Both the position numbers and the translations under genes were made by a program. From sequence record PZ445432.1: 64,000 nucleotides of DNA. One strand, given 5' to 3'. The notes below the pieces were generated by a model. That model did not search any database and was not told where the DNA came from. It saw only the letters and a list, made by a program, of their open reading frames with translations. Positions 1 to 64,000 of the stretch are shown one piece after another. The number at the start of each line of letters is the position of its first letter. Within the stretch, counting starts at the first letter, position 1. This DNA comes from a phage.

Positions 1-1317
1 ATGGAAGTATCAAGACCCTATGTTAATACAGTAGACGTTATTGATTTCGGAATAGACAAACGTTTCTTCCGTCTACCTGTTTCAGGAATATTAGCACAAG
101 AGGGTATTACACCTAACGGCCCTCAAATAGCAATTATCAATGCCCTAGAAGACCCTAGACATCGTTTTGTAACGGCGTGTGTATCACGCCGTGTGGGTAA
201 ATCCTTCATCGCATATACTCTTGGGTTCCTAAAATTGCTGGAACCTAATGTGAAGGTGTTAGTAGTTGCTCCTAACTATTCACTGGCCAACATCGGATGG
301 TCTCAGATTCGTGGTCTTATCAAGAAATATGGGCTACAAACAGAACGTGAAAACGCTAAAGATAAGGAGATTGAGTTATCCAATGGTTCTCTTTTTAAGT
401 TAGCTTCCGCATCCCAGGCTGATTCCGCAGTTGGACGTTCATACGATTTTATCATCTTTGACGAGGCGGCAATTTCCGACGTTGGTGGTGCAGCGTTCGA
501 CATTCAGCTTCGTCCTACGCTAGATAAACCTAATTCTAAGGCTCTATTTATCTCCACTCCTCGTGGTGGTAACTGGTTTAAAGAGTTCTACGAAAAAGGG
601 TTTAATGAAACACTACCTAACTGGGTATCTATTCATGGTACATATCGTGATAACCCCCGTGCTGACCTGAATGATATTGAGGAAGCACGTCGTACAGTTA
701 GTAAAAACTACTTCCGCCAAGAATACGAGGCTGACTTCTCTGTATTCGAAGGTCAGATCTTTGATACCTTTAATGCTATCGATCATGTTAAAGACCTTAA
801 AGGTATGCGTCACTTCTTTAAAGATGACGAAGCCTTCGAAACGTTGCTTGGCATTGACGTTGGTTATCGTGATCCTACAGCAGTTCTTACTATTAAGTAC
901 CACTATGATACAGATACTTACTATGTATTAGAAGAGTACCAGCAGGCGGAGAAAACCACAGCTCAGCATGCTGCTTATATTCAGCACTGTATAGATCGTT
1001 ATAAAGTTGATCGTATCTTCGTTGACTCCGCGGCTGCCCAGTTCCGTCAGGACTTAGCTTATGAGCATGAAATTGCATCAGCCCCAGCTAAAAAATCTGT
1101 TCTAGATGGCCTAGCATGCTTGCAAGCGCTATTCCAGCAGGGCAAGATTATTGTAGATGCTTCATGTTCCTCATTAATCCATGCATTGCAGAACTATAAG
1201 TGGGACTTCCAAGAAGGCGAAGAGAAATTATCGCGTGAAAAACCACGTCATGATGCTAACTCTCACCTTTGTGATGCACTCCGCTATGGAATTTACTCTA
1301 TTTCCCGTGGTAAATAA
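1..1317 (+). CDS. terminase large subunit (T5-like)
   Basis: 438-aa ORF starting at the window edge; Walker A-like RRVGKSF and Walker B-like IIFDEAA motifs; first gene of a collinear T5-type head module. Confidence 0.8.
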   Translation: MEVSRPYVNTVDVIDFGIDKRFFRLPVSGILAQEGITPNGPQIAIINALEDPRHRFVTACVSRRVGKSFIAYTLGFLKLLEPNVKVLVVAPNYSLANIGWSQIRGLIKKYGLQTERENAKDKEIELSNGSLFKLASASQADSAVGRSYDFIIFDEAAISDVGGAAFDIQLRPTLDKPNSKALFISTPRGGNWFKEFYEKGFNETLPNWVSIHGTYRDNPRADLNDIEEARRTVSKNYFRQEYEADFSVFEGQIFDTFNAIDHVKDLKGMRHFFKDDEAFETLLGIDVGYRDPTAVLTIKYHYDTDTYYVLEEYQQAEKTTAQHAAYIQHCIDRYKVDRIFVDSAAAQFRQDLAYEHEIASAPAKKSVLDGLACLQALFQQGKIIVDASCSSLIHALQNYKWDFQEGEEKLSREKPRHDANSHLCDALRYGIYSISRGK

Positions 1318-1330
1318 ATAAGTATAGGAT

Positions 1331-1354
1331 GGGATACCACTCAGTTGGTATCCC
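1331..1354 (+). terminator. stem-loop immediately 3' of the terminase gene (gggatacca-ctcagt-tggtatccc)
   Basis: perfect 9-bp stem read from sequence; no clean U-tract, so it may be a processing or attenuation structure rather than a strong terminator. Confidence 0.3.
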
Positions 1355-1376
1355 ATTCCTGCATTTTAAAATCCCC

Positions 1377-1405
1377 TTTACAAATTCGATACGATTATGT
1401 ATACT
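1377..1405 (+). promoter_or_regulatory. sigma70-like promoter TTTACA-17-TATACT upstream of the HNH gene
   Basis: hexamers and 17-nt spacer read from sequence. Confidence 0.3.
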
Positions 1406-1577
1406 ATATTCATTGATCGGGAGAACCTCTCCCATAATAGAACGTAAACAAGAAAAATTATTTTGCTATGTTGCCTATATTAGAGGTAAAAATACCCGCC
1501 GAGGCAGCATAAAAATCTGTATAGTAGAGTTAATAATAACCGCATACAGTATTATAATAAAAAAGTTAGGAGCATTA

Positions 1578-2015
1578 ATGGCAACTAATGTAAAGTTTAA
1601 ACGTGACGCTATTTCAATCATGCGTGACGGTATAAAATCTAGGTATAGAAGAGGTGATTGCTGTGCCATTTGTGCTAGTAATGATGACCTAGAGTTGCAT
1701 CATTATTTTACTGTTTCTCAATTAGTAAAAAAGTTCGCTAAAGAAAATCACTTAGATTTCACTGATGAGGAAGTTACCCTATCAAATAGGGAAGCATTCT
1801 ATAAGCAATATGAGCGAGAGCTGATTGAAGAAGTAGTAACACTCTGCCAGCATCACCACCAACTGTTACATAAGGTGTACACTAAAGAGCCTCCTTTATT
1901 TTCTGCTAGTAAACAGAAAGCATGGGTTCAAAAGCAGAAAGACAAATTACAGAATCCTCAAGAAAAGACACAAGTCAAGACTGAAACAAAATCAGGATTC
2001 GCAAGGTTCTTATAA
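1578..2015 (+). CDS. HNH homing endonuclease (free-standing)
   Basis: CCAICASNDDLELHHYF and CQHHHQLLH motifs (Cys pairs plus His-rich HNH core); AGGAG 5 nt upstream of the ATG at 1578; the longer ORF from 1329 has no RBS. Confidence 0.7.
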   Translation: MATNVKFKRDAISIMRDGIKSRYRRGDCCAICASNDDLELHHYFTVSQLVKKFAKENHLDFTDEEVTLSNREAFYKQYERELIEEVVTLCQHHHQLLHKVYTKEPPLFSASKQKAWVQKQKDKLQNPQEKTQVKTETKSGFARFL

Positions 2016-3226
2016 TGGGTTTTAAAAGCTGGATTACTGAAAAGCTAAATCCGGGTCAACGTATTATAAGAGACATGGAACCAGTTAGTCATCGCACTAA
2101 CCGTAAGCCTTTTACCACTGGGCAAGCCTATAGCAAGATTGAGATTCTCAATCGAACTGCCAATATGGTTATAGATAGTGCGGCGGAGTGTTCTTATACT
2201 GTCGGAGATAAATATAATATTGTTACGTACGCTAATGGCGTCAAAACAAAGACTCTAGACACTCTCTTAAATGTACGACCTAATCCATTCATGGATATAA
2301 GCACATTCCGTAGACTTGTAGTCACTGACCTACTTTTTGAAGGTTGTGCATACATCTATTGGGATGGCACAGCACTTTACCACGTCCCGGCTGCTCTTAT
2401 GCAGGTCGAGGCAGATGCCAATAAGTTTATCAAAAAATTTACATTTAATAATCAGATAGACTATCGCGTAGATGAGATTATCTTTATAAAGGATAACAGT
2501 TACGTGTGTGGCACAAATTCTCAAATTTCTGGACAATCTCGTGTTGCTACTGTTATTGATTCTCTTGAGAAGCGTTCTAAGATGCTTAACTTTAAAGAGA
2601 AATTCCTCGATAACGGAACCGTGATTGGTCTTATTCTTGAGACGGATGAAATCCTGAACAAGAAATTGCGTGAGCGTAAACAAGAAGAATTACAACTCGA
2701 TTATAATCCTAGTACTGGTCAGTCTACTGTCCTGATTCTAGATGGTGGTATGAAAGCAAAACCGTACTCCCAAATATCCTCTTTTAAAGATCTAGACTTT
2801 AAGGAAGACATCGAAGGATTTAATAAATCCATCTGTCTTGCCTTTGGTGTTCCGCAAGTGTTACTTGATGGTGGTAATAATGCTAACATTCGACCAAACA
2901 TCGAATTGTTCTATTATATGACCATCATTCCTATGCTGAACAAACTGACTAGTTCTCTTACTTTCTTTTTTGGTTATAAGATCACTCCTAATACTAAGGA
3001 AGTCGCAGCATTAACACCAGATAAAGAAGCAGAGGCTAAACATTTAACCTCATTGGTTAATAATGGTATTATAACCGGTAACGAAGCTCGTTCAGAGCTG
3101 AACCTTGAGCCTTTAGATGATGAGCAGATGAATAAGATCCGTATTCCTGCTAACGTCGCTGGTTCTGCAACAGGTGTATCTGGTCAAGAAGGTGGTAGAC
3201 CTAAAGATTCCACCGAGGGAGATTAA
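2015..3226 (+). CDS. portal protein (pb7-like)
   Basis: 403-aa ORF directly after terminase/HNH; size and position match the T5 portal. Confidence 0.75.
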   Translation: MGFKSWITEKLNPGQRIIRDMEPVSHRTNRKPFTTGQAYSKIEILNRTANMVIDSAAECSYTVGDKYNIVTYANGVKTKTLDTLLNVRPNPFMDISTFRRLVVTDLLFEGCAYIYWDGTALYHVPAALMQVEADANKFIKKFTFNNQIDYRVDEIIFIKDNSYVCGTNSQISGQSRVATVIDSLEKRSKMLNFKEKFLDNGTVIGLILETDEILNKKLRERKQEELQLDYNPSTGQSTVLILDGGMKAKPYSQISSFKDLDFKEDIEGFNKSICLAFGVPQVLLDGGNNANIRPNIELFYYMTIIPMLNKLTSSLTFFFGYKITPNTKEVAALTPDKEAEAKHLTSLVNNGIITGNEARSELNLEPLDDEQMNKIRIPANVAGSATGVSGQEGGRPKDSTEGD

Positions 3227-3228
3227 GA

Positions 3229-3552
3229 ATGATTGATTATGATGGTCTAAAGGCCATTTTTGGTGAAAAGCTGCCAGAATCTCATATCTTCTTTGCTACG
3301 GTTGCTGCTCATAAGTATGTTCCTAGCTGTGCTTTTCTGCGTAGAGAACTAGGACTTTCATCTGAGTATACTAACCGTAAAGTATGGAAGAAATTTGTAG
3401 AGGCTTATGGTGCAGCAGTTCCAACTACTCCACCACTAACTACTTCTAAAGATTTAACTGCTAGCATGCCTGTTAAAGGTGGAGCAACGGTGACAGATAG
3501 TAAGGATTCTACCGCTGGTACAGTGACGGTTAATCCCGGTGTTGGAGACTAA
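3229..3552 (+). CDS. hypothetical protein between portal and protease
   Basis: 107-aa ORF with GGGAG RBS; Thr/Val-rich C-terminus. Confidence 0.5.
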   Translation: MIDYDGLKAIFGEKLPESHIFFATVAAHKYVPSCAFLRRELGLSSEYTNRKVWKKFVEAYGAAVPTTPPLTTSKDLTASMPVKGGATVTDSKDSTAGTVTVNPGVGD

Positions 3553-3555
3553 TAA

Positions 3556-4188
3556 ATGACACAAGCTGCTATTGACTATAACAAGTTAAAATCAGCACCG
3601 GTTCATTTAGACGCTTACATTAAGTCTATTGATAGCGAATCCAAAGAGGGTGTTATAAAAATCCGTGGATTCGCTAATACAATTAGTAAAGATCGCGCTG
3701 GTGATGTAATTCCTGCTTCTGCGTGGAAAACATCTAATGCACTTACTAACTACATGAAAAACCCGATTATTCTTTTTGGGCATGATCATCGTCGTCCAAT
3801 CGGTAAGTGTATTGATCTCAACCCTACTGAAATGGGTCTCGAAATCGAATGCGAGATCTATGAAAGTTCTGACCCGGCTATCTTTTCACTAATTAAAAAC
3901 GGTGTACTGAAAACCTTCAGTATCGGATTCCGCTGCCTAGACGCAGAGTGGGATGAAGCTACTGATATATTTATTATTAAAGATTTAGAACTATACGAAG
4001 TTTCGGTAGTTTCTGTACCTTGTAATCAGGACTCAACGTTCAATCTCGCTAAGAGCATGAATGGTCATGAGTATACTGAATGGCGTAAATCTTTTACTGC
4101 AATAAGTTCTAAAGCTGTCCCAGCTCAAGAACGTAATCTTTCTGAACTAGAAAAACTTGCGATAGCTTTAGGCTACGTTAAAGAATAA
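3556..4188 (+). CDS. prohead protease (pb11-like)
   Basis: 210-aa ORF immediately upstream of the capsid gene; size and position as in T5. Confidence 0.7.
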   Translation: MTQAAIDYNKLKSAPVHLDAYIKSIDSESKEGVIKIRGFANTISKDRAGDVIPASAWKTSNALTNYMKNPIILFGHDHRRPIGKCIDLNPTEMGLEIECEIYESSDPAIFSLIKNGVLKTFSIGFRCLDAEWDEATDIFIIKDLELYEVSVVSVPCNQDSTFNLAKSMNGHEYTEWRKSFTAISSKAVPAQERNLSELEKLAIALGYVKE

Positions 4189-4205
4189 CGGAGAATTATT
4201 TAAAA

Positions 4206-5582
4206 ATGACTATTGATATTAATAAGCTGAAAGAAGAACTTGGTCTGGGTGATCTGGCTAAATCTCTGGAAGGTCTGACCGCTGCTCAGAAAGCTCAGGA
4301 AGCTGAACGTATGCGTAAAGAGCAGGAAGAAAAAGAACTGGCTCGTATGAATGACCTGGTTTCTAAAGCAGTTGGCGAAGACCGTAAGCGTCTGGAAGAA
4401 GCTCTGGAACTGGTTAAATCCCTGGATGAAAAATCTAAGAAGAGCGCAGAACTGTTTGCACAGACTGTAGAAAAGCAGCAGGAAACCATCGTTGGTCTTC
4501 AGGACGAAATCAAGTCTCTGCTGGCAGCTCGCGAAGGTCGTTCCTTCGTTGGTGATAGTGTTGCTAAAGCACTGTACGGTACTCAGGAAGCCTTTGAAGA
4601 TGAAGTTGAAAAACTGGTTCTGTTATCTTATGTAATGGAAAAAGGCGTATTCGAAACTGAACATGGTCAGAATCACCTTAAAGCTGTAAACACCTCTTCT
4701 TCAGTTCAGGTTTCCAGTGAAAACTACGAAACTATTTTCTCCCAGCGTATTATTCGTGACCTGCAGAAAGAACTAGTAGTTGGTGCTCTGTTTGAAGAAC
4801 TGCCAATGTCCAGCAAAATTCTTACTATGCTGGTTGAACCAGATGCTGGTAAAGCTACTTGGGTAGATGCTTCTGCCTACGGTACTGACACTACTACTGG
4901 TGATGAAGTTAAAGGGGCTCTTAAAGAAATCCAGTTTAAAACATACAAACTGGCTGCTAAGTCCTTCATTACTGATGAAACTGAAGAAGATGCAATTTTC
5001 TCCCTGCTGCCTCTGCTGCGTAAGCGTCTGATTGAAGCACACGCTGTTTCTATCGAAGAAGCTTTCATGACTGGTGATGGTTCTGGTAAACCGAAAGGTC
5101 TGCTGAAACTGGCTGCTGATGATGGTGCTAAGGTTGTCACAGAAGCTAAAGCTGACGGTTCCGTAAAGGTAACTGCTAAGATTATCTCTAAACTGCGTCG
5201 TAAACTGGGCCGTCATGGTCTGAAACTGAGCAAGCTGGTACTGATTGTATCTATGGATGCTTACTACGATCTGCTGGAAGATGAAGAATGGCAGGATGTT
5301 GCACAGGTTGGTAACGATGCTGTTAAACTGCAGGGTCAGGTTGGTCGTATTTATGGTCTGCCGGTTGTAGTTTCCGAGTATTTCCCGACTAAAGCTACCT
5401 CAGCAGAGTTCGCAGTTATTGTTTATAAAGATAACTTCGTAATGCCGCGTCAGCGTGCTGTTACTGTTGAACGTGAGCGCCAAGCTGGTAAACAGCGTGA
5501 TGCATACTACGTTACTCAGCGTGTTAACCTGCAACGTTACTTTAATAATGGCGTTGTATCTGGTGCTTACGCTGCATCTTAA
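4206..5582 (+). CDS. major capsid protein with N-terminal scaffolding (delta) domain (pb8-like)
   Basis: 458-aa ORF; N-terminal ~150 aa coiled-coil rich in E/K/L typical of a fused scaffold; strong E. coli-type high-expression codon usage (CTG, CGT, GGT). Confidence 0.85.
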   Translation: MTIDINKLKEELGLGDLAKSLEGLTAAQKAQEAERMRKEQEEKELARMNDLVSKAVGEDRKRLEEALELVKSLDEKSKKSAELFAQTVEKQQETIVGLQDEIKSLLAAREGRSFVGDSVAKALYGTQEAFEDEVEKLVLLSYVMEKGVFETEHGQNHLKAVNTSSSVQVSSENYETIFSQRIIRDLQKELVVGALFEELPMSSKILTMLVEPDAGKATWVDASAYGTDTTTGDEVKGALKEIQFKTYKLAAKSFITDETEEDAIFSLLPLLRKRLIEAHAVSIEEAFMTGDGSGKPKGLLKLAADDGAKVVTEAKADGSVKVTAKIISKLRRKLGRHGLKLSKLVLIVSMDAYYDLLEDEEWQDVAQVGNDAVKLQGQVGRIYGLPVVVSEYFPTKATSAEFAVIVYKDNFVMPRQRAVTVERERQAGKQRDAYYVTQRVNLQRYFNNGVVSGAYAAS

Positions 5583-5595
5583 TATTGACTACTAT

Positions 5596-5615
5596 ACCCT
5601 CTCTTTTGAGAGGGT
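5596..5615 (+). terminator. hairpin after the capsid gene (accctctc-tttt-gagagggt)
   Basis: 8-bp stem read from sequence; weak U-tract. Confidence 0.4.
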
Positions 5616-5638
5616 ATACCATATGACAGTTCATTCAT

Positions 5639-5959
5639 ATGGTATACTTGTATGGGGGCTATCAAATGGCAGGAAAAGCGATACCTTATGAAATAAGGGA
5701 AAAGCAAATTCTAGAAATTTGCGAAAAAGAAGGATATGTATATAAAGGGGTGGTTGGTACCTTTAAGAATTCAGAATCCAAAATACTGATAGAATGCACT
5801 AAGGATGGTAATTGTTGGACTCCACGCATACGTAATTTTGTCAATACTGGTTCACGATGCCCAAAATGTTGTCAAACACGTTTTTTGAAGGCAAAAGAAA
5901 ATAAAGTAGTCTCTATAGAAGATACTCCTGCTATTTTTTTATATTCAAAGATTGACTAA
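5639..5959 (+). CDS. small Cys-rich protein (possible zinc ribbon); may be the 5' part of a frameshifted GIY-YIG-type endonuclease gene
   Basis: ECTKDGNCW ... CPKCC cysteine cluster; C-terminus AIFLYSKID resembles a GIY motif; overlaps the next ORF by 8 nt in another frame. Confidence 0.35.
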   Translation: MVYLYGGYQMAGKAIPYEIREKQILEICEKEGYVYKGVVGTFKNSESKILIECTKDGNCWTPRIRNFVNTGSRCPKCCQTRFLKAKENKVVSIEDTPAIFLYSKID

Positions 5960-6236
5960 CAATTATCACTCAGTTCTAAAATATGGAATAACTTCCCGAA
6001 ATATTGATGTTCGGATTAGAGAACAATCACGAGTATCAGCCTATACTCACGAACTACTCCTATCAGTGCAACTACCTTCTAGACAGGAGGCATTTATGTT
6101 AGAAGCCTTAGTAAAACAGGCTATTCCTTCTGGGTTTCTTACTCCTGCTCTTCTCCCTGATGGGTATACAGAAACCTGTCTTGAAAAATACCTGCCAGAG
6201 ATAAAACATATAGTTTATAATTATATGTTTTCCTAG
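5952..6236 (+). CDS. GIY-YIG-like fragment (YIG half)
   Basis: VLKYGITSRNIDVRIREQ resembles the YIG-T...R segment of GIY-YIG nucleases (compared from memory to I-TevI); begins in the +1 frame relative to 5639-5959. Confidence 0.35.
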   Translation: MTNNYHSVLKYGITSRNIDVRIREQSRVSAYTHELLLSVQLPSRQEAFMLEALVKQAIPSGFLTPALLPDGYTETCLEKYLPEIKHIVYNYMFS

Positions 6237-6248
6237 TAACGGCTCTTT

Positions 6249-6279
6249 AGCCGAAAGAGAGCTTCGGCTCTCTTTTTTA
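6249..6279 (+). terminator. rho-independent terminator (agccgaa-agagagc-ttcggct + T-run)
   Basis: stem-loop followed by TCTTTTTT; directly followed by the TATTGGAAAAATAAA box. Confidence 0.6.
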
Positions 6280-6291
6280 TTGGAAAAATAA

Positions 6292-6804
6292 ATGCAAATC
6301 ATCACTGTTGAAGACTACAGACTATATGCTAATGCAAAGCGACCTGATATGGAAACTCAGGTTGAGATGATGATTAAAGCTGCCAATACGCTGATCACAA
6401 GCCTTCTAGGTATGGATGATGCAGATGCGGTAGATCAATTAATCATTACAAAACCTAGCCGTAGGAAATATTTCCTGAGTTCTCCCGCAGCCACATCTAT
6501 TACAAAGATGACTATTAACGGGGATGAAATAGGCCCGGAACAGTTTAAATTGTACCCTGATGGTGTTATTCTTCTTAAATTTAATCCTCCTGAGGGATAT
6601 ATGGATGTAGAATATACCAAAGGTGGTTTCAATCCAATGCCTGAAGATCTTAAGCTGGCAGCATGCCTGTTAGTAGATCACTGGCATAAGCAAGATTATC
6701 GTCAAGCCAAGACTATTGGTGGGGAGACAATTACGTTTAATAGCACTAAGTCTGGTATTCCAGAGCATATTCGTACAATCGTCGAAGTATATAGGAGAGT
6801 ATAA
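6292..6804 (+). CDS. head completion / neck protein (p144-like)
   Basis: 170-aa ORF at the conserved position between the capsid and tail genes. Confidence 0.45.
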   Translation: MQIITVEDYRLYANAKRPDMETQVEMMIKAANTLITSLLGMDDADAVDQLIITKPSRRKYFLSSPAATSITKMTINGDEIGPEQFKLYPDGVILLKFNPPEGYMDVEYTKGGFNPMPEDLKLAACLLVDHWHKQDYRQAKTIGGETITFNSTKSGIPEHIRTIVEVYRRV

Positions 6805-7571
6805 TGGCTCTTTCTGATATAGCTACACAAATTATTAAAGAGCAGCTAGATACTGCTGGACGATCTGAGAATAATAAGAATACTGTTGTATACACAGTTG
6901 AGACTGGTTTGAAAGATCCTACAAGAGACGGTACAGTTGCACAGGTATCTTTTAAGTTCTCTAAACCAGTATCTCAAGATTTACTTAATGTTAGGACTGC
7001 TTCTATCCTAAAAGCTGTATCTTCTAGCTTAGATCTAACAGGAGACTTAGGTGCTTTAGAAAGCCTTATTCAATCAACCGCAGGCAAGAAATCTTCTGTA
7101 GGTAAAAAACGCTCTACCGGTAGAGTTCAAGTAAACTTTGGGGATCCTAGAGATACTGAAGATGGCTATTCTGGTGCAGTAACAGGTGCTTCCGGTCGTT
7201 TCGTATCGAATAGTAACATGCGTGCTATTCTCGAAATAGTTGCTAAGGAATATTTGATAAAAGATATGAAAAAGGCAGGAGCACCATTAAAATTTAGAAC
7301 CGGTCGCTTTGCTAACTCCTTAAAGATTAAAGACGTTATGCTTAGAGATGCTGGAACTAGCAAAGGTGCTCCTGAATTAAATGTTACATATAATTATATG
7401 GTACGTCCATATTCTGTGTTCAATCCGGCAGTATCTACATACAGAAGATTATCTCTACGACCTTATCCTGGCGCTAGAAACCCACAAAAACTTATTGGTG
7501 AGGCTATAGCAAAAGCTGCAAGAGACCTGATTCACTCCAGGTACAAAATTAAGGTTAATCAAGGAACCTAA
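6804..7571 (+). CDS. tail completion protein (p143-like)
   Basis: 255-aa ORF translationally coupled (ATG overlaps the upstream stop); position in the module. Confidence 0.4.
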   Translation: MALSDIATQIIKEQLDTAGRSENNKNTVVYTVETGLKDPTRDGTVAQVSFKFSKPVSQDLLNVRTASILKAVSSSLDLTGDLGALESLIQSTAGKKSSVGKKRSTGRVQVNFGDPRDTEDGYSGAVTGASGRFVSNSNMRAILEIVAKEYLIKDMKKAGAPLKFRTGRFANSLKIKDVMLRDAGTSKGAPELNVTYNYMVRPYSVFNPAVSTYRRLSLRPYPGARNPQKLIGEAIAKAARDLIHSRYKIKVNQGT

Positions 7572-7574
7572 TAA

Positions 7575-8063
7575 ATGGATCACAGAACAAGTATAGCACA
7601 AGCTCTGGTTGACCGAATAGCCAAACAAATGGATGGCTCTCAACCAGATGAATATTTTAATAACTTGTATGGAAACGTCTCACGTCAAACTTATAAGTTT
7701 GAGGAGATACGAGAGTTTCCTTATGTAGCAGTCCATATTGGAACTGAAACTGGGCAGTATCTTCCTTCTGGTCAGCAGTGGATGTTTTTAGAACTTCCGA
7801 TACTAGTATATGATAAAGAGAAGGATGGAGATATTCAATCTTCCCTAGAAAAACTCGTAGCGGATATAAAAACCGTTATTGACACAGGTGGAAATTTAGA
7901 ATATACTGTTAGTAAACCTGATGGATCGACCTTCCTATGTGAGGCGACTGATATGAGCATTACATCAGTTAGTACAGATGAGGGTCTACTGGCCCCATAT
8001 GGTTTAGCAGAAATAAATGTAACAGTGAGGTATCAGCCTCCACGTAGGTCACTTCGCAGATAA
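7575..8063 (+). CDS. tail terminator protein (p142-like)
   Basis: 162-aa ORF immediately upstream of the tail tube gene. Confidence 0.4.
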   Translation: MDHRTSIAQALVDRIAKQMDGSQPDEYFNNLYGNVSRQTYKFEEIREFPYVAVHIGTETGQYLPSGQQWMFLELPILVYDKEKDGDIQSSLEKLVADIKTVIDTGGNLEYTVSKPDGSTFLCEATDMSITSVSTDEGLLAPYGLAEINVTVRYQPPRRSLRR

Positions 8064-8089
8064 GTTACAGATTAGGAGAAAATAATTAA

Positions 8090-9481
8090 ATGTCTTTACA
8101 ACTATTACGTAATACTCGAATCTTCGTGTCTACGGTTAAGACTGGTCATAATAAGACCAACACGCAAGAGATTCTAGTTCAGGATGATATTTCTTGGGGT
8201 CAGGACAGTAACACAACGGATATTACTGTTAATGAAGCGGGCCCACGTCCTACTCGTGGTTCTAAACGTTTTAATGACTCTTTAAGCGCAGCTGAGTGGA
8301 GTTTTTCTACTTATATACTGCCATACAGGGATAAAACCTCTAATAAACAGATTGTTCCCGACTACATGTTATGGCATGCACTTTCTAGTGGCAAACCCAT
8401 TAACCTTGCAGGTGATACTGGCGCACATAATAATGCTGCTAACTTTATGGTTAATTTCAAAGATAATGCCTACCATGAGCTGGCAATGTTACATATATAC
8501 ATCTTAACTGATAAGGTATGGAGCTATATTGATTCCTGCCAGATTAACCAAGCAGAAGTAAACGTTGATATCGAGGATATAGGTCGTGTGACCTGGTCTG
8601 GTAATGGTAACCAGCTAATACCTCTTGATAGACAGCCATTTGACCCGGATGAAATAGGTATTGATGATGAAACTTATATGACTCTCCAGAGTTCTTATAT
8701 CAAGAATAAACTAACGATCTTGAAGATTAAGAACATGGATACCAATAAGTCTTATGATATACCAATTACTGGTGGTACTTTTACCATTAATAATAATATT
8801 ACCTACTTAACACCTAACGTAATGTCCCGTGTTAATATTCCAATTGGCTCATTTACAGGTGCATTTGAATTAACAGGTTCCTTAACTGCTTATTTGAATG
8901 ATAAATCTCTTGGCTCTATGGAGCTATATAAAGATCTTGTCAAAACTCTTAAGGTAGTTAACCGTTTTGAGATTGCCCTAATACTAGGGGGAGAGTATAC
9001 TGAGGGGCGTCCTGCCGCTGTTCTAGTAGCTAAGCAGGCACACGTTAACATCCCTACTATTGAGACGGATGATGTGCTAGGTACTTCGGTAGAATTTAAA
9101 GCTATTCCATCAGAGCTGGATTCTGGAGACGAGGGTTACTTAGGCTTCTCTAGTAATTATACTAAATCAGCTATTAATAACTTGATTGTTAATGGTGACG
9201 GTGCTGTTGATGCTGTAACAGCAATTACTGTTAAATCTGCTGGTAATGCTACTTCTGTTCGGACTGGACAAACTCTTCAGATGAGTGTTGAAGTTACCCC
9301 TTCTTCTGCAAAGAATAAGGATGTTACTTGGGCTATCACCAGCGGTGACGCAGCTACTATCAATGCAGCAGGACTATTAACAGCCCATGCTAGTAAAACA
9401 GGTGCGGTAACTGTTGAAGCTACAGCTAAGGATGGTTCTGGAGTTAAAGGCACTAAAGTTATTACTGTAACAGGTGGTTAA
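8090..9481 (+). CDS. major tail tube protein with C-terminal Ig-like (Big_2-type) domain (pb6-like)
   Basis: 463 aa; C-terminal ~80 aa VTAITVKSAGNATSVRTGQTLQMSVEVTP...VTVEATAKDGSG has a bacterial Ig-like signature. Confidence 0.75.
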   Translation: MSLQLLRNTRIFVSTVKTGHNKTNTQEILVQDDISWGQDSNTTDITVNEAGPRPTRGSKRFNDSLSAAEWSFSTYILPYRDKTSNKQIVPDYMLWHALSSGKPINLAGDTGAHNNAANFMVNFKDNAYHELAMLHIYILTDKVWSYIDSCQINQAEVNVDIEDIGRVTWSGNGNQLIPLDRQPFDPDEIGIDDETYMTLQSSYIKNKLTILKIKNMDTNKSYDIPITGGTFTINNNITYLTPNVMSRVNIPIGSFTGAFELTGSLTAYLNDKSLGSMELYKDLVKTLKVVNRFEIALILGGEYTEGRPAAVLVAKQAHVNIPTIETDDVLGTSVEFKAIPSELDSGDEGYLGFSSNYTKSAINNLIVNGDGAVDAVTAITVKSAGNATSVRTGQTLQMSVEVTPSSAKNKDVTWAITSGDAATINAAGLLTAHASKTGAVTVEATAKDGSGVKGTKVITVTGG

Positions 9482-9485
9482 TTAA

Positions 9486-10382
9486 ATGTTTTATTCTCTC
9501 ATGCGAGAGTCTAAAATAGTTATTGAGTATGACGGTAGGGGGTATCATTTCGATGCCCTCTCTAACTATGATGCTAGTACGTCTTTTCAAGAGTTTAAAA
9601 CTCTTAGACGTACTATTCATAATCGTACCAACTATGCAGACTCTATTATTAATGCTCAAGATCCTTCATCTATTTCATTGGCAATAAATTTCAGTACTAC
9701 GCTTATTGAATCTAACTTCTTTGATTGGATGGGATTCACGCGTGAGGGGAATTCTTTATTTTTGCCAAGAAATACTCCCAATATTGAACCTATTATGTTC
9801 AATATGTATATTATCAATCATAATAATAGCTGTATTTATTTCGAAAACTGCTATGTATCAACAGTTGATTTTTCTCTAGATAAGAGTATACCGATCCTAA
9901 ATGTTGGTATTGAGTCTGGAAAATTCTCTGAAGTATCTACTTTCCGTGATGGATATACGATTACACAAGGTGAGGTACTACCATATAGTCCTCCAGCAGT
10001 GTATACTAATAGCGTGTCATTGCCTGCGCTAATTTCAGCATCTATGTCCTTCCAGCAACAATGTTCTTGGAGGGAAGATAGAAGTATATTTGATATAAAT
10101 AAAGTTTATACTAATAAACGAGCTTATGTCAATGAAATGAATGCTTCCGCAACGCTAGCTTTCTATTACGTTAAGAGATTGGTAGGAGATAAGTTCTTGA
10201 ATCTAGACCCTGAAACAAGAACTCCACTAATTATTAAAAATAAATATGTTTCTGTAACATTTCCTTTAGCACGTATTTCAAAACGCCTAAAATTCTCAGA
10301 TTTGTATCAGGTAGAGTATGATGTAATACCTACTGCTGATTCAGATCCTGTAGAAATAAACTTCTTTGGAGAAAGAAAATAA
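9486..10382 (+). CDS. tail protein of unknown function
   Basis: 298-aa ORF between the tube and chaperone genes. Confidence 0.5.
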   Translation: MFYSLMRESKIVIEYDGRGYHFDALSNYDASTSFQEFKTLRRTIHNRTNYADSIINAQDPSSISLAINFSTTLIESNFFDWMGFTREGNSLFLPRNTPNIEPIMFNMYIINHNNSCIYFENCYVSTVDFSLDKSIPILNVGIESGKFSEVSTFRDGYTITQGEVLPYSPPAVYTNSVSLPALISASMSFQQQCSWREDRSIFDINKVYTNKRAYVNEMNASATLAFYYVKRLVGDKFLNLDPETRTPLIIKNKYVSVTFPLARISKRLKFSDLYQVEYDVIPTADSDPVEINFFGERK

Positions 10383-10786
10383 TGATTAACTTAAAAGATA
10401 TTACACTAGAAACTCGCACTGTTACCCTTTCATATCCAGGTATGCCTAACTTTAAACTAGAGCTTAACTATATGTCTCGTGCTACTTCTAAACGAGTTAT
10501 TGCTTCTGCTAAGCGTGATGAGTGGGTTAATGGTACTTTGATTCAGGTACAGGATGATGATAAGTTCATTGAAGCATTTGTTGATGCTGCTATTAAAGGT
10601 TGGACTGGTTTGACCGTAGGTGACGTTGAAAAACTGATGCTGATTGAAACAGATGCTGATCCTGCTACTGAAGTTCCATTTAGTCGTGATAACGCTGTAA
10701 TGCTTATGCAGAACTCTGCTGCGTTTGATTCTTGGATCAACCAGACAGTGTTTCACTTAGATACTTTTCGTAGCTCAAAAGCGTAA
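10382..10786 (+). CDS. putative tail assembly chaperone (upstream frame)
   Basis: 134-aa acidic ORF directly upstream of the tape measure gene; the downstream frame is open from 10761. Confidence 0.45.
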   Translation: MINLKDITLETRTVTLSYPGMPNFKLELNYMSRATSKRVIASAKRDEWVNGTLIQVQDDDKFIEAFVDAAIKGWTGLTVGDVEKLMLIETDADPATEVPFSRDNAVMLMQNSAAFDSWINQTVFHLDTFRSSKA

Positions 10787-10847
10787 AGAATTACTAGATG
10801 CTGTTGCTGATTTTGCAGATAAGTGTATTAAAAGCTCAGCATCTAAA

Positions 10848-11216
10848 ATGACTAAACAACAATACTTAATACTTTGTGAGTCAATGGGTATAGAGCCTGA
10901 CCCTAAGGCTATGCCTGTTGAACTTGAAGACTTTCCACCTATTGTAGCTATTAGTATGAATATTTATAATAGTCTGGTTGACTGTTTCATACCTGGTGAC
11001 TTCCCTATCTTTATAGGTAAAGACAAGGCTGCTTTAGGCGTTTTATTTGATATTTATGGGATTACTGATCCCATAGAAAAAGAATTTGTTCTACACATTA
11101 TCAATATATTTGATGCTAAAGCTGTAGATGCTGCACGTAAACGTGCTGAGAAGCATAAACCGCAAAACGGAAGGATTCCTAACGTTAAGCCACATGCTAG
11201 ATCTCGCGCACGATAA
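10848..11216 (+). CDS. putative tail assembly chaperone (downstream, +1 frame)
   Basis: 122-aa ORF with no Shine-Dalgarno before its ATG; its frame is open back to 10761, overlapping the upstream ORF. Confidence 0.4.
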   Translation: MTKQQYLILCESMGIEPDPKAMPVELEDFPPIVAISMNIYNSLVDCFIPGDFPIFIGKDKAALGVLFDIYGITDPIEKEFVLHIINIFDAKAVDAARKRAEKHKPQNGRIPNVKPHARSRAR

Positions 11217-11252
11217 AAGTTTCCTCCAATGGGGCGTTCCACGATGGGGCTT

Positions 11253-11285
11253 GGCTCTGGGTGATATGCCCAGAGCCTTTTTTAT
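11253..11285 (+). terminator. rho-independent terminator (ggctctggg-loop-cccagagcc + T-run)
   Basis: perfect 9-bp stem followed by TTTTTTATT, then the GGGAAAAATAAA box. Confidence 0.6.
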
Positions 11286-11300
11286 TGGGAAAAATAAAAT

Positions 11301-14300
11301 ATGACTGATAAGCTAATACGAGAATTACTAATAGACGTTAAACAGAAAGGGGCAACCCGTACTGCAAAGTCTATTGAAAACGTATCTGATGCACTAGAAA
11401 ACGCTGCCGCTGCTTCTGAACTGACAAATGAACAGCTAAGTAAAATGCCCAAAACTCTATACTCCATTGAGAGGGCAGCAGATAGAGCAGCAAAAAGTCT
11501 TACAAATATGCAAGCTAGTAGGGGCATGCTTAGTATCACTAAATCTATTGATGGTATTGGTGATAAGCTAGATTACCTGGCTATCCAACTTATTGAAGTA
11601 ACAGACAAACTAGAAGCTGGATTCGATGGAGTTTCTAGATCTGTTAAGGCAATGGGTAATGATGTTGCAGCTGCAACAGAGAAGGTTCAAGATAGATTGT
11701 ATGACACCAATAGAGTTTTAGGCGGTACAACTAGGGGTTTTAATGATACTGCTGGCGCCGCTGGTAGAGCTTCTAGAGCTATTGGTAATACTTCTGGTTC
11801 AGCTCGTGGTGCAACTCGTGATTTTGCTGCAATGGCTAAAGTTGGTGGTGGTTTACCATTATTATACGCTGCTTTTGCTTCTAACGTATACGTCCTACAG
11901 ACTGCTTTTGAGAGCCTAAAAGTAGGTGATCAGCTAAACAGATTAGAACAGTTTGGTACTATTGTTGGCACCATAACAGGTACTCCTGTTCAGTCCCTTG
12001 CTAGATCACTACAAGAGGCAGCCGGCTATGCAATCTCTTTTGAAGAAGCTATGCGTCAAGCATCCTCTGCCTCCGCTTATGGATTTGATGCTGAACAACT
12101 TAATAAATTTGGTCTAGTAGCTCGTCGTGCTGCTGCTGTTCTTGGTGTTGATATGACTGATGCACTTAACCGTGTAATTAAGGGTGTATCAAAACAAGAA
12201 ATCGAACTTCTGGATGAACTTGGTGTTACTATTCGTCTTAATGACGCATATGCTGACTATGTTAAACAGCTAAATGCTGCTAACACTGGTATAACTTATA
12301 ACATTAATAGTCTTACTACTTTCCAGAAACAGCAGGCGTATGCTAATGCTGTTATAGCAGAGTCTACCAAACGTTTTGGTTACTTAGATGAAGTTTTACG
12401 TGCTACTCCGTGGGAGCAGTTTGCTGCTAACGCAGATGCTGCACTAAGAACAGTACAACAAGCTGCTGCTAAGTACTTAGGTCCAGTAATTGATGCTATC
12501 AACACAGTATTTTATACCTCTCAGGCTTCTGTATCTGCTGAAGCAGCTAGAGCTCAAGAACAAACTAATAAACAGATAGATCCTACCAACGTTGGTGCTG
12601 TTGCTTTAAGTTTGGCTGCTTCTGAAGAAGGGTATAATAAAGCTCTAGATATGTATAGGGAATCCCTTGATAAGCGCAATAAGCTAAAATCTGAGTTCGA
12701 TAAACGAATGTCCCAAGCAGACGCTAGTACTGCTGCCGCTATTAGGTTGGTGGGCGAGGGGATGCCTGTTGGGTTAGCTGCTGGGGGATTTGAAGTAGGA
12801 GGGCTACGCATAGGTTCTTCCGAAGCTAATAAAAAGTTCGTAGAGGAAACCGCAGCTATGGGGCTGCAGATAGCAAGGCTAAGCAAAGAAGTTGATGACT
12901 CTACTGAAAACCTTAATGCTTGGAAGTCAGCCTATCAAGCTGCGGGTGCCGCTGCTGCAAAAGCTAATCCAGAATTCCAAAAACAGATTAATCTACACAG
13001 GGATACTACTGATCCTGATGCTGTATACGATTTTAACTCTACTGTATTAAAAGGACTAACTGAACAACAAAAAGCATATAATCAGACTAAGAAAACTGCT
13101 AGTGACTTAGCTAATGACTTTCAAAATATAGCTAGTAGCACAGATACTGCTGCTAAAACCAGTGCAGCTTTTGAAGGGGTAATTAGAAATGTAGAATCTC
13201 TCTCCGCAGGAACTGGTAAGAGTGCCGATGAATATGTTAAAAATCTTAACTTAGGGTTTAATACCCTATCTGAGATGAAAACTGCATCCCAGGCTCTATC
13301 TGAGTACGTTAAACTAACTGGTAATGAAACTAAAAATCAGTTAGCAGTTCAACAGAAAATAGCTGATGTGTACAATAAAACTAAGGATAAGGAAAAGGCT
13401 CAGGAAGCTGGTAGACGTTTAGAGTTGCAACAGTTAGAAGAGCAAGAAGCTGCTTTACGCCGTGTTCTTCAAACAAACCAGGGAAATAAAGCTGTTGAGA
13501 AAGAAATTGAAAAAATTCAGCTGGAGAAACTTAAACTTACCAATCAGGGTATGGAAGCTCAGAAGAAGGTCAAGGATTACACAGATAAAATCCTGGGTGT
13601 AGATCGTGAGATAGCTCTCTTAAATAACCGTACTATGACAGATACTCAGTATCGTCTAGCACAGTTAAATCTTGAATTGACCGTTGAAAAAGAGAAGTAC
13701 GAATGGTACACAAAACAAGCTGATAAACAGAAAGAGGCGGAACAGTCTAGACGTGCTCAAGCCCAAATTGAACGTGAAATCTGGAAATTCCGTCAAGATC
13801 AGATTGCTTCAATGGCTGCTGGTAGAGAGGAAGAACAGCAAAGACAATTTACTGCTAAACCATTAATGGGAAATGCGGAGCGCTTACAGGAACAGCTAAA
13901 ATTATATGAAGACTTAAAGCAGAAAACATTAGGTAATGCTGTGGCACAGGCGGAATATAATAAAAAGATAGCTGAAACTAGGGCACAACTAGCAGGTCTA
14001 AGGGCACAGAGGGATGCGGAGATGCAGCAACAGGTAGGGTCTTCTGTAGGTGCTGTATATACTCCTACAACTGGACTATCTGGAGAAGATAAAGATTTTG
14101 CTGATATGCAAAATAGAATGGCTTCTTATGATCAGGCAATCTCTAAACTATCTGAGTTAAATTCCGAAGCAACTGCTGTAGCTCAAAGCATGGGTAATTT
14201 AACTAACTCTATGATTCAGTTCTCCCAGGGATCTCTAGATACTACGTCTATGATTGCTTCTGGTATGCAGACTGTAGCCTCGATGATTCAATATAGTACT

Positions 14301-15008
14301 AGCCAACAAGTTAGTGCGATTGATCAGGCTATTGCAGCAGAACAGAAACGAGATGGTAAATCTGAAGCATCTAAAGCTAAACTGAAGAAATTAGAAGCTG
14401 AAAAGCTTAAAATTCAACAGGATGCAGCTAAGAAACAGATTATCATTCAGACAGCAGTAGCGGTAATGCAAGCAGCAACAGCTGTACCATATCCGTTCTC
14501 TATTCCTCTAATGGTGGCGGCAGGTTTGGCAGGTGCACTGGCTCTTGCTCAGGCATCTTCCGCATCTGGTATGTCTTCTATCGCTGACTCTGGAGCAGAT
14601 ACTACTCAGTATTTAGCCCTAGGTGAACGACAGAAGAATGTTGATGTATCTATGCAAGCTAGTTCAGGAGAATTATCCTATCTACGTGGTGATAAAGGTA
14701 TTGGTAATGCTAACTCCTTTGTTCCACGTGCGGAAGGCGGTATGATGTATCCTGGAGTAAGCTATCAAATGGGTGAGCACGGTACCGAGGTAATTACTCC
14801 TATGGTTCCTATGAAAGCTACGCCTAATGATCAGCTTTCCGAAGGATCAAGGTCCTCTTCTGGTAGACCTATTATCCTGAATATCAGCACTATGGATGCA
14901 GCAAGCTTCAGAGATTTTGCATCGAATAATAGTACTGCTTTCAGAGATGCCGTGGAACTGGCTCTTAATGAGAATGGAACCACCCTGAAATCTCTTGGTA
15001 ATTCTTAA
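11301..15008 (+). CDS. tail tape measure protein (pb2-like)
   Basis: 1235 aa; long Ala/Gln/Glu-rich coiled-coil; position between the chaperones and distal tail protein. Confidence 0.85.
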   Translation: MTDKLIRELLIDVKQKGATRTAKSIENVSDALENAAAASELTNEQLSKMPKTLYSIERAADRAAKSLTNMQASRGMLSITKSIDGIGDKLDYLAIQLIEVTDKLEAGFDGVSRSVKAMGNDVAAATEKVQDRLYDTNRVLGGTTRGFNDTAGAAGRASRAIGNTSGSARGATRDFAAMAKVGGGLPLLYAAFASNVYVLQTAFESLKVGDQLNRLEQFGTIVGTITGTPVQSLARSLQEAAGYAISFEEAMRQASSASAYGFDAEQLNKFGLVARRAAAVLGVDMTDALNRVIKGVSKQEIELLDELGVTIRLNDAYADYVKQLNAANTGITYNINSLTTFQKQQAYANAVIAESTKRFGYLDEVLRATPWEQFAANADAALRTVQQAAAKYLGPVIDAINTVFYTSQASVSAEAARAQEQTNKQIDPTNVGAVALSLAASEEGYNKALDMYRESLDKRNKLKSEFDKRMSQADASTAAAIRLVGEGMPVGLAAGGFEVGGLRIGSSEANKKFVEETAAMGLQIARLSKEVDDSTENLNAWKSAYQAAGAAAAKANPEFQKQINLHRDTTDPDAVYDFNSTVLKGLTEQQKAYNQTKKTASDLANDFQNIASSTDTAAKTSAAFEGVIRNVESLSAGTGKSADEYVKNLNLGFNTLSEMKTASQALSEYVKLTGNETKNQLAVQQKIADVYNKTKDKEKAQEAGRRLELQQLEEQEAALRRVLQTNQGNKAVEKEIEKIQLEKLKLTNQGMEAQKKVKDYTDKILGVDREIALLNNRTMTDTQYRLAQLNLELTVEKEKYEWYTKQADKQKEAEQSRRAQAQIEREIWKFRQDQIASMAAGREEEQQRQFTAKPLMGNAERLQEQLKLYEDLKQKTLGNAVAQAEYNKKIAETRAQLAGLRAQRDAEMQQQVGSSVGAVYTPTTGLSGEDKDFADMQNRMASYDQAISKLSELNSEATAVAQSMGNLTNSMIQFSQGSLDTTSMIASGMQTVASMIQYSTSQQVSAIDQAIAAEQKRDGKSEASKAKLKKLEAEKLKIQQDAAKKQIIIQTAVAVMQAATAVPYPFSIPLMVAAGLAGALALAQASSASGMSSIADSGADTTQYLALGERQKNVDVSMQASSGELSYLRGDKGIGNANSFVPRAEGGMMYPGVSYQMGEHGTEVITPMVPMKATPNDQLSEGSRSSSGRPIILNISTMDAASFRDFASNNSTAFRDAVELALNENGTTLKSLGNS

Positions 15009-15013
15009 TATTG

Positions 15014-15042
15014 GAGGAGGACTTTATGTCCTCCTTTTCTTT
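15014..15042 (+). terminator. rho-independent terminator (ggaggac-tttat-gtcctcc + T-run)
   Basis: 7-bp stem followed by TTTTCTTT, then the GGAAAAATAAA box. Confidence 0.6.
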
Positions 15043-15061
15043 ATGGAAAAATAAAAATTTC

Positions 15062-15090
15062 TTGATAAAATTTTCCAATACTATTATAAT
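15062..15090 (+). promoter_or_regulatory. sigma70-like promoter TTGATA-17-TATAAT upstream of the distal tail protein gene
   Basis: hexamers and 17-nt spacer read from sequence. Confidence 0.45.
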
Positions 15091-15117
15091 ATTGTTATTA
15101 AAGAGGAGAAATTAACT

Positions 15118-15732
15118 ATGAGACTACCAGATCCATACACGAACCCAGAGTACCCAGGGTTAGGTTTTGAAAGCGTCAATTTAGTAGATAACGACCCTAT
15201 GATTCGTGATGAATTACCTAATGGTAAAGTCAAAGAGGTTAAAATATCTGCTCAATACTGGGGAATTAATATCTCATACCCGGAACTTTTCCCGGATGAA
15301 TATGCATTTCTAGACTCTAGGATTTTAGAATATAAAAGAACTGGAGATTATTTAGATGTACTCCTGCCTCAGTACGAAGCATTTAGAGTACGTGGTGATA
15401 CTAAGAGTGTTACCATACCTGCCGGTCAAAAAGGTTCTCAAATTATACTAAATACTAATGGAACCTTGACTGGGCAGCCAAAAGCTGGGGATTTATTTAA
15501 GTTATCTAATCATCCTAAAGTTTATAAAATAACAAATTTTAGTAGCTCAGGAAACGTATGGAATATTTCCCTATATCCTGATCTATTTATTACTACTACG
15601 GGTAGTGAAAAACCAGTTTTTAATGGTATCTTATTTAGAACTAAGCTAATGAATGCTGATTCTTTTGGTTCTACATTAAATAACAATGGTACTTACTCTG
15701 GTATTTCACTTTCCTTGAGGGAAAGTCTATGA
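15118..15732 (+). CDS. distal tail protein (pb9-like)
   Basis: 204 aa; position directly after the tape measure gene. Confidence 0.75.
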   Translation: MRLPDPYTNPEYPGLGFESVNLVDNDPMIRDELPNGKVKEVKISAQYWGINISYPELFPDEYAFLDSRILEYKRTGDYLDVLLPQYEAFRVRGDTKSVTIPAGQKGSQIILNTNGTLTGQPKAGDLFKLSNHPKVYKITNFSSSGNVWNISLYPDLFITTTGSEKPVFNGILFRTKLMNADSFGSTLNNNGTYSGISLSLRESL

Positions 15733-18578
15733 AGCAGATACTCGATAGTGCTAAAACATATCTTAATACTCATGACAAGCTAAAAACAGCTTGTCTTATA
15801 GCTTTAGAGCTTCCTAGTTCATCAGGCTCTGCTGCTACTTATATTTATTTAACTGACTACTTTAGAGATGTTACTTATAACGGAATCTTATATAGATCTG
15901 GTAAAGTAAAAAGTATCGGCTCCCATAAACAAAACCGTGAACTATCTATTGGTAGTTTATCTTTTACCATAACTGGTACAGCAGAAGATGAAGTATTAAA
16001 ACTAGTTCAAAATGGGGTATCTTTCTTAGATAGAACTATCACTATACATCAAGCTATAATTGATGAAGAAGGTAATATTCTCCCTGTAGATCCTGATACT
16101 AATGGACCTTTACTATTCTTCCGTGGTAGAATTACCGGAGGCGGAATAAAAGATAATGTTACTACCTCAGGAATAGGAACCTCTGTTATCACATGGAACT
16201 GTTCCAACCAGTTCTATGACTTTGATAGGGTGAATGGTCGTTATACCGATGATGCTTCTCACCGAGGACTTGAAGTTGTTAATGGACAATTACAGCCTTC
16301 TAATGGGGCTAAACGTCCTGAATATCAAGAAGACTATGGATTCTTCCACTCTAATAAAAGTACCACTATCTTAGCTAAGTATCAAGTAAAAGAAGAACGC
16401 TATAAACTTCAGTCCAAGAAGAAACTCTTTGGTCTATCAAGAAGTTACAGTCTTAAAAAATATTATGAGACTGTAACTAAAGAAGTTGATTTAGACTTTA
16501 ACTTAGCTGCTAAATTTATACCTGTTGTATATGGAGTTCAGAAAATTCCTGGTATCCCTATTTTTGCAGATACTGAGTTAAATAACCCTAATATAGTGTA
16601 TGTAGTCTATGCTTTTTCGGAAGGAGAAATTGACGGATTCCTAGATTTCTATATCGGGGACAGCCCAATGATCTGTTTTGATGAAACAGATTCCAATACT
16701 AGAACCTGCTTCGGTCGTAAGAAACTAGTGGGTGATACAATGCACAGACTAGCTGCTGGTACAAGCACTTCTCAACCTTCTGTTCATGGTCAGGAGTATA
16801 AGTATAATGATGGTAATGGTGACATAAGAATATGGACTTTTCATGGCAAACCAGACCAGACAGCAGCTCAAGTATTAGTGGATATTGCTAAAAGAAAAGG
16901 TTTCTATTTACAGAATCAAAATGGCAATGGACCAGAATACTGGGATTCTCGTTATAAACTCTTAGACACAGCCTACGCTGTAGTTAGATTTACTATTAAC
17001 GAGAATAGAACTGAAATTCCAGAAATTAGTGCTGAAGTACAAGGTAAGAAAGTCAAAGTATATAGTTCTGATGGGTCTGTTAAAGCTGATAAAACTAGCC
17101 TTAACGGTATCTGGCAGCTTATGGACTATCTAACCTCTGAACGTTATGGAGCTAACATAACTCTAGATCAGTTCCCACTACAAAAGATTATATCAGAAGC
17201 AAAAATTCTAGATATAATTGATGAGTCTTATCAGGTTAGCTGGCAACCTTACTGGCGTTACGTTGGATGGAGTGATTCTATATCTGAACATCGTCAAGTA
17301 GTTCAATTAAACACCATACTAGATACTTCTGAATCAGTTTTTAAAAACGTTCAAGGTATATTAGAATCATTTGGTGGGGCTATAAATAACCTGTCAGGTG
17401 AGTATAGAATAACAGTAGAAAAACATTCTACAACTCCATTAAAAATAGGTTTTCTAGACACTTATGGTGACTTAGACTTATCTGATACTACTGGTAGAAA
17501 TAAATTTAACTCAGTACAAGCATCGTTAGTAGATCCTGCACTAAGCTGGAAAACAAACTCTATCACGTTCTATAACTCGAAGTTTAAAGAGCAGGATAAA
17601 GGTCTTGACAAGAAACTCCAGTTATCTTTTGCTAATATTACTAATTACTACACTGCTAGGAGTTACGCAGATAGAGAACTTAAGAAATCTAGGTACTCGC
17701 GTACTTTAAGTTTTTCTGTACCATATAAATTTATAGGTATAGAGCCTAACGATCCTATTGCTTTCACATATGAACGTTATGGCTGGAAGGACAAATTCTT
17801 CCTGGTTGACGAAGTAGAAAATACTCGTGATGGTAAAATTAATCTAGTTCTACAAGAGTACGGGGAAGATGTATTTATTAATTCCGAACAGGTAGATAAT
17901 AGTGGTAATGGTATTCCTGATATTAGTAATAACGTTCTACCTCCTAGAGACTTTAAATATACACCAACTCCTGGTGGTATGATAGGTGCTATAGGTAAAA
18001 ATGGGGAACTATCTTGGCTACCTAGTCTTACTAATAACGTAGTATACTACTCTATAACTCATTCAGGTCATGTAGATCCTTATATAATTCAGCAATTAGA
18101 GAATAATCCTAATGAAAGGATGATTCAGGAGATTATAGGTGAGCCTACTGGTTTAGCTATTTTTGAGCTACGCGCAGTAGATATTAACGGTAGACGTAGT
18201 TCCCCTGTTACTCTTTCTGTGGATCTTAATTCTGCTAGAAACTTAAGTGTAGTTAGTAACTTTAGAGTAACTAATACAGCTTCTGGAGACGTGACTGAAT
18301 TTGTTGGACCAGACGTGAAACTTGCTTGGGATAAGATACCTGAGGAAGAAATAATTCCAGAAATTTACTATACTCTAGAAATACATGATTCTCAGGATAG
18401 AATGCTTCGTAGTATAAGGATAGAGGATGCCTATACTTATGACTATCTATTAACATATAATAAGGCGGATTTTGCACTATTAAACTCCGGTGCTTTAGGA
18501 ATTAATCGTAAACTACGATTTAGGATTAGAGCAGAGGGGAAAAATGGTGAGCAATCTGTTGGTTGGGCTACTATTTAA
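15729..18578 (+). CDS. baseplate hub protein (pb3-like)
   Basis: 949 aa; overlapping start; position after the distal tail protein. Confidence 0.8.
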   Translation: MKQILDSAKTYLNTHDKLKTACLIALELPSSSGSAATYIYLTDYFRDVTYNGILYRSGKVKSIGSHKQNRELSIGSLSFTITGTAEDEVLKLVQNGVSFLDRTITIHQAIIDEEGNILPVDPDTNGPLLFFRGRITGGGIKDNVTTSGIGTSVITWNCSNQFYDFDRVNGRYTDDASHRGLEVVNGQLQPSNGAKRPEYQEDYGFFHSNKSTTILAKYQVKEERYKLQSKKKLFGLSRSYSLKKYYETVTKEVDLDFNLAAKFIPVVYGVQKIPGIPIFADTELNNPNIVYVVYAFSEGEIDGFLDFYIGDSPMICFDETDSNTRTCFGRKKLVGDTMHRLAAGTSTSQPSVHGQEYKYNDGNGDIRIWTFHGKPDQTAAQVLVDIAKRKGFYLQNQNGNGPEYWDSRYKLLDTAYAVVRFTINENRTEIPEISAEVQGKKVKVYSSDGSVKADKTSLNGIWQLMDYLTSERYGANITLDQFPLQKIISEAKILDIIDESYQVSWQPYWRYVGWSDSISEHRQVVQLNTILDTSESVFKNVQGILESFGGAINNLSGEYRITVEKHSTTPLKIGFLDTYGDLDLSDTTGRNKFNSVQASLVDPALSWKTNSITFYNSKFKEQDKGLDKKLQLSFANITNYYTARSYADRELKKSRYSRTLSFSVPYKFIGIEPNDPIAFTYERYGWKDKFFLVDEVENTRDGKINLVLQEYGEDVFINSEQVDNSGNGIPDISNNVLPPRDFKYTPTPGGMIGAIGKNGELSWLPSLTNNVVYYSITHSGHVDPYIIQQLENNPNERMIQEIIGEPTGLAIFELRAVDINGRRSSPVTLSVDLNSARNLSVVSNFRVTNTASGDVTEFVGPDVKLAWDKIPEEEIIPEIYYTLEIHDSQDRMLRSIRIEDAYTYDYLLTYNKADFALLNSGALGINRKLRFRIRAEGKNGEQSVGWATI

Positions 18579-20681
18579 ATGATTTCAAATAATGCACCAG
18601 CTAAAATGGTCCTAAATAGCGTCTTAACTGGATATACGTTGGCGTATATCCAGCATTCTATCTACTCTGATTATGACGTTATAGGCAGGTCTTTTTGGCT
18701 TAAAGAAGGTAGCAACGTTACTCGTAGAGATTTTACTGGAGTTGATACCTTCTCTGTAACTATTAATAACCTAAAACCTACAACAACTTATGAAGTTCAG
18801 GGTGCATTTTATGATTCTATAATAGACTCTGAACTACTTAATGCTCAGATAGGTATTAATCTATCTGACAAACAAACTTTTAAAACGAAGTCAGCACCCA
18901 GAATTACAGGTGCTAGATGTGAATCAGAGCCTGTAGACGTAGGTGTTGGAGCTCCAATAGTTTATATAGATACTACAGGAGAAGCTGATTATTGTACTAT
19001 AGAATTAAAAAATAATTCTAATGCTAATAATCCATGGGTTAAATATTATGTTGGTGCGTTGATGCCAACTATTATGTTTGGTGGTGTGCCAATCGGGTCC
19101 TATAAGGTAAGAATTTCTGGACAAATATCCCTACCAGATGGAGTAACTATTGATTCATCTGGATACTATGAGTATCCTACTGTCTTTGAGGTTAGATATA
19201 ACTTTGTACCACCTACAGCTCCTGTTAATATTGCGTTTAAAGCTGCGCGTATAGCAGACGGTAAAGAACGCTATGATTTACGTGTGCAATGGGATTGGAA
19301 TAGGGGTGCAGGTGCCAACGTTCGTGAATTCGTTCTATCCTATATAGATTCAGCAGAGTTTGCTAGAACTGGGTGGACTAAGGCACAAAAAATCAACGTG
19401 GGGGCTGCCCAATCAGCAACAATTATATCATTCCCATGGAAAGTAGAGCATAAATTTAAAGTGTCGTCTATTGCCTGGGGACCAAGTAAGCAGGCTATTA
19501 CCGACTCTGCTGTACAAACTTTTATACTAAAGGAGGATACTCCACTAGATAACAGTTTTGTAAATGAAACTGGTATTGAGGTAAACTACGCGTACATTAA
19601 AGGCAAGATCAAAGATGGTTCTACTTGGAAACAAACTTTCCTGATAGATGCTGCTACTGGTGCTATTAATATAGGTCTTCTAGATGCGGGAGGAAAAGCC
19701 CCAATATCATTTGACCCTATTAAAAAGATAGTTAACGTTGATGGAAGTGTAATAACTAAAACTATTAACGCTGCTAGCTTTGTCATGACTAATTTAACCG
19801 GTCAAGATAACCCAGCAATTTATACTCAAGGCAAAACTTGGGGTGATACAAGATCTGGTATCTGGATGGGTATGGATAATGCTACTGCTAAACCAAAACT
19901 GGATATTGGCAATGCTACACAGTACATTCGTTATGATGGAGATACATTAAGGATTTCTAGTGGGGTTGTAATTGGTACACCTAACGGTGACATCGATATA
20001 GCAACAGGTATACAAGGTAAGCAAACGGTATTTATCTATACTCTAGGAACCTCACTACCTGCTAAGCCTACAAGCCCTGCATATCCGCCTCCAGGCTGGT
20101 CAAAAACTCCACCCAATAGAACATCTAATACTCAAAATATTTACTGTTCTACAGGTACTTTAGACCCAGTTACTAATCAATTAGTATCTGGAACTAGTTG
20201 GTCAGATGTGGTTCAATGGAGTGGTACAGAAGGTGTTGATGGTAGGCCCGGAGCGGATGGTAAACCAGGTGCTGATGGTAAACCAGGAGCTACAGGACAA
20301 CGTGGTCCTGGAATGTATTCTCTTGCTATCAATAATTTAACAGCATGGGATGATTCTCAGGCTAATGCGTTTTTTACATCTAACTTTGGTACTGGTCCTG
20401 TTAAATATGATGTATTAACCGAGTATAAAAGCGGAGCACCAGGAACAGCGTTTACTAGGCAGTGGAATGGTTCAGCATGGGTTAGCCCTGCAATGGTCTT
20501 GCATGGTGATATGATAGTTAATGGTACGGTAACTGCTAGTAAAATTGTTGCTAATAACGCTTTCTTATCACAAATTGGTGTAAATATTATATATGATCGT
20601 GCAGCAGCACTATCCTCTAATCCAGAGGGATCTTACAAAATGAAGATAGACCTGCAAAACGGGTATATCCATATAAGGTAA
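18579..20681 (+). CDS. tail tip / central fibre protein with collagen-like G-X-Y repeat (pb4-like)
   Basis: 700 aa; [24 protein letters not shown] collagen-like tract. Confidence 0.75.
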
Positions 20682-20685
20682 AATA

Positions 20686-21108
20686 ATGAGTACAGAAAAT
20701 AGAGTTATTGATTTAGTAGTAGATGAGAACGTACCTTATGGTTTACTTATGCAATTTATGGATGTAGATGATAGTGTTTATCCTGCTACATCTAAGCCAG
20801 TAGATCTTACTGGCTTCTCTCTTAGAGGAAGTATTAAAAGTAGCTTAGAAGACGAGGCTGAAACTTTAGCATCCTTTACCACTTCTATTGTGGATGCTAG
20901 ACAAGGTGTAGCGTCTATAAGTCTACCTGTTAGTGCTGTAACTACTATTGCTTCCAAAGCATCCAAAGAAAGAGATAGATATAACCCTAGACAGAGATTG
21001 GCTGGATACTATGATGTAATTATTACTAGAACAGCTGTTGGTAGTGCTGCTAGTTCTTTCCGTATTATGGAAGGCAAGGTTTATATTAGTGATGGAGTAA
21101 CTCAATAA
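20686..21108 (+). CDS. tail tip collar protein (p140/p132-like)
   Basis: 140-aa ORF between the pb4-like and fibre genes. Confidence 0.5.
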
Positions 21109-24100
21109 TGGCTATAACTAAAATAATTTTACAGCAAATGGTCACTATGGACCAGAATAGCATAACTGCTAGTAAGTATCCTAAGTATACTATAGTTCTG
21201 GGGAACACAATTAGCTCTATTACTGCTGCAGAACTAACCTCTGCTATAGAGTCTTCTAAAGCATCTGCAGCAGCAGCAAAAACCTCAGAAACTAATGCTA
21301 AGCAGTCAGAGTTAAATGCTAAAGGTTCTGAGAATGAGGCAAAAATTTCCGCAACATCTTCTCAACAATCTGCAACTCAGTCAGCTTCTTCTGCTACTGC
21401 TTCCGCTAACAGTGCTGGAGCTGCAAAAACTTCAGAAACCAATGCAAAAGCTAGTGAGACAGCTGCAAAAACTTCAGAAACCAATGCAAAAGCTAGTGAG
21501 ACAGCTGCTAAAACTTCAGAAACCCATGCAAAAGCTAGTGAGACTGCTGCAGCTGCCTCAGCCTCCGCAGCAAAAACCTCAGAAACTAATGCTGCTGCAT
21601 CTGCTTCTGCTGCTAAAACTTCAGAAACTAATGCTAATAATAGTAAAACTGCTGCTGCTAACAGTGCTAATGCTGCTAAAACCTCAGAAACTAATGCTAA
21701 AACATCAGAAACTAATGCGGCTGCTTCTGCCACAAGAGCTGAAAGTGTAGCTTCTGGTATGCGAGATTCTATAGGCCTGGGTAATTCAGCTCGTGATTGC
21801 CCAGATATTTCTGGTAATCCTTCTGCATACATTGGTTTTATGCGTATTCGTGAAGGTGTGCCTGGGTGGCCTTCTATTGCTAATGGGGAGGCGTATTTAA
21901 CTGGTGTTATTTCTGTTAATGACGGTTCTCCTTCCTACACTGGTATTTTTCATGGGTGGAATACTAGGTCACTTTATACGTATAGATGGTCCTCAAGTCT
22001 AGGTCCACAATGGACACGTCATGCTAGAAAAGATGAAGTTGATCGCCTTGTGCAAGGTTCGGGAGAATCTGCTATATGGGGTGCAGGCCGTAAACAAAAA
22101 CTTGTTCTATGGGATGGTGGCACAGGTGCAACAATGGATTGGGGTGTCTATGACGAAGCCGGAGCAAAGTGGATCCCACTGGGGGTTGGTAGAGGGGGTA
22201 CTGGTGCTACTACAGCAGCAGGAGCACGCACTAATTTACAACTAAACCGCTTCCAACGTTCTAGTGATACAAGAACCATCGTTTGCTCAACAGATGTTCA
22301 GGCGGATGGCTGTTACTTACAGGTTGATGCTGGTGGTCAGTGGGGCGCATTTAACCCTAAAACTGGTAGATGGCAACCTCTCGCAATAGCTCAGGGGGGC
22401 ACTGGAGGAGTTACCGCCGAGGACGCTCGTACAAATCTAGGACTAGGGCACAGCAGTTCTCCAACGTTTGGGCATTTACAGCTTCTTACTGAAAATGACT
22501 CTACACAAGCCTCTTCCGGAATACTTAGTCAGTTCCTACGAGATACTTCTGGAGCACAGAGAGCTCGTAGTAGGATTTACTCAGAAATACGTGGAGATAA
22601 TAAAGCTTGGTTGACACTACACCTACAATCTGATGCTAATACTAATAAATATGCTGGCTTAAGTATTGACGGTAATTTCCAGATAAACGGTAACTTTATT
22701 GGTAATGCTATAAGTTTATCGGATGTAGTCACTTCTAAAGTAAATCTACAGGTAAATAGGTTCGTACAGGCTACAGGTGAAACAGATGTAGTAAACCATG
22801 CCGGTACAGCGCAAATTTTTATTACAGATAATAAAAATTGGGGGGCGTATGATACAGAATTAAGAAGACATATAGCTCTACCTATAACTCAGGGTGGTAC
22901 TGGAGGCTTATCTATATCTGAGGCCAAAACAAATCTTCAGATACCTTCTGTAGGTGCTGGAGATTGGATGGAAATTGCAGCTCCTGCTGGTGTTGAAGCT
23001 GGGAAATATTACCCAATTGTAATTAACGCACAACATGCGGGTTTATATCTCTCTGGTTTCTTTATAGATATACAAACTAGAAGCTCCGGCGGGGGAGATC
23101 CTATGAACTGTTGTACGTTTAACGGGTTCATAAGAACAGGTGGTTGGTCGGATAGGAAAGACGCTGGCTATGGATACTATAACAGATATGATTCTAGTGA
23201 GCGTGCTTTAAAATGCATATTGGTATCCGCTAAGGATTCTGAAGACAATATAGCTGTATATGTAGAAGGTAGAGCATTCCCGGTGAAAATGCGCATACCT
23301 AAATTTTGCACAGCTACGGCGGTTGCTTCAGCTCATACGCATGGTCAAGTCACATTTGCCTGGGGTACACCCAATCCTGGTCCAGATTCAGTTGGGGTAA
23401 GGACTCTATTTGATTTCTCTTTAAATAGAGTTGGTTTCTACCAAGCAACAACAGAAGGAAACTATTACATAGGAAATGGTGAGCGTATAGTTCTTTCTAA
23501 TGGTATGAATGTGGGGGATGAACTAAGCTTAACCGCACCTAAGATTACTTTTAGTGGTACAGTGGCAGCTGGTAATGGTTTTACTGCAGATGGTACATCT
23601 GTATCCAATGCTACTTTTTATAGTCGTTATCGTGTCGGGAATACTGTTTACGGTGCGGAGTTCCTGGCCAGTGAGAATGCAGCCCAAGTTATTGTCAGAG
23701 ATCCGGCTGATACTAGCCATCAATTCTTTAACTTTAACCTCAACGGAACATTCAGTCCCCCAAATGGTTTATTGACTTCCACTGGTACGGACTGGAATGG
23801 GCAAAAGAATACTATCAATAAATTCTATGGGATTGCAGGAAGTGACAATGCTCCGGAAAATGCTATATATGGTGGTATCCATGTAGGGTTTAGCGGTAAT
23901 TATGCTACCCAATTTGCTGGCCGTAACTCCAAGTTTTGGGTAAGAAGTATTGAAGCGGGAGAAAATAAAGAATGGTTAAAGCTTATTACTGCTACATTAG
24001 CTCCTAAAATTCCTACGGATGCACGGGATGGTTTCATCAGTGATGCTTCTGCGGATACCTCTTGGGCACCTAGCAACGGTGGTGGTTTTCAGTCTTGTTA

Positions 24101-25232
24101 TGCCGAAAACCGCATTATGCAGAGCTGGGTTGATAATGTTGGAAGACTCTACAGTAGATTTCTAACAACTAATCAGCCTACAGCCCCAAAAACGGATGTT
24201 CCCTGGAAAAGTGCTGCGATGCTAGAGCTGGATAACCGCTTTACTGGTAATAATACTTTTCTTGGTAATCTTGAATCGACCAGGGATATAACTTGCGCAA
24301 GGTTGTTTAGTAAGGGGGCATTACAGACAGAAAGCGGAGGAATTGAGCTTTATCATTCCACACCATTTATTGACTTTCACTTTAATAAGGCAACAAGCGA
24401 CTACACGGCAAGGATTATCAACGACGCTGCTAATCAGCTAACTTTTGATTGTCAAAGTGTGCGTACGTTGCATGACTTCACAGCGTATGGACTTGTAAGG
24501 GGTTGTAACCGTGATGCATTCGTTGCATGGCCCATTAGCGATCCGTCTGCCAGCAATGGTCAGATTAGGCTTGCGCCTAAGTTCCAATCTCGATTTAATA
24601 GCGTAGGATCGAACGCATCTGGAGCTGCAAGAATGTCTATGTGGTTTGAGGAGCATGTTGGCTCTAACCATCGTGGTGTTGTAGAAGTCAGCGGCTATGG
24701 CTCTTCGACTCAATACTGGCACTTTAGAAATGATGGTGCTATCTGGAGTTCCGTTAAGGGGGACGTTGCGTGGGCTGGAACTTCTGATTTACGTTACAAA
24801 GATAACGTGGTTGATTACGATGGCTTGCAGTCCTTAGAAAACATCAAGGCGATGAACTTGATCAAGTTTACTTACAAGGATGATGATCGCAAGCGTGAGC
24901 GTCGAGGTGTTGCAGCACAGCAAATCATGGAAATTGATCCTTGCTATGTCAAAAAGAGCGAAGGCTCTTACATTGACGCCAACGGTGAGCAAGTAAACAT
25001 TGAAAAACTTGTGTTAGATACAAATCCGCTTTTGATGGATGCTCTTTGTGCAATCAAGGTGCTATCGGCCCAAGTAGGGGAGTTGAAAGAGGAAAATACT
25101 GCCTTACGTGCTGGCACCGCTAGCAGGGAGGAGCAAGTCACAGCCCTAGAATCAGAAGTATCTGATCTTAAAAAGCAAATTGCAGACCTAACGTTAGTGG
25201 TTAATTCTCTACTAGCAAATAAGGCACAGTAA
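21108..25232 (+). CDS. L-shaped tail fibre (pb1-like) with C-terminal intramolecular chaperone / autoproteolysis domain
   Basis: 1374 aa; N-terminal (AKTSETNAKASETA)n repeats; C-terminal TSDLRYKDNV autoproteolysis motif followed by a coiled-coil. Confidence 0.85.
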   Translation: MAITKIILQQMVTMDQNSITASKYPKYTIVLGNTISSITAAELTSAIESSKASAAAAKTSETNAKQSELNAKGSENEAKISATSSQQSATQSASSATASANSAGAAKTSETNAKASETAAKTSETNAKASETAAKTSETHAKASETAAAASASAAKTSETNAAASASAAKTSETNANNSKTAAANSANAAKTSETNAKTSETNAAASATRAESVASGMRDSIGLGNSARDCPDISGNPSAYIGFMRIREGVPGWPSIANGEAYLTGVISVNDGSPSYTGIFHGWNTRSLYTYRWSSSLGPQWTRHARKDEVDRLVQGSGESAIWGAGRKQKLVLWDGGTGATMDWGVYDEAGAKWIPLGVGRGGTGATTAAGARTNLQLNRFQRSSDTRTIVCSTDVQADGCYLQVDAGGQWGAFNPKTGRWQPLAIAQGGTGGVTAEDARTNLGLGHSSSPTFGHLQLLTENDSTQASSGILSQFLRDTSGAQRARSRIYSEIRGDNKAWLTLHLQSDANTNKYAGLSIDGNFQINGNFIGNAISLSDVVTSKVNLQVNRFVQATGETDVVNHAGTAQIFITDNKNWGAYDTELRRHIALPITQGGTGGLSISEAKTNLQIPSVGAGDWMEIAAPAGVEAGKYYPIVINAQHAGLYLSGFFIDIQTRSSGGGDPMNCCTFNGFIRTGGWSDRKDAGYGYYNRYDSSERALKCILVSAKDSEDNIAVYVEGRAFPVKMRIPKFCTATAVASAHTHGQVTFAWGTPNPGPDSVGVRTLFDFSLNRVGFYQATTEGNYYIGNGERIVLSNGMNVGDELSLTAPKITFSGTVAAGNGFTADGTSVSNATFYSRYRVGNTVYGAEFLASENAAQVIVRDPADTSHQFFNFNLNGTFSPPNGLLTSTGTDWNGQKNTINKFYGIAGSDNAPENAIYGGIHVGFSGNYATQFAGRNSKFWVRSIEAGENKEWLKLITATLAPKIPTDARDGFISDASADTSWAPSNGGGFQSCYAENRIMQSWVDNVGRLYSRFLTTNQPTAPKTDVPWKSAAMLELDNRFTGNNTFLGNLESTRDITCARLFSKGALQTESGGIELYHSTPFIDFHFNKATSDYTARIINDAANQLTFDCQSVRTLHDFTAYGLVRGCNRDAFVAWPISDPSASNGQIRLAPKFQSRFNSVGSNASGAARMSMWFEEHVGSNHRGVVEVSGYGSSTQYWHFRNDGAIWSSVKGDVAWAGTSDLRYKDNVVDYDGLQSLENIKAMNLIKFTYKDDDRKRERRGVAAQQIMEIDPCYVKKSEGSYIDANGEQVNIEKLVLDTNPLLMDALCAIKVLSAQVGELKEENTALRAGTASREEQVTALESEVSDLKKQIADLTLVVNSLLANKAQ
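21420..21545 (+). repeat. 3 x 42-bp in-frame tandem repeat inside the tail fibre gene, with degenerate copies spanning ~21270-21730
   Basis: unit gctgcaaaaacttcagaaaccaatgcaaaagctagtgagaca repeated head-to-tail at 21420, 21462 and 21504 (third copy has 3 substitutions). Confidence 0.9.
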
Positions 25233-25233
25233 A

Positions 25234-25270
25234 AAGAAACCCCAGTGGATAAAATCCACTGGGGTTTTTC
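25234..25270. terminator. bidirectional rho-independent terminator between the convergent late and early modules
   Basis: aaaccccagtgga-taaaa-tccactggggttttt: 13-bp stem flanked by A-run and T-run, usable on both strands. Confidence 0.8.
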
Positions 25271-25272
25271 TA

Positions 25273-25536
25273 TTATTCGCTTCTACAACCTTCTATAATA
25301 CCAAGATTATAAATAGTTAGTAGTAGTTTTAATTGCTCATTGTCACTGTTAGTGCAGAGTTCTACAAAACCTTCAGGATCCCAGAAAATAACATTACCTT
25401 CTTTATCTGTTTTTAGCACAACCATTTCTGGTTCAGCAGTTTTAATCTGATAAGTTGACATATTAGTATCAATACCTATCATATTAGGATCAGTAAAATT
25501 ATTTGCTTCCTGAACTTCCAAATCCGCCTTCCCCAC
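25273..25536 (-). CDS. hypothetical protein
   Basis: 87-aa ORF, last gene of the minus-strand operon. Confidence 0.45.
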   Translation of the reverse strand: MGKADLEVQEANNFTDPNMIGIDTNMSTYQIKTAEPEMVVLKTDKEGNVIFWDPEGFVELCTNSDNEQLKLLLTIYNLGIIEGCRSE

Positions 25537-25945
25537 GATTAGTCTCCTCTAGTTCGTCAACGATTTCAAAATTATGGGTTGAATAGTGTGGTACTACTAC
25601 TAGCTGACAAAGTCTTTCGAAATTCTCCAGAGTTTGAATTTCAGAACCATAGTTATAAAGGTTCATCTTAATAGTTCCACGATAGTCTGAGTCAATCACT
25701 CCTGCGGTGTTTGCAATCATCAGATGACGCTTACCTAAGGAACTACGCGGAACCACCAAACCGAACCAGCCTCGCGGAATTTCCACCGCGACACCGGTGT
25801 CAATCATAAGAGATTTGCCTGGTGCAATAGCACGTAAATCTGCAGCAGGGTTAGTACCAAAGAACGCTCGCAGATCCATACCTGCGGCATCTTCGGAACC
25901 AATCTTAGGCATACAATCTGGATGGGTTAACTTAATTTTAATCAT
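25499..25945 (-). CDS. dut: dUTP pyrophosphatase
   Basis: AGMDLRA, PRSSLG, GVIDSDYRG and RGEGGFGSSG dUTPase motifs. Confidence 0.9.
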   Translation of the reverse strand: MIKIKLTHPDCMPKIGSEDAAGMDLRAFFGTNPAADLRAIAPGKSLMIDTGVAVEIPRGWFGLVVPRSSLGKRHLMIANTAGVIDSDYRGTIKMNLYNYGSEIQTLENFERLCQLVVVPHYSTHNFEIVDELEETNRGEGGFGSSGSK

Positions 25946-26817
25946 TGTTTTGCAATCTCCAAAATATCTTTTGTAAGCTTATCTAATACGTCTTGACCTA
26001 CAGCAGCAATAGCATCCACACAGTAGGTAGGTAAATCAACCAGAATTAGGTTTCGGTAAAGCAATTCTTCCGAAGCATTTAAATTCTGTATATATTTCTG
26101 TTTTCCAGGTAGTGGGAGCTGATCAATAATATCCAGAACGTTACCAAATTCACGAATAATATTATACCCACGCTTTGCCCCAATACCTTCAACACCACGG
26201 ATATTATCCCCTAAATCGCCCATAATTGCTTTCAGAGAGATAAACTGCTCTACATCGTCAACATTATGATGCTCATACATATCACGAAGATGATATTCAC
26301 GACGTGTTGTGAAAGAGAAACGAGAAACTTTATCTGTTAATAAAGTATCCCAGTCACCATCGGTAGAAATTAGCCAAACGTGATCATAAAGATGACCAAT
26401 GAGCTTAACAATATAAGCTGCCATATCATCTGCTTCTACGCCACGAATGGTAAAAGTTGGGAATGTAGTTTCACACAACTCGAAAGCATCTTTCAAATAC
26501 TCAAAGAACTGTTCGTCCAGTGCTTTCTCTTCTTCTGTACGTTGTGCATACTTTTCATCACGATTACTTTTATACTCTGGTAGATGTTCTAGACGAAATA
26601 CAGATTTCCCCTTATCACCTAGAACAATCGTAGTTCTTGCGGAGTAGGATTTTGCTAAAGATTGAATAGTGGAAACATAACTTGAGGCAAATGGTTTCTT
26701 ACTATTATTGTGTTTGAATCGAAAGCCTAAGTTAGTTCCGTCTACAATCATTAGGTTACGACGGGAAGCCATTTCAGCTTCCTCTTCTTCAATAAATTTT
26801 CCCCAGGATTTACTCAT
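25942..26817 (-). CDS. flap endonuclease / 5'-3' exonuclease (T5 D15-like)
   Basis: 291 aa; LMIVDGTNLGFR N-terminal motif and overall FEN architecture. Confidence 0.85.
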   Translation of the reverse strand: MSKSWGKFIEEEEAEMASRRNLMIVDGTNLGFRFKHNNSKKPFASSYVSTIQSLAKSYSARTTIVLGDKGKSVFRLEHLPEYKSNRDEKYAQRTEEEKALDEQFFEYLKDAFELCETTFPTFTIRGVEADDMAAYIVKLIGHLYDHVWLISTDGDWDTLLTDKVSRFSFTTRREYHLRDMYEHHNVDDVEQFISLKAIMGDLGDNIRGVEGIGAKRGYNIIREFGNVLDIIDQLPLPGKQKYIQNLNASEELLYRNLILVDLPTYCVDAIAAVGQDVLDKLTKDILEIAKQ

Positions 26818-27299
26818 TATTTAATTAAGTCCTCAACAGATGCATGATGTAGCCACGGCTCAAATAAACCAATTACGATTTCCATGTCTTTCTTATTTAA
26901 CACCATATGGGTACGACTCATTAAGTTGTCAACCATCGGGTCTGAGCTATCCAAAGCTATTAACCACTGTCCTCTGTCTTTCTTGAATATTAATGCAGGT
27001 TTGGAGTTCATCTGCTCACCTTCACGTGAGCACTGCTGCCACCACTTCTCTAGAGTGGATTCACCAACATTAAATAAATTACTTGATATATTATCATCTT
27101 TATACCACTTAACTTCGAAGCAGTATTTACTAATGTGTCCGCTTTGTGGTGGAAGGTAGATGTCACCTTTCAGTCCGTGGCTCTGGCCAAAAGCACCAGA
27201 GCCAGGAACACGTTCCCACTCAAGACCTGTACGCTCACGTAGAATATCTCTTACCTGATATTCACCACGTTTACCTTTCTCTCTACTATCTACAGCCAT
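26817..27299 (-). CDS. D14-like protein, possible PD-(D/E)xK-type nuclease
   Basis: 160 aa; GEYQVRDIL...GDIY...FEVKW pattern compatible with a resolvase-type nuclease fold. Confidence 0.4.
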   Translation of the reverse strand: MAVDSREKGKRGEYQVRDILRERTGLEWERVPGSGAFGQSHGLKGDIYLPPQSGHISKYCFEVKWYKDDNISSNLFNVGESTLEKWWQQCSREGEQMNSKPALIFKKDRGQWLIALDSSDPMVDNLMSRTHMVLNKKDMEIVIGLFEPWLHHASVEDLIK

Positions 27300-27808
27300 T
27301 ATTCCTCTGGGAAATTTAATACTGCGAAATCTCCGAAGTATTCTTTTGCTTTAATATCATAGGCTCTGGCAGCCTCCTCTAGTGTATTAAAAGAACCTAA
27401 GTTCTCTCTAATACCAGTATTGGGATTCTTAATTCTAGCCCTGGGTTTACCGTCCCTACCGTTAGGGAAATCTAAACCCTTATATTTAGTAGTCTTAGAT
27501 CTAGAAGCTCTATTTTGGGCTTGCTGAGACTTAGAAGCATTACGTAAGTTACTCGGAGTATCATTTTGTCTATCCCTATCTTTATGATCTACTGAATCAG
27601 CCCAAGTACCATTAGTCATAAAGTAAATTAAGTCGTATACCCTATATTCTGTACCTTTAATACTTGTTCTATAATATCCGTCTTTCGACTGGGATCCGAC
27701 TCTCGATCCTTTCTTTGCTGATCCTACTGATTTTCTATGAAATAGAACACCGCCCCTAATTTCATATCTATCCTGTAGAAATTCTATAGTTATGTCTTGC
27801 TTTTTCAT
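27299..27808 (-). CDS. HNH-AP2 homing endonuclease
   Basis: VDHKDRDRQNDTPSNLR (HNH_3-type) plus C-terminal GSFNTLEEAARAYDIKAKEYFG, a close match to the AP2 DNA-binding motif. Confidence 0.8.
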   Translation of the reverse strand: MKKQDITIEFLQDRYEIRGGVLFHRKSVGSAKKGSRVGSQSKDGYYRTSIKGTEYRVYDLIYFMTNGTWADSVDHKDRDRQNDTPSNLRNASKSQQAQNRASRSKTTKYKGLDFPNGRDGKPRARIKNPNTGIRENLGSFNTLEEAARAYDIKAKEYFGDFAVLNFPEE

Positions 27809-29643
27809 TCTAAATAGGAAAATCCTTCTGCATCTTTTTTGACAGTAATCTTATGGGCCAGTGGGTGAGAGTGCCCATGAGAAACAATGATAGAATTTAG
27901 ACTTTCTTCCTCATTTAATAGTTCAATGAGAGTATCAAGCCCTTTCGTATCAATAAAGCTAATTACTTCATCAAGAAATAGAAGATTAATATTAACTTTA
28001 CTAATAGATGTTAACAGCATACGAATCGCTAACAGAGTTGCTAGATTAATTCGACTTTGCTGACCAGTAGAGCAGTTCTCCATACTGGTACGATTTCCAT
28101 CATTGAAGATTACTACTTGTAATTTTGTTTCATCAAGTTCAAATCCAAGTGCGAATTTACCGCCAGTCATAATAGAAAGATATTTATTAATTAGCTCTTC
28201 AAATACTTTCACGCTATGCTCTAGTTTATACCCTACTAGGTTCTTCAATGCAGCAATTAGAATATCGAGATCAGCTACAGCTTCGGCTACTCCATCAAGT
28301 TTGGAAGTAATCTCAGTCATTTCTGCTTCTGCTTTCTCAATCTGTTCTAGCTTTGCTTTATATTTTGCATTGGCTAATTCGACATTTGCATTATGCTCTT
28401 TGGCAACTGCAACCTTAGAACGTCCATCAGCGATTGCCTGTTCTAGTTGTCGGATTTGCACCTGTAGGTTTTGCACATTGAGTTCTTCAAAAGAAGCGTC
28501 ACTCATTGAATTTTTGAACTCGTCTCTAGCTGCCACTGCTTTATCCAAAGCATCCTTTGCTCTAATATACGCAACGTACTCAAGTTGTTCTTTCTTCAAC
28601 TGTTCTAGCCTAGCTTCAAGAGATTGCTTCTCTTTGAACAGAGGATCATATTCTATTCTAGCCATATCCATTGCTTTTTGAGCAGCAGTTGTATCCAGAT
28701 GAGTACCGCAAGTAGGGCATTCAGTATTTGAAGCCTCTTGCTTGAACTTCTGATAACGTTTCTTAACTTCGCTCGCACGTGAGGTCACAATCGTTAGGTC
28801 ACGCGTAACACTCGAGATCTCTTCATTTTGGTCGGTGGGCGCGGGCAAATTTTTGAAAGGTTCGAAAGATTGTTCGGCAACTTGTACAGCTTTGTCCAAA
28901 TTACGCAACTTAGTAATATTAGCCTCTTGAGACTTGGCTAATGCCGCCTTAATTTTCGATTCAGTAAGTTCTTGTGCTAATGGCTCTTCATCAAACTCCG
29001 GTACTTCTACAGGTTCCTGCAAAGTACCTAGATTATTTTTTCCATTAAGGATTTTCGTAATTACAGCCATCTGGCCCTGCAAATTATTTAAGGTATTTGC
29101 TATTTCTTTACGGTCAGCCTTAACAGTTTCCGACATTTCTTTGTACTGCTCTTGATTGAACAAGTTAACAAGAAAAGCCTTACGTGTTGCATCCGTTGCT
29201 TTTAGAAAATCTAGGTTGGAACCCACTGATTGATAAATCAGTTTGGTGAATGTTTGAAAGTCACCACCCATAATCTCTTCAATCATCTTATATGTTTGGG
29301 TTGCAGTGTGTCCACTAATATCTTCCCCATTCTTAATCAACGTTACTTTAGCAGTTGACTTAACTACTTTATGCAGCTCATACTCATCATCATCTTTTGA
29401 GAAGTAAGCGTGCATATCGTATTCTTTCTTAGGGGCATTCCAAGAGAACAATGCATCCTTCTTGATACCTCGAGAGTTCTTGTTATAAAACAACTCCTCG
29501 ATAACTGTAGCAATGGTGGATTTCCCTAGCCCATTGCCCCCAATTAGTTGAGTAACTGGATTCTTATCGAAATGGATTACGATGTCCTTACCGTAAGACA
29601 TAACGTTACTAAATTTTAGTGTCTTAATTGTAATCTTTGACAT
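27805..29643 (-). CDS. SbcC/Rad50-like recombination ATPase (T5 D13-like)
   Basis: Walker A GGNGLGKST, long coiled-coil, ECPTCGT zinc hook, C-terminal LLFLDEV signature; start placed at MSKITIK (the ORF extends to 29718). Confidence 0.8.
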   Translation of the reverse strand: MSKITIKTLKFSNVMSYGKDIVIHFDKNPVTQLIGGNGLGKSTIATVIEELFYNKNSRGIKKDALFSWNAPKKEYDMHAYFSKDDDEYELHKVVKSTAKVTLIKNGEDISGHTATQTYKMIEEIMGGDFQTFTKLIYQSVGSNLDFLKATDATRKAFLVNLFNQEQYKEMSETVKADRKEIANTLNNLQGQMAVITKILNGKNNLGTLQEPVEVPEFDEEPLAQELTESKIKAALAKSQEANITKLRNLDKAVQVAEQSFEPFKNLPAPTDQNEEISSVTRDLTIVTSRASEVKKRYQKFKQEASNTECPTCGTHLDTTAAQKAMDMARIEYDPLFKEKQSLEARLEQLKKEQLEYVAYIRAKDALDKAVAARDEFKNSMSDASFEELNVQNLQVQIRQLEQAIADGRSKVAVAKEHNANVELANAKYKAKLEQIEKAEAEMTEITSKLDGVAEAVADLDILIAALKNLVGYKLEHSVKVFEELINKYLSIMTGGKFALGFELDETKLQVVIFNDGNRTSMENCSTGQQSRINLATLLAIRMLLTSISKVNINLLFLDEVISFIDTKGLDTLIELLNEEESLNSIIVSHGHSHPLAHKITVKKDAEGFSYLE

Positions 29644-30601
29644 ATTTCGCAGCTCTAGCCAAGATTCTATCAATGTCGCCTTGAGATAGCTTCTCGACTT
29701 CACGGAAGTAAAGTTCAAGTTCGCCTAACATATCAAGATCAACAAGATTTAACTTAGCGTCTTTAGTAACTCGATGGTTAATCTTCTTATCTAATAAATC
29801 AGAGTCTTTGATAGACTTTAATTGAACAACGTCACCAGTAACTTCGTAGACTACACGATCATAATCACTAGGTTCCATCTCTTCACCTGCTCCGATTGTT
29901 TTACGAATCAGTTGTGGTAAATCACCTAGTTCAATCCATTCTACTTTTAATGTGTCGGTATCAATGATAAAGCAACCATTTGTACCTTTTGTGCGTTCTC
30001 TATGGAACGATGTAGTTAATGGAGATCCTGGGTAGAGGAGTCTAGTAGATCCGATAGTCTGGCTATTAGTATAAGAATGTAAATCGCCAGCAATTACAGT
30101 ATCATAACAGTTGTACTTAGTTAGATCGATTTCTGGTTTTACATGTGGTGGGATTTCACCACGAACATGCGTGAAACATAGTTTTGATTCAGCAGGTTTC
30201 CACTTGGGTTTATGAATCTCATCATACGGAACAATATCAAATTCAGGGGAACGATATGGTTTGGTAATTACTTCCCATTTCCCACTAGTTACTTTATTAA
30301 TAACCCCTGCGTAATGATATAGACATGAAATGGTTTTAGTTATTAATTCATGATTACCTGTAAATACCATTCCTATATGATCTAGCCTAGACATAAATTT
30401 TTCTAGAAGTTCTACTTCTTCCGACGACGGGTCGGAATGATCAAATAAATCACCACCAATAATATGCAAATCACAGTTATGATTATGGAATATATCATTT
30501 AGACGGTCTCCCAGCATTAAGAATCTTTTCTTCTGCCATTCTTTGGGAATTTTATCTTGCCCAAGTTTTATATGGTGATCAGCACTAAAGAGTATTTTCA
30601 T
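29624..30601 (-). CDS. SbcD/Mre11-like nuclease (T5 D12-like)
   Basis: calcineurin-like phosphoesterase motifs (SADHH, GDLFD, GNHE); 3' end overlaps the D13 start. Confidence 0.8.
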   Translation of the reverse strand: MKILFSADHHIKLGQDKIPKEWQKKRFLMLGDRLNDIFHNHNCDLHIIGGDLFDHSDPSSEEVELLEKFMSRLDHIGMVFTGNHELITKTISCLYHYAGVINKVTSGKWEVITKPYRSPEFDIVPYDEIHKPKWKPAESKLCFTHVRGEIPPHVKPEIDLTKYNCYDTVIAGDLHSYTNSQTIGSTRLLYPGSPLTTSFHRERTKGTNGCFIIDTDTLKVEWIELGDLPQLIRKTIGAGEEMEPSDYDRVVYEVTGDVVQLKSIKDSDLLDKKINHRVTKDAKLNLVDLDMLGELELYFREVEKLSQGDIDRILARAAKYVKDYN

Positions 30602-31128
30602 GATCTGGCAAATTCTCCGTGTAGTCGCCTACGTTCCCTATCAGCTACTACTTCTGCTTCTTGAATAGTATCATAATATCCAAAGTATTTTGTTTCTCCA
30701 TGGATTTTAAACTGAACCCTATACTTATGTCTCCCAGGTATCCAATATACATTTTTAACACCTGTGGTACTATTAGATCTTACGCTTGTGTTTCTTTCAT
30801 TACCTGATTTATTAGTTGGTCTTAGATTATTCCATCTATTGTTCTTCTTATCTAAGTCTTTGTGGTCTACTACTTCTGCCATTTCATTAGTCTGCATGGC
30901 ATAAATAATTAAATGTACAAGATACTGCTCATTATTAAATGAGGTTCTTAAATACCCTTTTCCATTATCCGTGCCTACTATAGATCCTGCTAACTGACCA
31001 CCCGTTCCTACTTTCCTAGAGAGTAGACCGGACTCAGGATCATAGGAAAATCTTTCTCTGAATTTATTTACTAATAAAATGAATTTTTTAGGGTCTTCCA
31101 AAAATAAGGAATATAGCTTATTTCTCAT
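30598..31128 (-). CDS. HNH-AP2 homing endonuclease
   Basis: VVDHKDLDKKNNRWNNLR plus C-terminal KYFGYYDTIQEAEVVADRERRRLHGEFA AP2-like motif. Confidence 0.75.
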   Translation of the reverse strand: MRNKLYSLFLEDPKKFILLVNKFRERFSYDPESGLLSRKVGTGGQLAGSIVGTDNGKGYLRTSFNNEQYLVHLIIYAMQTNEMAEVVDHKDLDKKNNRWNNLRPTNKSGNERNTSVRSNSTTGVKNVYWIPGRHKYRVQFKIHGETKYFGYYDTIQEAEVVADRERRRLHGEFARS

Positions 31129-31164
31129 AAGTTAAAAAGAAAGGGGCCGAAGCCCCTCTATTTA

Positions 31165-31938
31165 TTAGTCATCCAGATCGCTTGCAGCTTCGTGGTCAAT
31201 ACCTTTCTGGGAACCAGCATTGCTGTTACCAGATTTGGCATCATCATCTTTATTCTCACGACCTTCCATGAAGGCTTGAATTGCTTCTTTCTGCTCTTCA
31301 TAGGTAGGAACCGGATAGGTTTGTTCCAGAGAAGGAACTTTCTCGAACTTAATGATGTCGCCATCTTCGTCACACATAGCTTCACCAATCAGATCTACAT
31401 CCGCAGCATATTGCTTAGATTCTGCACTGTTAGGATCTTGCAGCTTAATCTGGAACTGCATAGCAGCAATCTGCTGTACATCATACTCAGTATCGAAACC
31501 TTTGCCTTTTTTCTCGATAGAAATATCAATATCAAACGGAGTTGCCAGGTTCAACTGCTTCATGATAGACTGGATGCCTTTCAGAATAGTAGCCTTGACT
31601 TCCATTACTTTCAGTTTGTTATCAGAACGGTCAATAACAAAGGCGATATAGTTTTTCTTCGGTTTCAGCGGAACACGATTACCATCTTTATCCAGCTCTT
31701 TCTCGAAGAAGCCCATCTCATGAACCGGATCAGCTTTACCACGAACAAAGCTCTCTTTGTCACGGTTAAAACGGAGACATTCGAAAGGAGCTACGTTACC
31801 CTCTTTATTAGTCAGCCAATAGACATAACGTGGAAGAACACCAGAAACGATACGAACACGAGTGATGCCGTTGTTGAACTTCAGGAATTCGATTTTATCG
31901 TTAGAACCGCCAGTAGTTTCGCCCCAAGACTTAGCCAT
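31165..31938 (-). CDS. putative ssDNA-binding / recombination-associated protein with acidic C-terminal tail
   Basis: 257 aa; acidic C-terminus ending EAASDLDD; high-expression codon usage; adjacent to the SbcCD-like genes. Confidence 0.35.
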   Translation of the reverse strand: MAKSWGETTGGSNDKIEFLKFNNGITRVRIVSGVLPRYVYWLTNKEGNVAPFECLRFNRDKESFVRGKADPVHEMGFFEKELDKDGNRVPLKPKKNYIAFVIDRSDNKLKVMEVKATILKGIQSIMKQLNLATPFDIDISIEKKGKGFDTEYDVQQIAAMQFQIKLQDPNSAESKQYAADVDLIGEAMCDEDGDIIKFEKVPSLEQTYPVPTYEEQKEAIQAFMEGRENKDDDAKSGNSNAGSQKGIDHEAASDLDD

Positions 31939-32215
31939 ATTTTATTTCCTCTTTAAAGATTAATTTCGATTTGTTAATTGCGATTAGTGGGTTAGTGTCG
32001 ATTACTAAACGTGGTATCCATACTGGAACATATTGTATGTCCAAACTAGGATCGTTTGTAAACTTGTATTCGGCATAATTTCGTAGACTTAAAATTCCTA
32101 GATATTCTGCCAGTTGTCTATTAGACAATTTATTTGGATTATCAACTATTGTTGATTCGTTCAAAATGAATGAGGAACCGACCAATAATTGGTGAGCATC
32201 AGGCTCTGTAAGCAT
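31931..32215 (-). CDS. hypothetical protein
   Basis: 94-aa ORF downstream of tandem early promoters. Confidence 0.45.
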   Translation of the reverse strand: MLTEPDAHQLLVGSSFILNESTIVDNPNKLSNRQLAEYLGILSLRNYAEYKFTNDPSLDIQYVPVWIPRLVIDTNPLIAINKSKLIFKEEIKYG

Positions 32216-32322
32216 TCTTTTGAATAGCTTAATAATTAGGTCGGAATTTCCTCTAGCTAGTAAGTATAGCTTTTCATAATCGAAGAATTTAATTTTTGTT
32301 TTCTCCTCGAATTTATGTATAT

Positions 32323-32352
32323 ATTATACTAGATTTCGAGAGAATTTAGCAA
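32323..32352 (-). promoter_or_regulatory. early promoter TTGCTA-18-TATAAT
   Basis: hexamers read on the minus strand; conserved AT-rich leader ATATACATAAATTCGAGGAG follows. Confidence 0.6.
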
Positions 32353-32423
32353 CTAAAATTTTTATTTTTCTGCTTCGGACTTTCTTATCAATCCGAAACT
32401 TTCTCTCTCAAATTTATGTGTAT

Positions 32424-32452
32424 ATTATACATCATTTATAAGCTGTTGCCAA
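32424..32452 (-). promoter_or_regulatory. early promoter TTGGCA-17-TATAAT (second copy, in tandem)
   Basis: hexamers read on the minus strand; leader ATACACATAAATTTGAGAGAG. Confidence 0.55.
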
Positions 32453-33788
32453 ATGCAATTTTAGCTAATTGAACTGCTTTCTCCGGAGTCATAGTAATAG
32501 TTTTCCACCCGTTGTTACGATATACTGCCATACGTCCAGAAGCCTGTCTTAGTCCAGTGCCACCTTTCATAATTAGATCTACAACAATAGGGTCGAGTTT
32601 ACCATCGACAATACGTTGAACACGACCTGCAAGCTGTTCAATGAGAGATTCATTATTAATAAGACTCCCAGTTATTAAACAAGACAGCTCGTTAAGTGAA
32701 ATACCTTCAGAGAAGATGCTTTGAGCTGCTGCAAGCACACACGGCCCGCCTTTTGCTATATCTTCCTGAATTTTTAATCGGTCATCTAAGTGGGTTGCTC
32801 CTATAATTTCATATGTTGTAACACCACGCTGTGTAAGAGCTTCTAGTACTATTTGGATTAACTCTGTTCTATCACTTACAATGAGTACTTTATGCCCCAT
32901 ATTCACATATAAATGCGCTAGGTTTATAATAGTCTCTCGATATTCGGGGTGATTATACACATCGTTAGCACGTAATGCCCACGGTACGTTTTGATTTCCT
33001 GATAGCTCAACAGGCACGGAGTACCTATGAATTGTAGGTGCAACAGTATTATTAACAGGCGGGCTAAAGATCTTATATCCAAAGAAATCTTTGAACATAA
33101 CTTGTAGACCATCTTTACGTTTTAATGTTCCAGATAGTCCAATTTTATAGCGCGCACAGGATATTTCTAGGAAATTAGTGAAAGTTGTAGCCACACAATG
33201 GTGAACTTCATCAACTATAACAGTGCCGAATACTTTAGAAAGATTATTCGCATGTTTATTCACTGTTTGAATATTACTAACTACAATTGGTGGATCAATA
33301 TTGTATTTCCCAGAACCTATGATGCCCGGTTCAAACCCAAACCATTTACGAACTTCTGCCGCCCACATCTCACGAATAGATGTGTTAGTACAAATTACCA
33401 GGGTTTTCTGGCCAAATTTATACGCAAGTGCGAGGGCTAGGATAGTTTTGCCAAATCCAGGCTTACCATTAATAATACAGGTATCATCACACTCTTCATA
33501 TATTGGGAGCTGGTCTTCTTCACGCAGCTTGAACTTAGGTTTTGGTATATCTACCGGAGCTAATGTGCGTTTATCGACTAATTCGTATTTTATTCCTTTA
33601 GCATCTAATAAGTCCAGACGCGTAATAGGAATCCACTTAATCTCTTTGGCAACAACACCACTATTCTTATACATAATAGGGTATTTACTGGTCATTGTCT
33701 CTATGTGATAAGTGGTTTGCTTACTACAATAATCCCAAAGTTCATCATCGGGCTTGAAATAGGCTTTATTAGATATAACAACCTTCAT
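32436..33788 (-). CDS. SF2 DEAH-box helicase (T5 D10-like)
   Basis: Walker A GKPGFGKT, DEVHH box, C-terminal helicase motifs. Confidence 0.8.
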   Translation of the reverse strand: MKVVISNKAYFKPDDELWDYCSKQTTYHIETMTSKYPIMYKNSGVVAKEIKWIPITRLDLLDAKGIKYELVDKRTLAPVDIPKPKFKLREEDQLPIYEECDDTCIINGKPGFGKTILALALAYKFGQKTLVICTNTSIREMWAAEVRKWFGFEPGIIGSGKYNIDPPIVVSNIQTVNKHANNLSKVFGTVIVDEVHHCVATTFTNFLEISCARYKIGLSGTLKRKDGLQVMFKDFFGYKIFSPPVNNTVAPTIHRYSVPVELSGNQNVPWALRANDVYNHPEYRETIINLAHLYVNMGHKVLIVSDRTELIQIVLEALTQRGVTTYEIIGATHLDDRLKIQEDIAKGGPCVLAAAQSIFSEGISLNELSCLITGSLINNESLIEQLAGRVQRIVDGKLDPIVVDLIMKGGTGLRQASGRMAVYRNNGWKTITMTPEKAVQLAKIAFGNSL

Positions 33789-34282
33789 AATTTTATTCTA
33801 AGTCTAGGAATTTCAGGCTCCTCTTGATGGACTTGATAAATAACAGGGCTATTATTTACCAGAATATAGCTTATATAAGCTGGAACATAGGATAATACAA
33901 ATGGATAAGGGACTTTAGCCACATAGCATTGGTATTTTCCATTATAAATTCTAGCTGAATGCAAAACTTTAGAGGTGACAACATCATAAAACGTAGTTTT
34001 CTTCCAATTAATAAGATTTCCATCAGAATCTATAAACTGGTTACGCTTTGACCCAACTAATTGAGACAACATTGATATTCTACCCCTAATAGGATAGAGC
34101 TTGTATGGTAATTCTTTCCGTTTCTCAAATAGAATAAGCCTACGTTGAGAAAACGTGCCAGGCAACTTCCTGTTATCTAGCACATATTTATTATATCTTG
34201 TTGTAATTACGGAATAATCACCTTCTTGCTCAATTGATACAAACGCCCGTAACGCATAGACGGGCAATTTGAAATTAAGCAC
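33785..34282 (-). CDS. hypothetical protein between the helicase and polymerase genes
   Basis: 165-aa ORF, translationally coupled on both sides; no confident motif. Confidence 0.45.
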   Translation of the reverse strand: MLNFKLPVYALRAFVSIEQEGDYSVITTRYNKYVLDNRKLPGTFSQRRLILFEKRKELPYKLYPIRGRISMLSQLVGSKRNQFIDSDGNLINWKKTTFYDVVTSKVLHSARIYNGKYQCYVAKVPYPFVLSYVPAYISYILVNNSPVIYQVHQEEPEIPRLRIKL

Positions 34283-36842
34283 CGAGAATCCTTTTCACGT
34301 TATCCAGATCTTTACATATAGCAATAAACTTATCGTCCTTGTACTTGCTATGATCTGGATGCTCTTTATCCATTGCAGCTAATTTCTTATACTCGAACTC
34401 TGCATCAAGTAATACACCCTTGACATAGCGAGTATATTCATCATCATCAATACAAGCGATTGATGGGTGCTGTTTCTTCATCTTACCACAAGAATAGTCA
34501 CGAGAACCTCCAGCTTCAGAATCTGAATCAATACCAATCGGACAGCCAGGAATACTGATACCACGGTCTTTCTGAATATTACGAATCAGGATTTCATTGT
34601 ATTGGTCGATTAAGTCTTCACGAACAATAGCAACTACGGAGTCATGAACCAGCATAACAATCTTCATCTCTTGCTCTAGGCCAAGAGAAATGATCTCATT
34701 ATCTGCATCTACAGCACCTAAAAGGAGACTATCAGAAGAAGCAGACTGAATGATTGCGTTAAATCCAGAACGAATTTCTTCCCCCTGAACGCCACGATCT
34801 TCAGAATGGATATTATGCAGACGACGTTTACGACCAAAGTGACTATAGATAAATCCATGATTCTTGATCTGATCGTGGCACTTATCGATCCAACGCTTAA
34901 GCTGTGGGAATTGACCAAAGTAAGTCTCAATGTACTCTTTAGCATCTGCAACAGTACACTCTACAAACGGTTCCCCAGTTTTAGCTGCTTGTTCGAGCAA
35001 TGCTTCGTTAACAGAATGTGCTACTTTAGCTGGGCCAGAACCATACAGAATACCAAAGGTGATTGCTTTAGCTGCTTGACGCAGAGCTGGGAATAACTTT
35101 TTAACATCACGAGGTTCGCATTGGAGCTTAAATACCATGTGTGCGATGTTAGAGTGGAAGTCAGGGTATTTATCAGGTTCATTTCTCATGTTGATAAATA
35201 CTTGTTGCATATTTCTATCACCAGATAGAGCAGCAGCATAATAAACTTCCGCAGTTGTTAAGTCCCACGCGATTACACGATACCCAGGAGGAGCTACTAC
35301 ACAACCCTTGATAATAGATTCATCACGAGGTAACTGTTGCAGGTTCAGTTTACCAGAAGAACTCAGACGACCAGAAGTGGTCATATGTTCATGGAAACCA
35401 GTACGAATGCACCCATCTGCATCAATACTCAGAAGAATCTTCTCAACATAAGTAGAGATTAGCTTAGTCAGCTTACGAATCTCTAGCAGAGTTTTAGCAA
35501 TTGGATGCTGCGTAGCCAGTTCATTCAGAGCTTCTGCATCCGTAGAATCTGCACCAGTATCTGTTAACTTACCAGTTGGAGTCAAACCAACATAATCGAA
35601 CAGAAGAACACGAAGTTGTTTAACAGAGTTCGGGTTAAATGCTTCATTCTGATCTTGTTCTAGCTGTTTAACTTCTGGATAAGTGTACAGTTTCTCACGG
35701 GCTTTATTCAGGTTATGGGTTAACTGATACTGAGCTTCTTTCAAACGATCAATAGAGATAGGTACGCCACGATCTTCGACACGTTGTAAGAATACGCAAC
35801 CAGGCATCAAAACATCGTAATACAGACTACAAAGTTTTTCATTCTTCTCAATCTTTGGTAAGAAGAAGTTGTGTAAACGTAGGGTAGCATCTGTATCTTT
35901 CGCAGCATATGGCCACATAATATCAAATGGAATTAAATCATAGGTGAAATCTTCTTTCTTGATTTTATGTGCTTTGCAGTAATCATCTTTGAACTTATCT
36001 AGTTCGAAGTCATAGTCACCCATATCGGTATACTTCATTGCTAGGGATTTCAAGCCATGAGTACCCCGACGTTCGTCTAGAACATAGTGCTGCAACATGG
36101 TATCATGGAGCCTGCGTTCTTTATGTGCTTTATCAAAAGTAAGCCCCAGATGGTACTTATAAAAGTGCATATCAAACTTTAAGTTGTGAAAAACAATAGT
36201 GTGGTTTTCACTATCTAGAATTTTCTGGAGATAATATACTGCAACCTCTGTGAGACAATCAGAATCGATATATACACCCTGATATTCTTGGTGAGATATA
36301 GAAACACCAAGCAGATAACCATCTCGACAGTATAGTGCTGAGGTTTCGGAGTCGAATGCGACGGGTCCGATAACCATATTATACACCATCTTGATATATT
36401 CTTCCGCCTCGTCAGGGTCAGTAATAGGACGGTAATCACCAGCTTTTGCAATCTTCTCACGACCATTGATAATATCGTGGATATTCTCTACTGTTGCATC
36501 AAAAACTGGTTTCATTTCAGGCTTAAAGTGTAACTGGGCTGGGCTGATACTCGCAATCCAGTTAGCATATCCATTATATTCTACACGTTTACCAGTATAG
36601 TCACCAATGCCTTTCTTACCTGCGAAATACAGGAAAGGTTCAGCACCTACTAGTATAACAAAATCATAATCATTCGGATCAAACGGGTTTTCTGGTGTTC
36701 CAATAGTAATGTGCTTTTTAAGCAAACGACCAGATAACTTCTCGTTACACATATGGAATACATCAACTTCCTCGCCGTATAGCTGGAAATGTTTATCGTA
36801 ACGAGTGTTACTTAGAGCTTTATCAACTACTGCGATTTTCAA
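34275..36842 (-). CDS. DNA polymerase, family A, with 3'-5' exonuclease domain
   Basis: 855 aa; polymerase motif C (MLVHDSVV), motif A/B regions, N-terminal exonuclease domain. Confidence 0.9.
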   Translation of the reverse strand: MKIAVVDKALSNTRYDKHFQLYGEEVDVFHMCNEKLSGRLLKKHITIGTPENPFDPNDYDFVILVGAEPFLYFAGKKGIGDYTGKRVEYNGYANWIASISPAQLHFKPEMKPVFDATVENIHDIINGREKIAKAGDYRPITDPDEAEEYIKMVYNMVIGPVAFDSETSALYCRDGYLLGVSISHQEYQGVYIDSDCLTEVAVYYLQKILDSENHTIVFHNLKFDMHFYKYHLGLTFDKAHKERRLHDTMLQHYVLDERRGTHGLKSLAMKYTDMGDYDFELDKFKDDYCKAHKIKKEDFTYDLIPFDIMWPYAAKDTDATLRLHNFFLPKIEKNEKLCSLYYDVLMPGCVFLQRVEDRGVPISIDRLKEAQYQLTHNLNKAREKLYTYPEVKQLEQDQNEAFNPNSVKQLRVLLFDYVGLTPTGKLTDTGADSTDAEALNELATQHPIAKTLLEIRKLTKLISTYVEKILLSIDADGCIRTGFHEHMTTSGRLSSSGKLNLQQLPRDESIIKGCVVAPPGYRVIAWDLTTAEVYYAAALSGDRNMQQVFINMRNEPDKYPDFHSNIAHMVFKLQCEPRDVKKLFPALRQAAKAITFGILYGSGPAKVAHSVNEALLEQAAKTGEPFVECTVADAKEYIETYFGQFPQLKRWIDKCHDQIKNHGFIYSHFGRKRRLHNIHSEDRGVQGEEIRSGFNAIIQSASSDSLLLGAVDADNEIISLGLEQEMKIVMLVHDSVVAIVREDLIDQYNEILIRNIQKDRGISIPGCPIGIDSDSEAGGSRDYSCGKMKKQHPSIACIDDDEYTRYVKGVLLDAEFEYKKLAAMDKEHPDHSKYKDDKFIAICKDLDNVKRILGA

Positions 36843-36903
36843 ATTTAATCTCCTCTTGGTAAGTAAGTATAACTTCAGTGTTTCTTCTCTAACTTACCAA
36901 TAT

Positions 36904-36933
36904 ATTATACCAAATCTTTAAGCGATTCAGCAA
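36904..36933 (-). promoter_or_regulatory. early promoter TTGCTG-18-TATAAT upstream of the DNA polymerase gene
   Basis: hexamers read on the minus strand. Confidence 0.55.
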
Positions 36934-37795
36934 CTAAAATTTCAATACGTTTTGCTAACATATCAATTTCATCTTTGTTTAAATCACCTGGATCCTTGCC
37001 TTCTGGCAGAAGAAAGTTAGCCACTACAGGTGTTAAACGCGTTTTTGTACGAATTAGCTTGGCCAATGCTTGTGCAGCTTTATTACCAGAAGCATCATTA
37101 TCTAGTAAGATAACAACAACTTTTACACCGGCAATAATATAAGGACTGAACTTATCTGCAATGTTATCCGAAGTAAACTGATGGGTACCAAAGCAGCAAG
37201 AAGCATAGTCTATACCATTATCCTCTAGGTTCAGCATATCAAAGATGCCTTCAACTAGAATAAGAACTGGAGTATTATATCGTACAGGAAAAATTGGCGG
37301 TGAAACTTGTTTTGGTTTTACTAAGTATTTAGGAGGGGCAGAACTGTTTATAGAACGACCCAAAAATAGGATATTGCGTCCAACAGCATCTGTGATTGGG
37401 AATACAATTCTGCCTTCCCAGCTCTCTTGGTGTTGGAAAGCAAAATATTTCTTCAAGGTCTTAGAACTGATACCTCGGAAATCACCTTCGAAAAGGCAGG
37501 CAGACTCAGGTATTGCAAGATTCATAGATCCATTTCTAATTTCTGAAATCTTTTTTCGTACCTGTGATAGTCTTGGGGACTGTCGGTACTGAGCCTCATT
37601 AAAATAATGGTAAATGCTCGGTATACCTTTACCGAAGCCACAACTCAAGCAGTGCATGACCCCTGACTCGGGGTCAATACGTAGACTTGGATGTTTATCA
37701 TCATGTTCAGGATTCAGGCAGCATATAAGAATATCCCCGCCTGTATCCTTGTACTCAATTCCTTTTAGATCAAGTAGTTCTGTTATTCTACTCAT
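36905..37795 (-). CDS. DNA primase (DnaG-like zinc finger + Toprim)
   Basis: CCLNPEHDDKHPSLRIDPESGVMHCLSCG zinc-binding motif; Toprim LILVEG...LLDNDASG. Confidence 0.85.
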   Translation of the reverse strand: MSRITELLDLKGIEYKDTGGDILICCLNPEHDDKHPSLRIDPESGVMHCLSCGFGKGIPSIYHYFNEAQYRQSPRLSQVRKKISEIRNGSMNLAIPESACLFEGDFRGISSKTLKKYFAFQHQESWEGRIVFPITDAVGRNILFLGRSINSSAPPKYLVKPKQVSPPIFPVRYNTPVLILVEGIFDMLNLEDNGIDYASCCFGTHQFTSDNIADKFSPYIIAGVKVVVILLDNDASGNKAAQALAKLIRTKTRLTPVVANFLLPEGKDPGDLNKDEIDMLAKRIEILVAESLKDLV

Positions 37796-39258
37796 ATATC
37801 GCTGGCCTGTTCACCTGTTGAATTTTCAGTTTTATCTTTCTTAGCACGTTTAGATTGAGCTGGCTTATCCTTTTCAATAGGGATAATGAACTCAGCTTCC
37901 ATTTGAGATATATCTTCCATTGCTAGGTTGGTAGTGTTATCCATCCGCAGAGTTTCCCAGTTCATCTTAGGCATAAACTTCACGCTACCAGAAGAACGGG
38001 TCTTAACGAAGTCAAACATAATAGCACCTTGACCATTATCAGCTTTTGCAGCATTAAGATTAGCAGCCATGTCTGCGGAATCAAGAATCCCCTTTGACAT
38101 ACGTGTTCTACCATCTTGATCGATCTGGTAAGGAGCTACGCCAGCCACGTTATGTTTCTGGCAGATAGATTTGAAAGACGAGCTAACAACCATCTGTTCT
38201 TTCCAGTCATACATATCAATGGTTTTAGAATCTGGAAGTCGGGTTTGGTTAATATAGTCAAGTAAAGCTACTGTAACCTTATCCCCATATCTAGCAACTA
38301 ATTTATTTAACTCTACGTCAACTGTTGTAATAGACAGCTCAGGGTCATAAACAATAATCATAGGAGTATGTAGCTCATATCCTTCTATTAGCTTACTTTC
38401 CATATCGTAGAAATCACTCATCTTAGCCATTGTGTACTGTTTAACGAAGTTATCGAAAAGCTCTTCACCACCATTAAACATTCTAGCTCTAGTTCTGGCT
38501 AATCTCAACAGAGCTGCACCTTCTAGAGTATTATTACGCATTGCTAATGCTGATACACCAGCTAACATGGCTAGATTACGTCTAAATACTTCATGTTCTT
38601 TCATCTCAATTGAGAAGTATGGAGCAATATCCCCATTCAAATATTGCTGAACCTGTATGTTTGAACAGATAATGGATTTACCAGTACCACGCCAACCACC
38701 AAGCAGTAACGTTTCTGTGCGAGCTAAACCAATTTGAGCGTCGAACTCATTACAAATACCAAGAGCGATTAAATTCAGTTTGGTATCTTCTTCTCTCTGG
38801 AAAATACGCATGTTATCTGCGTTGAATACTTTCCCAGTATTCGTTACTTTCTCTTCTAATTTTAAGTGAAGGGAGGCAACTCGGTTAAGAATTTCTCCCT
38901 GATCCAGCATTGTTAAATCTTGAAGCACGTCTGTTTCTAGAAGCTTCAGGAATAAATCCTGTGTATACTCGGCCTCTAGGACTTCAAGTGCCTGTTCCAT
39001 GCTAACTTCTGGAATTTGAGTGTTAGCTAAAACGACTAGAGCTTGAGAAAGGCGGGCGTTCCTATTAGCCTCAAGCATCAGTGCGTCAATGGACGGCATT
39101 GTGTTATATTTTTTATAATAATTCTGGACGGCTTGGTAAATTGAGGAGAAAGCGTCATTAAAATGATCTTTATGCAGTTTTGAGAATGTTTCCAATGCTA
39201 TTTGCTTCTGTTCGGAAGCTAGAAGCATCTTCAACACTACAGCTTGCACGTTAAACAT
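37792..39258 (-). CDS. replicative DNA helicase (DnaB-like)
   Basis: 488 aa; Walker A GGWRGTGKS and RecA-like C-terminal domain. Confidence 0.8.
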   Translation of the reverse strand: MFNVQAVVLKMLLASEQKQIALETFSKLHKDHFNDAFSSIYQAVQNYYKKYNTMPSIDALMLEANRNARLSQALVVLANTQIPEVSMEQALEVLEAEYTQDLFLKLLETDVLQDLTMLDQGEILNRVASLHLKLEEKVTNTGKVFNADNMRIFQREEDTKLNLIALGICNEFDAQIGLARTETLLLGGWRGTGKSIICSNIQVQQYLNGDIAPYFSIEMKEHEVFRRNLAMLAGVSALAMRNNTLEGAALLRLARTRARMFNGGEELFDNFVKQYTMAKMSDFYDMESKLIEGYELHTPMIIVYDPELSITTVDVELNKLVARYGDKVTVALLDYINQTRLPDSKTIDMYDWKEQMVVSSSFKSICQKHNVAGVAPYQIDQDGRTRMSKGILDSADMAANLNAAKADNGQGAIMFDFVKTRSSGSVKFMPKMNWETLRMDNTTNLAMEDISQMEAEFIIPIEKDKPAQSKRAKKDKTENSTGEQASDI

Positions 39259-39832
39259 TATTTAGCAACTCCTCTGTAAAGTTATCCGCTATATTCTGCG
39301 GTTTAACCCTCTCTATATCTAGAGCATCTAGGGCTGCGAAATCTCCGTACAAGGCTAAAAGCAGCTTATCTCTATACCACAGAGCTTCTCCTAGAGTTTT
39401 TAGGGTTTTTCTAAATACTTTGGAGTTTTTAGATATGGTTACTTTAAATGTGTTATTTTTTGTTACTTCTATGTTACGAATGCCTAGCTTGTTACCTATA
39501 AAGCTATTAGCGGAATTTTGAGAGGAAGTAACTTCACGTAAGTTATTCCAAGTATTATCAGTTTTAATTCTATTTTTATGATCAACCTTGTCAGGGATTT
39601 CTCCTTCCATATATAGAAAGGCCCACCTATGCGCTCCCATAGATTTTTGTATACCTGACTCTAAGGTTATCTTTATGTAAATATAGCCTGATGAATGCAT
39701 ATAGCCTGCAGGTTTGTTAGCGTGCTTAGCATTGAACGCAGGATTATTTTCTCTAGGTAGCCAGTAGAAATTTCCAGTATCAGGCTCATATCTTAATAAT
39801 GTTTTAAGATACTGCTGGGTAATCTCCCCCAT
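39251..39832 (-). CDS. HNH-AP2 homing endonuclease
   Basis: VDHKNRIKTDNTWNNLR plus a C-terminal AP2-like segment. Confidence 0.7.
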   Translation of the reverse strand: MGEITQQYLKTLLRYEPDTGNFYWLPRENNPAFNAKHANKPAGYMHSSGYIYIKITLESGIQKSMGAHRWAFLYMEGEIPDKVDHKNRIKTDNTWNNLREVTSSQNSANSFIGNKLGIRNIEVTKNNTFKVTISKNSKVFRKTLKTLGEALWYRDKLLLALYGDFAALDALDIERVKPQNIADNFTEELLNNV

Positions 39833-39891
39833 TATGTAGCCTTCTAATATACAAGAAAGGAGAACCGAAGTTCTCCTTATCTGCCTTCTAA

Positions 39892-40659
39892 TTATTCAGC
39901 AGCCGCAGCTTTTGCATCCAGTTTAGCACGCTTAGCGGCACCATCATAGTCCTTAGCAACCAGACCACGACGAGACAGCATAGATTTAACACCGCGCTCA
40001 GACTTACCAGTTTTCTCAGCGATCTCAGCAACAGTCATGTTAACCAGATCCAGACCTTCTAACAGATCTTCACGAGTTTTAGCACTTGAGGTTTCCTGTA
40101 CCGGCATAGCAGCGATACGACCTTCACGAAGCAGACTCAGAGCTTTACCACGGATCTGTTTGATATTACGACCGAAGTGAGCAGCGATAGCTTCAATAGT
40201 AGCCCCAGCAACAACCTGATTAACAAAGTCAGTTTCTTCATCCGGAGTGAAGGAACGAACAGCAGCAGTTTTTTCGGTTGGTTTAACAGAAGCGGTCATT
40301 TCCAGACTCAGGATCTTACCCTGTACCTGTTTAGCACCGAACTGACCACCAGCCACAGCAGCAGCGATTTCAGCATAAGTATACTGACCAGCATGAGCGT
40401 TCAGGAAATCAACCAGTTCAGCTTCCTGCTCAGGAGTCCACGGGGATTTCTGTACTTCGTTAGCTTTCTGTACTTCAAAACCTTCTTTACGCAGTTTAGA
40501 GCCAACAGAGCGAGCAGTAACATCTTTGCCAGTTTCAGCAGCCAGTTCAGCGGCGATAGCAGCTACTTGTTCTTGAGAGATTACATCAACACCCAGAGCA
40601 GTGGCTTTTGCTTTCAGAGACTCGGTTACACCTTCTACGTTCCAGTTCAGTTTAGACAT
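39892..40659 (-). CDS. DNA-binding protein (T5 D5-like)
   Basis: 255 aa; Ala/Lys-rich repeated modules; strong high-expression codon bias. Confidence 0.5.
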   Translation of the reverse strand: MSKLNWNVEGVTESLKAKATALGVDVISQEQVAAIAAELAAETGKDVTARSVGSKLRKEGFEVQKANEVQKSPWTPEQEAELVDFLNAHAGQYTYAEIAAAVAGGQFGAKQVQGKILSLEMTASVKPTEKTAAVRSFTPDEETDFVNQVVAGATIEAIAAHFGRNIKQIRGKALSLLREGRIAAMPVQETSSAKTREDLLEGLDLVNMTVAEIAEKTGKSERGVKSMLSRRGLVAKDYDGAAKRAKLDAKAAAAE

Positions 40660-41434
40660 TATTATTTTTCTCCAATAGTTCTTTAATCGACAGGATTTCT
40701 ATCCCATTCGTTTCGGCTTTCTTATAAGATGAGGAAGAACGCTTCGATTCATCCTCACAGATTAGGTATTTGACGTCTTTGGTAACGGATTTCTTAACCG
40801 TATATCCTAGACCTTCTAAATAGTTTGTTGCATCCGTTCTATTTGCAAAATCTTGCAAAGATCCGGTAATACATACCGCGATTCCATTTGGCTGGGCAGC
40901 TAATTCATCCGTAGTGATAATATTAGCTTTAGTGCCCTTAATACCAGTTGAGAATTTCCACGGTAGTTCGATAACATCCTTGCCTTGTGGGGAATTTAGC
41001 CAGGCTTTGTAATTTTCTCCAGCCTTGCCGTCAGCCTTCACATCATGGAAGCTAGTGCAATTTTGGGATAATTTCTTTGCTGCAACCTCTCCAATTAGAG
41101 GGATTCCTAAAGAACCGAGAACTGAACCAAAGTCAATGTCTCCGCGAACTTTAGTATTTAATTCGCTAGTTAACTTAGCGGCAACCTTGCTACCCACGGC
41201 TCTAACCAAATCTTCTTCGGTTAGGTAAAATAGTTCTGAAATCTTCGTCAGCTCCAGCTTCTCAATAGTTTTTGGGCCAAAGCCCTTTAACTTCATTTTT
41301 GAACAGAAGTTCTCAATTAACTTGCTTGATTGCGCTGGACAGTTGGACTTATTACGACAGAATAATTGTCCGTTGACAAGATCTAGCTTAGAACCACAAG
41401 AGGGACATTGTGTTGGAATTTCGATTTTCATCAA
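40652..41434 (-). CDS. NAD-dependent DNA ligase, C-terminal part (Zn finger, HhH, BRCT)
   Basis: CPSCGSKLDLVNGQLFCRNKSNC zinc finger, HhH-type GIPLIGEVAAKKL, BRCT-like C-terminus. Confidence 0.8.
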   Translation of the reverse strand: MMKIEIPTQCPSCGSKLDLVNGQLFCRNKSNCPAQSSKLIENFCSKMKLKGFGPKTIEKLELTKISELFYLTEEDLVRAVGSKVAAKLTSELNTKVRGDIDFGSVLGSLGIPLIGEVAAKKLSQNCTSFHDVKADGKAGENYKAWLNSPQGKDVIELPWKFSTGIKGTKANIITTDELAAQPNGIAVCITGSLQDFANRTDATNYLEGLGYTVKKSVTKDVKYLICEDESKRSSSSYKKAETNGIEILSIKELLEKNNNV

Positions 41435-41461
41435 ATTTCTTCCTTATCAATTTATATAAAT

Positions 41462-41490
41462 ATTATAGCAAGTATTTAAGCATTTAGCAA
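41462..41490 (-). promoter_or_regulatory. early promoter TTGCTA-17-TATAAT inside the spacer between the two ligase genes
   Basis: hexamers read on the minus strand; leader ATTTATATAAATTGATAAGGAAG. Confidence 0.6.
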
Positions 41491-41633
41491 CTACAATTTT
41501 AATTAACTTTGCTTACCCTCGCCATAACTTTCTATCCCTCAACTGAATGATAATAGTATATACCTAAGCGGCGAAAATGTCAATAACCACTTTATAATTC
41601 CGATATGGTAGATGGGTAGCAAAGGGTTATGTA

Positions 41634-42605
41634 TTAATCGTATACTCGCTCTACTATGCACGGGATTACACCACCAGCACGAATCACTCGAATCTGGCAA
41701 CCGATCTCTAGATCGAGAGAGTTAATATAATCAACGTTATTAAGAGTTGCTTTAACAATTGTAGCATCATCAATAATTACCGGTTCAAAATAACCAACTG
41801 GAGTTACTTTACCCGAAGCCCCCACCTGCCATTCAACTTTAGTAAGAGTTGTAATCTCGCCTTCTTCATCCTCTTTAATAGCGAATGCTCCACGAGGGAA
41901 TTTATTAGTCCAGCCTTCACGGAAGAATTTGTTGTTATCATTAATACGAACAACTTTACCGTCCGTCGGAATCCATTTAAAGAAGGAACGCACATTAACA
42001 ACTGTTAAGAAGTTCTCATTCTCCAGCCAAAGCATATCTTTTAAGTATGATTCTGTAATACCTACAGATTCAGCAGAACACTGGATACCATATGCAACGA
42101 AGATTAAACCACCTTCCCCAATGCGTTGTACGAAATCATCACTATCTTTGAGGTTAATAGCACCAGAGGCAAAGTTACGTTTATTTTCTACTTCTTTTGT
42201 AATTAGAACTTCACCAGTTATTTGAGTAGGTACTTTTTGGGAAATCTTTTTAGGAATATTCAGCAATCTTACGTTGCTTGTGACATCATTCCCTAGAATA
42301 CCGTTACCACGAGTTAGTGCTTGAACAAATTCGCCGTTAATATACAGCAGAGAAATTGCACAACCATCTAACTTATCGGTTTCCACCTGACCTAAAGGAT
42401 TGAATGGTGGTTTATCACCACGGTTATAGTAAACTTTCTGTAAAGAATACATACGATATAGATGTGGAATATCACCCTTAGGCCCGATCTCTTCCTCTAA
42501 TGGGAAGCGTTTTACCAGACGATCATATTCTTCATCAGAGATTAAAGACATTCCCTGGTAATATGCTTCTTGGCAACGTTTAATAAAGTCTTTTACATTA
42601 GTCAT
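41634..42605 (-). CDS. NAD-dependent DNA ligase, N-terminal part (adenylation + OB domains)
   Basis: ETDKLDG KxDG adenylation motif; NAD-ligase Ia-like N-terminus. Confidence 0.8.
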   Translation of the reverse strand: MTNVKDFIKRCQEAYYQGMSLISDEEYDRLVKRFPLEEEIGPKGDIPHLYRMYSLQKVYYNRGDKPPFNPLGQVETDKLDGCAISLLYINGEFVQALTRGNGILGNDVTSNVRLLNIPKKISQKVPTQITGEVLITKEVENKRNFASGAINLKDSDDFVQRIGEGGLIFVAYGIQCSAESVGITESYLKDMLWLENENFLTVVNVRSFFKWIPTDGKVVRINDNNKFFREGWTNKFPRGAFAIKEDEEGEITTLTKVEWQVGASGKVTPVGYFEPVIIDDATIVKATLNNVDYINSLDLEIGCQIRVIRAGGVIPCIVERVYD

Positions 42606-42878
42606 TTATTCTGCCTCATAGTACGTGGGTTGTCTGGTAGATCCGTGCCACGTATAATTTTTGCAAAGATGCAAATATGTAGTTTTTACTAGCCTATCCG
42701 ATAATGGAGAGTATATTTCAGCTATTAATACTTCTTTTTCGTAATAAAGTGAAATCAGTTTATACCCAGCTCTAGTTTTAGTATACTTTTCCCCATTAAT
42801 CTTTTCCTCCCACATGAGTATGAGAGGCTGTCCGATATATGGAAAAGGTTTAAGTGTACTTATATGTATCTTTTTCAC
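42606..42878 (-). CDS. hypothetical protein (GTG start)
   Basis: 90-aa ORF with GAGAGGG RBS after a promoter-leader cassette. Confidence 0.45.
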   Translation of the reverse strand: MKKIHISTLKPFPYIGQPLILMWEEKINGEKYTKTRAGYKLISLYYEKEVLIAEIYSPLSDRLVKTTYLHLCKNYTWHGSTRQPTYYEAE

Positions 42879-42908
42879 TTTGCAACCCTCTCATTAATTT
42901 ATATAAAT

Positions 42909-42937
42909 ATTATATAACAAAACTGAGTTGAAAGCAA
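42909..42937 (-). promoter_or_regulatory. early promoter TTGCTT-17-TATAAT
   Basis: hexamers read on the minus strand. Confidence 0.6.
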
Positions 42938-42964
42938 ATACATTTATAAAGAAAAAGCCAAGAA

Positions 42965-43273
42965 CTAGGCATTCTTGGCTTTGAGTTCTTCAGCTCGTTT
43001 CTGTACTTCATGTAAAACCTCAGATTCGCTAAGAATCTGTGTAAACGCATAGAAAAGCTGTGATGTTGTTTCTAGGGTGTAAGGAAAAGAGAAGCCAGAT
43101 TTCGTTGGAAACCATTCATCATTAATATCAAGAAGCCAGTAACGAATACCCATGTATAGATTCCCACGAAATTCAGATACTGTTAATCTTACTTGTTCCC
43201 CCTCCCTCTCCCAAAGTATGATGGACTGGTCATCAACGTGTCCTTCATAGTTTTGATTTACCTGTTCGCTCAT
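42965..43273 (-). CDS. PC4-like ssDNA-binding protein
   Basis: VRLTVSEFRGNLYMGIRYWLLD...PTKSGFSFP matches the PC4/Sub1 core (compared from memory with the human PC4 motif). Confidence 0.65.
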   Translation of the reverse strand: MSEQVNQNYEGHVDDQSIILWEREGEQVRLTVSEFRGNLYMGIRYWLLDINDEWFPTKSGFSFPYTLETTSQLFYAFTQILSESEVLHEVQKRAEELKAKNA

Positions 43274-43323
43274 TTACATATCCCAAATACACAAAAAGCC
43301 CCATATAGGGGCTAATTGTTTTC

Positions 43324-43620
43324 TTATCGGCCTACTGGAGAAGCACGATCTAACTCTGATTGGAGGCTAGTCACACGACGAACTTTCTCAACAGGAATAA
43401 AACGGAAGCTATCATTAGTACGAGAGAAGACAAGGATTTCGTCATCTTTTGGTTGACGGATACGTTCGCGTTTAATACGCTCCGCCAGATATTTATCTTG
43501 GGCCGGATCAAATTCCATTGTACCCTGAAGATATGTGGTTCCTTTCTGACGAAGTTTCTCGTAATGAAGATAAAACTCACCAAATTTTTCACACTGTGCA
43601 ATAATTTCAGCTTTAGTCAT
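43324..43620 (-). CDS. hypothetical protein
   Basis: 98-aa ORF. Confidence 0.45.
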   Translation of the reverse strand: MTKAEIIAQCEKFGEFYLHYEKLRQKGTTYLQGTMEFDPAQDKYLAERIKRERIRQPKDDEILVFSRTNDSFRFIPVEKVRRVTSLQSELDRASPVGR

Positions 43621-43656
43621 AGCTATAGTTCCTTTTGTTGGTGGATTTATCTAAAA

Positions 43657-44067
43657 TTATTTAGTGATGGCTCGAATTGCTTCTGCCAGATGAGCAGCCG
43701 CTTTACCGGTCAGTTTGTCGATAATTGCATCATCCAGAAAATCTGGTGCTAAGCCAGCGTCAGAGAATGCTGAGCGAAGGTCAGCATGAGCTTGGGCTTT
43801 GGAGGTACGAGAACCACCAGAGGCTTTTTCTGCAGTAGATGCGCTAGATTTAGAAGCAGAGCCAGCAGCTTTCTTGATATACACACCTGCTTTAGTCAGC
43901 TTCATACGAAAACCGTTCGGAGTTACACCATTTTCCTGGGCAATTTCGCTAACAATTTCCATGCTAACATTCGGACGTTCATCCTCTGGGAATTGCTCCA
44001 TACGAGCAACGTATTCGGAAGACATTTTTTCGAACAGTTCATCAGTCCACTGAGTTGGAGTAGTCAT
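43657..44067 (-). CDS. hypothetical Ala/Ser/Lys-rich protein
   Basis: 136 aa; own promoter; high-expression codons. Confidence 0.5.
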   Translation of the reverse strand: MTTPTQWTDELFEKMSSEYVARMEQFPEDERPNVSMEIVSEIAQENGVTPNGFRMKLTKAGVYIKKAAGSASKSSASTAEKASGGSRTSKAQAHADLRSAFSDAGLAPDFLDDAIIDKLTGKAAAHLAEAIRAITK

Positions 44068-44124
44068 ATTTTATATTTCCTTAATTAAGAATTAAACAGA
44101 ATAGTTCTTTCAAACTATGAGAAT

Positions 44125-44153
44125 ATTATATCAAGAATTATAGGATTAAGCAA
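44125..44153 (-). promoter_or_regulatory. early promoter TTGCTT-17-TATAAT
   Basis: hexamers read on the minus strand. Confidence 0.55.
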
Positions 44154-44170
44154 CTGAAATTTTTAAGTAG

Positions 44171-44446
44171 TTACTCCACCAGGCCAACAGCGAGCATATC
44201 ATCAATGCTGGCAACCTCCCAATCGTCCGCAATAGCTTCGCATACTGTTAATGAAACAACCTCGCTATATGGATAGTTACCGGCTACCCAGGTATGCTGA
44301 GTAGCTACATCTGAGTCAGCATCTAAAGTTAATAACACTAAGCCGTTATTATCGTTATCCCAGCTTCTACGATATAGCGTTTTTACTTCCCCATCTTTAA
44401 GTAAATCAGTTAGTCTACTCACTACGTTTTCCTTTTTCTTTATCAA
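44171..44446 (-). CDS. hypothetical protein
   Basis: 91-aa ORF. Confidence 0.4.
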   Translation of the reverse strand: MIKKKENVVSRLTDLLKDGEVKTLYRRSWDNDNNGLVLLTLDADSDVATQHTWVAGNYPYSEVVSLTVCEAIADDWEVASIDDMLAVGLVE

Positions 44447-45119
44447 GTTTCAAGGCAGCCTTAACAGCTTCGTTAATCAGTGTGATAACTTCTTCCCGGG
44501 ACCATTTATACCCCAGAGATTTTACGTCTACCCCCAGCTTTTCCAGATGCTTTACAGAAGCCAATTCATAATTCATATAATGAACGTTCTGTTGTTTGCC
44601 TTCTGATAGAAGCCATACACGGTAGCAACCAACAGGATTATCCATTGCTTTTTTGATTTCACCGATACACTGGTATCCAGGAACCCAAACAAGCTCACCT
44701 ACCTCAAATTCTTCTGCTACAGCATCATCAGGAATAATTGGTGGATTCAATGGATCTACAATATCATTCAAACGAAGCAGAGCACCATATCGTTCCAGAA
44801 CAGATTTAACCATTGCTACAGAGCGGTAATTACGATCGGCAATCTCTTCAAAAGAATCGCCAGATAGATACTGTTCAATAACGTTGGCTAACTCAATACC
44901 TTCAATGAGTGTACCACGTTTCTTTTTCTTCATTTCGGCAACTTGAATCTGGCGGTCTTGCCACTCTTCAATCATCCTTTCCATAGTTGGATTGGATGAT
45001 ACACCGAGCATTTCACATGCTGCTTTCTTAGTACCACCGTTCTCCAGATGCTCTATAACTTTTTTAAAGACTTCATCCGGGATTTCATGGATGTGTTTCT
45101 TTCTGCGAGAACCAGCCAT
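44415..45119 (-). CDS. putative HTH DNA-binding regulator
   Basis: N-terminal GGTKKAACEMLGVSSNPTMERMIEEW helix-turn-helix-like segment. Confidence 0.5.
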   Translation of the reverse strand: MAGSRRKKHIHEIPDEVFKKVIEHLENGGTKKAACEMLGVSSNPTMERMIEEWQDRQIQVAEMKKKKRGTLIEGIELANVIEQYLSGDSFEEIADRNYRSVAMVKSVLERYGALLRLNDIVDPLNPPIIPDDAVAEEFEVGELVWVPGYQCIGEIKKAMDNPVGCYRVWLLSEGKQQNVHYMNYELASVKHLEKLGVDVKSLGYKWSREEVITLINEAVKAALKLDKEKGKRSE

Positions 45120-45150
45120 ATTTAAACTCCTCTCTCAAATTTATGAATCT

Positions 45151-45179
45151 ATTATACAGAAAAATTTTCCTGAAAGCAA
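45151..45179 (-). promoter_or_regulatory. early promoter TTGCTT-17-TATAAT
   Basis: hexamers read on the minus strand; leader AGATTCATAAATTTGAGAGAGGAG ending in the RBS. Confidence 0.6.
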
Positions 45180-45188
45180 ATAAATTTT

Positions 45189-45431
45189 TTATGATTCTTT
45201 GAGCAAAGAAGAAAGTTCAGCATATACTTTATCTAACTCAAACCCTATGCGAAGAGATACGTTAGTCCTCCGTTGTTTAAGTAACCACTCGGATATGTTA
45301 GGGATGCCAGCTAGTCTAGCAGGAACCACCCTACATAGCTTCTCCGAAGTATCATAAACAGGGACTTTACGTTCTTTTACTGGAAACTTCCTTGTTTCCC
45401 ATTTTTTATTCTTCACTGTCATTTCTAGCAC
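45189..45431 (-). CDS. hypothetical protein
   Basis: 80-aa basic ORF. Confidence 0.4.
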   Translation of the reverse strand: MLEMTVKNKKWETRKFPVKERKVPVYDTSEKLCRVVPARLAGIPNISEWLLKQRRTNVSLRIGFELDKVYAELSSLLKES

Positions 45432-48195
45432 CTAGCTCTGACATTGCTTCTTCTGCCATAGCCTTCTCTTCCTCTGTCATGAATTTGAAAGGAATTGGCA
45501 TACACTCGATTTTACAATAGGTTCTGTACCAGTCTACGATATTCTCCGTGTTCATATCTTTACCAATACCCATCATACCAAGATACATTCTAGCATATTT
45601 TGGGTTAGCACTCTGGCCTGTTTTAAGGAAGAAATCCTTTTTCTTACCTTTTAGAGCTTCTATGAATGGTTTAATGGTTACATTTGAACACTTCTTAATG
45701 TCTTCCCAGAACATCTCGTGCATCTTATGAAAGAATGCAGCTCGATCATTTGGTTTATCTTTGATATATTGTTCAACATGCTCAACTGTTACATCTTTAA
45801 TAGACTCAAGATGATAATAGCGAACAATAAGTAGTTTAGCTTCATACGCATCAGCATGACGTGGAGCACAATAATCCGGAGTTGAATGTAGAATAGCTTT
45901 GATTCGCTCTTCTGTGTACTCTTTACCAGCACCTTCAATAGTTCCCCAGCTTTCACTGAAAATATCAATAGTTGCACCCTGATCAAGCAAGTAATAACGT
46001 AAAGTACTAGTATAGTTCCTAGATTCCAGCTCCCTGCGACGTGCGTATAATTGCTGTGCTAACTCCAGCCAACCCTCATCAATGTTATACTGTTCAGAAC
46101 CTGCGGAGAATCCACTCGTAGATTTATCAATAAAATAATAAATGTTCTGAGCGCCACGGTCGCGCCTGATTGCTTGGAAACGCATGTTTGGCGCTTGATT
46201 ACTGGTTCTAGTAATAACAAATACGTTATCAAAATAGTTGAAGTCAACTCCACTCGTTACGGATGGACTACATAATAAGCAATCAATTTGTTGATCAATT
46301 AGCTCATTAGTTGTGTAATCCAGAATACGTCTAATATCCACATCTGATGTGGAGTTTGAGTGGATTTCCTTAACTAACGCACCAGTATTACGACGTAGTG
46401 CCATGCCCTTCTCATTCAGCTCATCAGGGCCACAATCAGATACTAGAATAGATTTCTCACCCATCTCTAGAGAAGTCTGAAGTGCAACCCAAATACTGGA
46501 TTCATCGGGGAACTCATAAGCGTGAGCTTTTGACAGCATTTTACGGTGATGATTATAAAATGCTACTGGTTTATCGAACTCAATCAAAGAACCATATGCT
46601 TCAATTGTTTCAGCACTAATATCACCATCGGATAGTATAATGATTTTTGCAGTTGCAAGAATATCACGAAGAACCTGAATACACTCGCGACGTTGCTTAA
46701 CAACTGGGGCGAATAATAGGTCATTCATTACTGCATCACATTCATCGATAAAGATTGCATCAATTTGACCAATAAAACTCTTAAACTTATGTAAAGAGTG
46801 GATAGTTGTGGACATACGGTCAATAGCACCACGCTTAAAATTAAGCATATCTACAGACTTATCATATTGTCCTGCACTAAATTTCTTGGCATTTGAAGAC
46901 ACCAGTGCCCTAGTATTGGTAATTGCTAAGAAATTACCTTTAATAACTCCTGAATCTAACCAACGCACAACTGCCGTGGTTTTACCTGTACCTAGACTTG
47001 CTTTTACAAAAGTCATATAACCTTCTGGTGGTACAGTGTTTAATTTCAAGAAGTTATCAGTTTCTAGAGAATTAGTTTCTAATTTTTTAAGTGGAACACC
47101 TTTTAATACTTCTGGGATCTCACGCTTAGAGTTATTAACAAAGGCTTTTAATGCCTGTTTTCGACCGTTATTAAAATAATCTTGAATATTACGACTATTA
47201 TCTTTAGTTGCAATATACTCAGATAAAGCTGGGCGGATCTCCTTCTCTAGCCAACCAAAATCTACACCATCCTCTAACGCTCGGTGATATAGCTTTGGAA
47301 TAATACGTAGATATACACCATCCTCAGCCTCTTCTAACTCGCTAATGGTTTCTTCTACTTTATCAGAAGCAATCTTTTTGCCTTTAATTTGATCGAGTAA
47401 AGAGTAGAATTCCTCTTTAAACTCCCCTCTAGTTGTTTCATAGTCAACCAGATTATTAGGTAAATTTACTTTAGAACCCTTAACAAATACCAGACGTGAA
47501 GCACCCTCCGCTTTAAACGGATCAACTATACCATCAGTAAATAAAGGATCTGCAAAGTAATGGAGCTGTACGGAAGAGTAATAAGCTAAGTCGGCAATAT
47601 CAAAGCCATACTTTTGTCTACTACTTTCATTGATAGATGTAAATAAGAACTTGATCTGACCCTGTGTAACTTTAACATTAGATTCTAGTATTAAGTGCAT
47701 TCGGATACCTGGTTTTAGTCCAGCCGAAGACGATGCATGAGCAATAAACCCTGCATCAAGAGGAAACATATCCTCACTAATACTATTCAACATTCTAATA
47801 ATATGACGCGCCATGCCAACAAGATCAAACTTGTTACAACCTCCTGTATCTACAATACCATCCACGTCCATTGCAATTATATGACTTGGGTTAGATACAT
47901 TAAAGTTGTCCTTCTTACGCCGCACATTATTTTTAGGTGCAAGACATCGACCTCGTACCGCAACGATATGGGGGTCAGACGTTAAACGTCTCATAAGAGG
48001 GAGCATTTCTACTAGGGTTTGAGGATCAACTTCATCAATTACATCAAACTTGAAGGGCATTGAAGCTGGTTTACCTTCAGGATGCTTTGAGGAAAATCTT
48101 TTAGCAAAAAGATAATCTTCTGCTTTAACTTCTCGCCAATTGCCCGTGGCTAAATCGCGATGAAATCCTGCATGACCTTGTAGGATTGAGAACAC
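45406..48195 (-). CDS. replication origin-binding protein-like SF2 helicase (herpesvirus UL9-type)
   Basis: Walker A GTGKTT, Walker B DECD and downstream helicase motifs; start placed at GTG 48195 (GGAG 8 nt upstream); the ORF is open to 48393 but that extra N-terminal stretch is hydrophobic and has no RBS. Confidence 0.7.
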   Translation of the reverse strand: MFSILQGHAGFHRDLATGNWREVKAEDYLFAKRFSSKHPEGKPASMPFKFDVIDEVDPQTLVEMLPLMRRLTSDPHIVAVRGRCLAPKNNVRRKKDNFNVSNPSHIIAMDVDGIVDTGGCNKFDLVGMARHIIRMLNSISEDMFPLDAGFIAHASSSAGLKPGIRMHLILESNVKVTQGQIKFLFTSINESSRQKYGFDIADLAYYSSVQLHYFADPLFTDGIVDPFKAEGASRLVFVKGSKVNLPNNLVDYETTRGEFKEEFYSLLDQIKGKKIASDKVEETISELEEAEDGVYLRIIPKLYHRALEDGVDFGWLEKEIRPALSEYIATKDNSRNIQDYFNNGRKQALKAFVNNSKREIPEVLKGVPLKKLETNSLETDNFLKLNTVPPEGYMTFVKASLGTGKTTAVVRWLDSGVIKGNFLAITNTRALVSSNAKKFSAGQYDKSVDMLNFKRGAIDRMSTTIHSLHKFKSFIGQIDAIFIDECDAVMNDLLFAPVVKQRRECIQVLRDILATAKIIILSDGDISAETIEAYGSLIEFDKPVAFYNHHRKMLSKAHAYEFPDESSIWVALQTSLEMGEKSILVSDCGPDELNEKGMALRRNTGALVKEIHSNSTSDVDIRRILDYTTNELIDQQIDCLLCSPSVTSGVDFNYFDNVFVITRTSNQAPNMRFQAIRRDRGAQNIYYFIDKSTSGFSAGSEQYNIDEGWLELAQQLYARRRELESRNYTSTLRYYLLDQGATIDIFSESWGTIEGAGKEYTEERIKAILHSTPDYCAPRHADAYEAKLLIVRYYHLESIKDVTVEHVEQYIKDKPNDRAAFFHKMHEMFWEDIKKCSNVTIKPFIEALKGKKKDFFLKTGQSANPKYARMYLGMMGIGKDMNTENIVDWYRTYCKIECMPIPFKFMTEEEKAMAEEAMSELGARNDSEE

Positions 48196-48791
48196 AACAA
48201 TACTCCTGTGTTGGAAATGAAATAAGTTTTCTTTAGGACTATTCAGAAAGAATAGAACAACTGTTACTGTCAATTTCTCAACAATTAATCGCAAATACTG
48301 AAGTGGGGTGGCAACTTCCACTTTCACGCTGCGCTGCTGCCTCATTATACCGCACAAATCCTTGAGGATGGCCGCTAAGCCGGATTTGCTCACCTAATGC
48401 TTCATATACTAGCTCATACTAGATGCAATATAACTTACAGAATCACGTCTCGGTAGTTTTTCACTCCTCCCATCTCACTTCACAACCACCTCATACTAGG
48501 TTGCTTCGAGGCCTTACCAGGGTTCCTATGGGACGCAGATCGCTAAGTATTCTATTAACTATTTGTTTAAAAACTAACACGTAACAGTTAAAACAACCCT
48601 TAATGGGGCAGCCTAACTGTTCCGTATCGCGGATTGTAAACAAGAAAAAACTTTTTCGTAAAGCTCTAGCAACGTACCTTATGCAGCTATTTACGGGTCA
48701 TCGATTCCTCTCGCCGTAAATCCATTGTCAGCTTCACTAAGAAAAATTAGCAAAATCAATTTTTACTAATGTCTCTCAATTCAATATAAAT

Positions 48792-48820
48792 ATTATAGCA
48801 AGATTTTGAGCATCATGCAA
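48792..48820 (-). promoter_or_regulatory. early promoter TTGCAT-17-TATAAT
   Basis: hexamers read on the minus strand; about 600 nt upstream of the helicase start. Confidence 0.55.
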
Positions 48821-48896
48821 GTAAATTTTTAAGGAGAATGCTATCAGTGTCTTTGAGCACAGTGAAAACCGAGCCAAAATGACTCGGTTATGTGGA

Positions 48897-49091
48897 TTAG
48901 ACACTTAAAATACTTCTAATCTCTTCTATATACTTATCTACTTTTTTAGCATCTATTTTACTTAGTTTTCCTATATCAAAATCAGGATCAGTCAAATATC
49001 TTGCCATAAATTTTACTTGTTTAGCTGAAAGTTGACCCTTATTCCACTTTTTAATTTTACCATAACATACCCAATATTCTTTATTCATCAT
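48897..49091 (-). CDS. hypothetical small Lys-rich protein
   Basis: 64-aa ORF. Confidence 0.35.
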   Translation of the reverse strand: MMNKEYWVCYGKIKKWNKGQLSAKQVKFMARYLTDPDFDIGKLSKIDAKKVDKYIEEIRSILSV

Positions 49092-49473
49092 TTAGTCCCG
49101 AAACATAAATCCCAACACGGTTTAATTGTTCTTTGGCTTCTTTGAGAATATCTGGAGTGTACTCCCAAATATCATCTTCCACCTGTAAAAGATGGGGCGA
49201 ACAACCGTCATCGGGCACACGACATATGGCCAAACCACGTGGATGGAACAAAGAGAAATTTAGTGCAACAATTAAACCCATAGCAGACAACTCATTCCAA
49301 TCCAATTCCCATTCCCTAGCGTAGCCTGATAGGAAAACACCAATACAGGGATCGTCTATTTGCTGCTCCGGAAAAGTAAAGGAGGCTTGTCTTACCCCCA
49401 ACCAACGTTGTAGCAGCTTCTCCGCACGCTTCACCAAACTAGGATCAATCTGACGCCAATATACTTGTTCCAT
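49081..49473 (-). CDS. hypothetical protein, paralog A of a tandem pair
   Basis: shares DDPCIG...W.EL..MGL..ALN..LF.P core with the adjacent ORF. Confidence 0.55.
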   Translation of the reverse strand: MEQVYWRQIDPSLVKRAEKLLQRWLGVRQASFTFPEQQIDDPCIGVFLSGYAREWELDWNELSAMGLIVALNFSLFHPRGLAICRVPDDGCSPHLLQVEDDIWEYTPDILKEAKEQLNRVGIYVSGLNDE

Positions 49474-49482
49474 TGTGCCACC

Positions 49483-49911
49483 TTAGGCAGTTAAACCAGG
49501 AATTTGATAACCAAAACGACGAAGTTTCTGGATACCATCATTTACTTCTTCCGGTGAGTAAGACCAACCGTAATGTTCATCAACTTGAAAGCCAGGAGAT
49601 TCACTGGTTTTATAGTTAACAACAATACGGTGTTTATTGGGCATAAATAGCTTATAGTTTAATGCAAAAACCAACCCCATTTCATCCAGCTCTTTCCAGC
49701 CGACAATCTCTTCCAGACCATCCTCTACCTGCACAACTAGACCAATACACGGGGCCTCATCAATATCATCTTTAAAAGCAAAGGAGATTTCATTATTTTC
49801 ACACCATATTTTCAAGGAGTTAATAGTCTCATTATACAGGCTAGCTGGGAGAGTACGCCAGAAGTTAACCAAAATTGGATTAGCTTCTTTAGAGAATACA
49901 TTATTGAACAT
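49483..49911 (-). CDS. hypothetical protein, paralog B of a tandem pair
   Basis: shares EAPCIG...WKELDEMGLVFALNYKLFMP core with the adjacent ORF. Confidence 0.55.
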   Translation of the reverse strand: MFNNVFSKEANPILVNFWRTLPASLYNETINSLKIWCENNEISFAFKDDIDEAPCIGLVVQVEDGLEEIVGWKELDEMGLVFALNYKLFMPNKHRIVVNYKTSESPGFQVDEHYGWSYSPEEVNDGIQKLRRFGYQIPGLTA

Positions 49912-49913
49912 AT

Positions 49914-50420
49914 TTACACCTTAAGTTGTTGTAGGGCTTTACACATTTCAAGATCTGGACTAAATTCTAGCATATAGCTAACAGCCATTAAATCTTGAAG
50001 GTTTATTCCAGTTCTACCGTTGACTATAACCGTTGGATACTGGTACATCATAGCACCAGCGTCATCCAGCACACACCAATGTTTGAGCTTATGCTTTTCA
50101 ACGAAGCGAAGAACAGAATTACCCCTAGATAGCCCACCACCAGTAAAATCCGTTGTACCAAGAAAACGATCAATAAGATCTAATCTGGTCATAATCTGAA
50201 CGTTCTCCATCTCATTCCTGACAGAGAACCATGAAGATACCCCAACAATCATTATTGGAGAAGGACGAATAAAGTCCTGAAAAGCCTTGAGAAGCGGCTT
50301 AAAAACCCAGTCACTTCCAAAGAAAATCTTTTCATCATCAGGTGCATGATGGTGGGAGATGCTCGAATTAAGCACCCCATCGATGTCTAGAAAAATAATT
50401 GGAGTATTACTTATTTCCAT
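49914..50420 (-). CDS. HAD-superfamily phosphatase-like protein
   Basis: FLDIDGVLN matches HAD motif I (DxDGV); downstream Ser, Lys and VLDDA fit motifs II-IV. Confidence 0.6.
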   Translation of the reverse strand: MEISNTPIIFLDIDGVLNSSISHHHAPDDEKIFFGSDWVFKPLLKAFQDFIRPSPIMIVGVSSWFSVRNEMENVQIMTRLDLIDRFLGTTDFTGGGLSRGNSVLRFVEKHKLKHWCVLDDAGAMMYQYPTVIVNGRTGINLQDLMAVSYMLEFSPDLEMCKALQQLKV

Positions 50421-50589
50421 TTCTGTTCCTTTCTAAGAACGTATCATACTCAACCGTATCAACATATATGACACCATAGTCATCGGATTTATAGTCCATT
50501 TCCCATAGCTCACATCGATAGCACCAACTACCATCCGCCCATACAAATATATCATCGGGATGTGTATACACAGATTTAACTATGGACAT
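50407..50589 (-). CDS. hypothetical small protein
   Basis: 60-aa ORF. Confidence 0.35.
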   Translation of the reverse strand: MSIVKSVYTHPDDIFVWADGSWCYRCELWEMDYKSDDYGVIYVDTVEYDTFLERNRNGNK

Positions 50590-51404
50590 ATTTGTTTTCC
50601 CGGCATATAAGGTCTACCCTCTAGATGAGCTTCTACACGAGCAATAAAACCAGGATCACTGAAAGCATCTACTGCACCTTTACTCCAGTAAGGAATACCA
50701 CGATCTTCCAGTTGGTACATATCACTACGAGTCATACCTTGATAGCCTGGTTTCGACGCTAGGGCACTATCATAGTAGTTAACTACCATAAGTTTCGCAG
50801 CAGTCCGATTAAGAACAGGGAATAGTTCCCAGTAGAAGTTAATTACTTGGTTAGAGCAACCAACTACAACGATCATATCTTGACTGGTAATACCATCAAA
50901 AATATTGTACATTTCTGCGTACGCTGGAGCATGCTCACCAAAAAAGATTACATTAGGTTTAACCCATTTATAATCATCTGGGTCAATAGAGTTATACCCA
51001 ACATCAATAACCCGTTTATTACTACTATTGTAGCTATCAGCTACAACAACCTCTTTTAAATATCCGTGAATGTGCAGAATATCACTATGTGGAACGCCAG
51101 CACGCTCAATAAGGTCATCAACGTTGGTAGTCAAGTTTACTACTTGACCCGGATATTTCTTATACCATTCACCAATACGCAAGTGTGCAAGATTAGGTTC
51201 AACAGTTTCTAACTCTTCACGCCGCTTGTTGTAAAACATATGGGTTTTATGATAAAAGTTACCACGAAAGGCGTGAATATTACATACTTCTTCTAGATCA
51301 TAATCATCCCACAGTGCTTTACCACTAGCAGTATCGGTACGAAAAGCTCGTACACCACTTTCAACGCTCAAACCTGCACCGCTAATAATAATTAATCTAC
51401 GCAC
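50580..51404 (-). CDS. Sir2-family (sirtuin-like) protein lacking the zinc-ribbon cysteines
   Basis: ISGAGLSVESGVRAFR (GAGISxxSGIPxFR), TTNVDDLIERAG (TQNIDxLHxxAG) and ILHIHG (catalytic His) motifs; no CxxC pairs. Confidence 0.7.
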   Translation of the reverse strand: MRRLIIISGAGLSVESGVRAFRTDTASGKALWDDYDLEEVCNIHAFRGNFYHKTHMFYNKRREELETVEPNLAHLRIGEWYKKYPGQVVNLTTNVDDLIERAGVPHSDILHIHGYLKEVVVADSYNSSNKRVIDVGYNSIDPDDYKWVKPNVIFFGEHAPAYAEMYNIFDGITSQDMIVVVGCSNQVINFYWELFPVLNRTAAKLMVVNYYDSALASKPGYQGMTRSDMYQLEDRGIPYWSKGAVDAFSDPGFIARVEAHLEGRPYMPGKQICP

Positions 51405-51598
51405 TATACGATTCCTCGCTTAAATCCTTCGATAATATTTCGGAGTAAAATTGCTTCCTCCGGGCGTACCTTCTCTTGCTTAATAAGCATATCCAATCCA
51501 GCAATACAACTAGTTACACCAGCATTATAACCAGAGTTCCATTGCTCAATGAGCATGTTTTCTAGATTACTTTTTAGATTCTGATTCAAGAAGTCCAT
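51404..51598 (-). CDS. hypothetical small protein
   Basis: 64-aa ORF. Confidence 0.35.
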   Translation of the reverse strand: MDFLNQNLKSNLENMLIEQWNSGYNAGVTSCIAGLDMLIKQEKVRPEEAILLRNIIEGFKRGIV

Positions 51599-51791
51599 AA
51601 AGTTTCTCCTCTAGTCCCATAATACGATTTTCATAAGAAGCACGCAACTTTTCAATTGCCAGCGCACGCACTGTAACCTCATTAGAATTAATAGCTAACT
51701 GGGCCAGATCTTCTGTTTCCATACGTCCGTTGTAAATTAAGCGATATTTAAGGTGTTTCACATTCTTGGTCATTATTAAACTCCACTGCAA
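51567..51791 (-). CDS. hypothetical small protein
   Basis: 74-aa ORF; the real start may be the internal Met (MTKNVKHL). Confidence 0.35.
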   Translation of the reverse strand: MQWSLIMTKNVKHLKYRLIYNGRMETEDLAQLAINSNEVTVRALAIEKLRASYENRIMGLEEKLYGLLESESKK

Positions 51792-52146
51792 CTGTTTCTA
51801 GGTCTTCGTCAAAAAAACTAGAGTATGTATCTTTAAGATACTGTTTAATACTCCAAGTAATATCTTCGTATCCATCTGGACTACGTTGGTATACTTTTAA
51901 CACTCTATTATACACAAATTCAAGATTACATTTTACTTCATCTCTGTCTTCATCAAACAAGCAATATGGGTTATATGGCGATACATCTAGATTTGTTTCC
52001 ACCCAATCACCAATAACGGTGGGGTATCCAGCACCATCTATATGAGAGTAATCACCTGTGGCAGCAAAGACAGCCTCAGCAATATCATCCACGCCCAGAT
52101 GGAAATCACCACATGTAGATTCAACTATATAGGGCTTTAATTCCAT
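51748..52146 (-). CDS. hypothetical acidic protein
   Basis: 132 aa; GAGGAG RBS within a promoter-leader cassette. Confidence 0.5.
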   Translation of the reverse strand: MELKPYIVESTCGDFHLGVDDIAEAVFAATGDYSHIDGAGYPTVIGDWVETNLDVSPYNPYCLFDEDRDEVKCNLEFVYNRVLKVYQRSPDGYEDITWSIKQYLKDTYSSFFDEDLETVAVEFNNDQECETP

Positions 52147-52174
52147 ATCTTTCTCCTCTCAAATTTATAAATCT

Positions 52175-52203
52175 ATTATACATAAATTTTTAGCTGAAAG
52201 CAA
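52175..52203 (-). promoter_or_regulatory. early promoter TTGCTT-17-TATAAT
   Basis: hexamers read on the minus strand; leader AGATTTATAAATTTGAGAGGAG. Confidence 0.6.
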
Positions 52204-52207
52204 ATAA

Positions 52208-52246
52208 AATAAAAGCCAGGTCGACTAGCAACCCGGCTGATTAGCT
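52208..52246 (-). terminator. putative rho-independent terminator downstream of nrdD
   Basis: minus-strand hairpin gccggg-loop-cctggc followed by TTTTATTTTATTT. Confidence 0.45.
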
Positions 52247-54072
52247 TACTTAAGATTTAAGTGTTTTACTCTACCAAGAACTTCTTTTTGTTTCCCAGAA
52301 TTGAAAGGCCTACTGCTAGGGGATCCCAAGTACCCGCAAACCCTACGTGTAACCTCTATTTCTTCAGACCCACAACTCGGACATACAAACCCACGTTCAG
52401 AGGCAACAGATTCACCCATATACCCACAGTTGAAGCACTCATCAATTGGTATATTAACACCAATATAATGGCTACATTCTAGCCCCTTATCCACCACATA
52501 CTCAAGAGCTTTGTGGAACTTTTTCATTTGAGGTAGTTCCACAAATGATATATTACCACCATTAGCTATTTTGGTAAAATGAGCCTCGTACTCAAATTTA
52601 GTATCTGGGGCTACCTTCTCTCTTACGTCCAAATGGTGACTATTAGTGAGATAGCCTTTATCTGTTAGCCAAGAATACTCTGGGAATCTACGTTCTAGTA
52701 ATTTATTAAAACGATTACATAGAGACTCACTAGGAGTAGCGTATAAGCTAAATCCAAGATTAGTCTCATTAGCTTTAACTTCGCAACGATTTTTTAGGTG
52801 AGTAAGAACTTCTTCTGTAAATTCAATACAATCCCTATGGGTTTGTGGTAGACCAAACATTATTTGGCACATCTCATAGACCCCAATGTATCCAAGAGAT
52901 ACAGAAGATCTACCCTCAAAAATAGGCCATACATACTCTTCCCCATCTAAACGCACACCAAAACCACCGTGCATATAAAGAATAGGGGCTTGTTTAGCCT
53001 TAACTTTCTTCAGTCTGTTTAAGAAGAAGTCATGCGCTTCAAAAGCCTCATCCACATATTTGTCTAGAATATCCCAGAAATCTTCAAAAACCCCATCTGC
53101 CTCAGCAGCAACCATAGGTAGATTAATAGACACTACACCTAAATTATTGCGCCCTGCAATTTCTCCGGAGGGGATAGCAGATAAAAAGCTACGACAACCC
53201 ATAGGTGCTTTAAAATCACCAGTAACAGCTACAACTTTCTCATAGCTTAAATAGTCCGGGTACATACGGGTAGCAGAACACTCAAGTGCTAGCTGTTTTA
53301 TATCGTAGTTAGGATCGCCTGGATTTTTATTTAACCCTTCTTTAACTGAGAATACTAGTTTAGGGAAGATAGGGGTTGACTCAGCAGCACCTAAACCTTT
53401 AATACGGTTTTGGAGGATGGCTTTCTGAATCATCCTTTCCTCCCACTCCTGTCCTAGCCCAAAGCCAAGCGTAACAAAAGGAGTCTGTCCATTAGAGTTA
53501 AATAATGAATTAGTTTCATACTCTAGGGCTTGGAATGCGTCATAACACTCTTTTTCAGTGAGTTCAGTAGCATATACAGCAGCTTTCCTTTCATCCTTGA
53601 GCCAACGTAGACCACGACCCAGGTGCTTATCATAAGACTTTCTGACATAAGGGGCTAAAACCTCATCGATACGATCAATAGAAGTGCCACCATACTGAGC
53701 ACCAGATACTTGGGCAATAATCTGAGCAGTGATTGCACATGCAGTAGTTATGGATTTAGGAGTTTCAATATTTGCATTACCAATTTTAGTACCATTCTTC
53801 AGCATGCCACCAAGGTCTACTAAACAACAGTTAGTGTATCCCTGTGCCCTGTAATCCATATCATGGATGTGTATTTTACCTAGATTATGGGAGTCTAATA
53901 GATGTTTAGGTAATTCTTGTGCTACTAAATACTTGTTGATTTCTCCAGCTAATAAGTCTCTTTGGGTATGGAACATCTCACTAGGCTTATTAGCATTATT
54001 ATGTTGTAAGTCCTTATCAGCAGTTAGAGTGAGCAGGCCTTTGCAATTCTCAATTAATTCATTCTCTGTCAT
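52246..54072 (-). CDS. nrdD: anaerobic ribonucleoside-triphosphate reductase (class III, glycyl-radical)
   Basis: 608 aa; C-terminal CPSCGS...RRVCGYLG glycyl-radical motif; GAGGA RBS. Confidence 0.85.
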   Translation of the reverse strand: MTENELIENCKGLLTLTADKDLQHNNANKPSEMFHTQRDLLAGEINKYLVAQELPKHLLDSHNLGKIHIHDMDYRAQGYTNCCLVDLGGMLKNGTKIGNANIETPKSITTACAITAQIIAQVSGAQYGGTSIDRIDEVLAPYVRKSYDKHLGRGLRWLKDERKAAVYATELTEKECYDAFQALEYETNSLFNSNGQTPFVTLGFGLGQEWEERMIQKAILQNRIKGLGAAESTPIFPKLVFSVKEGLNKNPGDPNYDIKQLALECSATRMYPDYLSYEKVVAVTGDFKAPMGCRSFLSAIPSGEIAGRNNLGVVSINLPMVAAEADGVFEDFWDILDKYVDEAFEAHDFFLNRLKKVKAKQAPILYMHGGFGVRLDGEEYVWPIFEGRSSVSLGYIGVYEMCQIMFGLPQTHRDCIEFTEEVLTHLKNRCEVKANETNLGFSLYATPSESLCNRFNKLLERRFPEYSWLTDKGYLTNSHHLDVREKVAPDTKFEYEAHFTKIANGGNISFVELPQMKKFHKALEYVVDKGLECSHYIGVNIPIDECFNCGYMGESVASERGFVCPSCGSEEIEVTRRVCGYLGSPSSRPFNSGKQKEVLGRVKHLNLK

Positions 54073-54262
54073 TGATTATTTCCTCAATAAACTTTATAGC
54101 TACTTTTGGTTCAATATTGAAGAATTCCGTAGCGCCGTCAAAATCTTTGTACTGGCAATTCTGCTCTTTAAAGTAGTTATGGGCTAATTTTTCTATTCGA
54201 ACTGCACTACTATATTCTCCAATTTCAAATACTTTAATTTTTTCGGCATTACTCTTCTCCAC
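54059..54262 (-). CDS. questionable small ORF (GTG start, no RBS)
   Basis: 67 aa; GTG start lies only ~9 nt from the predicted transcription start. Confidence 0.25.
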   Translation of the reverse strand: MEKSNAEKIKVFEIGEYSSAVRIEKLAHNYFKEQNCQYKDFDGATEFFNIEPKVAIKFIEEIINDRE

Positions 54263-54277
54263 AGAATTTTCACACCT

Positions 54278-54306
54278 ATTATACTAAACATTATCCACTA
54301 TGTCAA
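54278..54306 (-). promoter_or_regulatory. consensus sigma70 promoter TTGACA-17-TATAAT driving the nrdD operon
   Basis: perfect consensus hexamers with 17-nt spacer read on the minus strand. Confidence 0.7.
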
Positions 54307-54443
54307 TTAAAATTTTCTTTCGCCACCTAATACTGTAATATTCCGCGTATAAATAAATGATTATCTAATACCATACATTTCCCGTTAAAAGCAAGCAAAT
54401 TTTTTATTTAAATGCAATATCATAGGCTTATTTAAAATTGTAG

Positions 54444-54472
54444 TTGCTTTTTACTGCATATACTGGTATAAT
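54444..54472 (+). promoter_or_regulatory. early promoter TTGCTT-17-TATAAT driving phoH
   Basis: hexamers read on the plus strand; divergent from the nrdD promoter. Confidence 0.65.
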
Positions 54473-54548
54473 ATATTTGTAAGTTGATAAACAAGATCTC
54501 TTTGTTGATCCTCTGTTAGAAGCGAAGTACACTATAGGAGTGTTATGT

Positions 54549-55301
54549 ATGGGAAAAGCACGTCAAAAAAGAGAGAACCGCAATGGTTCAAGAAAGCGTG
54601 GCAACAAATATGAGAATAACGTAATTCAGGCTGATTTTTCTAATGATTACGCTAACCCAGTTGCTAAATCCCTAGTAGGTAAAAACCGAGAGCAAAAATC
54701 ATATATCAATATGATCAAGAACAACACAGTGACTGTGGGTATCGGTGAGCCAGGTACAGGTAAAACCTTTATCCCGTCTGTTCTTGCAGCTCAGGAACTC
54801 GTAGACATTCACTCAGATATTGAGCAAGTGATCCTCGTACGTCCTAATGAACCTCTAGGTAAGTCTCTTGGTATGCTTCCTGGTGATCTAGCAGAAAAGC
54901 TAGAGCCTTGGTTGGAGCCAATAGCTGATGGTATGAAATGGGCCATCGGTGATCATGCCTATAGGGGATACGTCGAACGTCAGAAAATTAAATTTTTGGC
55001 TATCGAACATGCTCGTGGCAGAACTTTCAACAACTCCTATGTAATTGTCGATGAAGCTCAGAATATTTCCGTTGAGGCAATGATTTGTCTCCTAACTCGT
55101 GTAGGACAAGACTGCCGTTTAATTATCTGCGGAGATATAGCTCAGAAAGACATTAAAGGTGACTCAGGTCTAGCACTCCTTATGGAAGTCTATGAGAAAT
55201 ACGAAAATGCCCCCTTCTCAATGATCGAATTGATTGATAACGTTCGTTCTGCTGAGTCTAAAGCATTCTACGATATTTTTAAAGACATGGGGAAGGTGTA
55301 A
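54549..55301 (+). CDS. phoH: PhoH-like ATPase
   Basis: Walker A GEPGTGKT, Walker B VIVDEAQN; AGGAG 8 nt upstream of the ATG. Confidence 0.85.
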   Translation: MGKARQKRENRNGSRKRGNKYENNVIQADFSNDYANPVAKSLVGKNREQKSYINMIKNNTVTVGIGEPGTGKTFIPSVLAAQELVDIHSDIEQVILVRPNEPLGKSLGMLPGDLAEKLEPWLEPIADGMKWAIGDHAYRGYVERQKIKFLAIEHARGRTFNNSYVIVDEAQNISVEAMICLLTRVGQDCRLIICGDIAQKDIKGDSGLALLMEVYEKYENAPFSMIELIDNVRSAESKAFYDIFKDMGKV

Positions 55302-55302
55302 T

Positions 55303-55500
55303 ATGGGAGACGTTGTACATCTACACCGAAAAACTAAAATACATCGTACTTCACTGAGTGCTGCTAATATGATTACACGTAAGGAAGGGGAAGAAAGTCC
55401 TAAGACTACCCTAGCGTGGAAAATTGTAACCTCAAATCCAAATCGGCCCTTCAATTATAACGAACTAAGTACCTCAATAGATATTCTGCTGAGAACTTAA
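55303..55500 (+). CDS. hypothetical small protein
   Basis: 65-aa ORF with GGAAGG RBS. Confidence 0.4.
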   Translation: MGDVVHLHRKTKIHRTSLSAANMITRKEGEESPKTTLAWKIVTSNPNRPFNYNELSTSIDILLRT

Positions 55501-55644
55501 GTGGCCAAAAACTAGACTGACAACACAGAAGGCCTGGGTATGAAAGTACTCGGGCCTTTTCTATCAGAAAATTTTATTTGCCAAATGACTGAGAATAAAG
55601 TAAACTATTTCCTAAATCCTGATAACTATAAAAAGGAAAGCCAA

Positions 55645-57978
55645 ATGAGCCATCGCATTGAAAAGGTAATTAAACGTGACGGTACTGTAGAAGACTTTGC
55701 TCCTGAAAAACTCAATGGTTGGGCAGAGTATGGTTGCAAAACAGTTGATGTAAGTTGGTCTGCCATTACTATGGCTGCTCAAAAAACTCTGCCTAAAGGG
55801 GTTGTAGATTCCGACACTCTGATGGATGCGTTAATTAAAGCTGCTGAAAGTCTTATCAAAGATAATCCAGCATACGACGTGCCAGCAAAGGAATTACGTC
55901 TTGCGCAGATGCGTAAACGCCTTTATGATTCCTTTGAACCACCTTCTCTACGCTTCTTCCACGATCATATGGTTAGTGTAGGTGCATGGGAAGACATGAG
56001 TGCATGGATTACCGATGAGCAATTTGAAGCTCTGAATCAGGTTATCGACCATGATCGTGACCGTCTTTTCACTAGTGGAGGACTGAAACAATTCTTTGAT
56101 AAGTATTCCCGTCGTAACATAGCCACCGGTGAAATTTATGAAACCCCGCAGTTTGCCTACATGGGTATGGCAATGGCGATGCTATCTCAACCTAACTGGA
56201 CAATTCTCGATGCAATCGACCTATACAACGCAATGTCACTCCACAAAATCAACGTTCCTACGCCGCCACTGGTTGGTCTGCGCTCTAGTGATCGTGGATT
56301 TGCTAGTTGTTGCCTCGTTGATTCCACTGACACATTGGATTCAATCGACACAGCCGAGCACATCGTTTTTAAAATGGTCGCAGCCAGAGCGGGAATCGGG
56401 TATCATCTTGAAAGCAGATCAATTGCTGATCCGGTGCGAAATGGGGCATTCCCGCATTCCGGAAAACTGCCATATTATCGACACATTGACCGCTCAGTAA
56501 AGGCCAACACTCAGCAAACTCGTGGTGGTTCTGCTACAGTGTCTTATCCATACTTTGATCCTGAAATCATTCAGTTGATGCAGGTTAAGCAACAACGTGC
56601 TACAGACGAGAATAAAATCGATAAGATGGATTATTCTCTGAGCTTCAACAATCTTTTGTTAAAACGTTATCTTAAAAATGAAGATATTACGCTAATGTCA
56701 TACTTCTATGCTCCGGAAGTTCATGAAGCGTTTTATAGTGATGACGAGGCTAAATTTGAAGAAATCTATGTGGCAGCGGAGAAACGTGTGGCATCTCTTA
56801 CAAAGATCGACCACGAAGGAAAAACAGTTCCAGCAGCTCCTAAAGTCTCTGCAAAAGAAATCCTAGATACTTGGCTGCGTATCCGAATGGAAACAGGACG
56901 TATGTATGCCCACCACATTGGGGAATCTAATCGTCACGGTAACTTCCTTGATCCGATCCGTATGACAAACCTTTGTGTTGAAATTACTCAGCCTACACGC
57001 CCGTTCCATCATATCACGGAACTGTATAAAACGAAAGAGCAGCTTGACCAAATGAAGCCGGAGGATATTGGGGAAGTATCTCTATGTAACTTAGGTGGTG
57101 TTGTACTAGGACGCATGGAATCTCTAGCTGAGTGGGAAAAAACTTGCTACATCCTCCTGAAATTCGTTGATACAATTATTGAAATTCAGGATTATCCGTT
57201 CCCAACTATGGAATATACGGCTAAGAAACGTCGTAATGTTGGTATTGGCCTGATGAACGCAGCAGGTGCAATGGCAGCAGAAGGTCTGGCTTATGAAGGT
57301 ATTGAAGCCCGTAACTGGATTCACCGTGAGGCTGAAAAACTGTCTTACTTCCTGCATAAAGCCTCTGTACGCCTAGCTAAAGAACAGGGTGCATGTGAGT
57401 GGTTTGATCGTACTAAACCATCTAAAGGAATTCTGGTAATCGACACATACAAGAAAACTGTTGATGAGCTGGTATCCGTAGGTCTAGAAATGGATTGGGA
57501 ATCTCTGCGTGCAGATATTCTGAAATACGGTATGCGTAACTCTGTTCTGACTGCGCAGATGCCTGGAGAAAGTTCCTCTGTACTATTGGGTGTTACCAAC
57601 TCAATTGAGCCACCTCGTAGGATTGTATCTATCAAGGGTAGTGCAGTGAATAAAGTAATTGCAATTGCTCCGGGTGCAACTGATTGGGATACTCTCATGA
57701 GCTATAAACTGGCCTATGATATTGATCGCACTGAGTGGATCAAATGGAACGCCGTTTACCAAAAATTCTTGAGCCAGTCATCAAGTTTCCAGATGTATTA
57801 TGATTACTCTAAATTCGAGAATGAAATCATTCCTGGCCCAGTAGTAGTTCGTGACTTTATGACTGCGGTTAAGTATGGTATAAAGACCTGGTATTATGCT
57901 AACTTTAACACTGCGAATGGTGGAGGAGCTGGTGAAGAGGCGGCAACAGGTTGTGCATCAGGCGGTTGTCAGTTATAA
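55645..57978 (+). CDS. nrdA: ribonucleoside-diphosphate reductase alpha subunit (class Ia)
   Basis: N-terminal ATP-cone (VIKRDGTVEDF); active-site NLCVEI motif; C-terminal Cys pair; start at ATG 55645 with AGGA RBS. Confidence 0.9.
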   Translation: MSHRIEKVIKRDGTVEDFAPEKLNGWAEYGCKTVDVSWSAITMAAQKTLPKGVVDSDTLMDALIKAAESLIKDNPAYDVPAKELRLAQMRKRLYDSFEPPSLRFFHDHMVSVGAWEDMSAWITDEQFEALNQVIDHDRDRLFTSGGLKQFFDKYSRRNIATGEIYETPQFAYMGMAMAMLSQPNWTILDAIDLYNAMSLHKINVPTPPLVGLRSSDRGFASCCLVDSTDTLDSIDTAEHIVFKMVAARAGIGYHLESRSIADPVRNGAFPHSGKLPYYRHIDRSVKANTQQTRGGSATVSYPYFDPEIIQLMQVKQQRATDENKIDKMDYSLSFNNLLLKRYLKNEDITLMSYFYAPEVHEAFYSDDEAKFEEIYVAAEKRVASLTKIDHEGKTVPAAPKVSAKEILDTWLRIRMETGRMYAHHIGESNRHGNFLDPIRMTNLCVEITQPTRPFHHITELYKTKEQLDQMKPEDIGEVSLCNLGGVVLGRMESLAEWEKTCYILLKFVDTIIEIQDYPFPTMEYTAKKRRNVGIGLMNAAGAMAAEGLAYEGIEARNWIHREAEKLSYFLHKASVRLAKEQGACEWFDRTKPSKGILVIDTYKKTVDELVSVGLEMDWESLRADILKYGMRNSVLTAQMPGESSSVLLGVTNSIEPPRRIVSIKGSAVNKVIAIAPGATDWDTLMSYKLAYDIDRTEWIKWNAVYQKFLSQSSSFQMYYDYSKFENEIIPGPVVVRDFMTAVKYGIKTWYYANFNTANGGGAGEEAATGCASGGCQL

Positions 57979-57987
57979 TAAAAACAA

Positions 57988-58013
57988 GGAGATCTTCGGG
58001 TCTCCTTTTTCTT
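57988..58013 (+). terminator. rho-independent terminator after nrdA
   Basis: ggagatc-ttcg-ggtctcc followed by TTTTTCTTT. Confidence 0.6.
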
Positions 58014-58024
58014 TGAAATTTTAC

Positions 58025-58053
58025 TTGCTAATCGCTACCAGATTTGCTATAAT
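58025..58053 (+). promoter_or_regulatory. promoter TTGCTA-17-TATAAT dedicated to the nrdA-nrdB homing endonuclease
   Basis: hexamers read on the plus strand. Confidence 0.6.
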
Positions 58054-58079
58054 ATCTCCATTAGTTAAGGAGATTAGTT

Positions 58080-58595
58080 TTGATAACACAAGATGAATTA
58101 AAAAGGATTCTGGAGTATAATCCAGATGAAGGAACATTTACTTGGTTAAATAACCAGGAAGTACACAATAAAGTAAGGGGACTACCTGCTGGCTGTTTAA
58201 AACCCCACTCAGTAGATCCTAACCGAAAAGACTTAGTAATACAAATCAAGGGTAAGAAGTATCCCGCACAAAATATTGCTTTCCTGTACATGACAGGAAA
58301 CTTACCTAAAGTTATGGTTGACCATATAGATGGAGATTCACTAAACTATAAGTGGGCTAATCTAAGAGAAGCAGACTGGCAGTTAAATAGTCAAAATAGA
58401 AAAACTAGTAAAAACAATATATTGGGTACTAAGAATATTCGGAAGAAAGGGTCTGGATTTCAAGTTAGAAAATCCATTAACGGAAAAGAATATGTGAAAA
58501 CTCTCCCAACTCTAGAAGAGGCGATAGAGTATCGAGATTCTTTAATCCTCTCTATAACCAAAGATCCAACACTACTTAGAAACACAGATAAATAG
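58080..58595 (+). CDS. HNH-AP2 homing endonuclease between nrdA and nrdB (TTG start)
   Basis: VDHIDGDSLNYKWANLR plus C-terminal VKTLPTLEEAIEYRDSLI AP2-like segment; AAGGAG 8 nt upstream of TTG. Confidence 0.75.
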   Translation: MITQDELKRILEYNPDEGTFTWLNNQEVHNKVRGLPAGCLKPHSVDPNRKDLVIQIKGKKYPAQNIAFLYMTGNLPKVMVDHIDGDSLNYKWANLREADWQLNSQNRKTSKNNILGTKNIRKKGSGFQVRKSINGKEYVKTLPTLEEAIEYRDSLILSITKDPTLLRNTDK

Positions 58596-58603
58596 GAGAA
58601 CTA

Positions 58604-59749
58604 ATGACAACTTTACTTAACTTAAACTGGGATCATACCAATAAAGATCTATTTCTCGGTGATTCTCTTGGTATTGCAGATTATGTACGAGTAGCCCATC
58701 CAGAGCTGGAAAGGCTGGCGTTATTAGCTCGCTCTCAATTCTGGACTGAAACTGAAATCAGTCTGGAAGCAGATAAGAAACAATGGCCTAATCTCCCACG
58801 AGAAATTCAGGAAATTACCCTCCTGAATTTAGCATGGCAGACTCAAACTGATTCCTTTATCAGTCGAGCGCCTGAAGCAGCTATTATGCCACTTGTAAGT
58901 CGTCCAGAATTGGAAGGTATGCTAAAGCAGTGGAGCTACTTCGAAGACCTGCATAGTCGCGCCTATAGCAATATTATTCGTAATGTGCTGACTGATCCAG
59001 CAGAATTTATTGATTCTGTAACCAAAAACCAGGAAGCATTCGCACGCATCGCTGATTCTGTTGAACTGTTCGATGAACTGTATCAGTTAGGTCAGTATTT
59101 CCTCGCAGTACGCGATCATCGTGGTGACAATACATATCCAGAAACTGAGTTCCCTGAAGTTAAACGTGAAACTCAGGCTAAACTATTAGACGCTTACTTT
59201 GCGATCTATGGTCTGGAAGCAATGCAGTTTTACGCATCCTTTGCATGTACTTTTGCTCTAGCAGAGAACGATATTCTGCAAGGTATTGCTAAGAACCTGC
59301 AATTAATCGCTAAAGATGAGGCTCTGCACACCCAGATGTCTAAAGCAATCATCCAGATTATGTTCCAGCAGTTTGACAAAGATCTGGTAGATGAAGCAGT
59401 GGCTAAAGCACCAGCACAGCTCCTGAAAACTCTGAAAACTGAAATTGAATGGGGTCATTTCATTTTCAAAGGTCGTAGTCTGATTGGCTTGAATGCAGAA
59501 CTTCTAGAAGAATATCTGTACTTTGTGGGGCGTAATGCATTTATGCACATCGGTGTAGAATGGCCTAGTCATTTACCAGTAATCACTAAGAACCCCATTC
59601 CGTGGATCATGAACTGGCTGGATACCACTTCTTTACAGCCTGCTCCACAAGAAATCCAGATTGGTGCAGCCTACCGTGTAGGTCAGGTAACTGAGACCTC
59701 TACTGATACTCTGAAAGATCTGGGTAATGAATTTGGAGATTTCTTATGA
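58604..59749 (+). CDS. nrdB: ribonucleoside-diphosphate reductase beta subunit
   Basis: 381 aa; di-iron ligand-type motifs (EAMQFYASFA, EALHTQ) and overall R2 architecture. Confidence 0.85.
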   Translation: MTTLLNLNWDHTNKDLFLGDSLGIADYVRVAHPELERLALLARSQFWTETEISLEADKKQWPNLPREIQEITLLNLAWQTQTDSFISRAPEAAIMPLVSRPELEGMLKQWSYFEDLHSRAYSNIIRNVLTDPAEFIDSVTKNQEAFARIADSVELFDELYQLGQYFLAVRDHRGDNTYPETEFPEVKRETQAKLLDAYFAIYGLEAMQFYASFACTFALAENDILQGIAKNLQLIAKDEALHTQMSKAIIQIMFQQFDKDLVDEAVAKAPAQLLKTLKTEIEWGHFIFKGRSLIGLNAELLEEYLYFVGRNAFMHIGVEWPSHLPVITKNPIPWIMNWLDTTSLQPAPQEIQIGAAYRVGQVTETSTDTLKDLGNEFGDFL

Positions 59750-60276
59750 TTACAGCAATGTATGCAGTTGGGCCGAATGGAGAGTTCGGCCTCCGAGGTA
59801 AACTTCCCTGGGGTTCCTTCAAAGAAGAGTTAGATGCTTTCTATTCTCAACTGGACGTGTTGAATCCAGATAACATCATCATTGGTGCGGGTACTTATTT
59901 AGCACTTCCAGAAGTTGTTAGGCAACGTATGATTGGAGAATCCGACCTCTTTATTCGTGCTGACCGACCTCTGGCTGATAGCATCAAAGAAACTTACACT
60001 GCCATATCAAGGATAGGTGATACACTACCTACTTTCCTAAAAGATCAGCAAACAGTAGTTCTAGGCGGAGCTAATCTTCTCCTAGAAATGTATCAGCATG
60101 GGCATATAGAAAGTGCTTTTGTATCTACAATCTTTAGTGAGCAGAAGCTAGAGGCAGATACATACCTAGATAGTATGATACTGGATTATAACTATGAATC
60201 CACTCGATTAGTCTATGCAGTTGGCGCAAACAGTGATAACAGCCTGCGATTTGTACAGGAATTGGTTACTTATTAA
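59746..60276 (+). CDS. frd: dihydrofolate reductase-like protein
   Basis: 176 aa; N-terminal MYAVGPNGEFGLRGKLPW resembles the DHFR N-terminus; sits between nrdB and thyA as in T-even and T5 nucleotide metabolism clusters. Confidence 0.6.
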   Translation: MITAMYAVGPNGEFGLRGKLPWGSFKEELDAFYSQLDVLNPDNIIIGAGTYLALPEVVRQRMIGESDLFIRADRPLADSIKETYTAISRIGDTLPTFLKDQQTVVLGGANLLLEMYQHGHIESAFVSTIFSEQKLEADTYLDSMILDYNYESTRLVYAVGANSDNSLRFVQELVTY

Positions 60277-61115
60277 TGCAACAATACTTAAAAATTTTGA
60301 CAGATGTAATTTTACTAGGTGAACCCCGTAATGACCGTACAGGAACAGGCACAGTTTCAATTTTTGATTCCTATGCTAAGTTCGATCTACGTGAGGGATT
60401 CCCTGCCGTAACCACTAAACGTCTAGCCTGGAAATCAGTAGTAGGAGAACTTTTATGGTTCTTGTCTGGTTCCACAAATCTTCATGATCTACGTGTATTC
60501 ACATTTGGGCGTGACGAAGGACAGTGGACCATCTGGACTCCAAATTATGAAGACCAAGCTATAAGTATGGGGTATGATAAGGGTAATCTAGGACCGGTAT
60601 ATGGTAAACAGTGGCGTAACTTTGGTGGGCGAGATCAGATTCTAGAACTTATTGAAGGACTCAAGAATAATCCTCATGGCCGCAGACATCTAGTTTCTGC
60701 ATGGAACGTAGCTGAACTTGATAAAATGGCATTACCGCCCTGCCACTACGGCTTCCAGTGCTATGTAAGTAACGATGGATACCTAGATCTTAAATGGACA
60801 CAACGTTCTGTAGATTGTTTCCTCGGTTTACCCTTCAATATTGCTAGTTATGCTTTATTAACGCATATATTAGCAAAACTGACAGGATTAAAACCTCGTT
60901 ATCTCATCTTTAGTGGTGGAGATACTCATATCTATAATGACCACATGGAACAGGTAGAAGAACAGGTAAAACGCAAGCCACGCCCTCTACCAACTCTAGT
61001 AATGCCAGAGTTTGTAGATCTTTACGATTTATTAGAAAATAATACGGCAGCTTGGTCCTTCCAGCTTGAAGGATATGATCCGCATCCGGCTCTTAAAGCT
61101 AAAATGTCTTCCTAA
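60276..61115 (+). CDS. thyA: thymidylate synthase
   Basis: active-site ALPPCH motif, RRHLVSAWN and GLPFNIASYALL motifs. Confidence 0.9.
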   Translation: MQQYLKILTDVILLGEPRNDRTGTGTVSIFDSYAKFDLREGFPAVTTKRLAWKSVVGELLWFLSGSTNLHDLRVFTFGRDEGQWTIWTPNYEDQAISMGYDKGNLGPVYGKQWRNFGGRDQILELIEGLKNNPHGRRHLVSAWNVAELDKMALPPCHYGFQCYVSNDGYLDLKWTQRSVDCFLGLPFNIASYALLTHILAKLTGLKPRYLIFSGGDTHIYNDHMEQVEEQVKRKPRPLPTLVMPEFVDLYDLLENNTAAWSFQLEGYDPHPALKAKMSS

Positions 61116-61120
61116 CTCAA

Positions 61121-61148
61121 ATAGCCCTTCGGGGCTATTATATTTAAA
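61121..61148 (+). terminator. hairpin terminator after thyA (atagccc-ttcg-gggctat)
   Basis: 7-bp stem with an AT-rich trailer. Confidence 0.45.
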
Positions 61149-61154
61149 TTTCAT

Positions 61155-61183
61155 TTGCTTATTTAGTGAAATTTAAATATAAT
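61155..61183 (+). promoter_or_regulatory. early promoter TTGCTT-17-TATAAT
   Basis: hexamers read on the plus strand. Confidence 0.6.
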
Positions 61184-61208
61184 ATATTTTATAAATTGGA
61201 GGTATATA

Positions 61209-61490
61209 ATGATTTCAGCCAAAGAAGCTCAAGAACTTGCAGGATTAACAGAAGTACCCGCATTCCTAAAGTTTATAGAAGAAAAGATTGTAGAAGCTGC
61301 TAAGTCTGGAAATACAGAAGTAATTATTCGAGATAATCCTTACGCTAGGTGGCTATATAATCCTAGAGAAATGCCAGGAGCAGCTAAATCGGTACTAAAA
61401 ACCTTATCGGATAAGGGGTATCACCTCTCACAATACTACCGAGAAGCCGCCTTTGTAGACATGGGTCTTAAAATTAGTTGGGAGGTATAA
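61209..61490 (+). CDS. hypothetical protein
   Basis: 93-aa ORF with GGAGG RBS. Confidence 0.5.
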   Translation: MISAKEAQELAGLTEVPAFLKFIEEKIVEAAKSGNTEVIIRDNPYARWLYNPREMPGAAKSVLKTLSDKGYHLSQYYREAAFVDMGLKISWEV

Positions 61491-61966
61491 TGTCGGTTTT
61501 CCACATTTACACAGATGGTGCTTGTAAGTCTAACCCAGGTCCAGGTGCTTGGGGTTTTATTGTCTATAATGATAACGACGATCGTTTAGGTTCTAAATCT
61601 GGTTATAATCCTAAAACTACAAATAATGAGATGGAACTCACAGCTATTGTAGAAGCTCTACGTTGGTCTGTTAAAAAAGATAATAGACCAATTGCTATCT
61701 ATACTGATTCTGCTTATTGCAAAAATGGCATGGAAAGTTGGATGTTTTCTTGGCAAAGGAAAGGCTGGAAGAAAGCAGATGGTGAAGTTCCCCTTAATCT
61801 AGAACTTTGGCAGGAAGCATTTAAATTAACACAGCAGTATATCAACTTTCATAATATTAACCCTACTTTTATTAAGGTTAAAGGACATTCTGGTATTAGT
61901 GGTAATGAAGCTGTAGACGCCTTATGTAACACAGTTATTACTGAGCAAGAACTTGCCGAGATGTGA
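61490..61966 (+). CDS. rnh: ribonuclease H
   Basis: HIYTDGACKSNPGPGAWGF N-terminal RNase H motif and downstream conserved acidic residues; ATG overlaps the upstream stop. Confidence 0.8.
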   Translation: MSVFHIYTDGACKSNPGPGAWGFIVYNDNDDRLGSKSGYNPKTTNNEMELTAIVEALRWSVKKDNRPIAIYTDSAYCKNGMESWMFSWQRKGWKKADGEVPLNLELWQEAFKLTQQYINFHNINPTFIKVKGHSGISGNEAVDALCNTVITEQELAEM

Positions 61967-61986
61967 TAAGTAAATTAAAAATTCAA

Positions 61987-62015
61987 TTGCTTAAAGCCCT
62001 CTAATTTAGTATAAT
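61987..62015 (+). promoter_or_regulatory. early promoter TTGCTT-17-TATAAT
   Basis: hexamers read on the plus strand. Confidence 0.6.
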
Positions 62016-62042
62016 ATTCGTATTGAAAGTGAGGAGGGCTTT

Positions 62043-62327
62043 ATGAGAATTTATAACTCAAATTCATTAGGATTTAAACCATTGAGAAAACGTGCACAAT
62101 CACCTCGTCAAATAAGAAAGGCTAATATTGGTGAACCAGAAACACGTCTTCCACCTCCTCCAGAACAACGTTTAGTTTATCTGGACGAAGAATTAGCGGA
62201 ACGCGAAAGAAAAGCTCAAGAAGAGATTAAGCATAAGAAAATGTGTACTGCTCCAGCCTACTCCAAAGGGGCTTATCAATATATCTATACAGCCGAGGAG
62301 GCTAAAGATGCGGGGCGTAAAAAATGA
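62043..62327 (+). CDS. hypothetical basic protein
   Basis: 94-aa ORF with GAGGAGGG RBS. Confidence 0.5.
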   Translation: MRIYNSNSLGFKPLRKRAQSPRQIRKANIGEPETRLPPPPEQRLVYLDEELAERERKAQEEIKHKKMCTAPAYSKGAYQYIYTAEEAKDAGRKK

Positions 62328-62773
62328 AGATTACTGAATTTAAAGGTACTTATAGTTTTTTATCTAACTTTTATTTATCACCAATTACTTTCGAATATCT
62401 AAATGAGATATGGCATGCTGATACTGTAGAACATGCTTTTCAGGCTATGAAATCCGACCAAAAAGATGATGTAGCTCATGTGCTGCGCTCCCTAAATGCA
62501 GGAGTTGCCAAACGTAGAGGACGTAAATTAACTCTGCGCTCTGACTGGGATAAGGTAAAAGATGATGTAATGTTAGAGCTTTTACGGTTAAAGTTTGCAA
62601 TCCCTGATTTGAGGGACAAACTGTTAGCAACAAAAAATGCAACTTTGATCGAAGGAAATACCTGGGGAGATACATACTGGGGTGTTTGCCGAGGCATCGG
62701 GGATAATACTTTAGGAGTTCTTTTGATGCAGGTAAGGTCTGAAATTAAAAGAAGTTTACAGTTAATAAATTAA
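62324..62773 (+). CDS. NADAR-domain protein (YbiA-like)
   Basis: FLSNFY...VEHAFQAMK...RSDWDKVKDDVMLELLRLKF...W...GDNTLGVLLMQVR matches the NADAR/YbiA pattern along its length. Confidence 0.8.
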   Translation: MKITEFKGTYSFLSNFYLSPITFEYLNEIWHADTVEHAFQAMKSDQKDDVAHVLRSLNAGVAKRRGRKLTLRSDWDKVKDDVMLELLRLKFAIPDLRDKLLATKNATLIEGNTWGDTYWGVCRGIGDNTLGVLLMQVRSEIKRSLQLIN

Positions 62774-62781
62774 AAATTCAT

Positions 62782-62810
62782 TTGCTAAACGCTTCAAATT
62801 CTAGTATAAT
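62782..62810 (+). promoter_or_regulatory. early promoter TTGCTA-17-TATAAT
   Basis: hexamers read on the plus strand; followed by AAAAAGGAAAATAAATAATG. Confidence 0.65.
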
Positions 62811-62848
62811 ATACTTCATAAATTGATAAACAAAAAGGAAAATAAATA

Positions 62849-63364
62849 ATGGCTAAGCAGAAAAACGCAAAAACTCAAGCAGCAACTACAGTTAAAACTT
62901 TCCCTCAGACTGAGGCTAACCGCAAAGCTCGTCTGGAACGCCACCTGCGCAAGCATCCTACTGATGCTCAAGCTGCACAGGCACTGAATCGTCCGGCTCC
63001 GATTCGTCAAAAGCCGAAGGCTAAGAATGCTACTCGTTCTGTAACCCGCCTTGTGACCTATGTACAGGGTTATGGCCACAAATCTGTTCCAGTAACACTG
63101 AGTTTCAATGCTGGAGCTGAATTGTTCCCTCGTAATGGCATGGCCATGAAAGATTACGAGAAAGCAGTTAACCAGAAACGCAAGCCAACGGCAGATGTGC
63201 TTCGTGACACTCATGGACAGTTTGGCTCTGTTAAGCCAAATATCTTTGGCGTAGAGTATAGTAAAGATAGTGTTCGTGCTCTGTGTTACGGTGTAGGCAT
63301 TAAGTTCACTGGTGATTCTGCTCGTAAATCTGCTAAACCAGCTCGTAAACGTAAAGCGAAGTAA
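62849..63364 (+). CDS. highly basic protein of unknown function
   Basis: 171 aa; Lys/Arg-rich N- and C-terminal tails; high-expression codon usage; own promoter and terminator. Confidence 0.65.
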   Translation: MAKQKNAKTQAATTVKTFPQTEANRKARLERHLRKHPTDAQAAQALNRPAPIRQKPKAKNATRSVTRLVTYVQGYGHKSVPVTLSFNAGAELFPRNGMAMKDYEKAVNQKRKPTADVLRDTHGQFGSVKPNIFGVEYSKDSVRALCYGVGIKFTGDSARKSAKPARKRKAK

Positions 63365-63371
63365 TAGATAG

Positions 63372-63397
63372 GAGGGGCGAAAGCCCCTCATATTTTG
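63372..63397 (+). terminator. rho-independent terminator (gaggggc-gaaa-gcccctc)
   Basis: 7-bp GC-rich stem with GAAA loop followed by ATATTTT. Confidence 0.5.
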
Positions 63398-63405
63398 GAG
63401 AAACT

Positions 63406-63642
63406 ATGCGTAATTTTGTAGTAAAGAATGATTTTAACCGTGCTAGCACCCATAAGTCCGCTAGAGATTATACACGACTTTCTAGTCATGAGGTAATGGA
63501 TACCTGTTATGAAGAGCTGGAAGATAACTGGAATGAATGGCCAGACTTTTCTATGGAAGAAAACTGGGATGTTAGTGAAGATATGCTTCCTGGTTTTAAA
63601 GACCCCAAGAAGTGGGAGTCTATTAAAGAGACAGCTCTTTAA
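63406..63642 (+). CDS. small acidic Trp-rich protein
   Basis: 78-aa ORF; C-terminal half dominated by Asp/Glu with interspersed Trp. Confidence 0.5.
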   Translation: MRNFVVKNDFNRASTHKSARDYTRLSSHEVMDTCYEELEDNWNEWPDFSMEENWDVSEDMLPGFKDPKKWESIKETAL

Positions 63643-63670
63643 TAGTTTTCTACACAATAAAGGATAAGTT

Positions 63671-64000
63671 ATGAAAGTAAAACCATTTGGTATGCTAGAT
63701 ATTGAATCTCTAGGAACTCCGGGGGATTGTGGTACTACTCATATCGCAATGCCTTCTTTCGCTTTTGTGGCTATGCATGGGATTGATAAAGACCCTGACT
63801 TAGTATTTGCTACTTTGGATGTGCAGGATCAGCTTAATTCTGGTGCCAAAGTTACAGCATCTACTCTAGCATTCTGGATGGATCAAGCTAAAAATAGCCC
63901 GTCTGCTATTCACATTATGGAAGCTATGAAGGAACGTAATCCAAAACTGATTGCCTTCCAAAATGGTAAACATCATTGCACTACTAAATTAGGCTCAAAC
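63671..64000 (+). CDS. DEDD-type (DnaQ-like) 3'-5' exonuclease, 3'-truncated by the window end
   Basis: MLDIESLG matches Exo I motif (D-x-E); ORF runs off the window. Confidence 0.5.
   Translation, partial: MKVKPFGMLDIESLGTPGDCGTTHIAMPSFAFVAMHGIDKDPDLVFATLDVQDQLNSGAKVTASTLAFWMDQAKNSPSAIHIMEAMKERNPKLIAFQNGKHHCTTKLGSN

Follow-up and report, generated by a model that had tools for sequence, protein, structure and literature searches.

Structured leaders that regulate the gene behind them are well described. The E. coli rne 5′UTR (361 nt) and the translational operators of phage T4 gene 32 and gene 43 are structured autoregulatory leaders. Translational autoregulation has classic examples among phage replication proteins, and autoregulation through a structured leader is well established for them and for RNase E. 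At transcript-activated origins, the ColE1 RNA II is approximately 550 nt long and its correct folding is required. Among phages, T5 is a classical model, with early promoters that serve as standard tools. Here we describe the leader of the D2 helicase gene (obp) in a T5-like phage. Comparison across relatives strongly supports the view that this leader is a large conserved multi-helix RNA of the obp-sense (minus) strand. To our knowledge, large structured RNAs of such complexity are rare in bacteria and phages.

The window, that is, the whole 64-kb stretch of DNA analysed, belongs to Escherichia phage HildyBeyeler (Bas33), a T5-like phage of the genus Tequintavirus, and is 100% identical to MZ501074.1 (record position minus 482 gives the window position). 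The minus strand carries every gene around the gap at 48196–48896. The genes and expression signals at this locus are as follows.

45406–48195, minus strand: obp (T5 gene D2), annotated CDS with a GTG start at 48195, encoding an SF2 replication-initiator-type helicase
48193–48209, minus strand: obp translation initiation region, ACAGGAG with the SD sequence AGGAG at 48207–48203 and GTG at 48195–48193
48792–48820, minus strand: strong sigma-70 early promoter, −35 TTGCAT at 48820–48815 and −10 TATAAT at 48797–48792
48867–48889, minus strand: rho-independent terminator of the upstream operon, inverted repeat AACCGAGTC / GGCTCGGTT followed by TTTTC
48897–49091, minus strand: small upstream gene of 64 aa, phrog_29527 (E 2e-40), annotated as a CDS in phage HASG4

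The obp product matched Pfam Herpes_ori_bp, phrog_3712 ('replication origin binding') and the NCBIfam CyRepA1 plasmid replication family, and its PDB matches were solved UL9-type origin-binding proteins. The gene described earlier as an origin-binding helicase is the orthologue of T5 gene D2. The D2 protein of T5 is a biochemically characterised bipolar SF2 helicase for which a replication initiator role has been proposed (PMC3632103). A single-sequence AlphaFold model of the N-terminal 390 aa of D2 had a pLDDT of 35 and was unusable.

The 64-aa gene has no annotation in the Bas33 record, and its stop codon forms the upstream edge of the gap. With obp starting at GTG 48195 and this gene running from 48897, the gap of 701 nt is real. 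The ORF list confirmed the claim of the earlier note that 48394–48896 contains no ORF of at least 60 aa on either strand. These 503 nt are the longest such stretch in the window, ahead of 343 and 277 nt, so the description of the region as the longest non-coding stretch also stands within the window. No ORF conserved in position, frame or length was found in the gap among the relatives compared. Annotation can be corrected in several records, which carry spurious small ORFs in the gap, an N-terminally extended obp, or lack the 64-aa gene.

The terminator element at the head of the gap is also annotated in T5, BF23, HASG4 and Erwinia phage KEY. It is followed on the minus strand by the promoter string AAAAATTTAC-TTGCAT-17 nt-TATAAT. 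This promoter, assigned to the helicase gene from the sequence in the earlier note, aligns with the 'putative early promoter T5P32' of T5 (AY587007), which lies just past the annotated terminator and approximately 470 nt from obp. The TTGCA-17-TATAAT arrangement is kept in every enterobacterial lineage examined. A consensus scan overlooks it because TTGCAT agrees with TTGACA at only 3/6 positions. The same simple scan found no rival minus-strand promoter near 48200. Two internal candidates, TATAAT at 48349–48344 and TTGACA at 48272–48267, were rejected: they have no partner hexamer, are not conserved and lie inside helices. Transcription would start near 48785, giving a leader of approximately 590 nt to GTG 48195, in line with the approximately 580 nt first suggested. 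No terminator was found between the promoter and obp in the consensus scan of Bas33, nor in T5-like relatives. Because neither a terminator nor a second promoter intervenes, the leader RNA in Bas33 is probably co-transcribed with obp. It lies on the same strand as obp, between promoter and start codon, with no intervening terminator or promoter found in the scan. The Proteus phages differ in this respect, with a further promoter, a perfect 12/12 match, downstream of the RNA and 37 nt ahead of obp, so that their obp can be expressed without the leader.

The comparison of relatives supports GTG 48195 with AGGAG as the true obp start. In every lineage the same alignment column holds ATG, GTG or TTG preceded by an SD sequence, and the protein is conserved from this codon onward, with the N-terminus MFSIL.GH. 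The GTG had already been considered the best-supported start, and the in-frame extension to 48393 had been judged to be probably untranslated. The extension lies within covarying RNA helices and has no conserved ORF in other lineages, which agrees with that judgement.

The leader RNA is approximately 490 nt long, or approximately 590 nt with a 97-nt insert, as in Bas33. Its predicted parts, from 5′ to 3′ in window coordinates, are as follows.

48739–48777, minus strand: P1, 5′-terminal hairpin of ~39 nt, starting ~8 nt after the inferred transcription start
48642–48738, minus strand: optional inserted domain of 97 nt with its own branched hairpin, flanked by the 8-nt direct repeat TTTTTCTT
48599–48631, minus strand: M1 hairpin with the near-invariant motif AUACGGAACAGUUAGGCUGCCCCAU (helix 4: 10 pairs, 96% paired, 4 double changes)
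48561–48589, minus strand: 5′ strand of the long-range closing helix (~27 pairs; helix 5: 27 pairs, 11 double changes)
48286–48560, minus strand: core multi-helix domain of ~275 nt, helices 6–21 with junctions and GA-rich internal loops
48354–48389, minus strand: M4 hairpin, a variable, covarying lower stem and a cap with the invariant CUUAGCGG; GGCUUAGCGGCC at 48381–48370
48300–48325, minus strand: M5 hairpin (helix 21) with the conserved loop (A)GUUGCCA(CC)
48259–48285, minus strand: 3′ strand of the long-range closing helix, partner of 48589–48561
48236–48258, minus strand: 3′ hairpin (helix 22), CUAUUC-UUUCU-GAAUAG, ~40 nt before the obp ribosome-binding site

The core comprises a three-way sub-domain (48533–48468), a hairpin with an A-rich loop, a conserved GAGA(A/C)GUG segment, the M4 sub-domain and M5. 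Its conserved motifs are GAUCUG and GAGAAGUG. Three or four loops or segments of the leader RNA are nearly invariant, in particular CUUAGCGG. The 3′ hairpin has no U-run after it and is for that reason not a terminator; it is followed by an A/U-rich linker and then the SD sequence. The earlier note had mentioned several short hairpins in this region. Hairpins do exist, but the description understated what is present, which is one large conserved RNA structure.

The copies of TTTTTCTT that border the insert are at 48746–48739 and 48649–48642. The insert is present or absent among otherwise near-identical leaders. It was found in 51 phage records, at a single place in each, and was 95–100% identical. 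A dispersed mobile element was rejected, as the insert occurs at one place per genome and always at the leader locus.

Three further interactions were considered. The pyrimidine tract just 3′ of P1 is the predicted pairing partner of the obp SD sequence, with a possible 7-bp pairing of UUCUUGU (48646–48640) and ACAGGAG (48209–48203); this helix 1 is weak, with only 2 double-changed pairs. A riboswitch-like switch between GGAACAGUUA in M1 and UAACUGUUAC in the closing helix was rejected, since type B leaders (described below) compensate with the 3′ partner and not with M1, and the alternative pairing is also missing from Erwinia phages. A pseudoknot joining GGCUGC of M1 to GCGGCC in the M4 loop is unsupported, because the Erwinia U-to-C change is already explained by the local M1 hairpin.

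The alignment of the leaders of relatives is a mosaic. The promoter with the first ~50 nt, and the segment 48649–48576, are 88–100% identical among T5-like phages, against ~84% for the neighbouring coding sequence of obp. For the central ~300 nt there are two strongly diverged versions, equal in length. Type A is carried by Bas33, NR01 and fp01, and type B by T5, BF23, AKFV33 and the Epseptimaviruses. Between the two types, 48649–48576 is ~96% identical, compared with ~84% for the obp 5′ coding sequence. In the central part they share only short islands (GAUCUG, GGCUUAGCGGCC), and the stems on either side of these islands differ through compensatory changes. The layout of terminator, TTGCA-17-TATAAT, 470–765 nt of non-coding sequence and obp also occurs in more distant phages, namely Klebsiella Sugarland, Providencia PSTCR5, Proteus Stubb, Pectobacterium DU_PP_V and a relative, and Erwinia KEY and a metagenomic relative. 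These have the same sequence islands. The CUUAGCGG hairpin was found in phages of Escherichia, Salmonella, Klebsiella, Providencia, Proteus, Pectobacterium and Erwinia.

Covariation was evaluated on 15 related sequences from four lineages (type A variants, Erwinia, Pectobacterium and Klebsiella). The conservative cross-lineage consensus from RNAalifold had 44 pairs, 31 of them compensatory. An extended structure, built from the type A and Erwinia sequences and then scored on the full set of 15, contained 144 pairs in 23 helices. The proportion of paired cells was 85.8%, compared with 75.7 ± 0.5% in 500 shuffles and 40–46% in slid controls, in which partners were moved by 1–3 columns. Structure conservation across T5-like genomes had been proposed earlier as a check on the region: 69 of the 144 pairs were double-changed, against 38.6 ± 3.9 in the shuffles (0/500 reached 69) and 24–37 in the slid controls, although the shuffle statistics overstate independence because the 15 sequences are related. 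Doubly changed cells numbered 189 versus 60. The covariation score was 0.318, versus 0.169 in the shuffles and ~0.1 in the slid controls.

The compensations arose independently within type A, between two Erwinia-type leaders and between lineages. Within type A, CUGCG/CGCAG became CUACA/UGUAG, and AGUGG/CCACU became AGGGG/CCCCU. The type B leaders (9 sequences, 93–100% identical) were folded alone and gave 153 pairs, 12 of them compensatory and almost none broken. This independent fold has the same architecture as type A. In the closing helix of type B, a G-to-A change is met by a C-to-U change in the partner, and T5 itself holds the G-U intermediate. The MAFFT alignment was wrong in two places, the 5′ hairpin of leaders with the insert and the 3′ arm of M4; for this reason P1 was tested separately and the M4 stems by a direct stem search. 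In P1, 13 of the 19 predicted pairs were compensatory (10 sequences, 6 lineages). All 8 pairs of helix 19 in M4 were double-changed. The M4 stems differ by lineage around the invariant CUUAGCGG: GCAAAUCC/GGAUUUGU, AAUAGAAUC/GGUUCUAUU, AAUAGAAAU/AUUUCUAUU, CCACAUGG/CUGUGUGG, CCACCU/AGGUGG and GGUAGU/ACUACU.

The paired columns held 311 GU + UG against 51 AC + CA. For the Bas33 sequence, the sense strand had an MFE of −159 kcal/mol (z −2.3) and the antisense strand −125 kcal/mol (z −1.4). The excess of G-U over A-C and the difference in folding energy together assign the fold to the obp-sense transcript. Among the options raised in the earlier note, a structured RNA is the one borne out, by covariation within and between lineages and by the strand-specific G-U pairing.

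These counts bear directly on the view that the gap is only a spacer, a remnant of decayed genes or a place of unannotated small proteins, with hairpins formed by chance. Some records annotate small hypothetical proteins in the gap, and taken alone the Bas33 sequence reaches a thermodynamic z-score of only −2.3. However, no ORF is conserved across lineages, some segments are better conserved than the adjacent coding sequence, and compensatory changes on this massive scale, far above the controls, contradict such a view. We find it scarcely credible.

The RNA, or a long non-coding stretch, immediately precedes obp in the same orientation in Tequintavirus, Epseptimavirus, Klebsiella, Providencia, Proteus, Pectobacterium, Erwinia, Aeromonas and Vibrio phages. 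The Aeromonas phages have a ~1.5-kb non-coding region before obp with three UUAGCGG-capped hairpins. Between two Aeromonas phages, which are 72% identical over the aligned stretch holding the first hairpin, the hairpins are kept with altered stems. From this conservation, the RNA family probably extends to Aeromonas phages. A hairpin with a U-run before obp can be read directly from the Aeromonas sequence; the consensus terminator scan did not report it. The Vibrio phages have 0.7–1.1 kb of non-coding sequence before obp without the motif, and this stretch may not be homologous. In Vibrio phage D433, two terminator-like hairpins lie between this possibly non-homologous stretch and obp. An AT-rich metagenomic relative has no such non-coding region.

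In IMG/VR, the M1 motif was found only in T5-like contigs of ~100–122 kb, once per contig, and few new lineages came out of the metagenome scan. With a covariance model built on the 146-nt sub-domain 48327–48473 (R1, 13 consensus pairs), the copy in the window was the sole hit. Type B, Providencia and Proteus went undetected, so the model is too weak for remote homology.

The structured part may be a stable ncRNA that acts in trans once released from the early transcript; RNase III, cutting the ~27-bp closing helix, or RNase E would be candidate enzymes for the release. It would then be a scaffold, sponge or decoy for a protein that binds the UUAGCGG loop, serving host take-over, anti-defence or replication, and its place before obp would merely be inherited gene order. 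In size, multi-junction fold, invariant loops, protective hairpin at the 5′ end and end-closing helix, it is closer to large stable RNAs than to mRNA operators, and its promoter is among the strong early ones of the T5 type. The long closing helix would be a plausible RNase III substrate. The separate obp promoter of the Proteus phages, the U-run hairpin of the Aeromonas phages (missed by the scan) and the terminator-like hairpins of Vibrio D433 all point the same way, and the three Aeromonas UUAGCGG hairpins have the repeated-site layout typical of protein-titrating RNAs. On the other hand, no terminator separates the RNA from obp in Bas33 or T5-like relatives, the processing site is a candidate only, and the loop motif is present in just one or two copies in T5-like leaders. 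Neither a second copy nor a trans target of the RNA was found in the 64-kb window. We regard a released ncRNA as possible though, on balance, doubtful.

The RNA directly precedes the sole helicase gene of initiator type, whose relatives are UL9 and CyRepA1, and this position also suggests a replication origin or part of one, in which the structured G-rich RNA would serve as an R-loop or primer or would recruit the D2 helicase. The proposed initiator role of D2 (PMC3632103) fits such a function, and T5 origins have never been mapped at the sequence level. Nanopore coverage of Bas33 suggests bidirectional replication from two origins, whose positions are absent from the text (bioRxiv 10.64898/2026.01.13.699316); this coverage speaks for an origin role, and the missing positions count against it. 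The element lies at 48.5–49% of the T5 genome. Its RNA strand is G-rich, with a plus-strand GC skew of approximately −0.3 at 48300–48600, and the cassette-like replacement of the A and B cores between close relatives recalls replicon specificity determinants. Nevertheless, the element contains no iterons, DnaA-box-like repeats or distinct AT-rich unwinding element. The only repeats in it are short, two-copy and chance-like, unlike those of an iteron-type origin; its GC content is 0.36–0.47, and AT content peaks in the small ORF next to it. The GC skew has no inflection at the element: the cumulative skew is monotonic over 44–52 kb, with extremes at ~24–25 and 54–55 kb that follow gene orientation. 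A promoter for an antisense regulator was not found in the consensus scan, and the many G-U pairs clearly show selection for an RNA fold, not for sites in duplex DNA. We consider an origin at this site quite unlikely.

A wider proposal, rather unlikely in our judgement, has two forms. The RNA may be the cis-acting heart of the T5-like primary origin, where the folded, G-rich transcript of the strong early promoter would recruit D2 through its UUAGCGG-type loops or would form an R-loop or primer at which bidirectional replication begins, the A and B cores being interchangeable origin-specificity cassettes. Alternatively, it may represent a new class of large protein-binding phage RNA akin to ROOL and GOLLD, here carried by a model phage that is open to genetics.

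Our preferred reading, to which we give an even chance, is that the leader RNA acts mainly in cis and sets the amount of D2 made. The strong early promoter at 48792–48820 would produce a folded RNA that forms the 5′ leader of the D2 helicase mRNA. The invariant loops look like protein-recognition sites, and D2 itself or another early protein may bind them. Further control may come from folding, from cleavage at the long closing helix, or from the weak GTG initiation region being occluded. Several observations count against this cis role, namely the Proteus second promoter, the Vibrio D433 hairpins, the weak covariation of the SD/anti-SD pairing, and a 500-nt multi-junction RNA whose complexity far exceeds that of known translational operators. 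Synteny with obp supports it only weakly, because gene order is conserved throughout the phage family.

Scans for tRNAs and ncRNAs, also suggested in the earlier note, gave no match in the region. Rfam 15 cmscan of 47500–49500 at E up to 10 had no match inside 48196–48896, and a scan of eight related loci at E up to 1 had none in the leaders. The unmatched classes included riboswitches, T-box, leaders, ribozymes, RNase P, 6S, tmRNA, GOLLD/ROOL/OLE/raiA and group I/II introns. ARAGORN found 0 tRNA or tmRNA genes in the whole window. No description of such an RNA, be it as leader, ncRNA or origin of T5, turned up in full-text literature searches. The element constitutes a new RNA family within a known category, that of large structured leaders or ncRNAs.

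A covariation-supported RNA of ~500 nt lies directly before the D2 gene and is absent from Rfam and from the literature searched. This placement and the covariation support make it a testable handle on the start of T5 replication and on the control of D2. The phages grow on E. coli K-12, and RNA-seq (20 min post infection) and replication-coverage data for Bas33 are deposited (PRJEB101990).

The T5-like RNA can be compared with three groups of known systems. Like ColE1 RNA II, T4 oriF/oriG and the T7 primary origin, it has a strong promoter, a structured G-rich transcript of several hundred nucleotides and replication genes as neighbours. It differs from these transcript-activated origins in that no unwinding element, RNA I-like antisense gene or iterons were detected at the locus; its transcript continues into a protein-coding gene, and an origin role is putative here.

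Like the rne and T4 gene 32 and 43 leaders, it is a structured 5′ UTR RNA of a gene for a nucleic-acid enzyme, with conserved hairpins as candidate protein-binding sites. Compared with the T4 operators, however, the T5-like leader is much larger, with ~20 helices and a long-range closing helix. It has no sequence or Rfam similarity to the rne and T4 leaders, binding by D2 is only putative, and some relatives have an obp promoter downstream of it.

GOLLD, ROOL, OLE and raiA resemble it in a length of several hundred nucleotides, many covarying helices, invariant loops, phage encoding and the lack of a known function. The Rfam search at E up to 10 gave no match to them, and the RNA is not tRNA-adjacent, the window having 0 tRNA genes. 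Unlike these RNAs, the T5-like RNA is fixed upstream of a replication gene and is restricted to one phage family.

The core of the leader, the structured non-coding RNA between the early promoter and the helicase gene obp, measures approximately 300 nt and occurs in two versions, type A in HildyBeyeler and type B in T5, BF23, AKFV33 and the Epseptimaviruses. The two are of the same length and hardly alignable, as compared over the following segments.

48269-48575 (-), type A core in the window
2167-2427 of the T5 locus, type B core

Phages that differ in core version shared 96-100% identity in the flanks, and the switch points between A and B fall within the conserved long-range closing helix. 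The difference between A and B is a cassette-like replacement.

The leader also contains an optional block, whose edges are an 8-nt direct repeat, TTTTTCTT.

48642-48738 (-), optional 97-nt block

This block was found in 51 phage records at 95-100% identity and never at any other locus, and its carriers include type A as well as type B leaders. It looks like an extra RNA domain swapped horizontally, or like the trace that an insertion left behind.

The regions upstream of the leader were compared in L017, L013, L026, L030 and L075. In some relatives (AKFV33-type, S132), a different promoter is joined at the same point, directly 5′ of GAGAGACAUUAG. An HNH homing endonuclease gene lies directly upstream in S132, and the first ~55 nt of the leader are present as a duplicated copy in L030. 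Because of these swapped promoters, the HNH gene and the duplication, we infer that the promoter-proximal edge of the leader is a recombination hot spot. Salmonella phage oselot has an annotated repeat_region, which enlarges the 3′ strand of the 5′-terminal hairpin P1.

1636-1666 of the oselot locus, threefold tandem GCTAATTTT

Of several other records, oselot and 26175IV annotate obp with an upstream extension into the leader, and tiny ORFs are annotated inside the leader region in GEC_vB_N5 and Vibrio D433. One gene is absent from the HildyBeyeler annotation.

48897-49091 (-), 64-aa gene, phrog_29527

Two other sites in the window were recorded.

54263-54539, ORF-free stretch of 277 nt, the second-longest internal one, between the divergent nrdD and PhoH-like genes
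41454-41472 (+ coordinates), 19-nt exact copy of 48784-48802, which spans the -10 region and start of the leader promoter

At the former, cumulative GC skew across the window reaches its minimum; the site is a candidate for a further regulatory or origin region. The latter, being an exact copy, points to another early promoter of the kind that precedes the leader. ARAGORN detected no tRNA genes in the 64 kb (1-64000). T5-like phages carry tRNA clusters; that of HildyBeyeler must sit outside the window.

Non-coding stretches before obp were also located in Vibrio and Aeromonas phages.

628-1728 of L039 (Vibrio JSF10), 1073-1800 of L041, and L040, Vibrio Demerecviridae
19-1608 of L042 (Aeromonas TS3), and L061, gene-free, ~1.5 kb

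The Vibrio stretches are 0.7-1.1 kb long and higher in G+C, with a strong promoter 5′ and obp 3′; neither the CUUAGCGG motif nor an Rfam match was found in L039, L040 or L041. In D433, the stretch is followed by two tandem terminators, and the ORFs annotated inside it are only 29-55 aa. In the Aeromonas stretch, UUAGCGG caps three hairpins, and a long hairpin with a U-run lies ~80 nt 5′ of obp. This stretch may be related to the T5 leader RNA, in a far larger form.

Follow-up and report, generated by a model that had tools for sequence, protein, structure and literature searches.

What does the product of a sirtuin gene do for the phage that carries it? The gene in question, sir2 (bas33_0055), belongs to the T5-like Escherichia phage HildyBeyeler (Bas33), and it lies in the 64,000-nucleotide stretch of sequence record PZ445432.1 that we analysed as a whole and refer to as the window. 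The gene is already known. It is annotated as 'Sir2-like protein' in the HildyBeyeler record and in T5 records with 2004-series accessions, it belongs to a described clade of phage sirtuins, and the zinc-less small domain of that clade has been noted before. The literature on T5.102, the T5 orthologue, and on phage sirtuins in general consists of annotations, two comparative-genomics predictions and one CRISPRi entry, and we found no biochemistry for the clade in it. Our best guess, to which we assign a probability of about 0.4, is that the product is an NAD+-dependent lysine deacylase.

The family assignment made in the original prediction is sound. The protein matches Pfam SIR2 (PF02146) far above the cut-off (E 1.5e-24, 87.3 bits against a cut-off of 24) over profile positions 1–178 of 180, and it matches PHROG 2162 ('Sir2') at an E-value of 9e-121. 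It is a single-domain product with no sensor or regulator fused to it. The AF2 model (pLDDT 90.1) has a Rossmann NAD-binding domain and a small domain in a predicted fold that matches solved sirtuins. The three motifs that had been picked out from the letters are present (Table 1), and the full set of catalytic motifs, GAGxSxxSG...FR, TxN(I/V)D, HG and FGE, is found in the protein and is invariant in 120 homologs. The invariant positions include G9, A10, G11, S13, S16, G17, F21 and R22 of the NAD-binding loop, T93, N94, V95 and D96 of the nicotinamide/ribose pocket, and H113 and G114. With all NAD-binding and catalytic motifs in place, the product is, as judged from its sequence, a catalytically intact and genuine sirtuin.

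Table 1. Features of the sir2 operon of HildyBeyeler and of the sir2 protein, by position in the window
Feature	Position	Strand	Remarks
Intrinsic terminator closing nrdD	52214..52238	−	just upstream of the operon promoter; scan and T5 annotation
Putative operon promoter	52175..52203	−	−35 TTGCTT, 17-nt A/T-rich spacer, −10 TATAAT; read by eye
bas33_0058	51748..52146	−	first operon ORF, 132 aa
bas33_0057	51567..51773	−	upstream ORF
bas33_0056	51404..51598	−	64-aa ORF just upstream of sir2; stop overlaps the sir2 GTG by one base
sir2 (bas33_0055)	50580..51404	−	274 aa, GTG start; T5.102 orthologue
NAD-binding loop GAGLSVESGVRAFR	51339..51380	−	residues 9–22
Y58-x-x-R61 motif	51222..51233	−	from the CobB alignment
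Nicotinamide/ribose pocket TTNVDDLIERAG	51096..51131	−	residues 92–103, with N94 and D96
ILHIHG	51063..51080	−	residues 109–114, with catalytic His113
Degenerate zinc ribbon	50961..51062	−	residues ~115–148; three predicted beta-strands, no cysteine
bas33_0054	50407..50589	−	60-aa ORF, PHROG 5116; overlaps the sir2 stop and the HAD start
bas33_0053	49914..50420	−	HAD_SAK_2 phosphatase, T5.105 orthologue; catalytic DIDG motif; PF18143, E 1.2e-20
bas33_0052	49483..49911	−	DUF7415 protein a
bas33_0051	49081..49473	−	DUF7415 protein b; paralogue of a, 30% identity
64-aa ORF closing the operon	48897..49091	−	PHROG 29527, E 2e-40; missing from the GenBank feature table
Putative operon terminator	48866..48889	−	hairpin AACCGAG...CTCGGTT and T-rich tail; read by eye

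The small domain is where the protein departs from canonical sirtuins. That the Cys4 zinc ribbon is missing had been claimed, and it is borne out: the protein has only three cysteines (C41, C183 and C273), none of them in the segment that aligns with the zinc ribbon of E. coli CobB. The strands predicted there (residues 114–122, 131–134 and 147–152) are modelled with a block-mean pLDDT of 90–96. In relatives with the zinc site, the same small-domain scaffold bears two CxxC pairs, and the ribbon cysteines are missing in 120 of 120 close homologs and in five phage lineages. To go by these alignments, all zinc-ligand cysteines are replaced throughout the clade and the beta scaffold of the small domain is kept, and the ancestors of the clade were zinc-bearing sirtuins of the CobB/SIRT5-like (class III-type) kind. 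The absence of zinc ligands in the small 'finger' domain was reported for Vibrio-phage homologs in 2016 (Skliros et al., PMC5107563).

The substrate side of the pocket also resembles class III. Y58 and R61 align with Y92 and R95 of CobB and with Y102 and R105 of SIRT5, and C41 takes the position of CobB A76 and SIRT5 A86, the Ala of the 'ATP' motif. In class III sirtuins the Y-x-x-R pair recognizes acidic acyl groups, and the protein combines this pair with a small residue where the alanine stands in CobB and SIRT5. Judging by Y58, R61 and the small C41, the enzyme may prefer acyl groups with a negative charge, of the succinyl or malonyl type. Both Y58 and R61 are invariant in the 120 close homologs. 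Among wider relatives, R61 is retained in about 75% and replaced by L, M, V or others in about a quarter, a jumbo-phage member included.

The gene is the fourth of nine in an operon whose ORFs overlap or nearly abut. Its GTG is preceded by a GAGGA Shine–Dalgarno sequence. A sigma-70 consensus scan did not flag the operon promoter, whose −35 falls below the threshold, but T5 has an annotated promoter at the corresponding position, and the one read here appears to be a T5-type sigma-70 promoter. In T5 a terminator is likewise annotated after T5.107. The early-region location that had been proposed holds up, in that sir2 has nrdD on one side and the primase/helicase genes on the other, and this position and the putative upstream promoter are consistent with early expression. 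No macro, GcvH or LplA domain is found among the operon genes, and neither an acyltransferase partner nor an obvious target gene lies near sir2. We regard it as nearly certain that all of the following hold jointly: the sirtuin is intact, it belongs to a phage-specific clade with zinc-bearing CobB/SIRT5-like ancestors in which the small-domain scaffold stayed and the zinc-ligand cysteines were replaced, and its gene is the fourth of a nine-gene early operon that has a T5-type sigma-70 promoter and includes HAD_SAK_2 and two DUF7415 genes.

The gene order around the sirtuin in other phages bears on its function. Of 50,697 phage records, 998 (~2%) contain a homolog of sir2. HAD_SAK_2, two genes downstream of sir2 here, accompanies it in 29 of 32 T5-like loci; three Klebsiella T5-like loci retain the sirtuin without the HAD. 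The 60-aa ORF of the bas33_0054 type accompanies sir2 in T5-like loci, those of the Klebsiella phages included. In phage AlexBoehm the order is kinase, metallophosphoesterase, RNA ligase, cREC and sirtuin, and phage KB57 is similar; a set of the kinase/RNA ligase/cREC type stands beside the sirtuin in 12 of 59 viral loci, and this is the context of rV5-like and Mydovirus phages. The locus of a Yersinia jumbo phage reads 2H/Acb1-like gene, sirtuin, Nudix-cREC fusion. A universal RNA-repair neighbourhood is ruled out by about 14 of the 59 loci, where the neighbours are DNA methylase, PolA, endonuclease VII or NAMPT. Phage groups that carry the sirtuin also carry tRNA genes, and the protein is acidic in all five phage lineages (pI 4.7–5.7). 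Phage DT57C is a viable natural deletion in which the catalytic cores of the sirtuin and the HAD are lost together, and both genes are intact in its relative DT571/2. The 'two Sir2 genes' of RefSeq T5-like records are an annotation artefact of the phrog_18062 label. That profile ('Sir2') hits the HAD in its C-terminal half at an E-value of 1.5e-55 and the sirtuin weakly, at 1.6e-6, and it fits a chimera of the DT57C type in which sirtuin residues 171–220 are fused to HAD residues 128–168.

As a deacylase, the protein would bind NAD+ in the Rossmann pocket through G9–R22, N94 and D96, and the acyl-lysine would enter by a conserved hydrophobic tunnel (F21, V152, F154/F155 and V187/I188). The carbonyl oxygen of the acyl-lysine would attack C1' of the nicotinamide ribose and expel nicotinamide, after which His113 would activate the ribose hydroxyl so that the imidate is resolved, giving O-acyl-ADP-ribose and the unmodified lysine. 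The enzyme would act on proteins of the host or of the phage in the early phase of infection, and the neighbouring phosphatase (in other phages, the Nudix and cREC enzymes) may dispose of the ADP-ribose by-products. Several observations favour this reading. The Pfam scan gives SIR2 only, the top NCBIfam models are without exception CobB-type deacylases, and the best sequence matches among solved structures are E. coli CobB, Sir2Af1/Af2 and SIRT5. Every residue of the deacylase cycle is invariant in the 120 homologs, as is the Y58/R61 pair. NAMPT adjoins the sirtuin in some other phages, which fits an enzyme that releases nicotinamide. We also count for it a genome-wide CRISPRi-ART screen of T5, which lists T5.102 as 'Semi-Fit' (bioRxiv 10.1101/2023.09.18.558157, supplement). 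The effect of the CRISPRi knock-down of T5.102 in T5 was variable but large. Against a deacylase stand the conserved context, which points to processing of RNA ends or ADP-ribose phosphates and not to protein acylation, the lack of an acyltransferase partner or obvious target nearby, the scores far below the CobB equivalog cut-offs, the replacement of R61 in wider relatives, and the dispensability of sir2 in the laboratory that the DT57C deletion demonstrates.

The original prediction overlooked the co-transcribed HAD_SAK_2 and the RNA-end-processing neighbours, which are the basis of a published RNA-repair hypothesis. From the RNA ligase, cREC, 2H and Nudix context, a KptA-like role in removing RNA 2'-phosphates was predicted (Iyer et al. 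2022, PMC9503650). By this account the sirtuin would help to mend tRNAs cut by host anticodon nucleases: the RNA 2'-phosphate would attack NAD+ in the active site, nicotinamide would leave, and the 2''-OH of ADP-ribose, activated by His113, would then attack the phosphate to give ADP-ribose 1'',2''-cyclic phosphate and 2'-OH RNA. HAD_SAK_2 (elsewhere cREC, 2H or Nudix) would prepare the RNA end or degrade the ADP-ribose phosphate. The two-step mechanisms of Tpt1 and of sirtuins are established, and the chemistry required is close to the sirtuin cycle, an oxyanion attack on C1'' followed by an attack by the 2''-OH. The genomic record, whose neighbourhoods we confirmed independently, speaks for it in the HAD neighbour, the gene sets of AlexBoehm and KB57, the neighbours of the jumbo-phage sirtuin, the joint loss in DT57C and the tRNA genes. 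But the role is predicted from context alone, and RNA-repair neighbours are missing at about 14 of 59 loci, as is the HAD at the three Klebsiella loci. In tblastn searches (E ≤ 1) of the window and two further stretches (L008 and L068), seeded only with the RNA ligase, cREC, kinase and 2H proteins of rV5-like, Mydovirus and jumbo phages, no RNA ligase, cREC, PNK-type kinase or 2H was detected, and no RNA healing-and-sealing function is annotated in the record from position 38274 to its end. With these partners undetected in the genome, the pathway would be incomplete in T5-like phages. The protein is also acidic and keeps the narrow hydrophobic lysine tunnel, and from known sirtuin structures such a tunnel suits a long aliphatic tether like lysine better than a backbone 2'-phosphate. 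On balance we find RNA repair rather unlikely as the function here. It is equally doubtful, in our judgement, that the zinc-less clade consists not of deacylases but of the first sirtuins to act on phosphates of nucleic acids or nucleotides, taking off RNA 2'-phosphates or a related phospho-adduct through NAD+-dependent ADP-ribosyl transfer as a non-homologous replacement for Tpt1/KptA. We would also lean against, if not heavily, the further proposal that with its HAD, cREC, 2H and Nudix partners the clade undoes anticodon-nuclease damage in tRNA-rich phages, as predicted already by Iyer et al. 2022.

The remaining alternatives spend NAD+ in other ways. An ADP-ribosyltransferase for host takeover, of the T4 Alt/ModA/ModB or SirTM kind, would modify host RNA polymerase, translation or a defence factor, with protein or small-molecule acceptors. 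Such activity has been shown for SirTM sirtuins, which are defined by a catalytic QG (Rack et al. 2015, PMC4518038). Early expression from a seemingly strong promoter would suit this, and the NADAR gene of the genome could process ADP-ribose adducts. That gene (62324–62773; PF08719, E 6e-22) and the NAD-dependent DNA ligase (40652–42605; two ORFs, adenylation/OB-fold domains plus HhH/BRCT) are both real, as had been noted. The 'NAD/ADP-ribose theme' read into them is not supported, the three genes being unlinked and in different operons; NADAR is 11 kb from sir2 on the other strand. Moreover, the protein keeps HG in place of QG, no macrodomain is fused to it or encoded in its operon (in SirTM systems together with GcvH-L and LplA2), and the class-specific pyrophosphate loop GVGx[NT]TP is absent, which together make a transferase improbable. 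A NADase or modulator of the NAD pool would shut down host metabolism or disturb NAD-dependent defences through NAD+ or NAD-derived signals. SIR2 domains are NADases in ThsA, DSR1/2, SIR2-HerA and related systems (PMC10973363; PMC9503650), and NAD-salvage genes adjoin the sirtuin in some phages. On the other side, PADLOC-DB returned no family at E ≤ 1, the Pfam scan at E ≤ 1 returned PF02146 but not SIR2_2, and no SLOG, HerA, pAgo, STAND or TIR partner is found in the protein or its operon, where the neighbours are HAD, DUF7415 and small ORFs. Canonical sirtuins with such an active site turn over NAD+ only with an acyl substrate. The phage DNA ligase itself needs NAD+, so uncontrolled depletion would harm the phage. 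Defence SIR2 domains are not the closest structural relatives of the protein, and a NADase seems to us very improbable. The SirTM and defence-NADase readings are rejected on their defining features and on the fold ranking. NARP3 NAD salvage, considered as a test of the 'NAD theme', was rejected as well: bas33_0084 and bas33_0085, picked by gene numbering alone and lying just outside the window, encode SPFH and Toprim proteins and not NadR and PnuC. The product may still have a counter-defence or host-takeover role, as had been put forward.

As a sequence finding this is an ordinary one, a long-annotated gene of a model phage. What gives it weight is that a sirtuin found in ~2% of sequenced phage genomes keeps every catalytic residue. 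If the deacylase reading is true, phages intervene directly in the acylation state of host or phage proteins; if the RNA 2'-phosphate reading is true, sirtuins gain a new chemistry and phages a new means of countering defences that cleave tRNA. Reagents already exist in T5, the BASEL phages, and the natural pair of DT57C (sir2/HAD deleted) and DT571/2 (intact).

Compared with known systems, the protein is only ~24% identical to the class III sirtuin deacylases E. coli CobB, human SIRT5 and A. fulgidus Sir2Af1. Unlike CobB and SIRT5, it has no zinc-ligand cysteines and has Cys41 in place of the alanine; N189 takes the place of the Pro in the VYP of CobB, and the C-terminal region (residues ~210–274) is longer. 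With the NCBIfam CobB equivalog NF040867 the protein reaches 90.7 bits, where the cut-off is 320, and all seven CobB-type models fall below cut-off. Scores so far short of the cut-offs indicate that the protein is not a CobB orthologue. The likeness to KptA/Tpt1 is a proposed functional analogy only, an NAD+-dependent two-step transfer via an ADP-ribosylated intermediate; the KptA/Tpt1 fold is ART-like, whereas the sirtuin is Rossmann, and there is no sequence or structural similarity. The Sir2/CobB proteins of Vibrio phages phiSt2, phiGrn1 and KVP40 belong to the same phage clade in a different gene context, and the homolog in the schizoT4 phage PVA8 is 40.6% identical and aligned throughout. 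Skliros et al. 2016 (PMC5107563) listed T5 as carrying a Sir2/CobB gene, and they proposed deacetylation of acetyl-CoA synthetase from modelling and transcript levels only.

T5.102 and its orthologues in Tequintavirus and other Demerecviridae are the same gene as bas33_0055. The DNA is 94.8% identical to T5 over a 2-kb region, and the operon is equivalent to T5.100–T5.107; HildyBeyeler differs in lacking the small T5.103 ORF and in ending its operon with an additional 64-aa ORF. Protein identity among T5-type loci is 90–98%. In T5 relatives of the Epseptimavirus type, the sirtuin allele is 51–52% identical in surroundings that are ~90% identical. The closest described case is the 'distinct clade of viral sirtuins' of Iyer et al. 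2022 (Viruses 14:1977, PMC9503650), whose third neighbourhood type is typified by Escherichia phage SP15. With its HAD neighbour, the HildyBeyeler locus is of the SP15 type. SP15 is itself T5-like and 95.1% identical in DNA, with the same neighbourhood of sirtuin and 'Swiss-army-knife' HAD, and nothing structural differs. To that account we add that the clade is uniformly zinc-less, that a T5-like genome carries the sirtuin without a detectable RNA ligase, that DUF7415 and the 60-aa ORF accompany the sirtuin just as constantly, and that a sizeable minority of loci are outside any RNA-repair context.

The sir2 product of HildyBeyeler is an intact sirtuin belonging to a phage-specific, zinc-less, class III-derived clade. 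The predicted ORF is present on the minus strand, and its three sirtuin motifs lie at residues 9-22, 92-103 and 109-114. The family assignment is borne out by Pfam SIR2 (PF02146; E 1.5e-24, nearly the full profile covered) and PHROG 2162 "Sir2" (E 9e-121). A PADLOC search with the protein gave zero matches, and its matches to CobB-type NCBIfam models all fall far under the model cut-offs. The GTG start overlaps the stop codon of the preceding gene by one base and has GAGGA 5' of it. The window is 100% identical to MZ501074.1 (Escherichia phage HildyBeyeler, BASEL Bas33, Tequintavirus), where the gene, bas33_0055, is annotated "Sir2-like protein"; each of the three original T5 genome records calls the orthologue, T5.102, Sir2-like or CobB-like. 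Of 50,697 phage records, 998 have a homolog, among them T5-like, Vequintavirus, Mydovirus, phi92-like, jumbo and Vibrio schizoT4 phages. Given these annotations and homologs, the gene was already known.

Features of the sir2 operon and of other NAD-related genes
Feature	Position	Strand	Remarks
Terminator closing nrdD	52214-52238		5' of operon promoter
Operon promoter	52175-52203		-35 TTGCTT, -10 TATAAT; T5 has an annotated promoter at the same place
sir2 CDS	50580-51404	-	274 aa, GTG start
HAD_SAK_2 phosphatase	49914-50420	-	PF18143, E 1.2e-20
64-aa ORF, last in operon	48897-49091	-	PHROG 29527, E 2e-40; without annotation in GenBank record
Hairpin, putative operon terminator	48866-48889
NAD-dependent DNA ligase, two ORFs	40652-41431 and 41634-42605	-
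NADAR domain protein	62324-62773	+	PF08719, E 6e-22

The operon consists of nine overlapping or nearly abutting ORFs, from 52146 to 48897, in the order orf132, orf68, orf64, sir2, orf60, HAD_SAK_2, DUF7415, a DUF7415 paralogue and the 64-aa ORF. Its promoter resembles the classic T5 promoters, and the hairpin is probably the end of the transcription unit. T5 seemingly lacks the 64-aa ORF, since its terminator directly follows T5.107. In many RefSeq T5-like records, the HAD_SAK_2 gene (T5.105, 1413-1919 of the T5 sequence L002) is mislabelled "Sir2 (NAD-dependent deacetylase)". This is a propagating annotation error, arising because PHROG 18062 bears a Sir2 label; its profile matches the HAD C-terminal half at E 1.5e-55 and sirtuin weakly, at E 1.6e-6, and fits a DT57C-type sirtuin/HAD deletion chimera.

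The two other NAD-related genes of the original prediction are also as described. The NADAR gene, bas33_0070, is recorded merely as "hypothetical"; it adjoins RNase H and a DUF7022 gene, in a different operon from sir2 and on the opposite strand. NADAR proteins of T4-like phages are reported to be anti-DarT factors (cited in PMC13464706). The ligase is split, with adenylation and OB-fold domains in one ORF, HhH and BRCT in the other and a gap of 202 bp; two genes further downstream is a putative homing endonuclease gene. NARP3 (NadR/PnuC), known from Bas30, a sister phage in the BASEL set, was rejected for record positions 69151-70904 (7152-8905 of L008, beyond the window), a tRNA gene region encoding SPFH/Band-7 and small Toprim proteins instead.

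The protein has three cysteines (41, 183 and 273), none of them in the stretch aligned to the zinc ribbon of E. coli CobB, in agreement with the predicted lack of a Cys4 site. Among 120 close homologs (identity at least 49%), no cysteine column is conserved in the small-domain segment. The invariant residues are G9, A10, G11, S13, S16, G17, F21, R22, Y58, R61, R62, T93, N94, V95, D96, H113, G114, F154, F155, E157, G182, S184 and N209, and comprise every sirtuin catalytic or NAD-binding residue. Representatives from five phage lineages are zinc-less throughout and have in common the signatures EVCN, FYNxRR, TNVDDLxERAG, DIGY and KPNVxFFGE. Zinc loss is a property of the whole clade; Skliros et al. 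2016 (PMC5107563) noted the absent zinc ligand in Vibrio-phage homologs and named T5 among the phages that carry the gene. When 1.84 billion representative proteins were searched exhaustively, 2950 relatives came up at E<=1e-3, the nearest 16 clusters being zinc-less. Fifty of the top 146 are zinc-less, and 92 keep at least three cysteines on that scaffold, in most cases as both CxxC pairs (for example, CMDCKNIFEIGYSKY...KCEKCGSKWIKPYIVFFGE). Since the zinc-bearing relatives are built on the same scaffold, the phage ribbon is degenerate and the domain itself is not lost. The AF2 model (pLDDT 90.1, pTM 0.88) has three confident beta-strands predicted in the ribbon segment.

The neighbourhood claims published for phage sirtuins by Iyer et al. 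2022 (PMC9503650) were rechecked independently. Vequintavirus AlexBoehm has the order PNK-like kinase, calcineurin-like phosphoesterase, RNA ligase, cREC and sirtuin, adjoining the tRNA cluster, and Mydovirus KB57 is similar. In Yersinia jumbo phage fHe-Yen9-04, NadM/Nudix and NAMPT lie upstream of a 2H/Acb1-like gene, sirtuin and a Nudix-cREC fusion; this block could equally be read as an anti-signalling and NAD-salvage island instead of RNA repair. The 2H protein beside that sirtuin (L005, 4842-5288 and 6763-7671 block) matches the anti-CBASS Acb1 family (PF23474, E 2.6e-17). We surveyed 59 IMG/VR sirtuin loci. T5-like loci with HAD make up 29, of which 28 also have orf60 and/or both DUF7415 genes; three Klebsiella T5-like loci lack HAD, all keeping DUF7415 and two keeping orf60. 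Twelve have RNA ligase together with kinase and metallophosphoesterase, and about 14 have none of all these genes, with C5 DNA methylase, PolA, endonuclease VII or NAMPT adjoining the sirtuin in those sampled. The link to RNA-end processing is therefore real and recurs, but does not extend to every locus. In HildyBeyeler, tblastn at E<=1 over the window, L008 and L068, with seeds from rV5-like, Mydovirus and jumbo phages, detected neither an RNA ligase nor a cREC, PNK-type kinase or 2H gene.

The sir2 locus is mosaic. Against Epseptimavirus-type T5 relatives (L045, L047, L049, L050), sirtuin identity is 51-52% and orf60 53-67%, with HAD at 90% and primase at 90-95%; nrdD likewise has two alleles (~60% or 99%). 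In HildyBeyeler the sirtuin is nearer to those of Mydovirus (60-62%) than to its counterparts in other T5-like genera, pointing to exchange of alleles between phage families. Deletions are recurrent. DT57C gp102 (L003, 2480-2752) is a 90-aa "defective Sir2" joining sirtuin ~171-220 to HAD ~128-168, so both catalytic cores are gone together, and the phage is viable in the laboratory; its relative DT571/2 keeps both genes. SelmaRatti and SHSML-45 have similar truncations, and such deletions are ready-made natural knock-outs. A genome-wide CRISPRi-ART screen of T5 (bioRxiv 10.1101/2023.09.18.558157) placed T5.102 among "Semi-Fit" genes, meaning a large fold-change with variability between guides, and the operon may be subject to polar effects.

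We tentatively favour a predicted NAD-dependent lysine deacylase, at a probability of about 0.4, on direct evidence: the nearest relatives, the complete active site of a deacylase, the Y-x-x-R pair and the conserved hydrophobic tunnel. The top 50 Foldseek matches of the model in PDB are deacylase sirtuins only, led by E. coli CobB (E 5e-17, TM 0.84), then Sir2Af1, SIRT5 and Sir2Tm. The published prediction of a KptA-like enzyme taking the 2'-phosphate off RNA seems less probable to us: gene context, as indirect evidence, points to it and it is chemically plausible, since both cycles have oxyanion attack on C1'' and then ribose-hydroxyl attack, but for T5-like phages it is weakened by the missing RNA ligase, the acidic pI (4.7-5.7) and the loci that have no RNA-repair context.

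Values for the sir2 product against known sirtuins
Sirtuin	Value
Sir2Af1	21.2
PfSir2A	19.3
SIRT1/2/4, Hst2, ySir2	16-18
SirTM	14.6 and 14.0
SIRT6	14.1
Defence SIR2 domains (PsSIR2, HerA-Sir2, ThsA, KomC, AVAST5)	9.8-13.6

Less likely than either are the remaining two readings. A protein ADP-ribosyltransferase is improbable; SirTM is defined by HG to QG, a macrodomain partner and a GVGx[NT]TP loop (PMC4518038), all absent here, and SirTM membership is rejected. An NADase is slightly more improbable still, membership in the defence type being likewise rejected by the membership tests. Two of the three functions offered by the original prediction fail these membership tests.

Databases and the literature already contain the gene, its clade, its small domain without zinc and one specific functional hypothesis; our literature search found no biochemical studies on any member of the phage clade. 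The value of sir2 lies in an easily testable enzyme with natural knock-outs at hand. Y58 and R61 correspond in the alignment to CobB Y92 and R95, so the acidic-acyl pair of class III sirtuins is present. Cys41 (codon 51282-51284) is invariant in a 72-sequence alignment (119 of 120 close homologs) and retained in ~80% of the wider relatives, zinc-bearing and zinc-less alike. Its thiol lies where the class III "ATP" motif has the small Ala (CobB A76, SIRT5 A86) that lines the acyl pocket.

Follow-up and report, generated by a model that had tools for sequence, protein, structure and literature searches.

A predicted free-standing HNH homing endonuclease gene, orthologous to T5 hegH, lies behind a conserved nrdB promoter in a T5-like phage

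The open reading frame (ORF) between nrdA and nrdB in the window, that is, the whole stretch of 64,000 nucleotides of phage DNA that was analysed (record PZ445432.1), was found to be the ortholog of the T5 gene hegH (P-TflVIII) in Escherichia phage HildyBeyeler. It is very probably a free-standing, intron-less HNH homing endonuclease gene, carried in a cassette behind a pre-existing nrdB promoter, for which we infer homing. The cassette directly follows TATAATAT, the -10 region of the nrdB early promoter, where it has taken the place of the native 29-nt nrdB leader and brings its own SD and TTG start as well as a new SD for nrdB. According to the proposed mechanism, in a mixed infection the enzyme would nick or cut the endonuclease-less allele, most likely at the 5' end of nrdB, and recombinational repair would then copy the cassette along with some 126 nt of nrdB sequence that is linked to it and resists cutting. 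The features and the record counts are collected in Table 1.

The 1.6-kb stretch around the feature was 100% identical in DNA sequence to HildyBeyeler (Bas33, MZ501074, Tequintavirus) and 93% identical to phage T5, a window coordinate being the MZ501074 coordinate minus 482. In MZ501074 the ORF is annotated as bas33_0063, "putative homing endonuclease", and the TTG start is annotated there too. In T5 records the ortholog is hegH (T5.095), "putative H-N-H-endonuclease P-TflVIII", preceded by an annotated promoter marked 'putative' and, in one record, also by a terminator, and the DT57C record names it "nicking homing endonuclease F-TflVIII". The T5 hegH product showed 98% amino-acid identity and occupied the same slot with the same promoter, SD and TTG start, but is 174 aa long compared to 171 aa in HildyBeyeler. 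Niu et al. 2012 (PMC3326045) had described an HNH endonuclease at the nrdA-nrdB junction of T5-like phages and compared it with T4 mobE, so the gene was already known. The mentions of TflVIII found in the literature were in descriptive genome papers, and no biochemical or genetic test of P-TflVIII was found among them.

The first-pass annotation had described the ORF as a fourth HNH-AP2 homing endonuclease splitting nrdA from nrdB. The count was borne out by three paralogs elsewhere in the window, which lie among replication genes on the minus strand and all have ATG starts. The location at the junction was also correct, with nrdB starting at 58604, but no gene is split, the endonuclease gene sitting in the intergenic nrdA-nrdB spacer. 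In the DT57C record (L004:2059-2289), the label 'putative H-N-H-endonuclease P-TflVIII' is given to an ORF of 76 aa that lies within the endonuclease gene on the opposite strand, an annotation that is almost certainly an artefact; the equivalent ORF in the window is 58061-58291 on the minus strand. The annotated nrdA start also differs among records (window 55540, 55585 or 55645). The start in T5 AY543070 corresponds to 55540 (812 aa) and that in HildyBeyeler to 55585, and a shorter product, of about 776 aa, is given in T5 AY587007, DT57C and SSP1.

Table 1. Features of the nrdA-nrdB junction and related sites in the window, and classes of junction among the phage records compared.
Feature	Position or number	Strand	Remark
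nrdA intrinsic terminator, hairpin and T-run (predicted)	57986..58016	+	hairpin 57986-58007, 9 bp
T5 early-type sigma-70 promoter, native to nrdB (predicted)	58025..58055	+	TTGCTA, 17 nt, TGcTATAAT, then AT
Left end of cassette, endonuclease leader with SD AAGGAG (58067-58072)	58056..58079	+	diverges from empty site right after TATAATAT
HNH_3 endonuclease gene, hegH / P-TflVIII ortholog	58080-58595	+	ORF encoding 171 aa, TTG start
Replacement nrdB ribosome-binding site AGGAG, cassette-borne (predicted)	58594..58603	+	overlaps endonuclease stop codon
Endonuclease-linked nrdB variant block, first 126 nt	58604..58729	+	fixed differences vs empty-site phages
TTG-N20-TATAATAT promoter-like sites	15062, 32452, 41490, 42937, 44153, 48820, 54444, 58025, 61155, 61987, 62782		
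Paralogous HNH_3 ORFs in window	39251-39832, 30598-31128, 27299-27808	-	21-41% identity to 58080-58595 product
This endonuclease (at least 80% amino-acid identity) at nrdA-nrdB junction	about 75 records		
Native promoter-leader-nrdB junction intact	299 records		
SP01-type endonuclease, upstream of promoter	about 43 records		mostly subset of the 299
SPC35/AKFV33-type endonuclease, same slot	29 records		
rokbiter-type endonuclease, same slot	34 records		

The HNH half of the domain assignment was recovered by Pfam, with PF13392 (HNH_3) matching residues 62-98 at 31.9 bits compared to a cut-off of 24.8 (E 1e-7). Among 105 homologs, D81, H82 and N106 were invariant and N94 and N103 were conserved in at least 90%, and the D81/H82/N94/N106 pattern aligned with the catalytic motif of I-HmuI, the HNH nicking enzyme of Bacillus phage SPO1. 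A sequence search of the PDB gave only a marginal match to I-HmuI (E 0.43). The AlphaFold model built on the homolog alignment (pLDDT 93.6, pTM 0.82) contained strands at residues 120-123, 126-133 and 136-142 and a helix at 145-160. I-HmuI (PDB 1U3E) was its best structural match in Foldseek (probability 1.00, E 1.4e-3, with a global TM-score of only 0.39), the DH...N...N pattern being found in both proteins. In contrast, the identity between the two was just 17%, I-HmuI is intron-encoded, and it has a different C-terminal DNA-binding module.

The AP2 half was not seen by Pfam, as PF00847 gave no match in the 58080-58595 protein even at E<=10. A C-terminal AP2-like DNA-binding domain was indicated indirectly, residues 117-160 matching the AP2 part of HNH_3 plus AP2 endonucleases by family profile and predicted fold, here below Pfam detection. 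When the family profile was aligned by hhalign with an AtERF1-type plant AP2 sequence, the match had a probability of 96.5% (E 7e-10, residues 117-170), and Foldseek also showed weak similarity of the fold to the arm-binding domains of integrases and to an AP2 domain from Plasmodium. Pfam AP2 was matched elsewhere, by window paralogs at E 0.047 (27299-27808, with the most AP2-like C-terminus) and 0.13 and by the homolog P0008 at E 2e-6, and more than half of the full-length homologs among the matches listed had the PF00847 plus PF13392 architecture. The best explanation is a protein with an I-HmuI-like HNH (His-Asn-Asn) nuclease core joined to an AP2-like C-terminal domain.

The TTG codon proposed in the first-pass annotation as the opening of the ORF was confirmed by several comparisons. 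AAGGAG was located 7 nt ahead of it, an in-frame TAG occurs upstream at 58062-58064, and until codon 71, which is the first in-frame ATG, TTG 58080 is the sole in-frame ATG, GTG or TTG. A start at codon 71 would drop the nearly invariant family residues Y13, G18 and G38. The homologs P0008 and P0010 open with MITQDEL at the position of the TTG, and AAGGAG, spacer and TTG were kept in 5/5 distinct ortholog sequences examined. The ATG that had been suggested as an alternative start (58092) is located at 58093-58095 in the +1 frame, where it opens a two-codon ORF (ATG AAT TAA). The prediction of a genuine TTG start is therefore well supported, since it is the sole start that keeps the conserved N-terminus. 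Related endonucleases in the same slot and more distant orthologs had ATG, GTG or TTG starts, and a non-ATG start appears to be frequent at this junction, not universal.

It is plausible that the TTG keeps the endonuclease level low. An unlikely variant of this reading is that expression is limited not by the TTG alone and that the SD is hidden by an RNA hairpin in nrdA read-through transcripts and free in those begun at about 58060 by the captured nrdB promoter. An inverted repeat that could sequester the SD was present (ATCTCC 58054-58059 and GGAGAT 58069-58074; -6.0 kcal/mol, z -1.4, not significant alone), its pairing was kept as G-U in DT57C, an 8-bp analogue was found in the rokbiter-type endonuclease (z -2.6), and the same arrangement has been described for T-even endonucleases (T4 I-TevI and Aeh1 mobE; PMC2988022). 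However, 17/200 shuffles folded equally well, no complement to the SD was seen in the leaders of distant orthologs, as judged by reading without folding, and the strong terminator upstream already curbs read-through. A comparable hairpin in the native nrdB leader was unsupported (z +0.8).

When the nrdA-nrdB junctions of related phages were compared, with empty sites that included T5_ev219, SSP1, LVR16A and 13 further IMG/VR loci, the empty-site spacer was found to be 106-107 nt long and to contain this hairpin and promoter too, followed by TCCTGAAATAGTGAGAAAGAGGAAAATCA and the nrdB ATG, nrdB thus coming 29 nt after the promoter. Carriers matched the empty sites through TATAATAT and diverged at the next base, 58056. 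The last 50 nt including the promoter were 49-50/50 identical between carriers and phages without the insert, and the last 100 nt upstream of the insert were 98-100% identical among the pairs comparable without gaps. The native 29-nt nrdB leader was missing from carriers, the cassette AGGAG standing in place of TCCTGAAATAGTGAGAAAGAGGAAAATCA. Matches to an internal nrdB promoter inside the endonuclease ORF reached only 9/12 and were not above shuffles, and since no convincing internal promoter was present, the endonuclease gene would most likely be the first cistron of an nrdB-frd-thy transcript. In the T5 copy the stop codon TAG (window 58593-58595) reads CAG, making the product 3 residues longer (L002:2592-2603), and the endonuclease stop overlaps the nrdB start as TAATG, whereas the HildyBeyeler and DT57C copies end 3 codons earlier. 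This overlap suggests a tighter translational coupling in T5.

The junction comparison that the first-pass annotation had called for covered 446 phage records with both flanks, RefSeq and GenBank duplicates counted in, and the endonuclease was present in some and absent from others, with about 75 carriers compared to about 256 empty sites. The BASEL phage collection holds both states, HildyBeyeler being a carrier and SuperGirl having an empty site. Four endonuclease lineages were found to use the nrdA-nrdB junction across T5-like phages. The AKFV33 ORF96/SPC35-, rokbiter- and SP01-types are related HNH_3 proteins at the same junction (28-43% identity), the AKFV33 endonuclease having been noted there earlier (PMC3326045). 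Each is nonetheless a separate lineage that has linked nrdB variants of its own, and their start codons are ATG or GTG.

The SP01-type (Salmonella phage SP01, L007:880-1484; also L015 and L032) was positioned upstream of the nrdB promoter, where a hairpin of its own, GGGGCGAAAGCCCC, takes the place of the nrdA terminator and both the promoter and the native nrdB leader are left undisturbed. In the SPC35/AKFV33-type, the annotated ATG is just 6 nt past the -10 hexamer (TATAATATCTATATG; SPC35, L008:940-960; also L017) and falls at the expected transcription start, which would mean a leaderless mRNA, expression from read-through transcripts only, or another start codon. Metagenomic relatives carried more insertions in ribonucleotide reductase genes (L034:511-3909, L035:401-880 and L038:1528-3027). 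One metagenomic nrdA of 1132 aa matched LAGLIDADG_3 and probably contains an intein; an extra HNH_3 gene was seen upstream of nrdA, and some nrdB products were lengthened to 428-500 aa.

Carriers and empty-site phages were separated by 25 fixed differences, all within nrdB nt 6-126, with none in nt 127-300. In the first 50 nrdB codons, 22 differed silently and 2 changed the amino acid. The densest cluster of differences was nrdB nt 117-126, which read GCACTTCTGCAACG in 17/17 empty-site copies despite variation at neighbouring silent sites, and each of the three classes with an insert behind the promoter departed from GCACTTCTGCAACG. The SP01-type copies were split at these positions, two having the hegH-type variant and one differing by a single base. 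SP01 itself has the hegH-type nrdB 5' variant without hegH, which could be the footprint of an earlier occupancy or of recombination. The nrdB block probably represents a tract of co-conversion, a variant of the target that resists cleavage, or both; it could also reflect simple hitch-hiking and not target-site immunity.

The location of the block invites comparison with T4 MobE, a free-standing HNH endonuclease in the same nrdA-nrdB slot with a target in the 5' end of nrdB, which is likewise expressed from a host-gene promoter and not its own (PMC2790892). MobE nicks T2 nrdB at nt 122-126 (Wilson & Edgell 2009, PMC2790892), and when T4 nrdB was used as a proxy for T2 in codon numbering, the NrdB N-termini aligning with a one-codon offset, this nick site mapped to about nt 119-123 of HildyBeyeler nrdB, inside the densest cluster. 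Homology to T4 MobE was considered and rejected (BLASTP E 9.6, hhalign probability 0.1%; MobE belongs to PF01844 and not to HNH_3). The gene product thus appears, by analogy, to resemble MobE in position and likely mechanism and not to be a MobE family member. Because MobE is not homologous to the 58080-58595 protein, a shared target would represent convergence. That the T5-family enzyme nicks endonuclease-less nrdB at about nt 117-126 (GCACTTCTGCAACG), convergently with MobE, is a tentative idea that we consider doubtful.

The similarity of the ORF among carriers fits the recent spread of a functional gene. Between carrier pairs, the ORF showed 97-99% nucleotide identity compared to 93-95% for nrdB nt 127-1126, and silent to replacement changes in the ORF ranged from 3:2 to 15:0, a pattern that shows purifying selection at the sequence level. 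Because the ORF was more alike than nrdB and silent changes predominated, a functional gene would have spread later than the backbones diverged. Beyond about nt 750 of nrdB, T5 and chee24 were 96-100% identical per 50-nt window, yet they differed in endonuclease carriage. Distant metagenomic relatives had orthologs of 56% identity in this slot too, again preceded by an analogous promoter. Taken from presence and absence, the linked block and the ORF similarity, the prediction of a mobile, free-standing homing endonuclease gene is supported.

An immobile remnant, decaying or domesticated and kept since nrdB needs the cassette ribosome-binding site and transcription through the cassette, would agree with the replaced nrdB leader and SD, through which a simple deletion would hurt nrdB expression, and with an AP2 domain invisible to Pfam. 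This alternative appears quite improbable, as the catalytic residues are intact, silent changes far exceed replacements between carriers, near-identical genomes differ in carriage, and the greater similarity of the ORF than of the backbone fits recent spread. The mobile homing endonuclease gene is therefore retained as the preferred reading.

The sequences upstream of the cassette were those of the empty site. The terminator hairpin reported after nrdA in the first-pass annotation was found with its T-run (-12.5 kcal/mol, z -2.7, folding vs shuffles), and its sequence was identical in empty-site phages; it is older than the endonuclease insertion. The TTGCTA-17-TATAAT site was likewise located, at 58025-58053, with 10/12 consensus positions and an extended -10 (TG ahead of the -10 box), and it was the sole 10/12 promoter match within the 6.5 kb scanned. 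TTG-N20-TATAATAT occurred at 11 sites in the window compared to 0.14 expected by chance, so chance does not account for the match at 58025-58053. All 11 sites had an A/T-rich upstream region, TTGnnn (TTGCTn in 7/11) and 17-nt spacing, and several of them presumably resemble classic strong T5 early promoters. The 58025 site thus shows the pattern of the T5 early promoters as a class (TTGnnn, 17 nt, TATAAT and an A/T-rich upstream region). No mapped start was found for it among published T5 transcription data.

According to Klimuk et al. 2020 (PMC7472727), every known T5 early promoter has an ATATT element at the -10/discriminator region. This element was absent here, carriers reading TATAATATC compared to TATAATATT in empty sites. 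The insertion turns ATATT into ATATC, the C at 58056 being the first inserted base. The equivalent position was T or A in the other ten promoters of the class and C at the 58025 site alone, and through this change the strength or timing of the promoter may differ from that of the empty site.

In the first-pass annotation the promoter was taken to be dedicated to the endonuclease; that the endonuclease imported it within the mobile cassette is highly improbable in spite of its place directly upstream of the ORF and its being the best consensus match in the region, since the same promoter precedes nrdB in phages without any gene at the junction, 299 records retain an unbroken native promoter-leader-nrdB junction, divergence begins only after TATAATAT, two other endonuclease lineages lie behind the same promoter, and the identical native leader in those 299 records argues against empty sites being deletion derivatives that kept a cassette promoter. 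The comparison indicates instead a conserved T5 early-type promoter of nrdB that would now also drive the endonuclease gene.

These findings place the nrdA-nrdB slot as one contested by four endonuclease lineages, and the linked block directs the search for the target to the first approximately 126 nt of nrdB. If the proposed target is true, HNH enzymes of two unrelated lineages, in two phage families, would have converged on the same few nrdB codons. If the competition is as proposed, at least three HNH-AP2 lineages would be rivals for the slot, each with a resistant nrdB variant and with cassette-dependent nrdB translation. By capturing the nrdB early promoter and replacing the nrdB leader and ribosome-binding site, the cassette would tie the expression of an essential-pathway gene to a selfish element, and the dependence of nrdB on the cassette probably favours cassette retention.

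Follow-up and report, generated by a model that had tools for sequence, protein, structure and literature searches.

The gene bas33_0070 of the T5-like phage Bas33 encodes a free-standing ("orphan") protein of the NADAR family, and this enzyme very probably strips ADP-ribose from guanine in phage DNA and in this way cancels the toxin DarT1. The anti-DarT1 role of the gene is already known and is not new. The NADAR protein of Bas32 and Bas33 has been named AdfN-Bas32, and its function has been published (Johannesman et al. 2025, Nat Commun 16:1598, PMC11825919), so the first-pass annotation, which had proposed a plausible anti-DarTG counter-defence from the letters of the DNA, is supported and restates what is known. 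Its value is one of confirmation and not of discovery: a sequence-only reading recovered a counter-defence gene that had been deposited as "hypothetical protein". Family identity, predicted fold and conserved active site were established in this study, and neutralization of DarT1 has been published for the 99%-identical protein of Bas32. What is added here is the difference between the two alleles, the anatomy of the cassette and its promoters, and the idea of a wider substrate range.

All positions refer to the window, that is, the whole stretch of 64,000 nucleotides of phage DNA that was analysed. The 1.5-kb stretch around the open reading frame is 100% identical to MZ501074.1 (Escherichia phage HildyBeyeler, Bas33), a T5-like Tequintavirus of the Demerecviridae from the BASEL collection, and a window position equals the MZ501074.1 position minus 482. 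The reading frame corresponds exactly to the CDS bas33_0070, runs from ATG to TAA and encodes 149 aa (17.2 kDa, pI 9.0). The earlier claim that it follows the NADAR pattern along its length was borne out by the profile HMM of Pfam NADAR (PF08719, DUF1768), which matched with 79 bits (E=6.3e-22) against a gathering cut-off of 35.1 bits and covered residues 9-142 of the protein and positions 9-163 of the 163 in the profile. The protein also matches phrog_1017 in PHROGs (8.4e-45). The PADLOC scan gave only a weak and uninformative match to the candidate family PDC-M42C (6.2e-7), and the antisense ORFs within the gene (62445-62675 and 62476-62697, minus strand) were without support. The names given to orthologues are inconsistent and include "swarming motility protein (YbiA)", "GTP cyclohydrolase II", "riboflavin biosynthesis protein", "N-glycosidase" and "hypothetical protein"; the label "NADAR family protein" is used in only a few related phage records. 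About 96 T5-like phage records could be re-annotated accordingly. The features of the locus are listed in the table.

Table. Features of the NADAR locus of Bas33 and of related loci (window coordinates unless another locus is given)
Feature	Position	Strand	Description	Basis
DUF7415 genes	49081-49473, 49483-49911		two paralogous proteins, adjoining the HAD_SAK_2 and Sir2 genes	
HAD_SAK_2 gene	49914-50420	-	HAD_SAK_2 protein	PF18143, 1.2e-20
Sir2 gene	50580-51404	-	Sir2-family NAD-dependent protein	PF02146, 1.5e-24
phrog_5321 gene	61209-61490	+	93 aa, between thy and rnh	
Promoter of the orf94-NADAR pair	61987-62015	+	putative T5-type sigma-70 early promoter: TTGCTT, 17-nt spacer, TATAAT	read from sequence
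bas33_0069 (orf94)	62043-62327	+	94 aa, T5.090 homologue, phrog_4593, first cistron	phrog_4593, E=8.8e-53
Shine-Dalgarno-like site	62310-62315	+	weak candidate GCGGGG, inside orf94, 8-13 nt before the NADAR ATG	sequence only
bas33_0070 (QXV80081.1)	62324-62773	+	NADAR-domain ADP-ribosylglycohydrolase gene	Pfam NADAR, AF2 fold, active-site residues
Key residues of the bas33_0070 protein	E36, K43, W75, K79, E110, D116, W119		invariant or nearly so	50-sequence alignment
Next promoter	62782-62810	+	T5 P-H 207 homologue: TTGCTA, 17-nt spacer, TATAAT	scan, 10/12 matches
DUF7022 gene	62849-63364	+	full-length domain	1.6e-75
Hairpin	63372-63389		7 bp, GC-rich, ends the DUF7022 gene	terminator score on both strands
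phrog_4586 gene	63406-63642	+	78 aa	
phrog_5321 gene of Bas32	L002:810-1091		present, unannotated	
Bas32 NADAR allele	L002:1925-2374		in MZ501075.1	
UTK0009 NADAR allele	L004:2489-2938		slot differs from that in Bas33	

The AlphaFold2 model of the protein, built from an alignment of 50 homologues, reached a mean pLDDT of 97.9 and a pTM of 0.91, and it predicts a YbiA-like alpha-helical core with small flanking beta-sheets. In a Foldseek search of the PDB with this model, the only significant matches were E. coli YbiA (2b3w; E=2.3e-9, TMq 0.82, 37% identity in the structural alignment) and the ADP-ribose-bound NADAR of Phytophthora nicotianae (8bau; E=2.8e-6, TMq 0.76). In the 50-sequence alignment, whose clade members are only 48-59% identical to the Bas33 protein, E36, K43, E110, D116, W119 and N128 are invariant and W75 is nearly so. 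HMMER alignments to YbiA and 8bau place E36/K43/W75/E110/D116/W119 on E43/K50/W89/E125/D130/W133 of the P. nicotianae enzyme, residues which contact the distal ribose or the pyrophosphate or are required for guanine de-ADP-ribosylation (Schuller et al. 2023, PMC11543638). The NADAR active-site set is thus retained, with the Glu and Lys of the E-x6-K motif, the distal-ribose Glu, and the pyrophosphate-binding Trp and Asp. Invariance of these residues across such a divergent clade argues for retained catalysis.

DarT1 links ADP-ribose to the amino group of guanine, and NADARs hydrolyse this link (PMC11543638; Cihlova et al. 2024, PMC11125620). For AdfN-Bas32, the main text of PMC11825919 reports ectopic-expression assays only. 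The plasmid-expressed protein neutralized DarT1 toxicity in E. coli with no phage present, and it brought RB69, T5 and Bas25 back to full titre on DarTG1 hosts (PMC11825919). Because a protein identical at 147 of 149 positions defeats DarT1 and rescues three DarTG1-sensitive phages, the counter-defence reading of the Bas33 gene is well founded. The term "anti-DarTG" needs to be narrowed: it is right for DarTG1, but AdfN-Bas32 gave T5 no help against the thymidine-modifying DarTG2 (PMC11825919).

The Bas32 and Bas33 NADAR proteins are called identical in PMC11825919, a statement which disagrees with the GenBank records. The two proteins (MZ501074.1 and MZ501075.1, both 149 aa) differ by T9A and K104E, at positions that are variable in the 50-sequence alignment, and a functional difference between the Bas33 allele and the tested Bas32 allele is therefore unlikely, as judged from the alignment. 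The genes differ at 14 nucleotides; 12 of the altered codons are synonymous and 2 are non-synonymous, which points to a functional gene under purifying selection.

The arrangement of the gene suggests how it may be expressed. The putative promoter behind rnh carries the A-rich upstream element AAATTAAAAATTCA and is nearly identical to the promoter annotated between rnh and T5.090 in T5 (NC_005859); a simple promoter scan missed it because its TTGCTT agrees with TTGACA at only 3/6 positions. It is the sole promoter for the orf94-NADAR pair. The ATG of the NADAR gene overlaps the TGA stop of bas33_0069 (ATGA, 62324-62327), no terminator-like site was found by sequence scan between the two genes, and the overlap together with the GCGGGG motif suggests translational coupling. 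This layout makes it most likely that orf94 and the NADAR gene form an early bicistronic unit, in which the NADAR gene comes second and is coupled to orf94 in translation. The P-H 207 homologue, nearly identical to the T5 region annotated "promoter P-H 207", lies 3' of the NADAR stop, where it marks the 3' end of the cassette and would drive the DUF7022 gene. The first-pass annotation had described a string of small promoter-equipped accessory genes downstream of rnh. That description is sound for the location and the neighbours, as rnh ends at 61966 and the neighbouring genes are flanked by T5-type promoters, but it does not apply to the NADAR gene, which has no promoter of its own.

The bas33_0069 protein is 89% identical to T5.090, with the divergence confined to the last ~12 codons, and it has no match in Pfam, NCBIfam or PADLOC. 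The idea that it serves the NADAR protein as a specialized partner was rejected: T5 carries the gene without any NADAR, so it is not a NADAR-specific partner, and in the Epseptimavirus UTK0009 the NADAR gene follows rnh and precedes the orf94 homologue. Further downstream, the DUF7022 protein is named "virion structural protein" in one relative despite its location in the early region. The first ~17-70 residues of the 78-aa phrog_4586 protein recur in several other phrogs, among them a segment of the phrog_255 exonuclease family (profile positions 75-147, 3.6e-8), so that these proteins may have an N-terminal module in common.

Comparison with T5 shows the NADAR gene as a discrete insertion. 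The window segment 62290-62830 was compared with positions 45985-46411 of NC_005859 (L003:5986-6412, minus strand); T5 lacks exactly the NADAR gene, a cassette of ~450 bp, and has the order rnh, promoter, T5.090, P-H 207, T5.089. The indel between T5 and Bas33 has its left breakpoint within the final ~12 codons of orf94 and its right one in the A-rich element upstream of P-H 207. As similar AAATTAAAAATTCA elements stand upstream of both flanking promoters, these repeats could serve as recombination microhomology for cassette exchange. T5 is strongly restricted by DarTG1 (PMC11825919), and the presence or absence of the gene therefore fits the phenotype.

In the phage collection, a NADAR copy with at least 95% protein identity was found in 96 records, and the surrounding locus was matched in 433; about one-fifth of the T5-like records carry NADAR, with RefSeq/GenBank duplicates counted. 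Salmonella phage vB_SenS_UTK0009 (Epseptimavirus) has a 60%-identical NADAR gene, located 4 nt after rnh and before the orf94 homologue. Since this allele occupies another slot, NADAR is a mobile accessory cassette that is independent of orf94, and it must have entered or moved within the hotspot more than once. The gene has a GC content of 36.7% and a GC3 of 29%, like rnh and orf94, and thus gives no sign of recent acquisition from a compositionally foreign source. A close homologue (P0014) lies on a 168-kb contig with phage-like genes (dCMP deaminase, Thg1, KTI12), a context which fits a largely phage-borne clade.

Several further observations concern the same region and its relatives. The hotspot has received a further accessory insertion, the phrog_5321 gene; in T5, the gap between thy and rnh is only ~130 nt and holds no annotated gene. 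The record OR847649.1, "Listeria phage LM 4-11-1" (2,093 bp), has 93% DNA identity to the T5-like NADAR locus and appears to be a T5-like fragment that was mislabelled or arose by contamination, and OR848924.1, "Listeria phage LM 4-14-1" (3,109 bp), encodes a 37%-identical NADAR. Elsewhere in the window, the phage also encodes a Sir2-family protein, with a HAD_SAK_2 protein nearby. Only SIR2, HAD_SAK_2 and DUF7415 domains were found there, and no macrodomain or other ADP-ribose eraser was detected near the Sir2 gene.

Taken together, we suggest the following course of events. Early in infection, a host sigma-70 promoter would drive transcription of the 94-aa gene and, with it, of bas33_0070 as the second cistron. 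When DarT1, the toxin of the abortive-infection system DarTG1, puts ADP-ribose on guanine in phage DNA, the enzyme would cleave the N-glycosidic bond between ADP-ribose and the N2 amino group of guanine, and removal of the ADP-ribose would let phage replication proceed. Phages carrying the gene are therefore expected to escape DarTG1. We infer from the Bas32 protein and from the active-site residues that the Bas33 protein itself performs this guanine de-ADP-ribosylation; early expression and translational coupling are predicted from the layout of the locus, and the same role would presumably be played during a real Bas33 infection.

A point against this reading is that the nearest characterized relative by sequence is YbiA, a metabolic enzyme which does not rescue DarT1 toxicity in cells (PMC11125620). 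Among PDB chains, the protein matches YbiA best by sequence: the single sequence gives 2.8e-15, and the clade profile gives 3.1e-37, compared with 5.3e-19 for 8bau. It might be supposed that bas33_0070 is an auxiliary metabolic gene for a YbiA-like metabolite-repair N-glycosidase acting on riboflavin intermediates, with the anti-DarT1 effect as a side activity of over-expression. YbiA is the best solved-structure match, many related phage records bear riboflavin or YbiA names, and the riboflavin-intermediate N-glycosidase equivalog TIGR02464 of NCBIfam gives 66.8 bits. However, this score is under the curated cut-off of 73.7, and no riboflavin genes are annotated beside bas33_0070 or in the inspected annotated stretches. 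AdfN-Bas32 rescues where YbiA fails, with phages at full titre (PMC11825919), and the presence/absence pattern of the cassette in T5-like phages is the one expected of counter-defence and not of core metabolism. We consider the metabolic explanation highly improbable. We give equally little credence to non-catalytic binding or blocking of DarT1. Such a mode of action, abrogation of DarT by direct interaction, has been proposed for the antitoxin mimic AdfB of phage ICP1, and the main text of PMC11825919 describes no catalytic mutant of AdfN-Bas32. Nevertheless, all the active-site residues are invariant in a clade of 48-59% identity, the protein is without the N-terminal extension of the DarT1-associated NADARs, and the authors state that AdfN proteins need enzymatic activity, although this was demonstrated for the T4 protein (PMC11825919).

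A third explanation is compatible with removal of ADP-ribose from guanine and extends it. By analogy with YbiA, the enzyme might be a broad nucleic-acid de-ADP-ribosylase that acts on cytidine-ADPr as well as guanine-ADPr, in DNA and RNA, for which DarT1 is only one natural opponent and possibly a minor one; it would then also counter other ADP-ribosyltransferase toxins (pierisin/ScARP-like, YarT-like or undiscovered). The clade profile is far closer to YbiA than to the generic NADAR 8bau, and E110 corresponds to the glutamate that defines the YbiA subfamily; this YbiA-type residue and the proximity to YbiA make a wider substrate range possible. Cytidine-ADPr in DNA and RNA is reported to be a substrate for NADARs of the YbiA type and for generic ones, but not for DarG1s or the T4 NADAR (Toxins 2026, PMC12945103), and a toxin-independent enzymatic reversal has been proposed by Johannesman et al. 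(PMC11825919). The known in vivo phenotype is limited to DarT1, though, with DarT2 unaffected (PMC11825919), and we regard the broad activity as rather unlikely. If it were true, the eraser would shield T5-like phages from several ADP-ribosyltransferase defences besides DarTG1, and its broad range would help to explain why AdfN-Bas32, unlike the T4 protein, acts without any phage cofactor.

For guanine de-ADP-ribosylation, which we prefer, the practical consequence is that the presence or absence of the ~450-bp cassette should predict the plating of T5-like phages on E. coli and Salmonella carrying DarTG1. The prediction extends to T5-like phages that are candidates for therapy.

Compared with the known NADARs, the Bas33 protein combines features of several groups. 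DarG1, of the BC4488 subfamily, has the same fold and reverses the guanine ADP-ribosylation by DarT1 in cells, as AdfN-Bas32 very probably does. DarG1 has a basic N-terminal beta1-beta2-alpha1 extension and a catalytic Asp (Schuller et al. 2023), whereas the Bas33 protein has neither and carries Glu110 instead. Membership of the DarG1/BC4488 group was rejected on the grounds that there is no adjacent DarT, that the domain match starts at residue 9, that the model comprises the core only, and that the residue is Glu and not Asp. The clade profile search returned no DarG1-type PDB chain at E<=0.01. The neighbours of bas33_0070 are rnh and the genes for the phrog_4593 and DUF7022 proteins, with no DarT next to it according to Pfam and PADLOC, and no DarT occurs among the inspected annotated products of MZ501074.1. 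A NADAR that is phage-encoded and has no adjacent cognate DarT is what characterizes the AdfN class, and bas33_0070 has this organization.

The founding phage anti-DarTG1 NADAR is AdfN-T4 (gp30.3 of T4). It shares with the Bas33 protein the superfamily, the logic of an orphan antitoxin and the guanine-ADPr target of DarT1, but the two show no BLASTP similarity (E=1.2) and only ~19% identity in a MAFFT alignment. The AdfN-T4 clade has been published as having His in place of the conserved Glu, which the Bas33 protein retains as E110. Based on these two differences, the Bas33 protein was not assigned to the AdfN-T4 clade, and PMC11825919 also places it outside. The two enzymes behave differently as well: AdfN-T4 fails to neutralize DarT1 outside T-even infection, whereas AdfN-Bas32 succeeds (PMC11825919).

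YbiA (2b3w) provides the closest solved structure, and its E-x6-K motif and subfamily-defining Glu are common to the bas33_0070 protein. E110 aligns with the glutamate of the LVE/LYE motif of YbiA and 8bau (E125 in P. nicotianae) and is invariant in the clade. Their cores are comparable in size, and in the phage protein nothing extends past the core. The genetic contexts differ, since YbiA belongs to a LexA-controlled operon (PMC11125620) and bas33_0070 to what appears to be an early accessory cassette of a phage. On the sequence evidence, the bas33_0070 protein appears to be a Glu-type NADAR near YbiA. According to Johannesman et al., the nearest relatives of AdfN-Bas32 are two archaeal NADARs, and it does not belong to the YbiA group (PMC11825919), so the YbiA-proximal placement obtained here from the PDB and NCBIfam scores differs slightly from their wording. 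The closest counterpart of all is AdfN-Bas32 itself: a sister phage carries this same gene at the corresponding locus, its protein differs from that of Bas33 only by the two substitutions at non-conserved positions, and the paper that describes it names Bas33 explicitly (PMC11825919).
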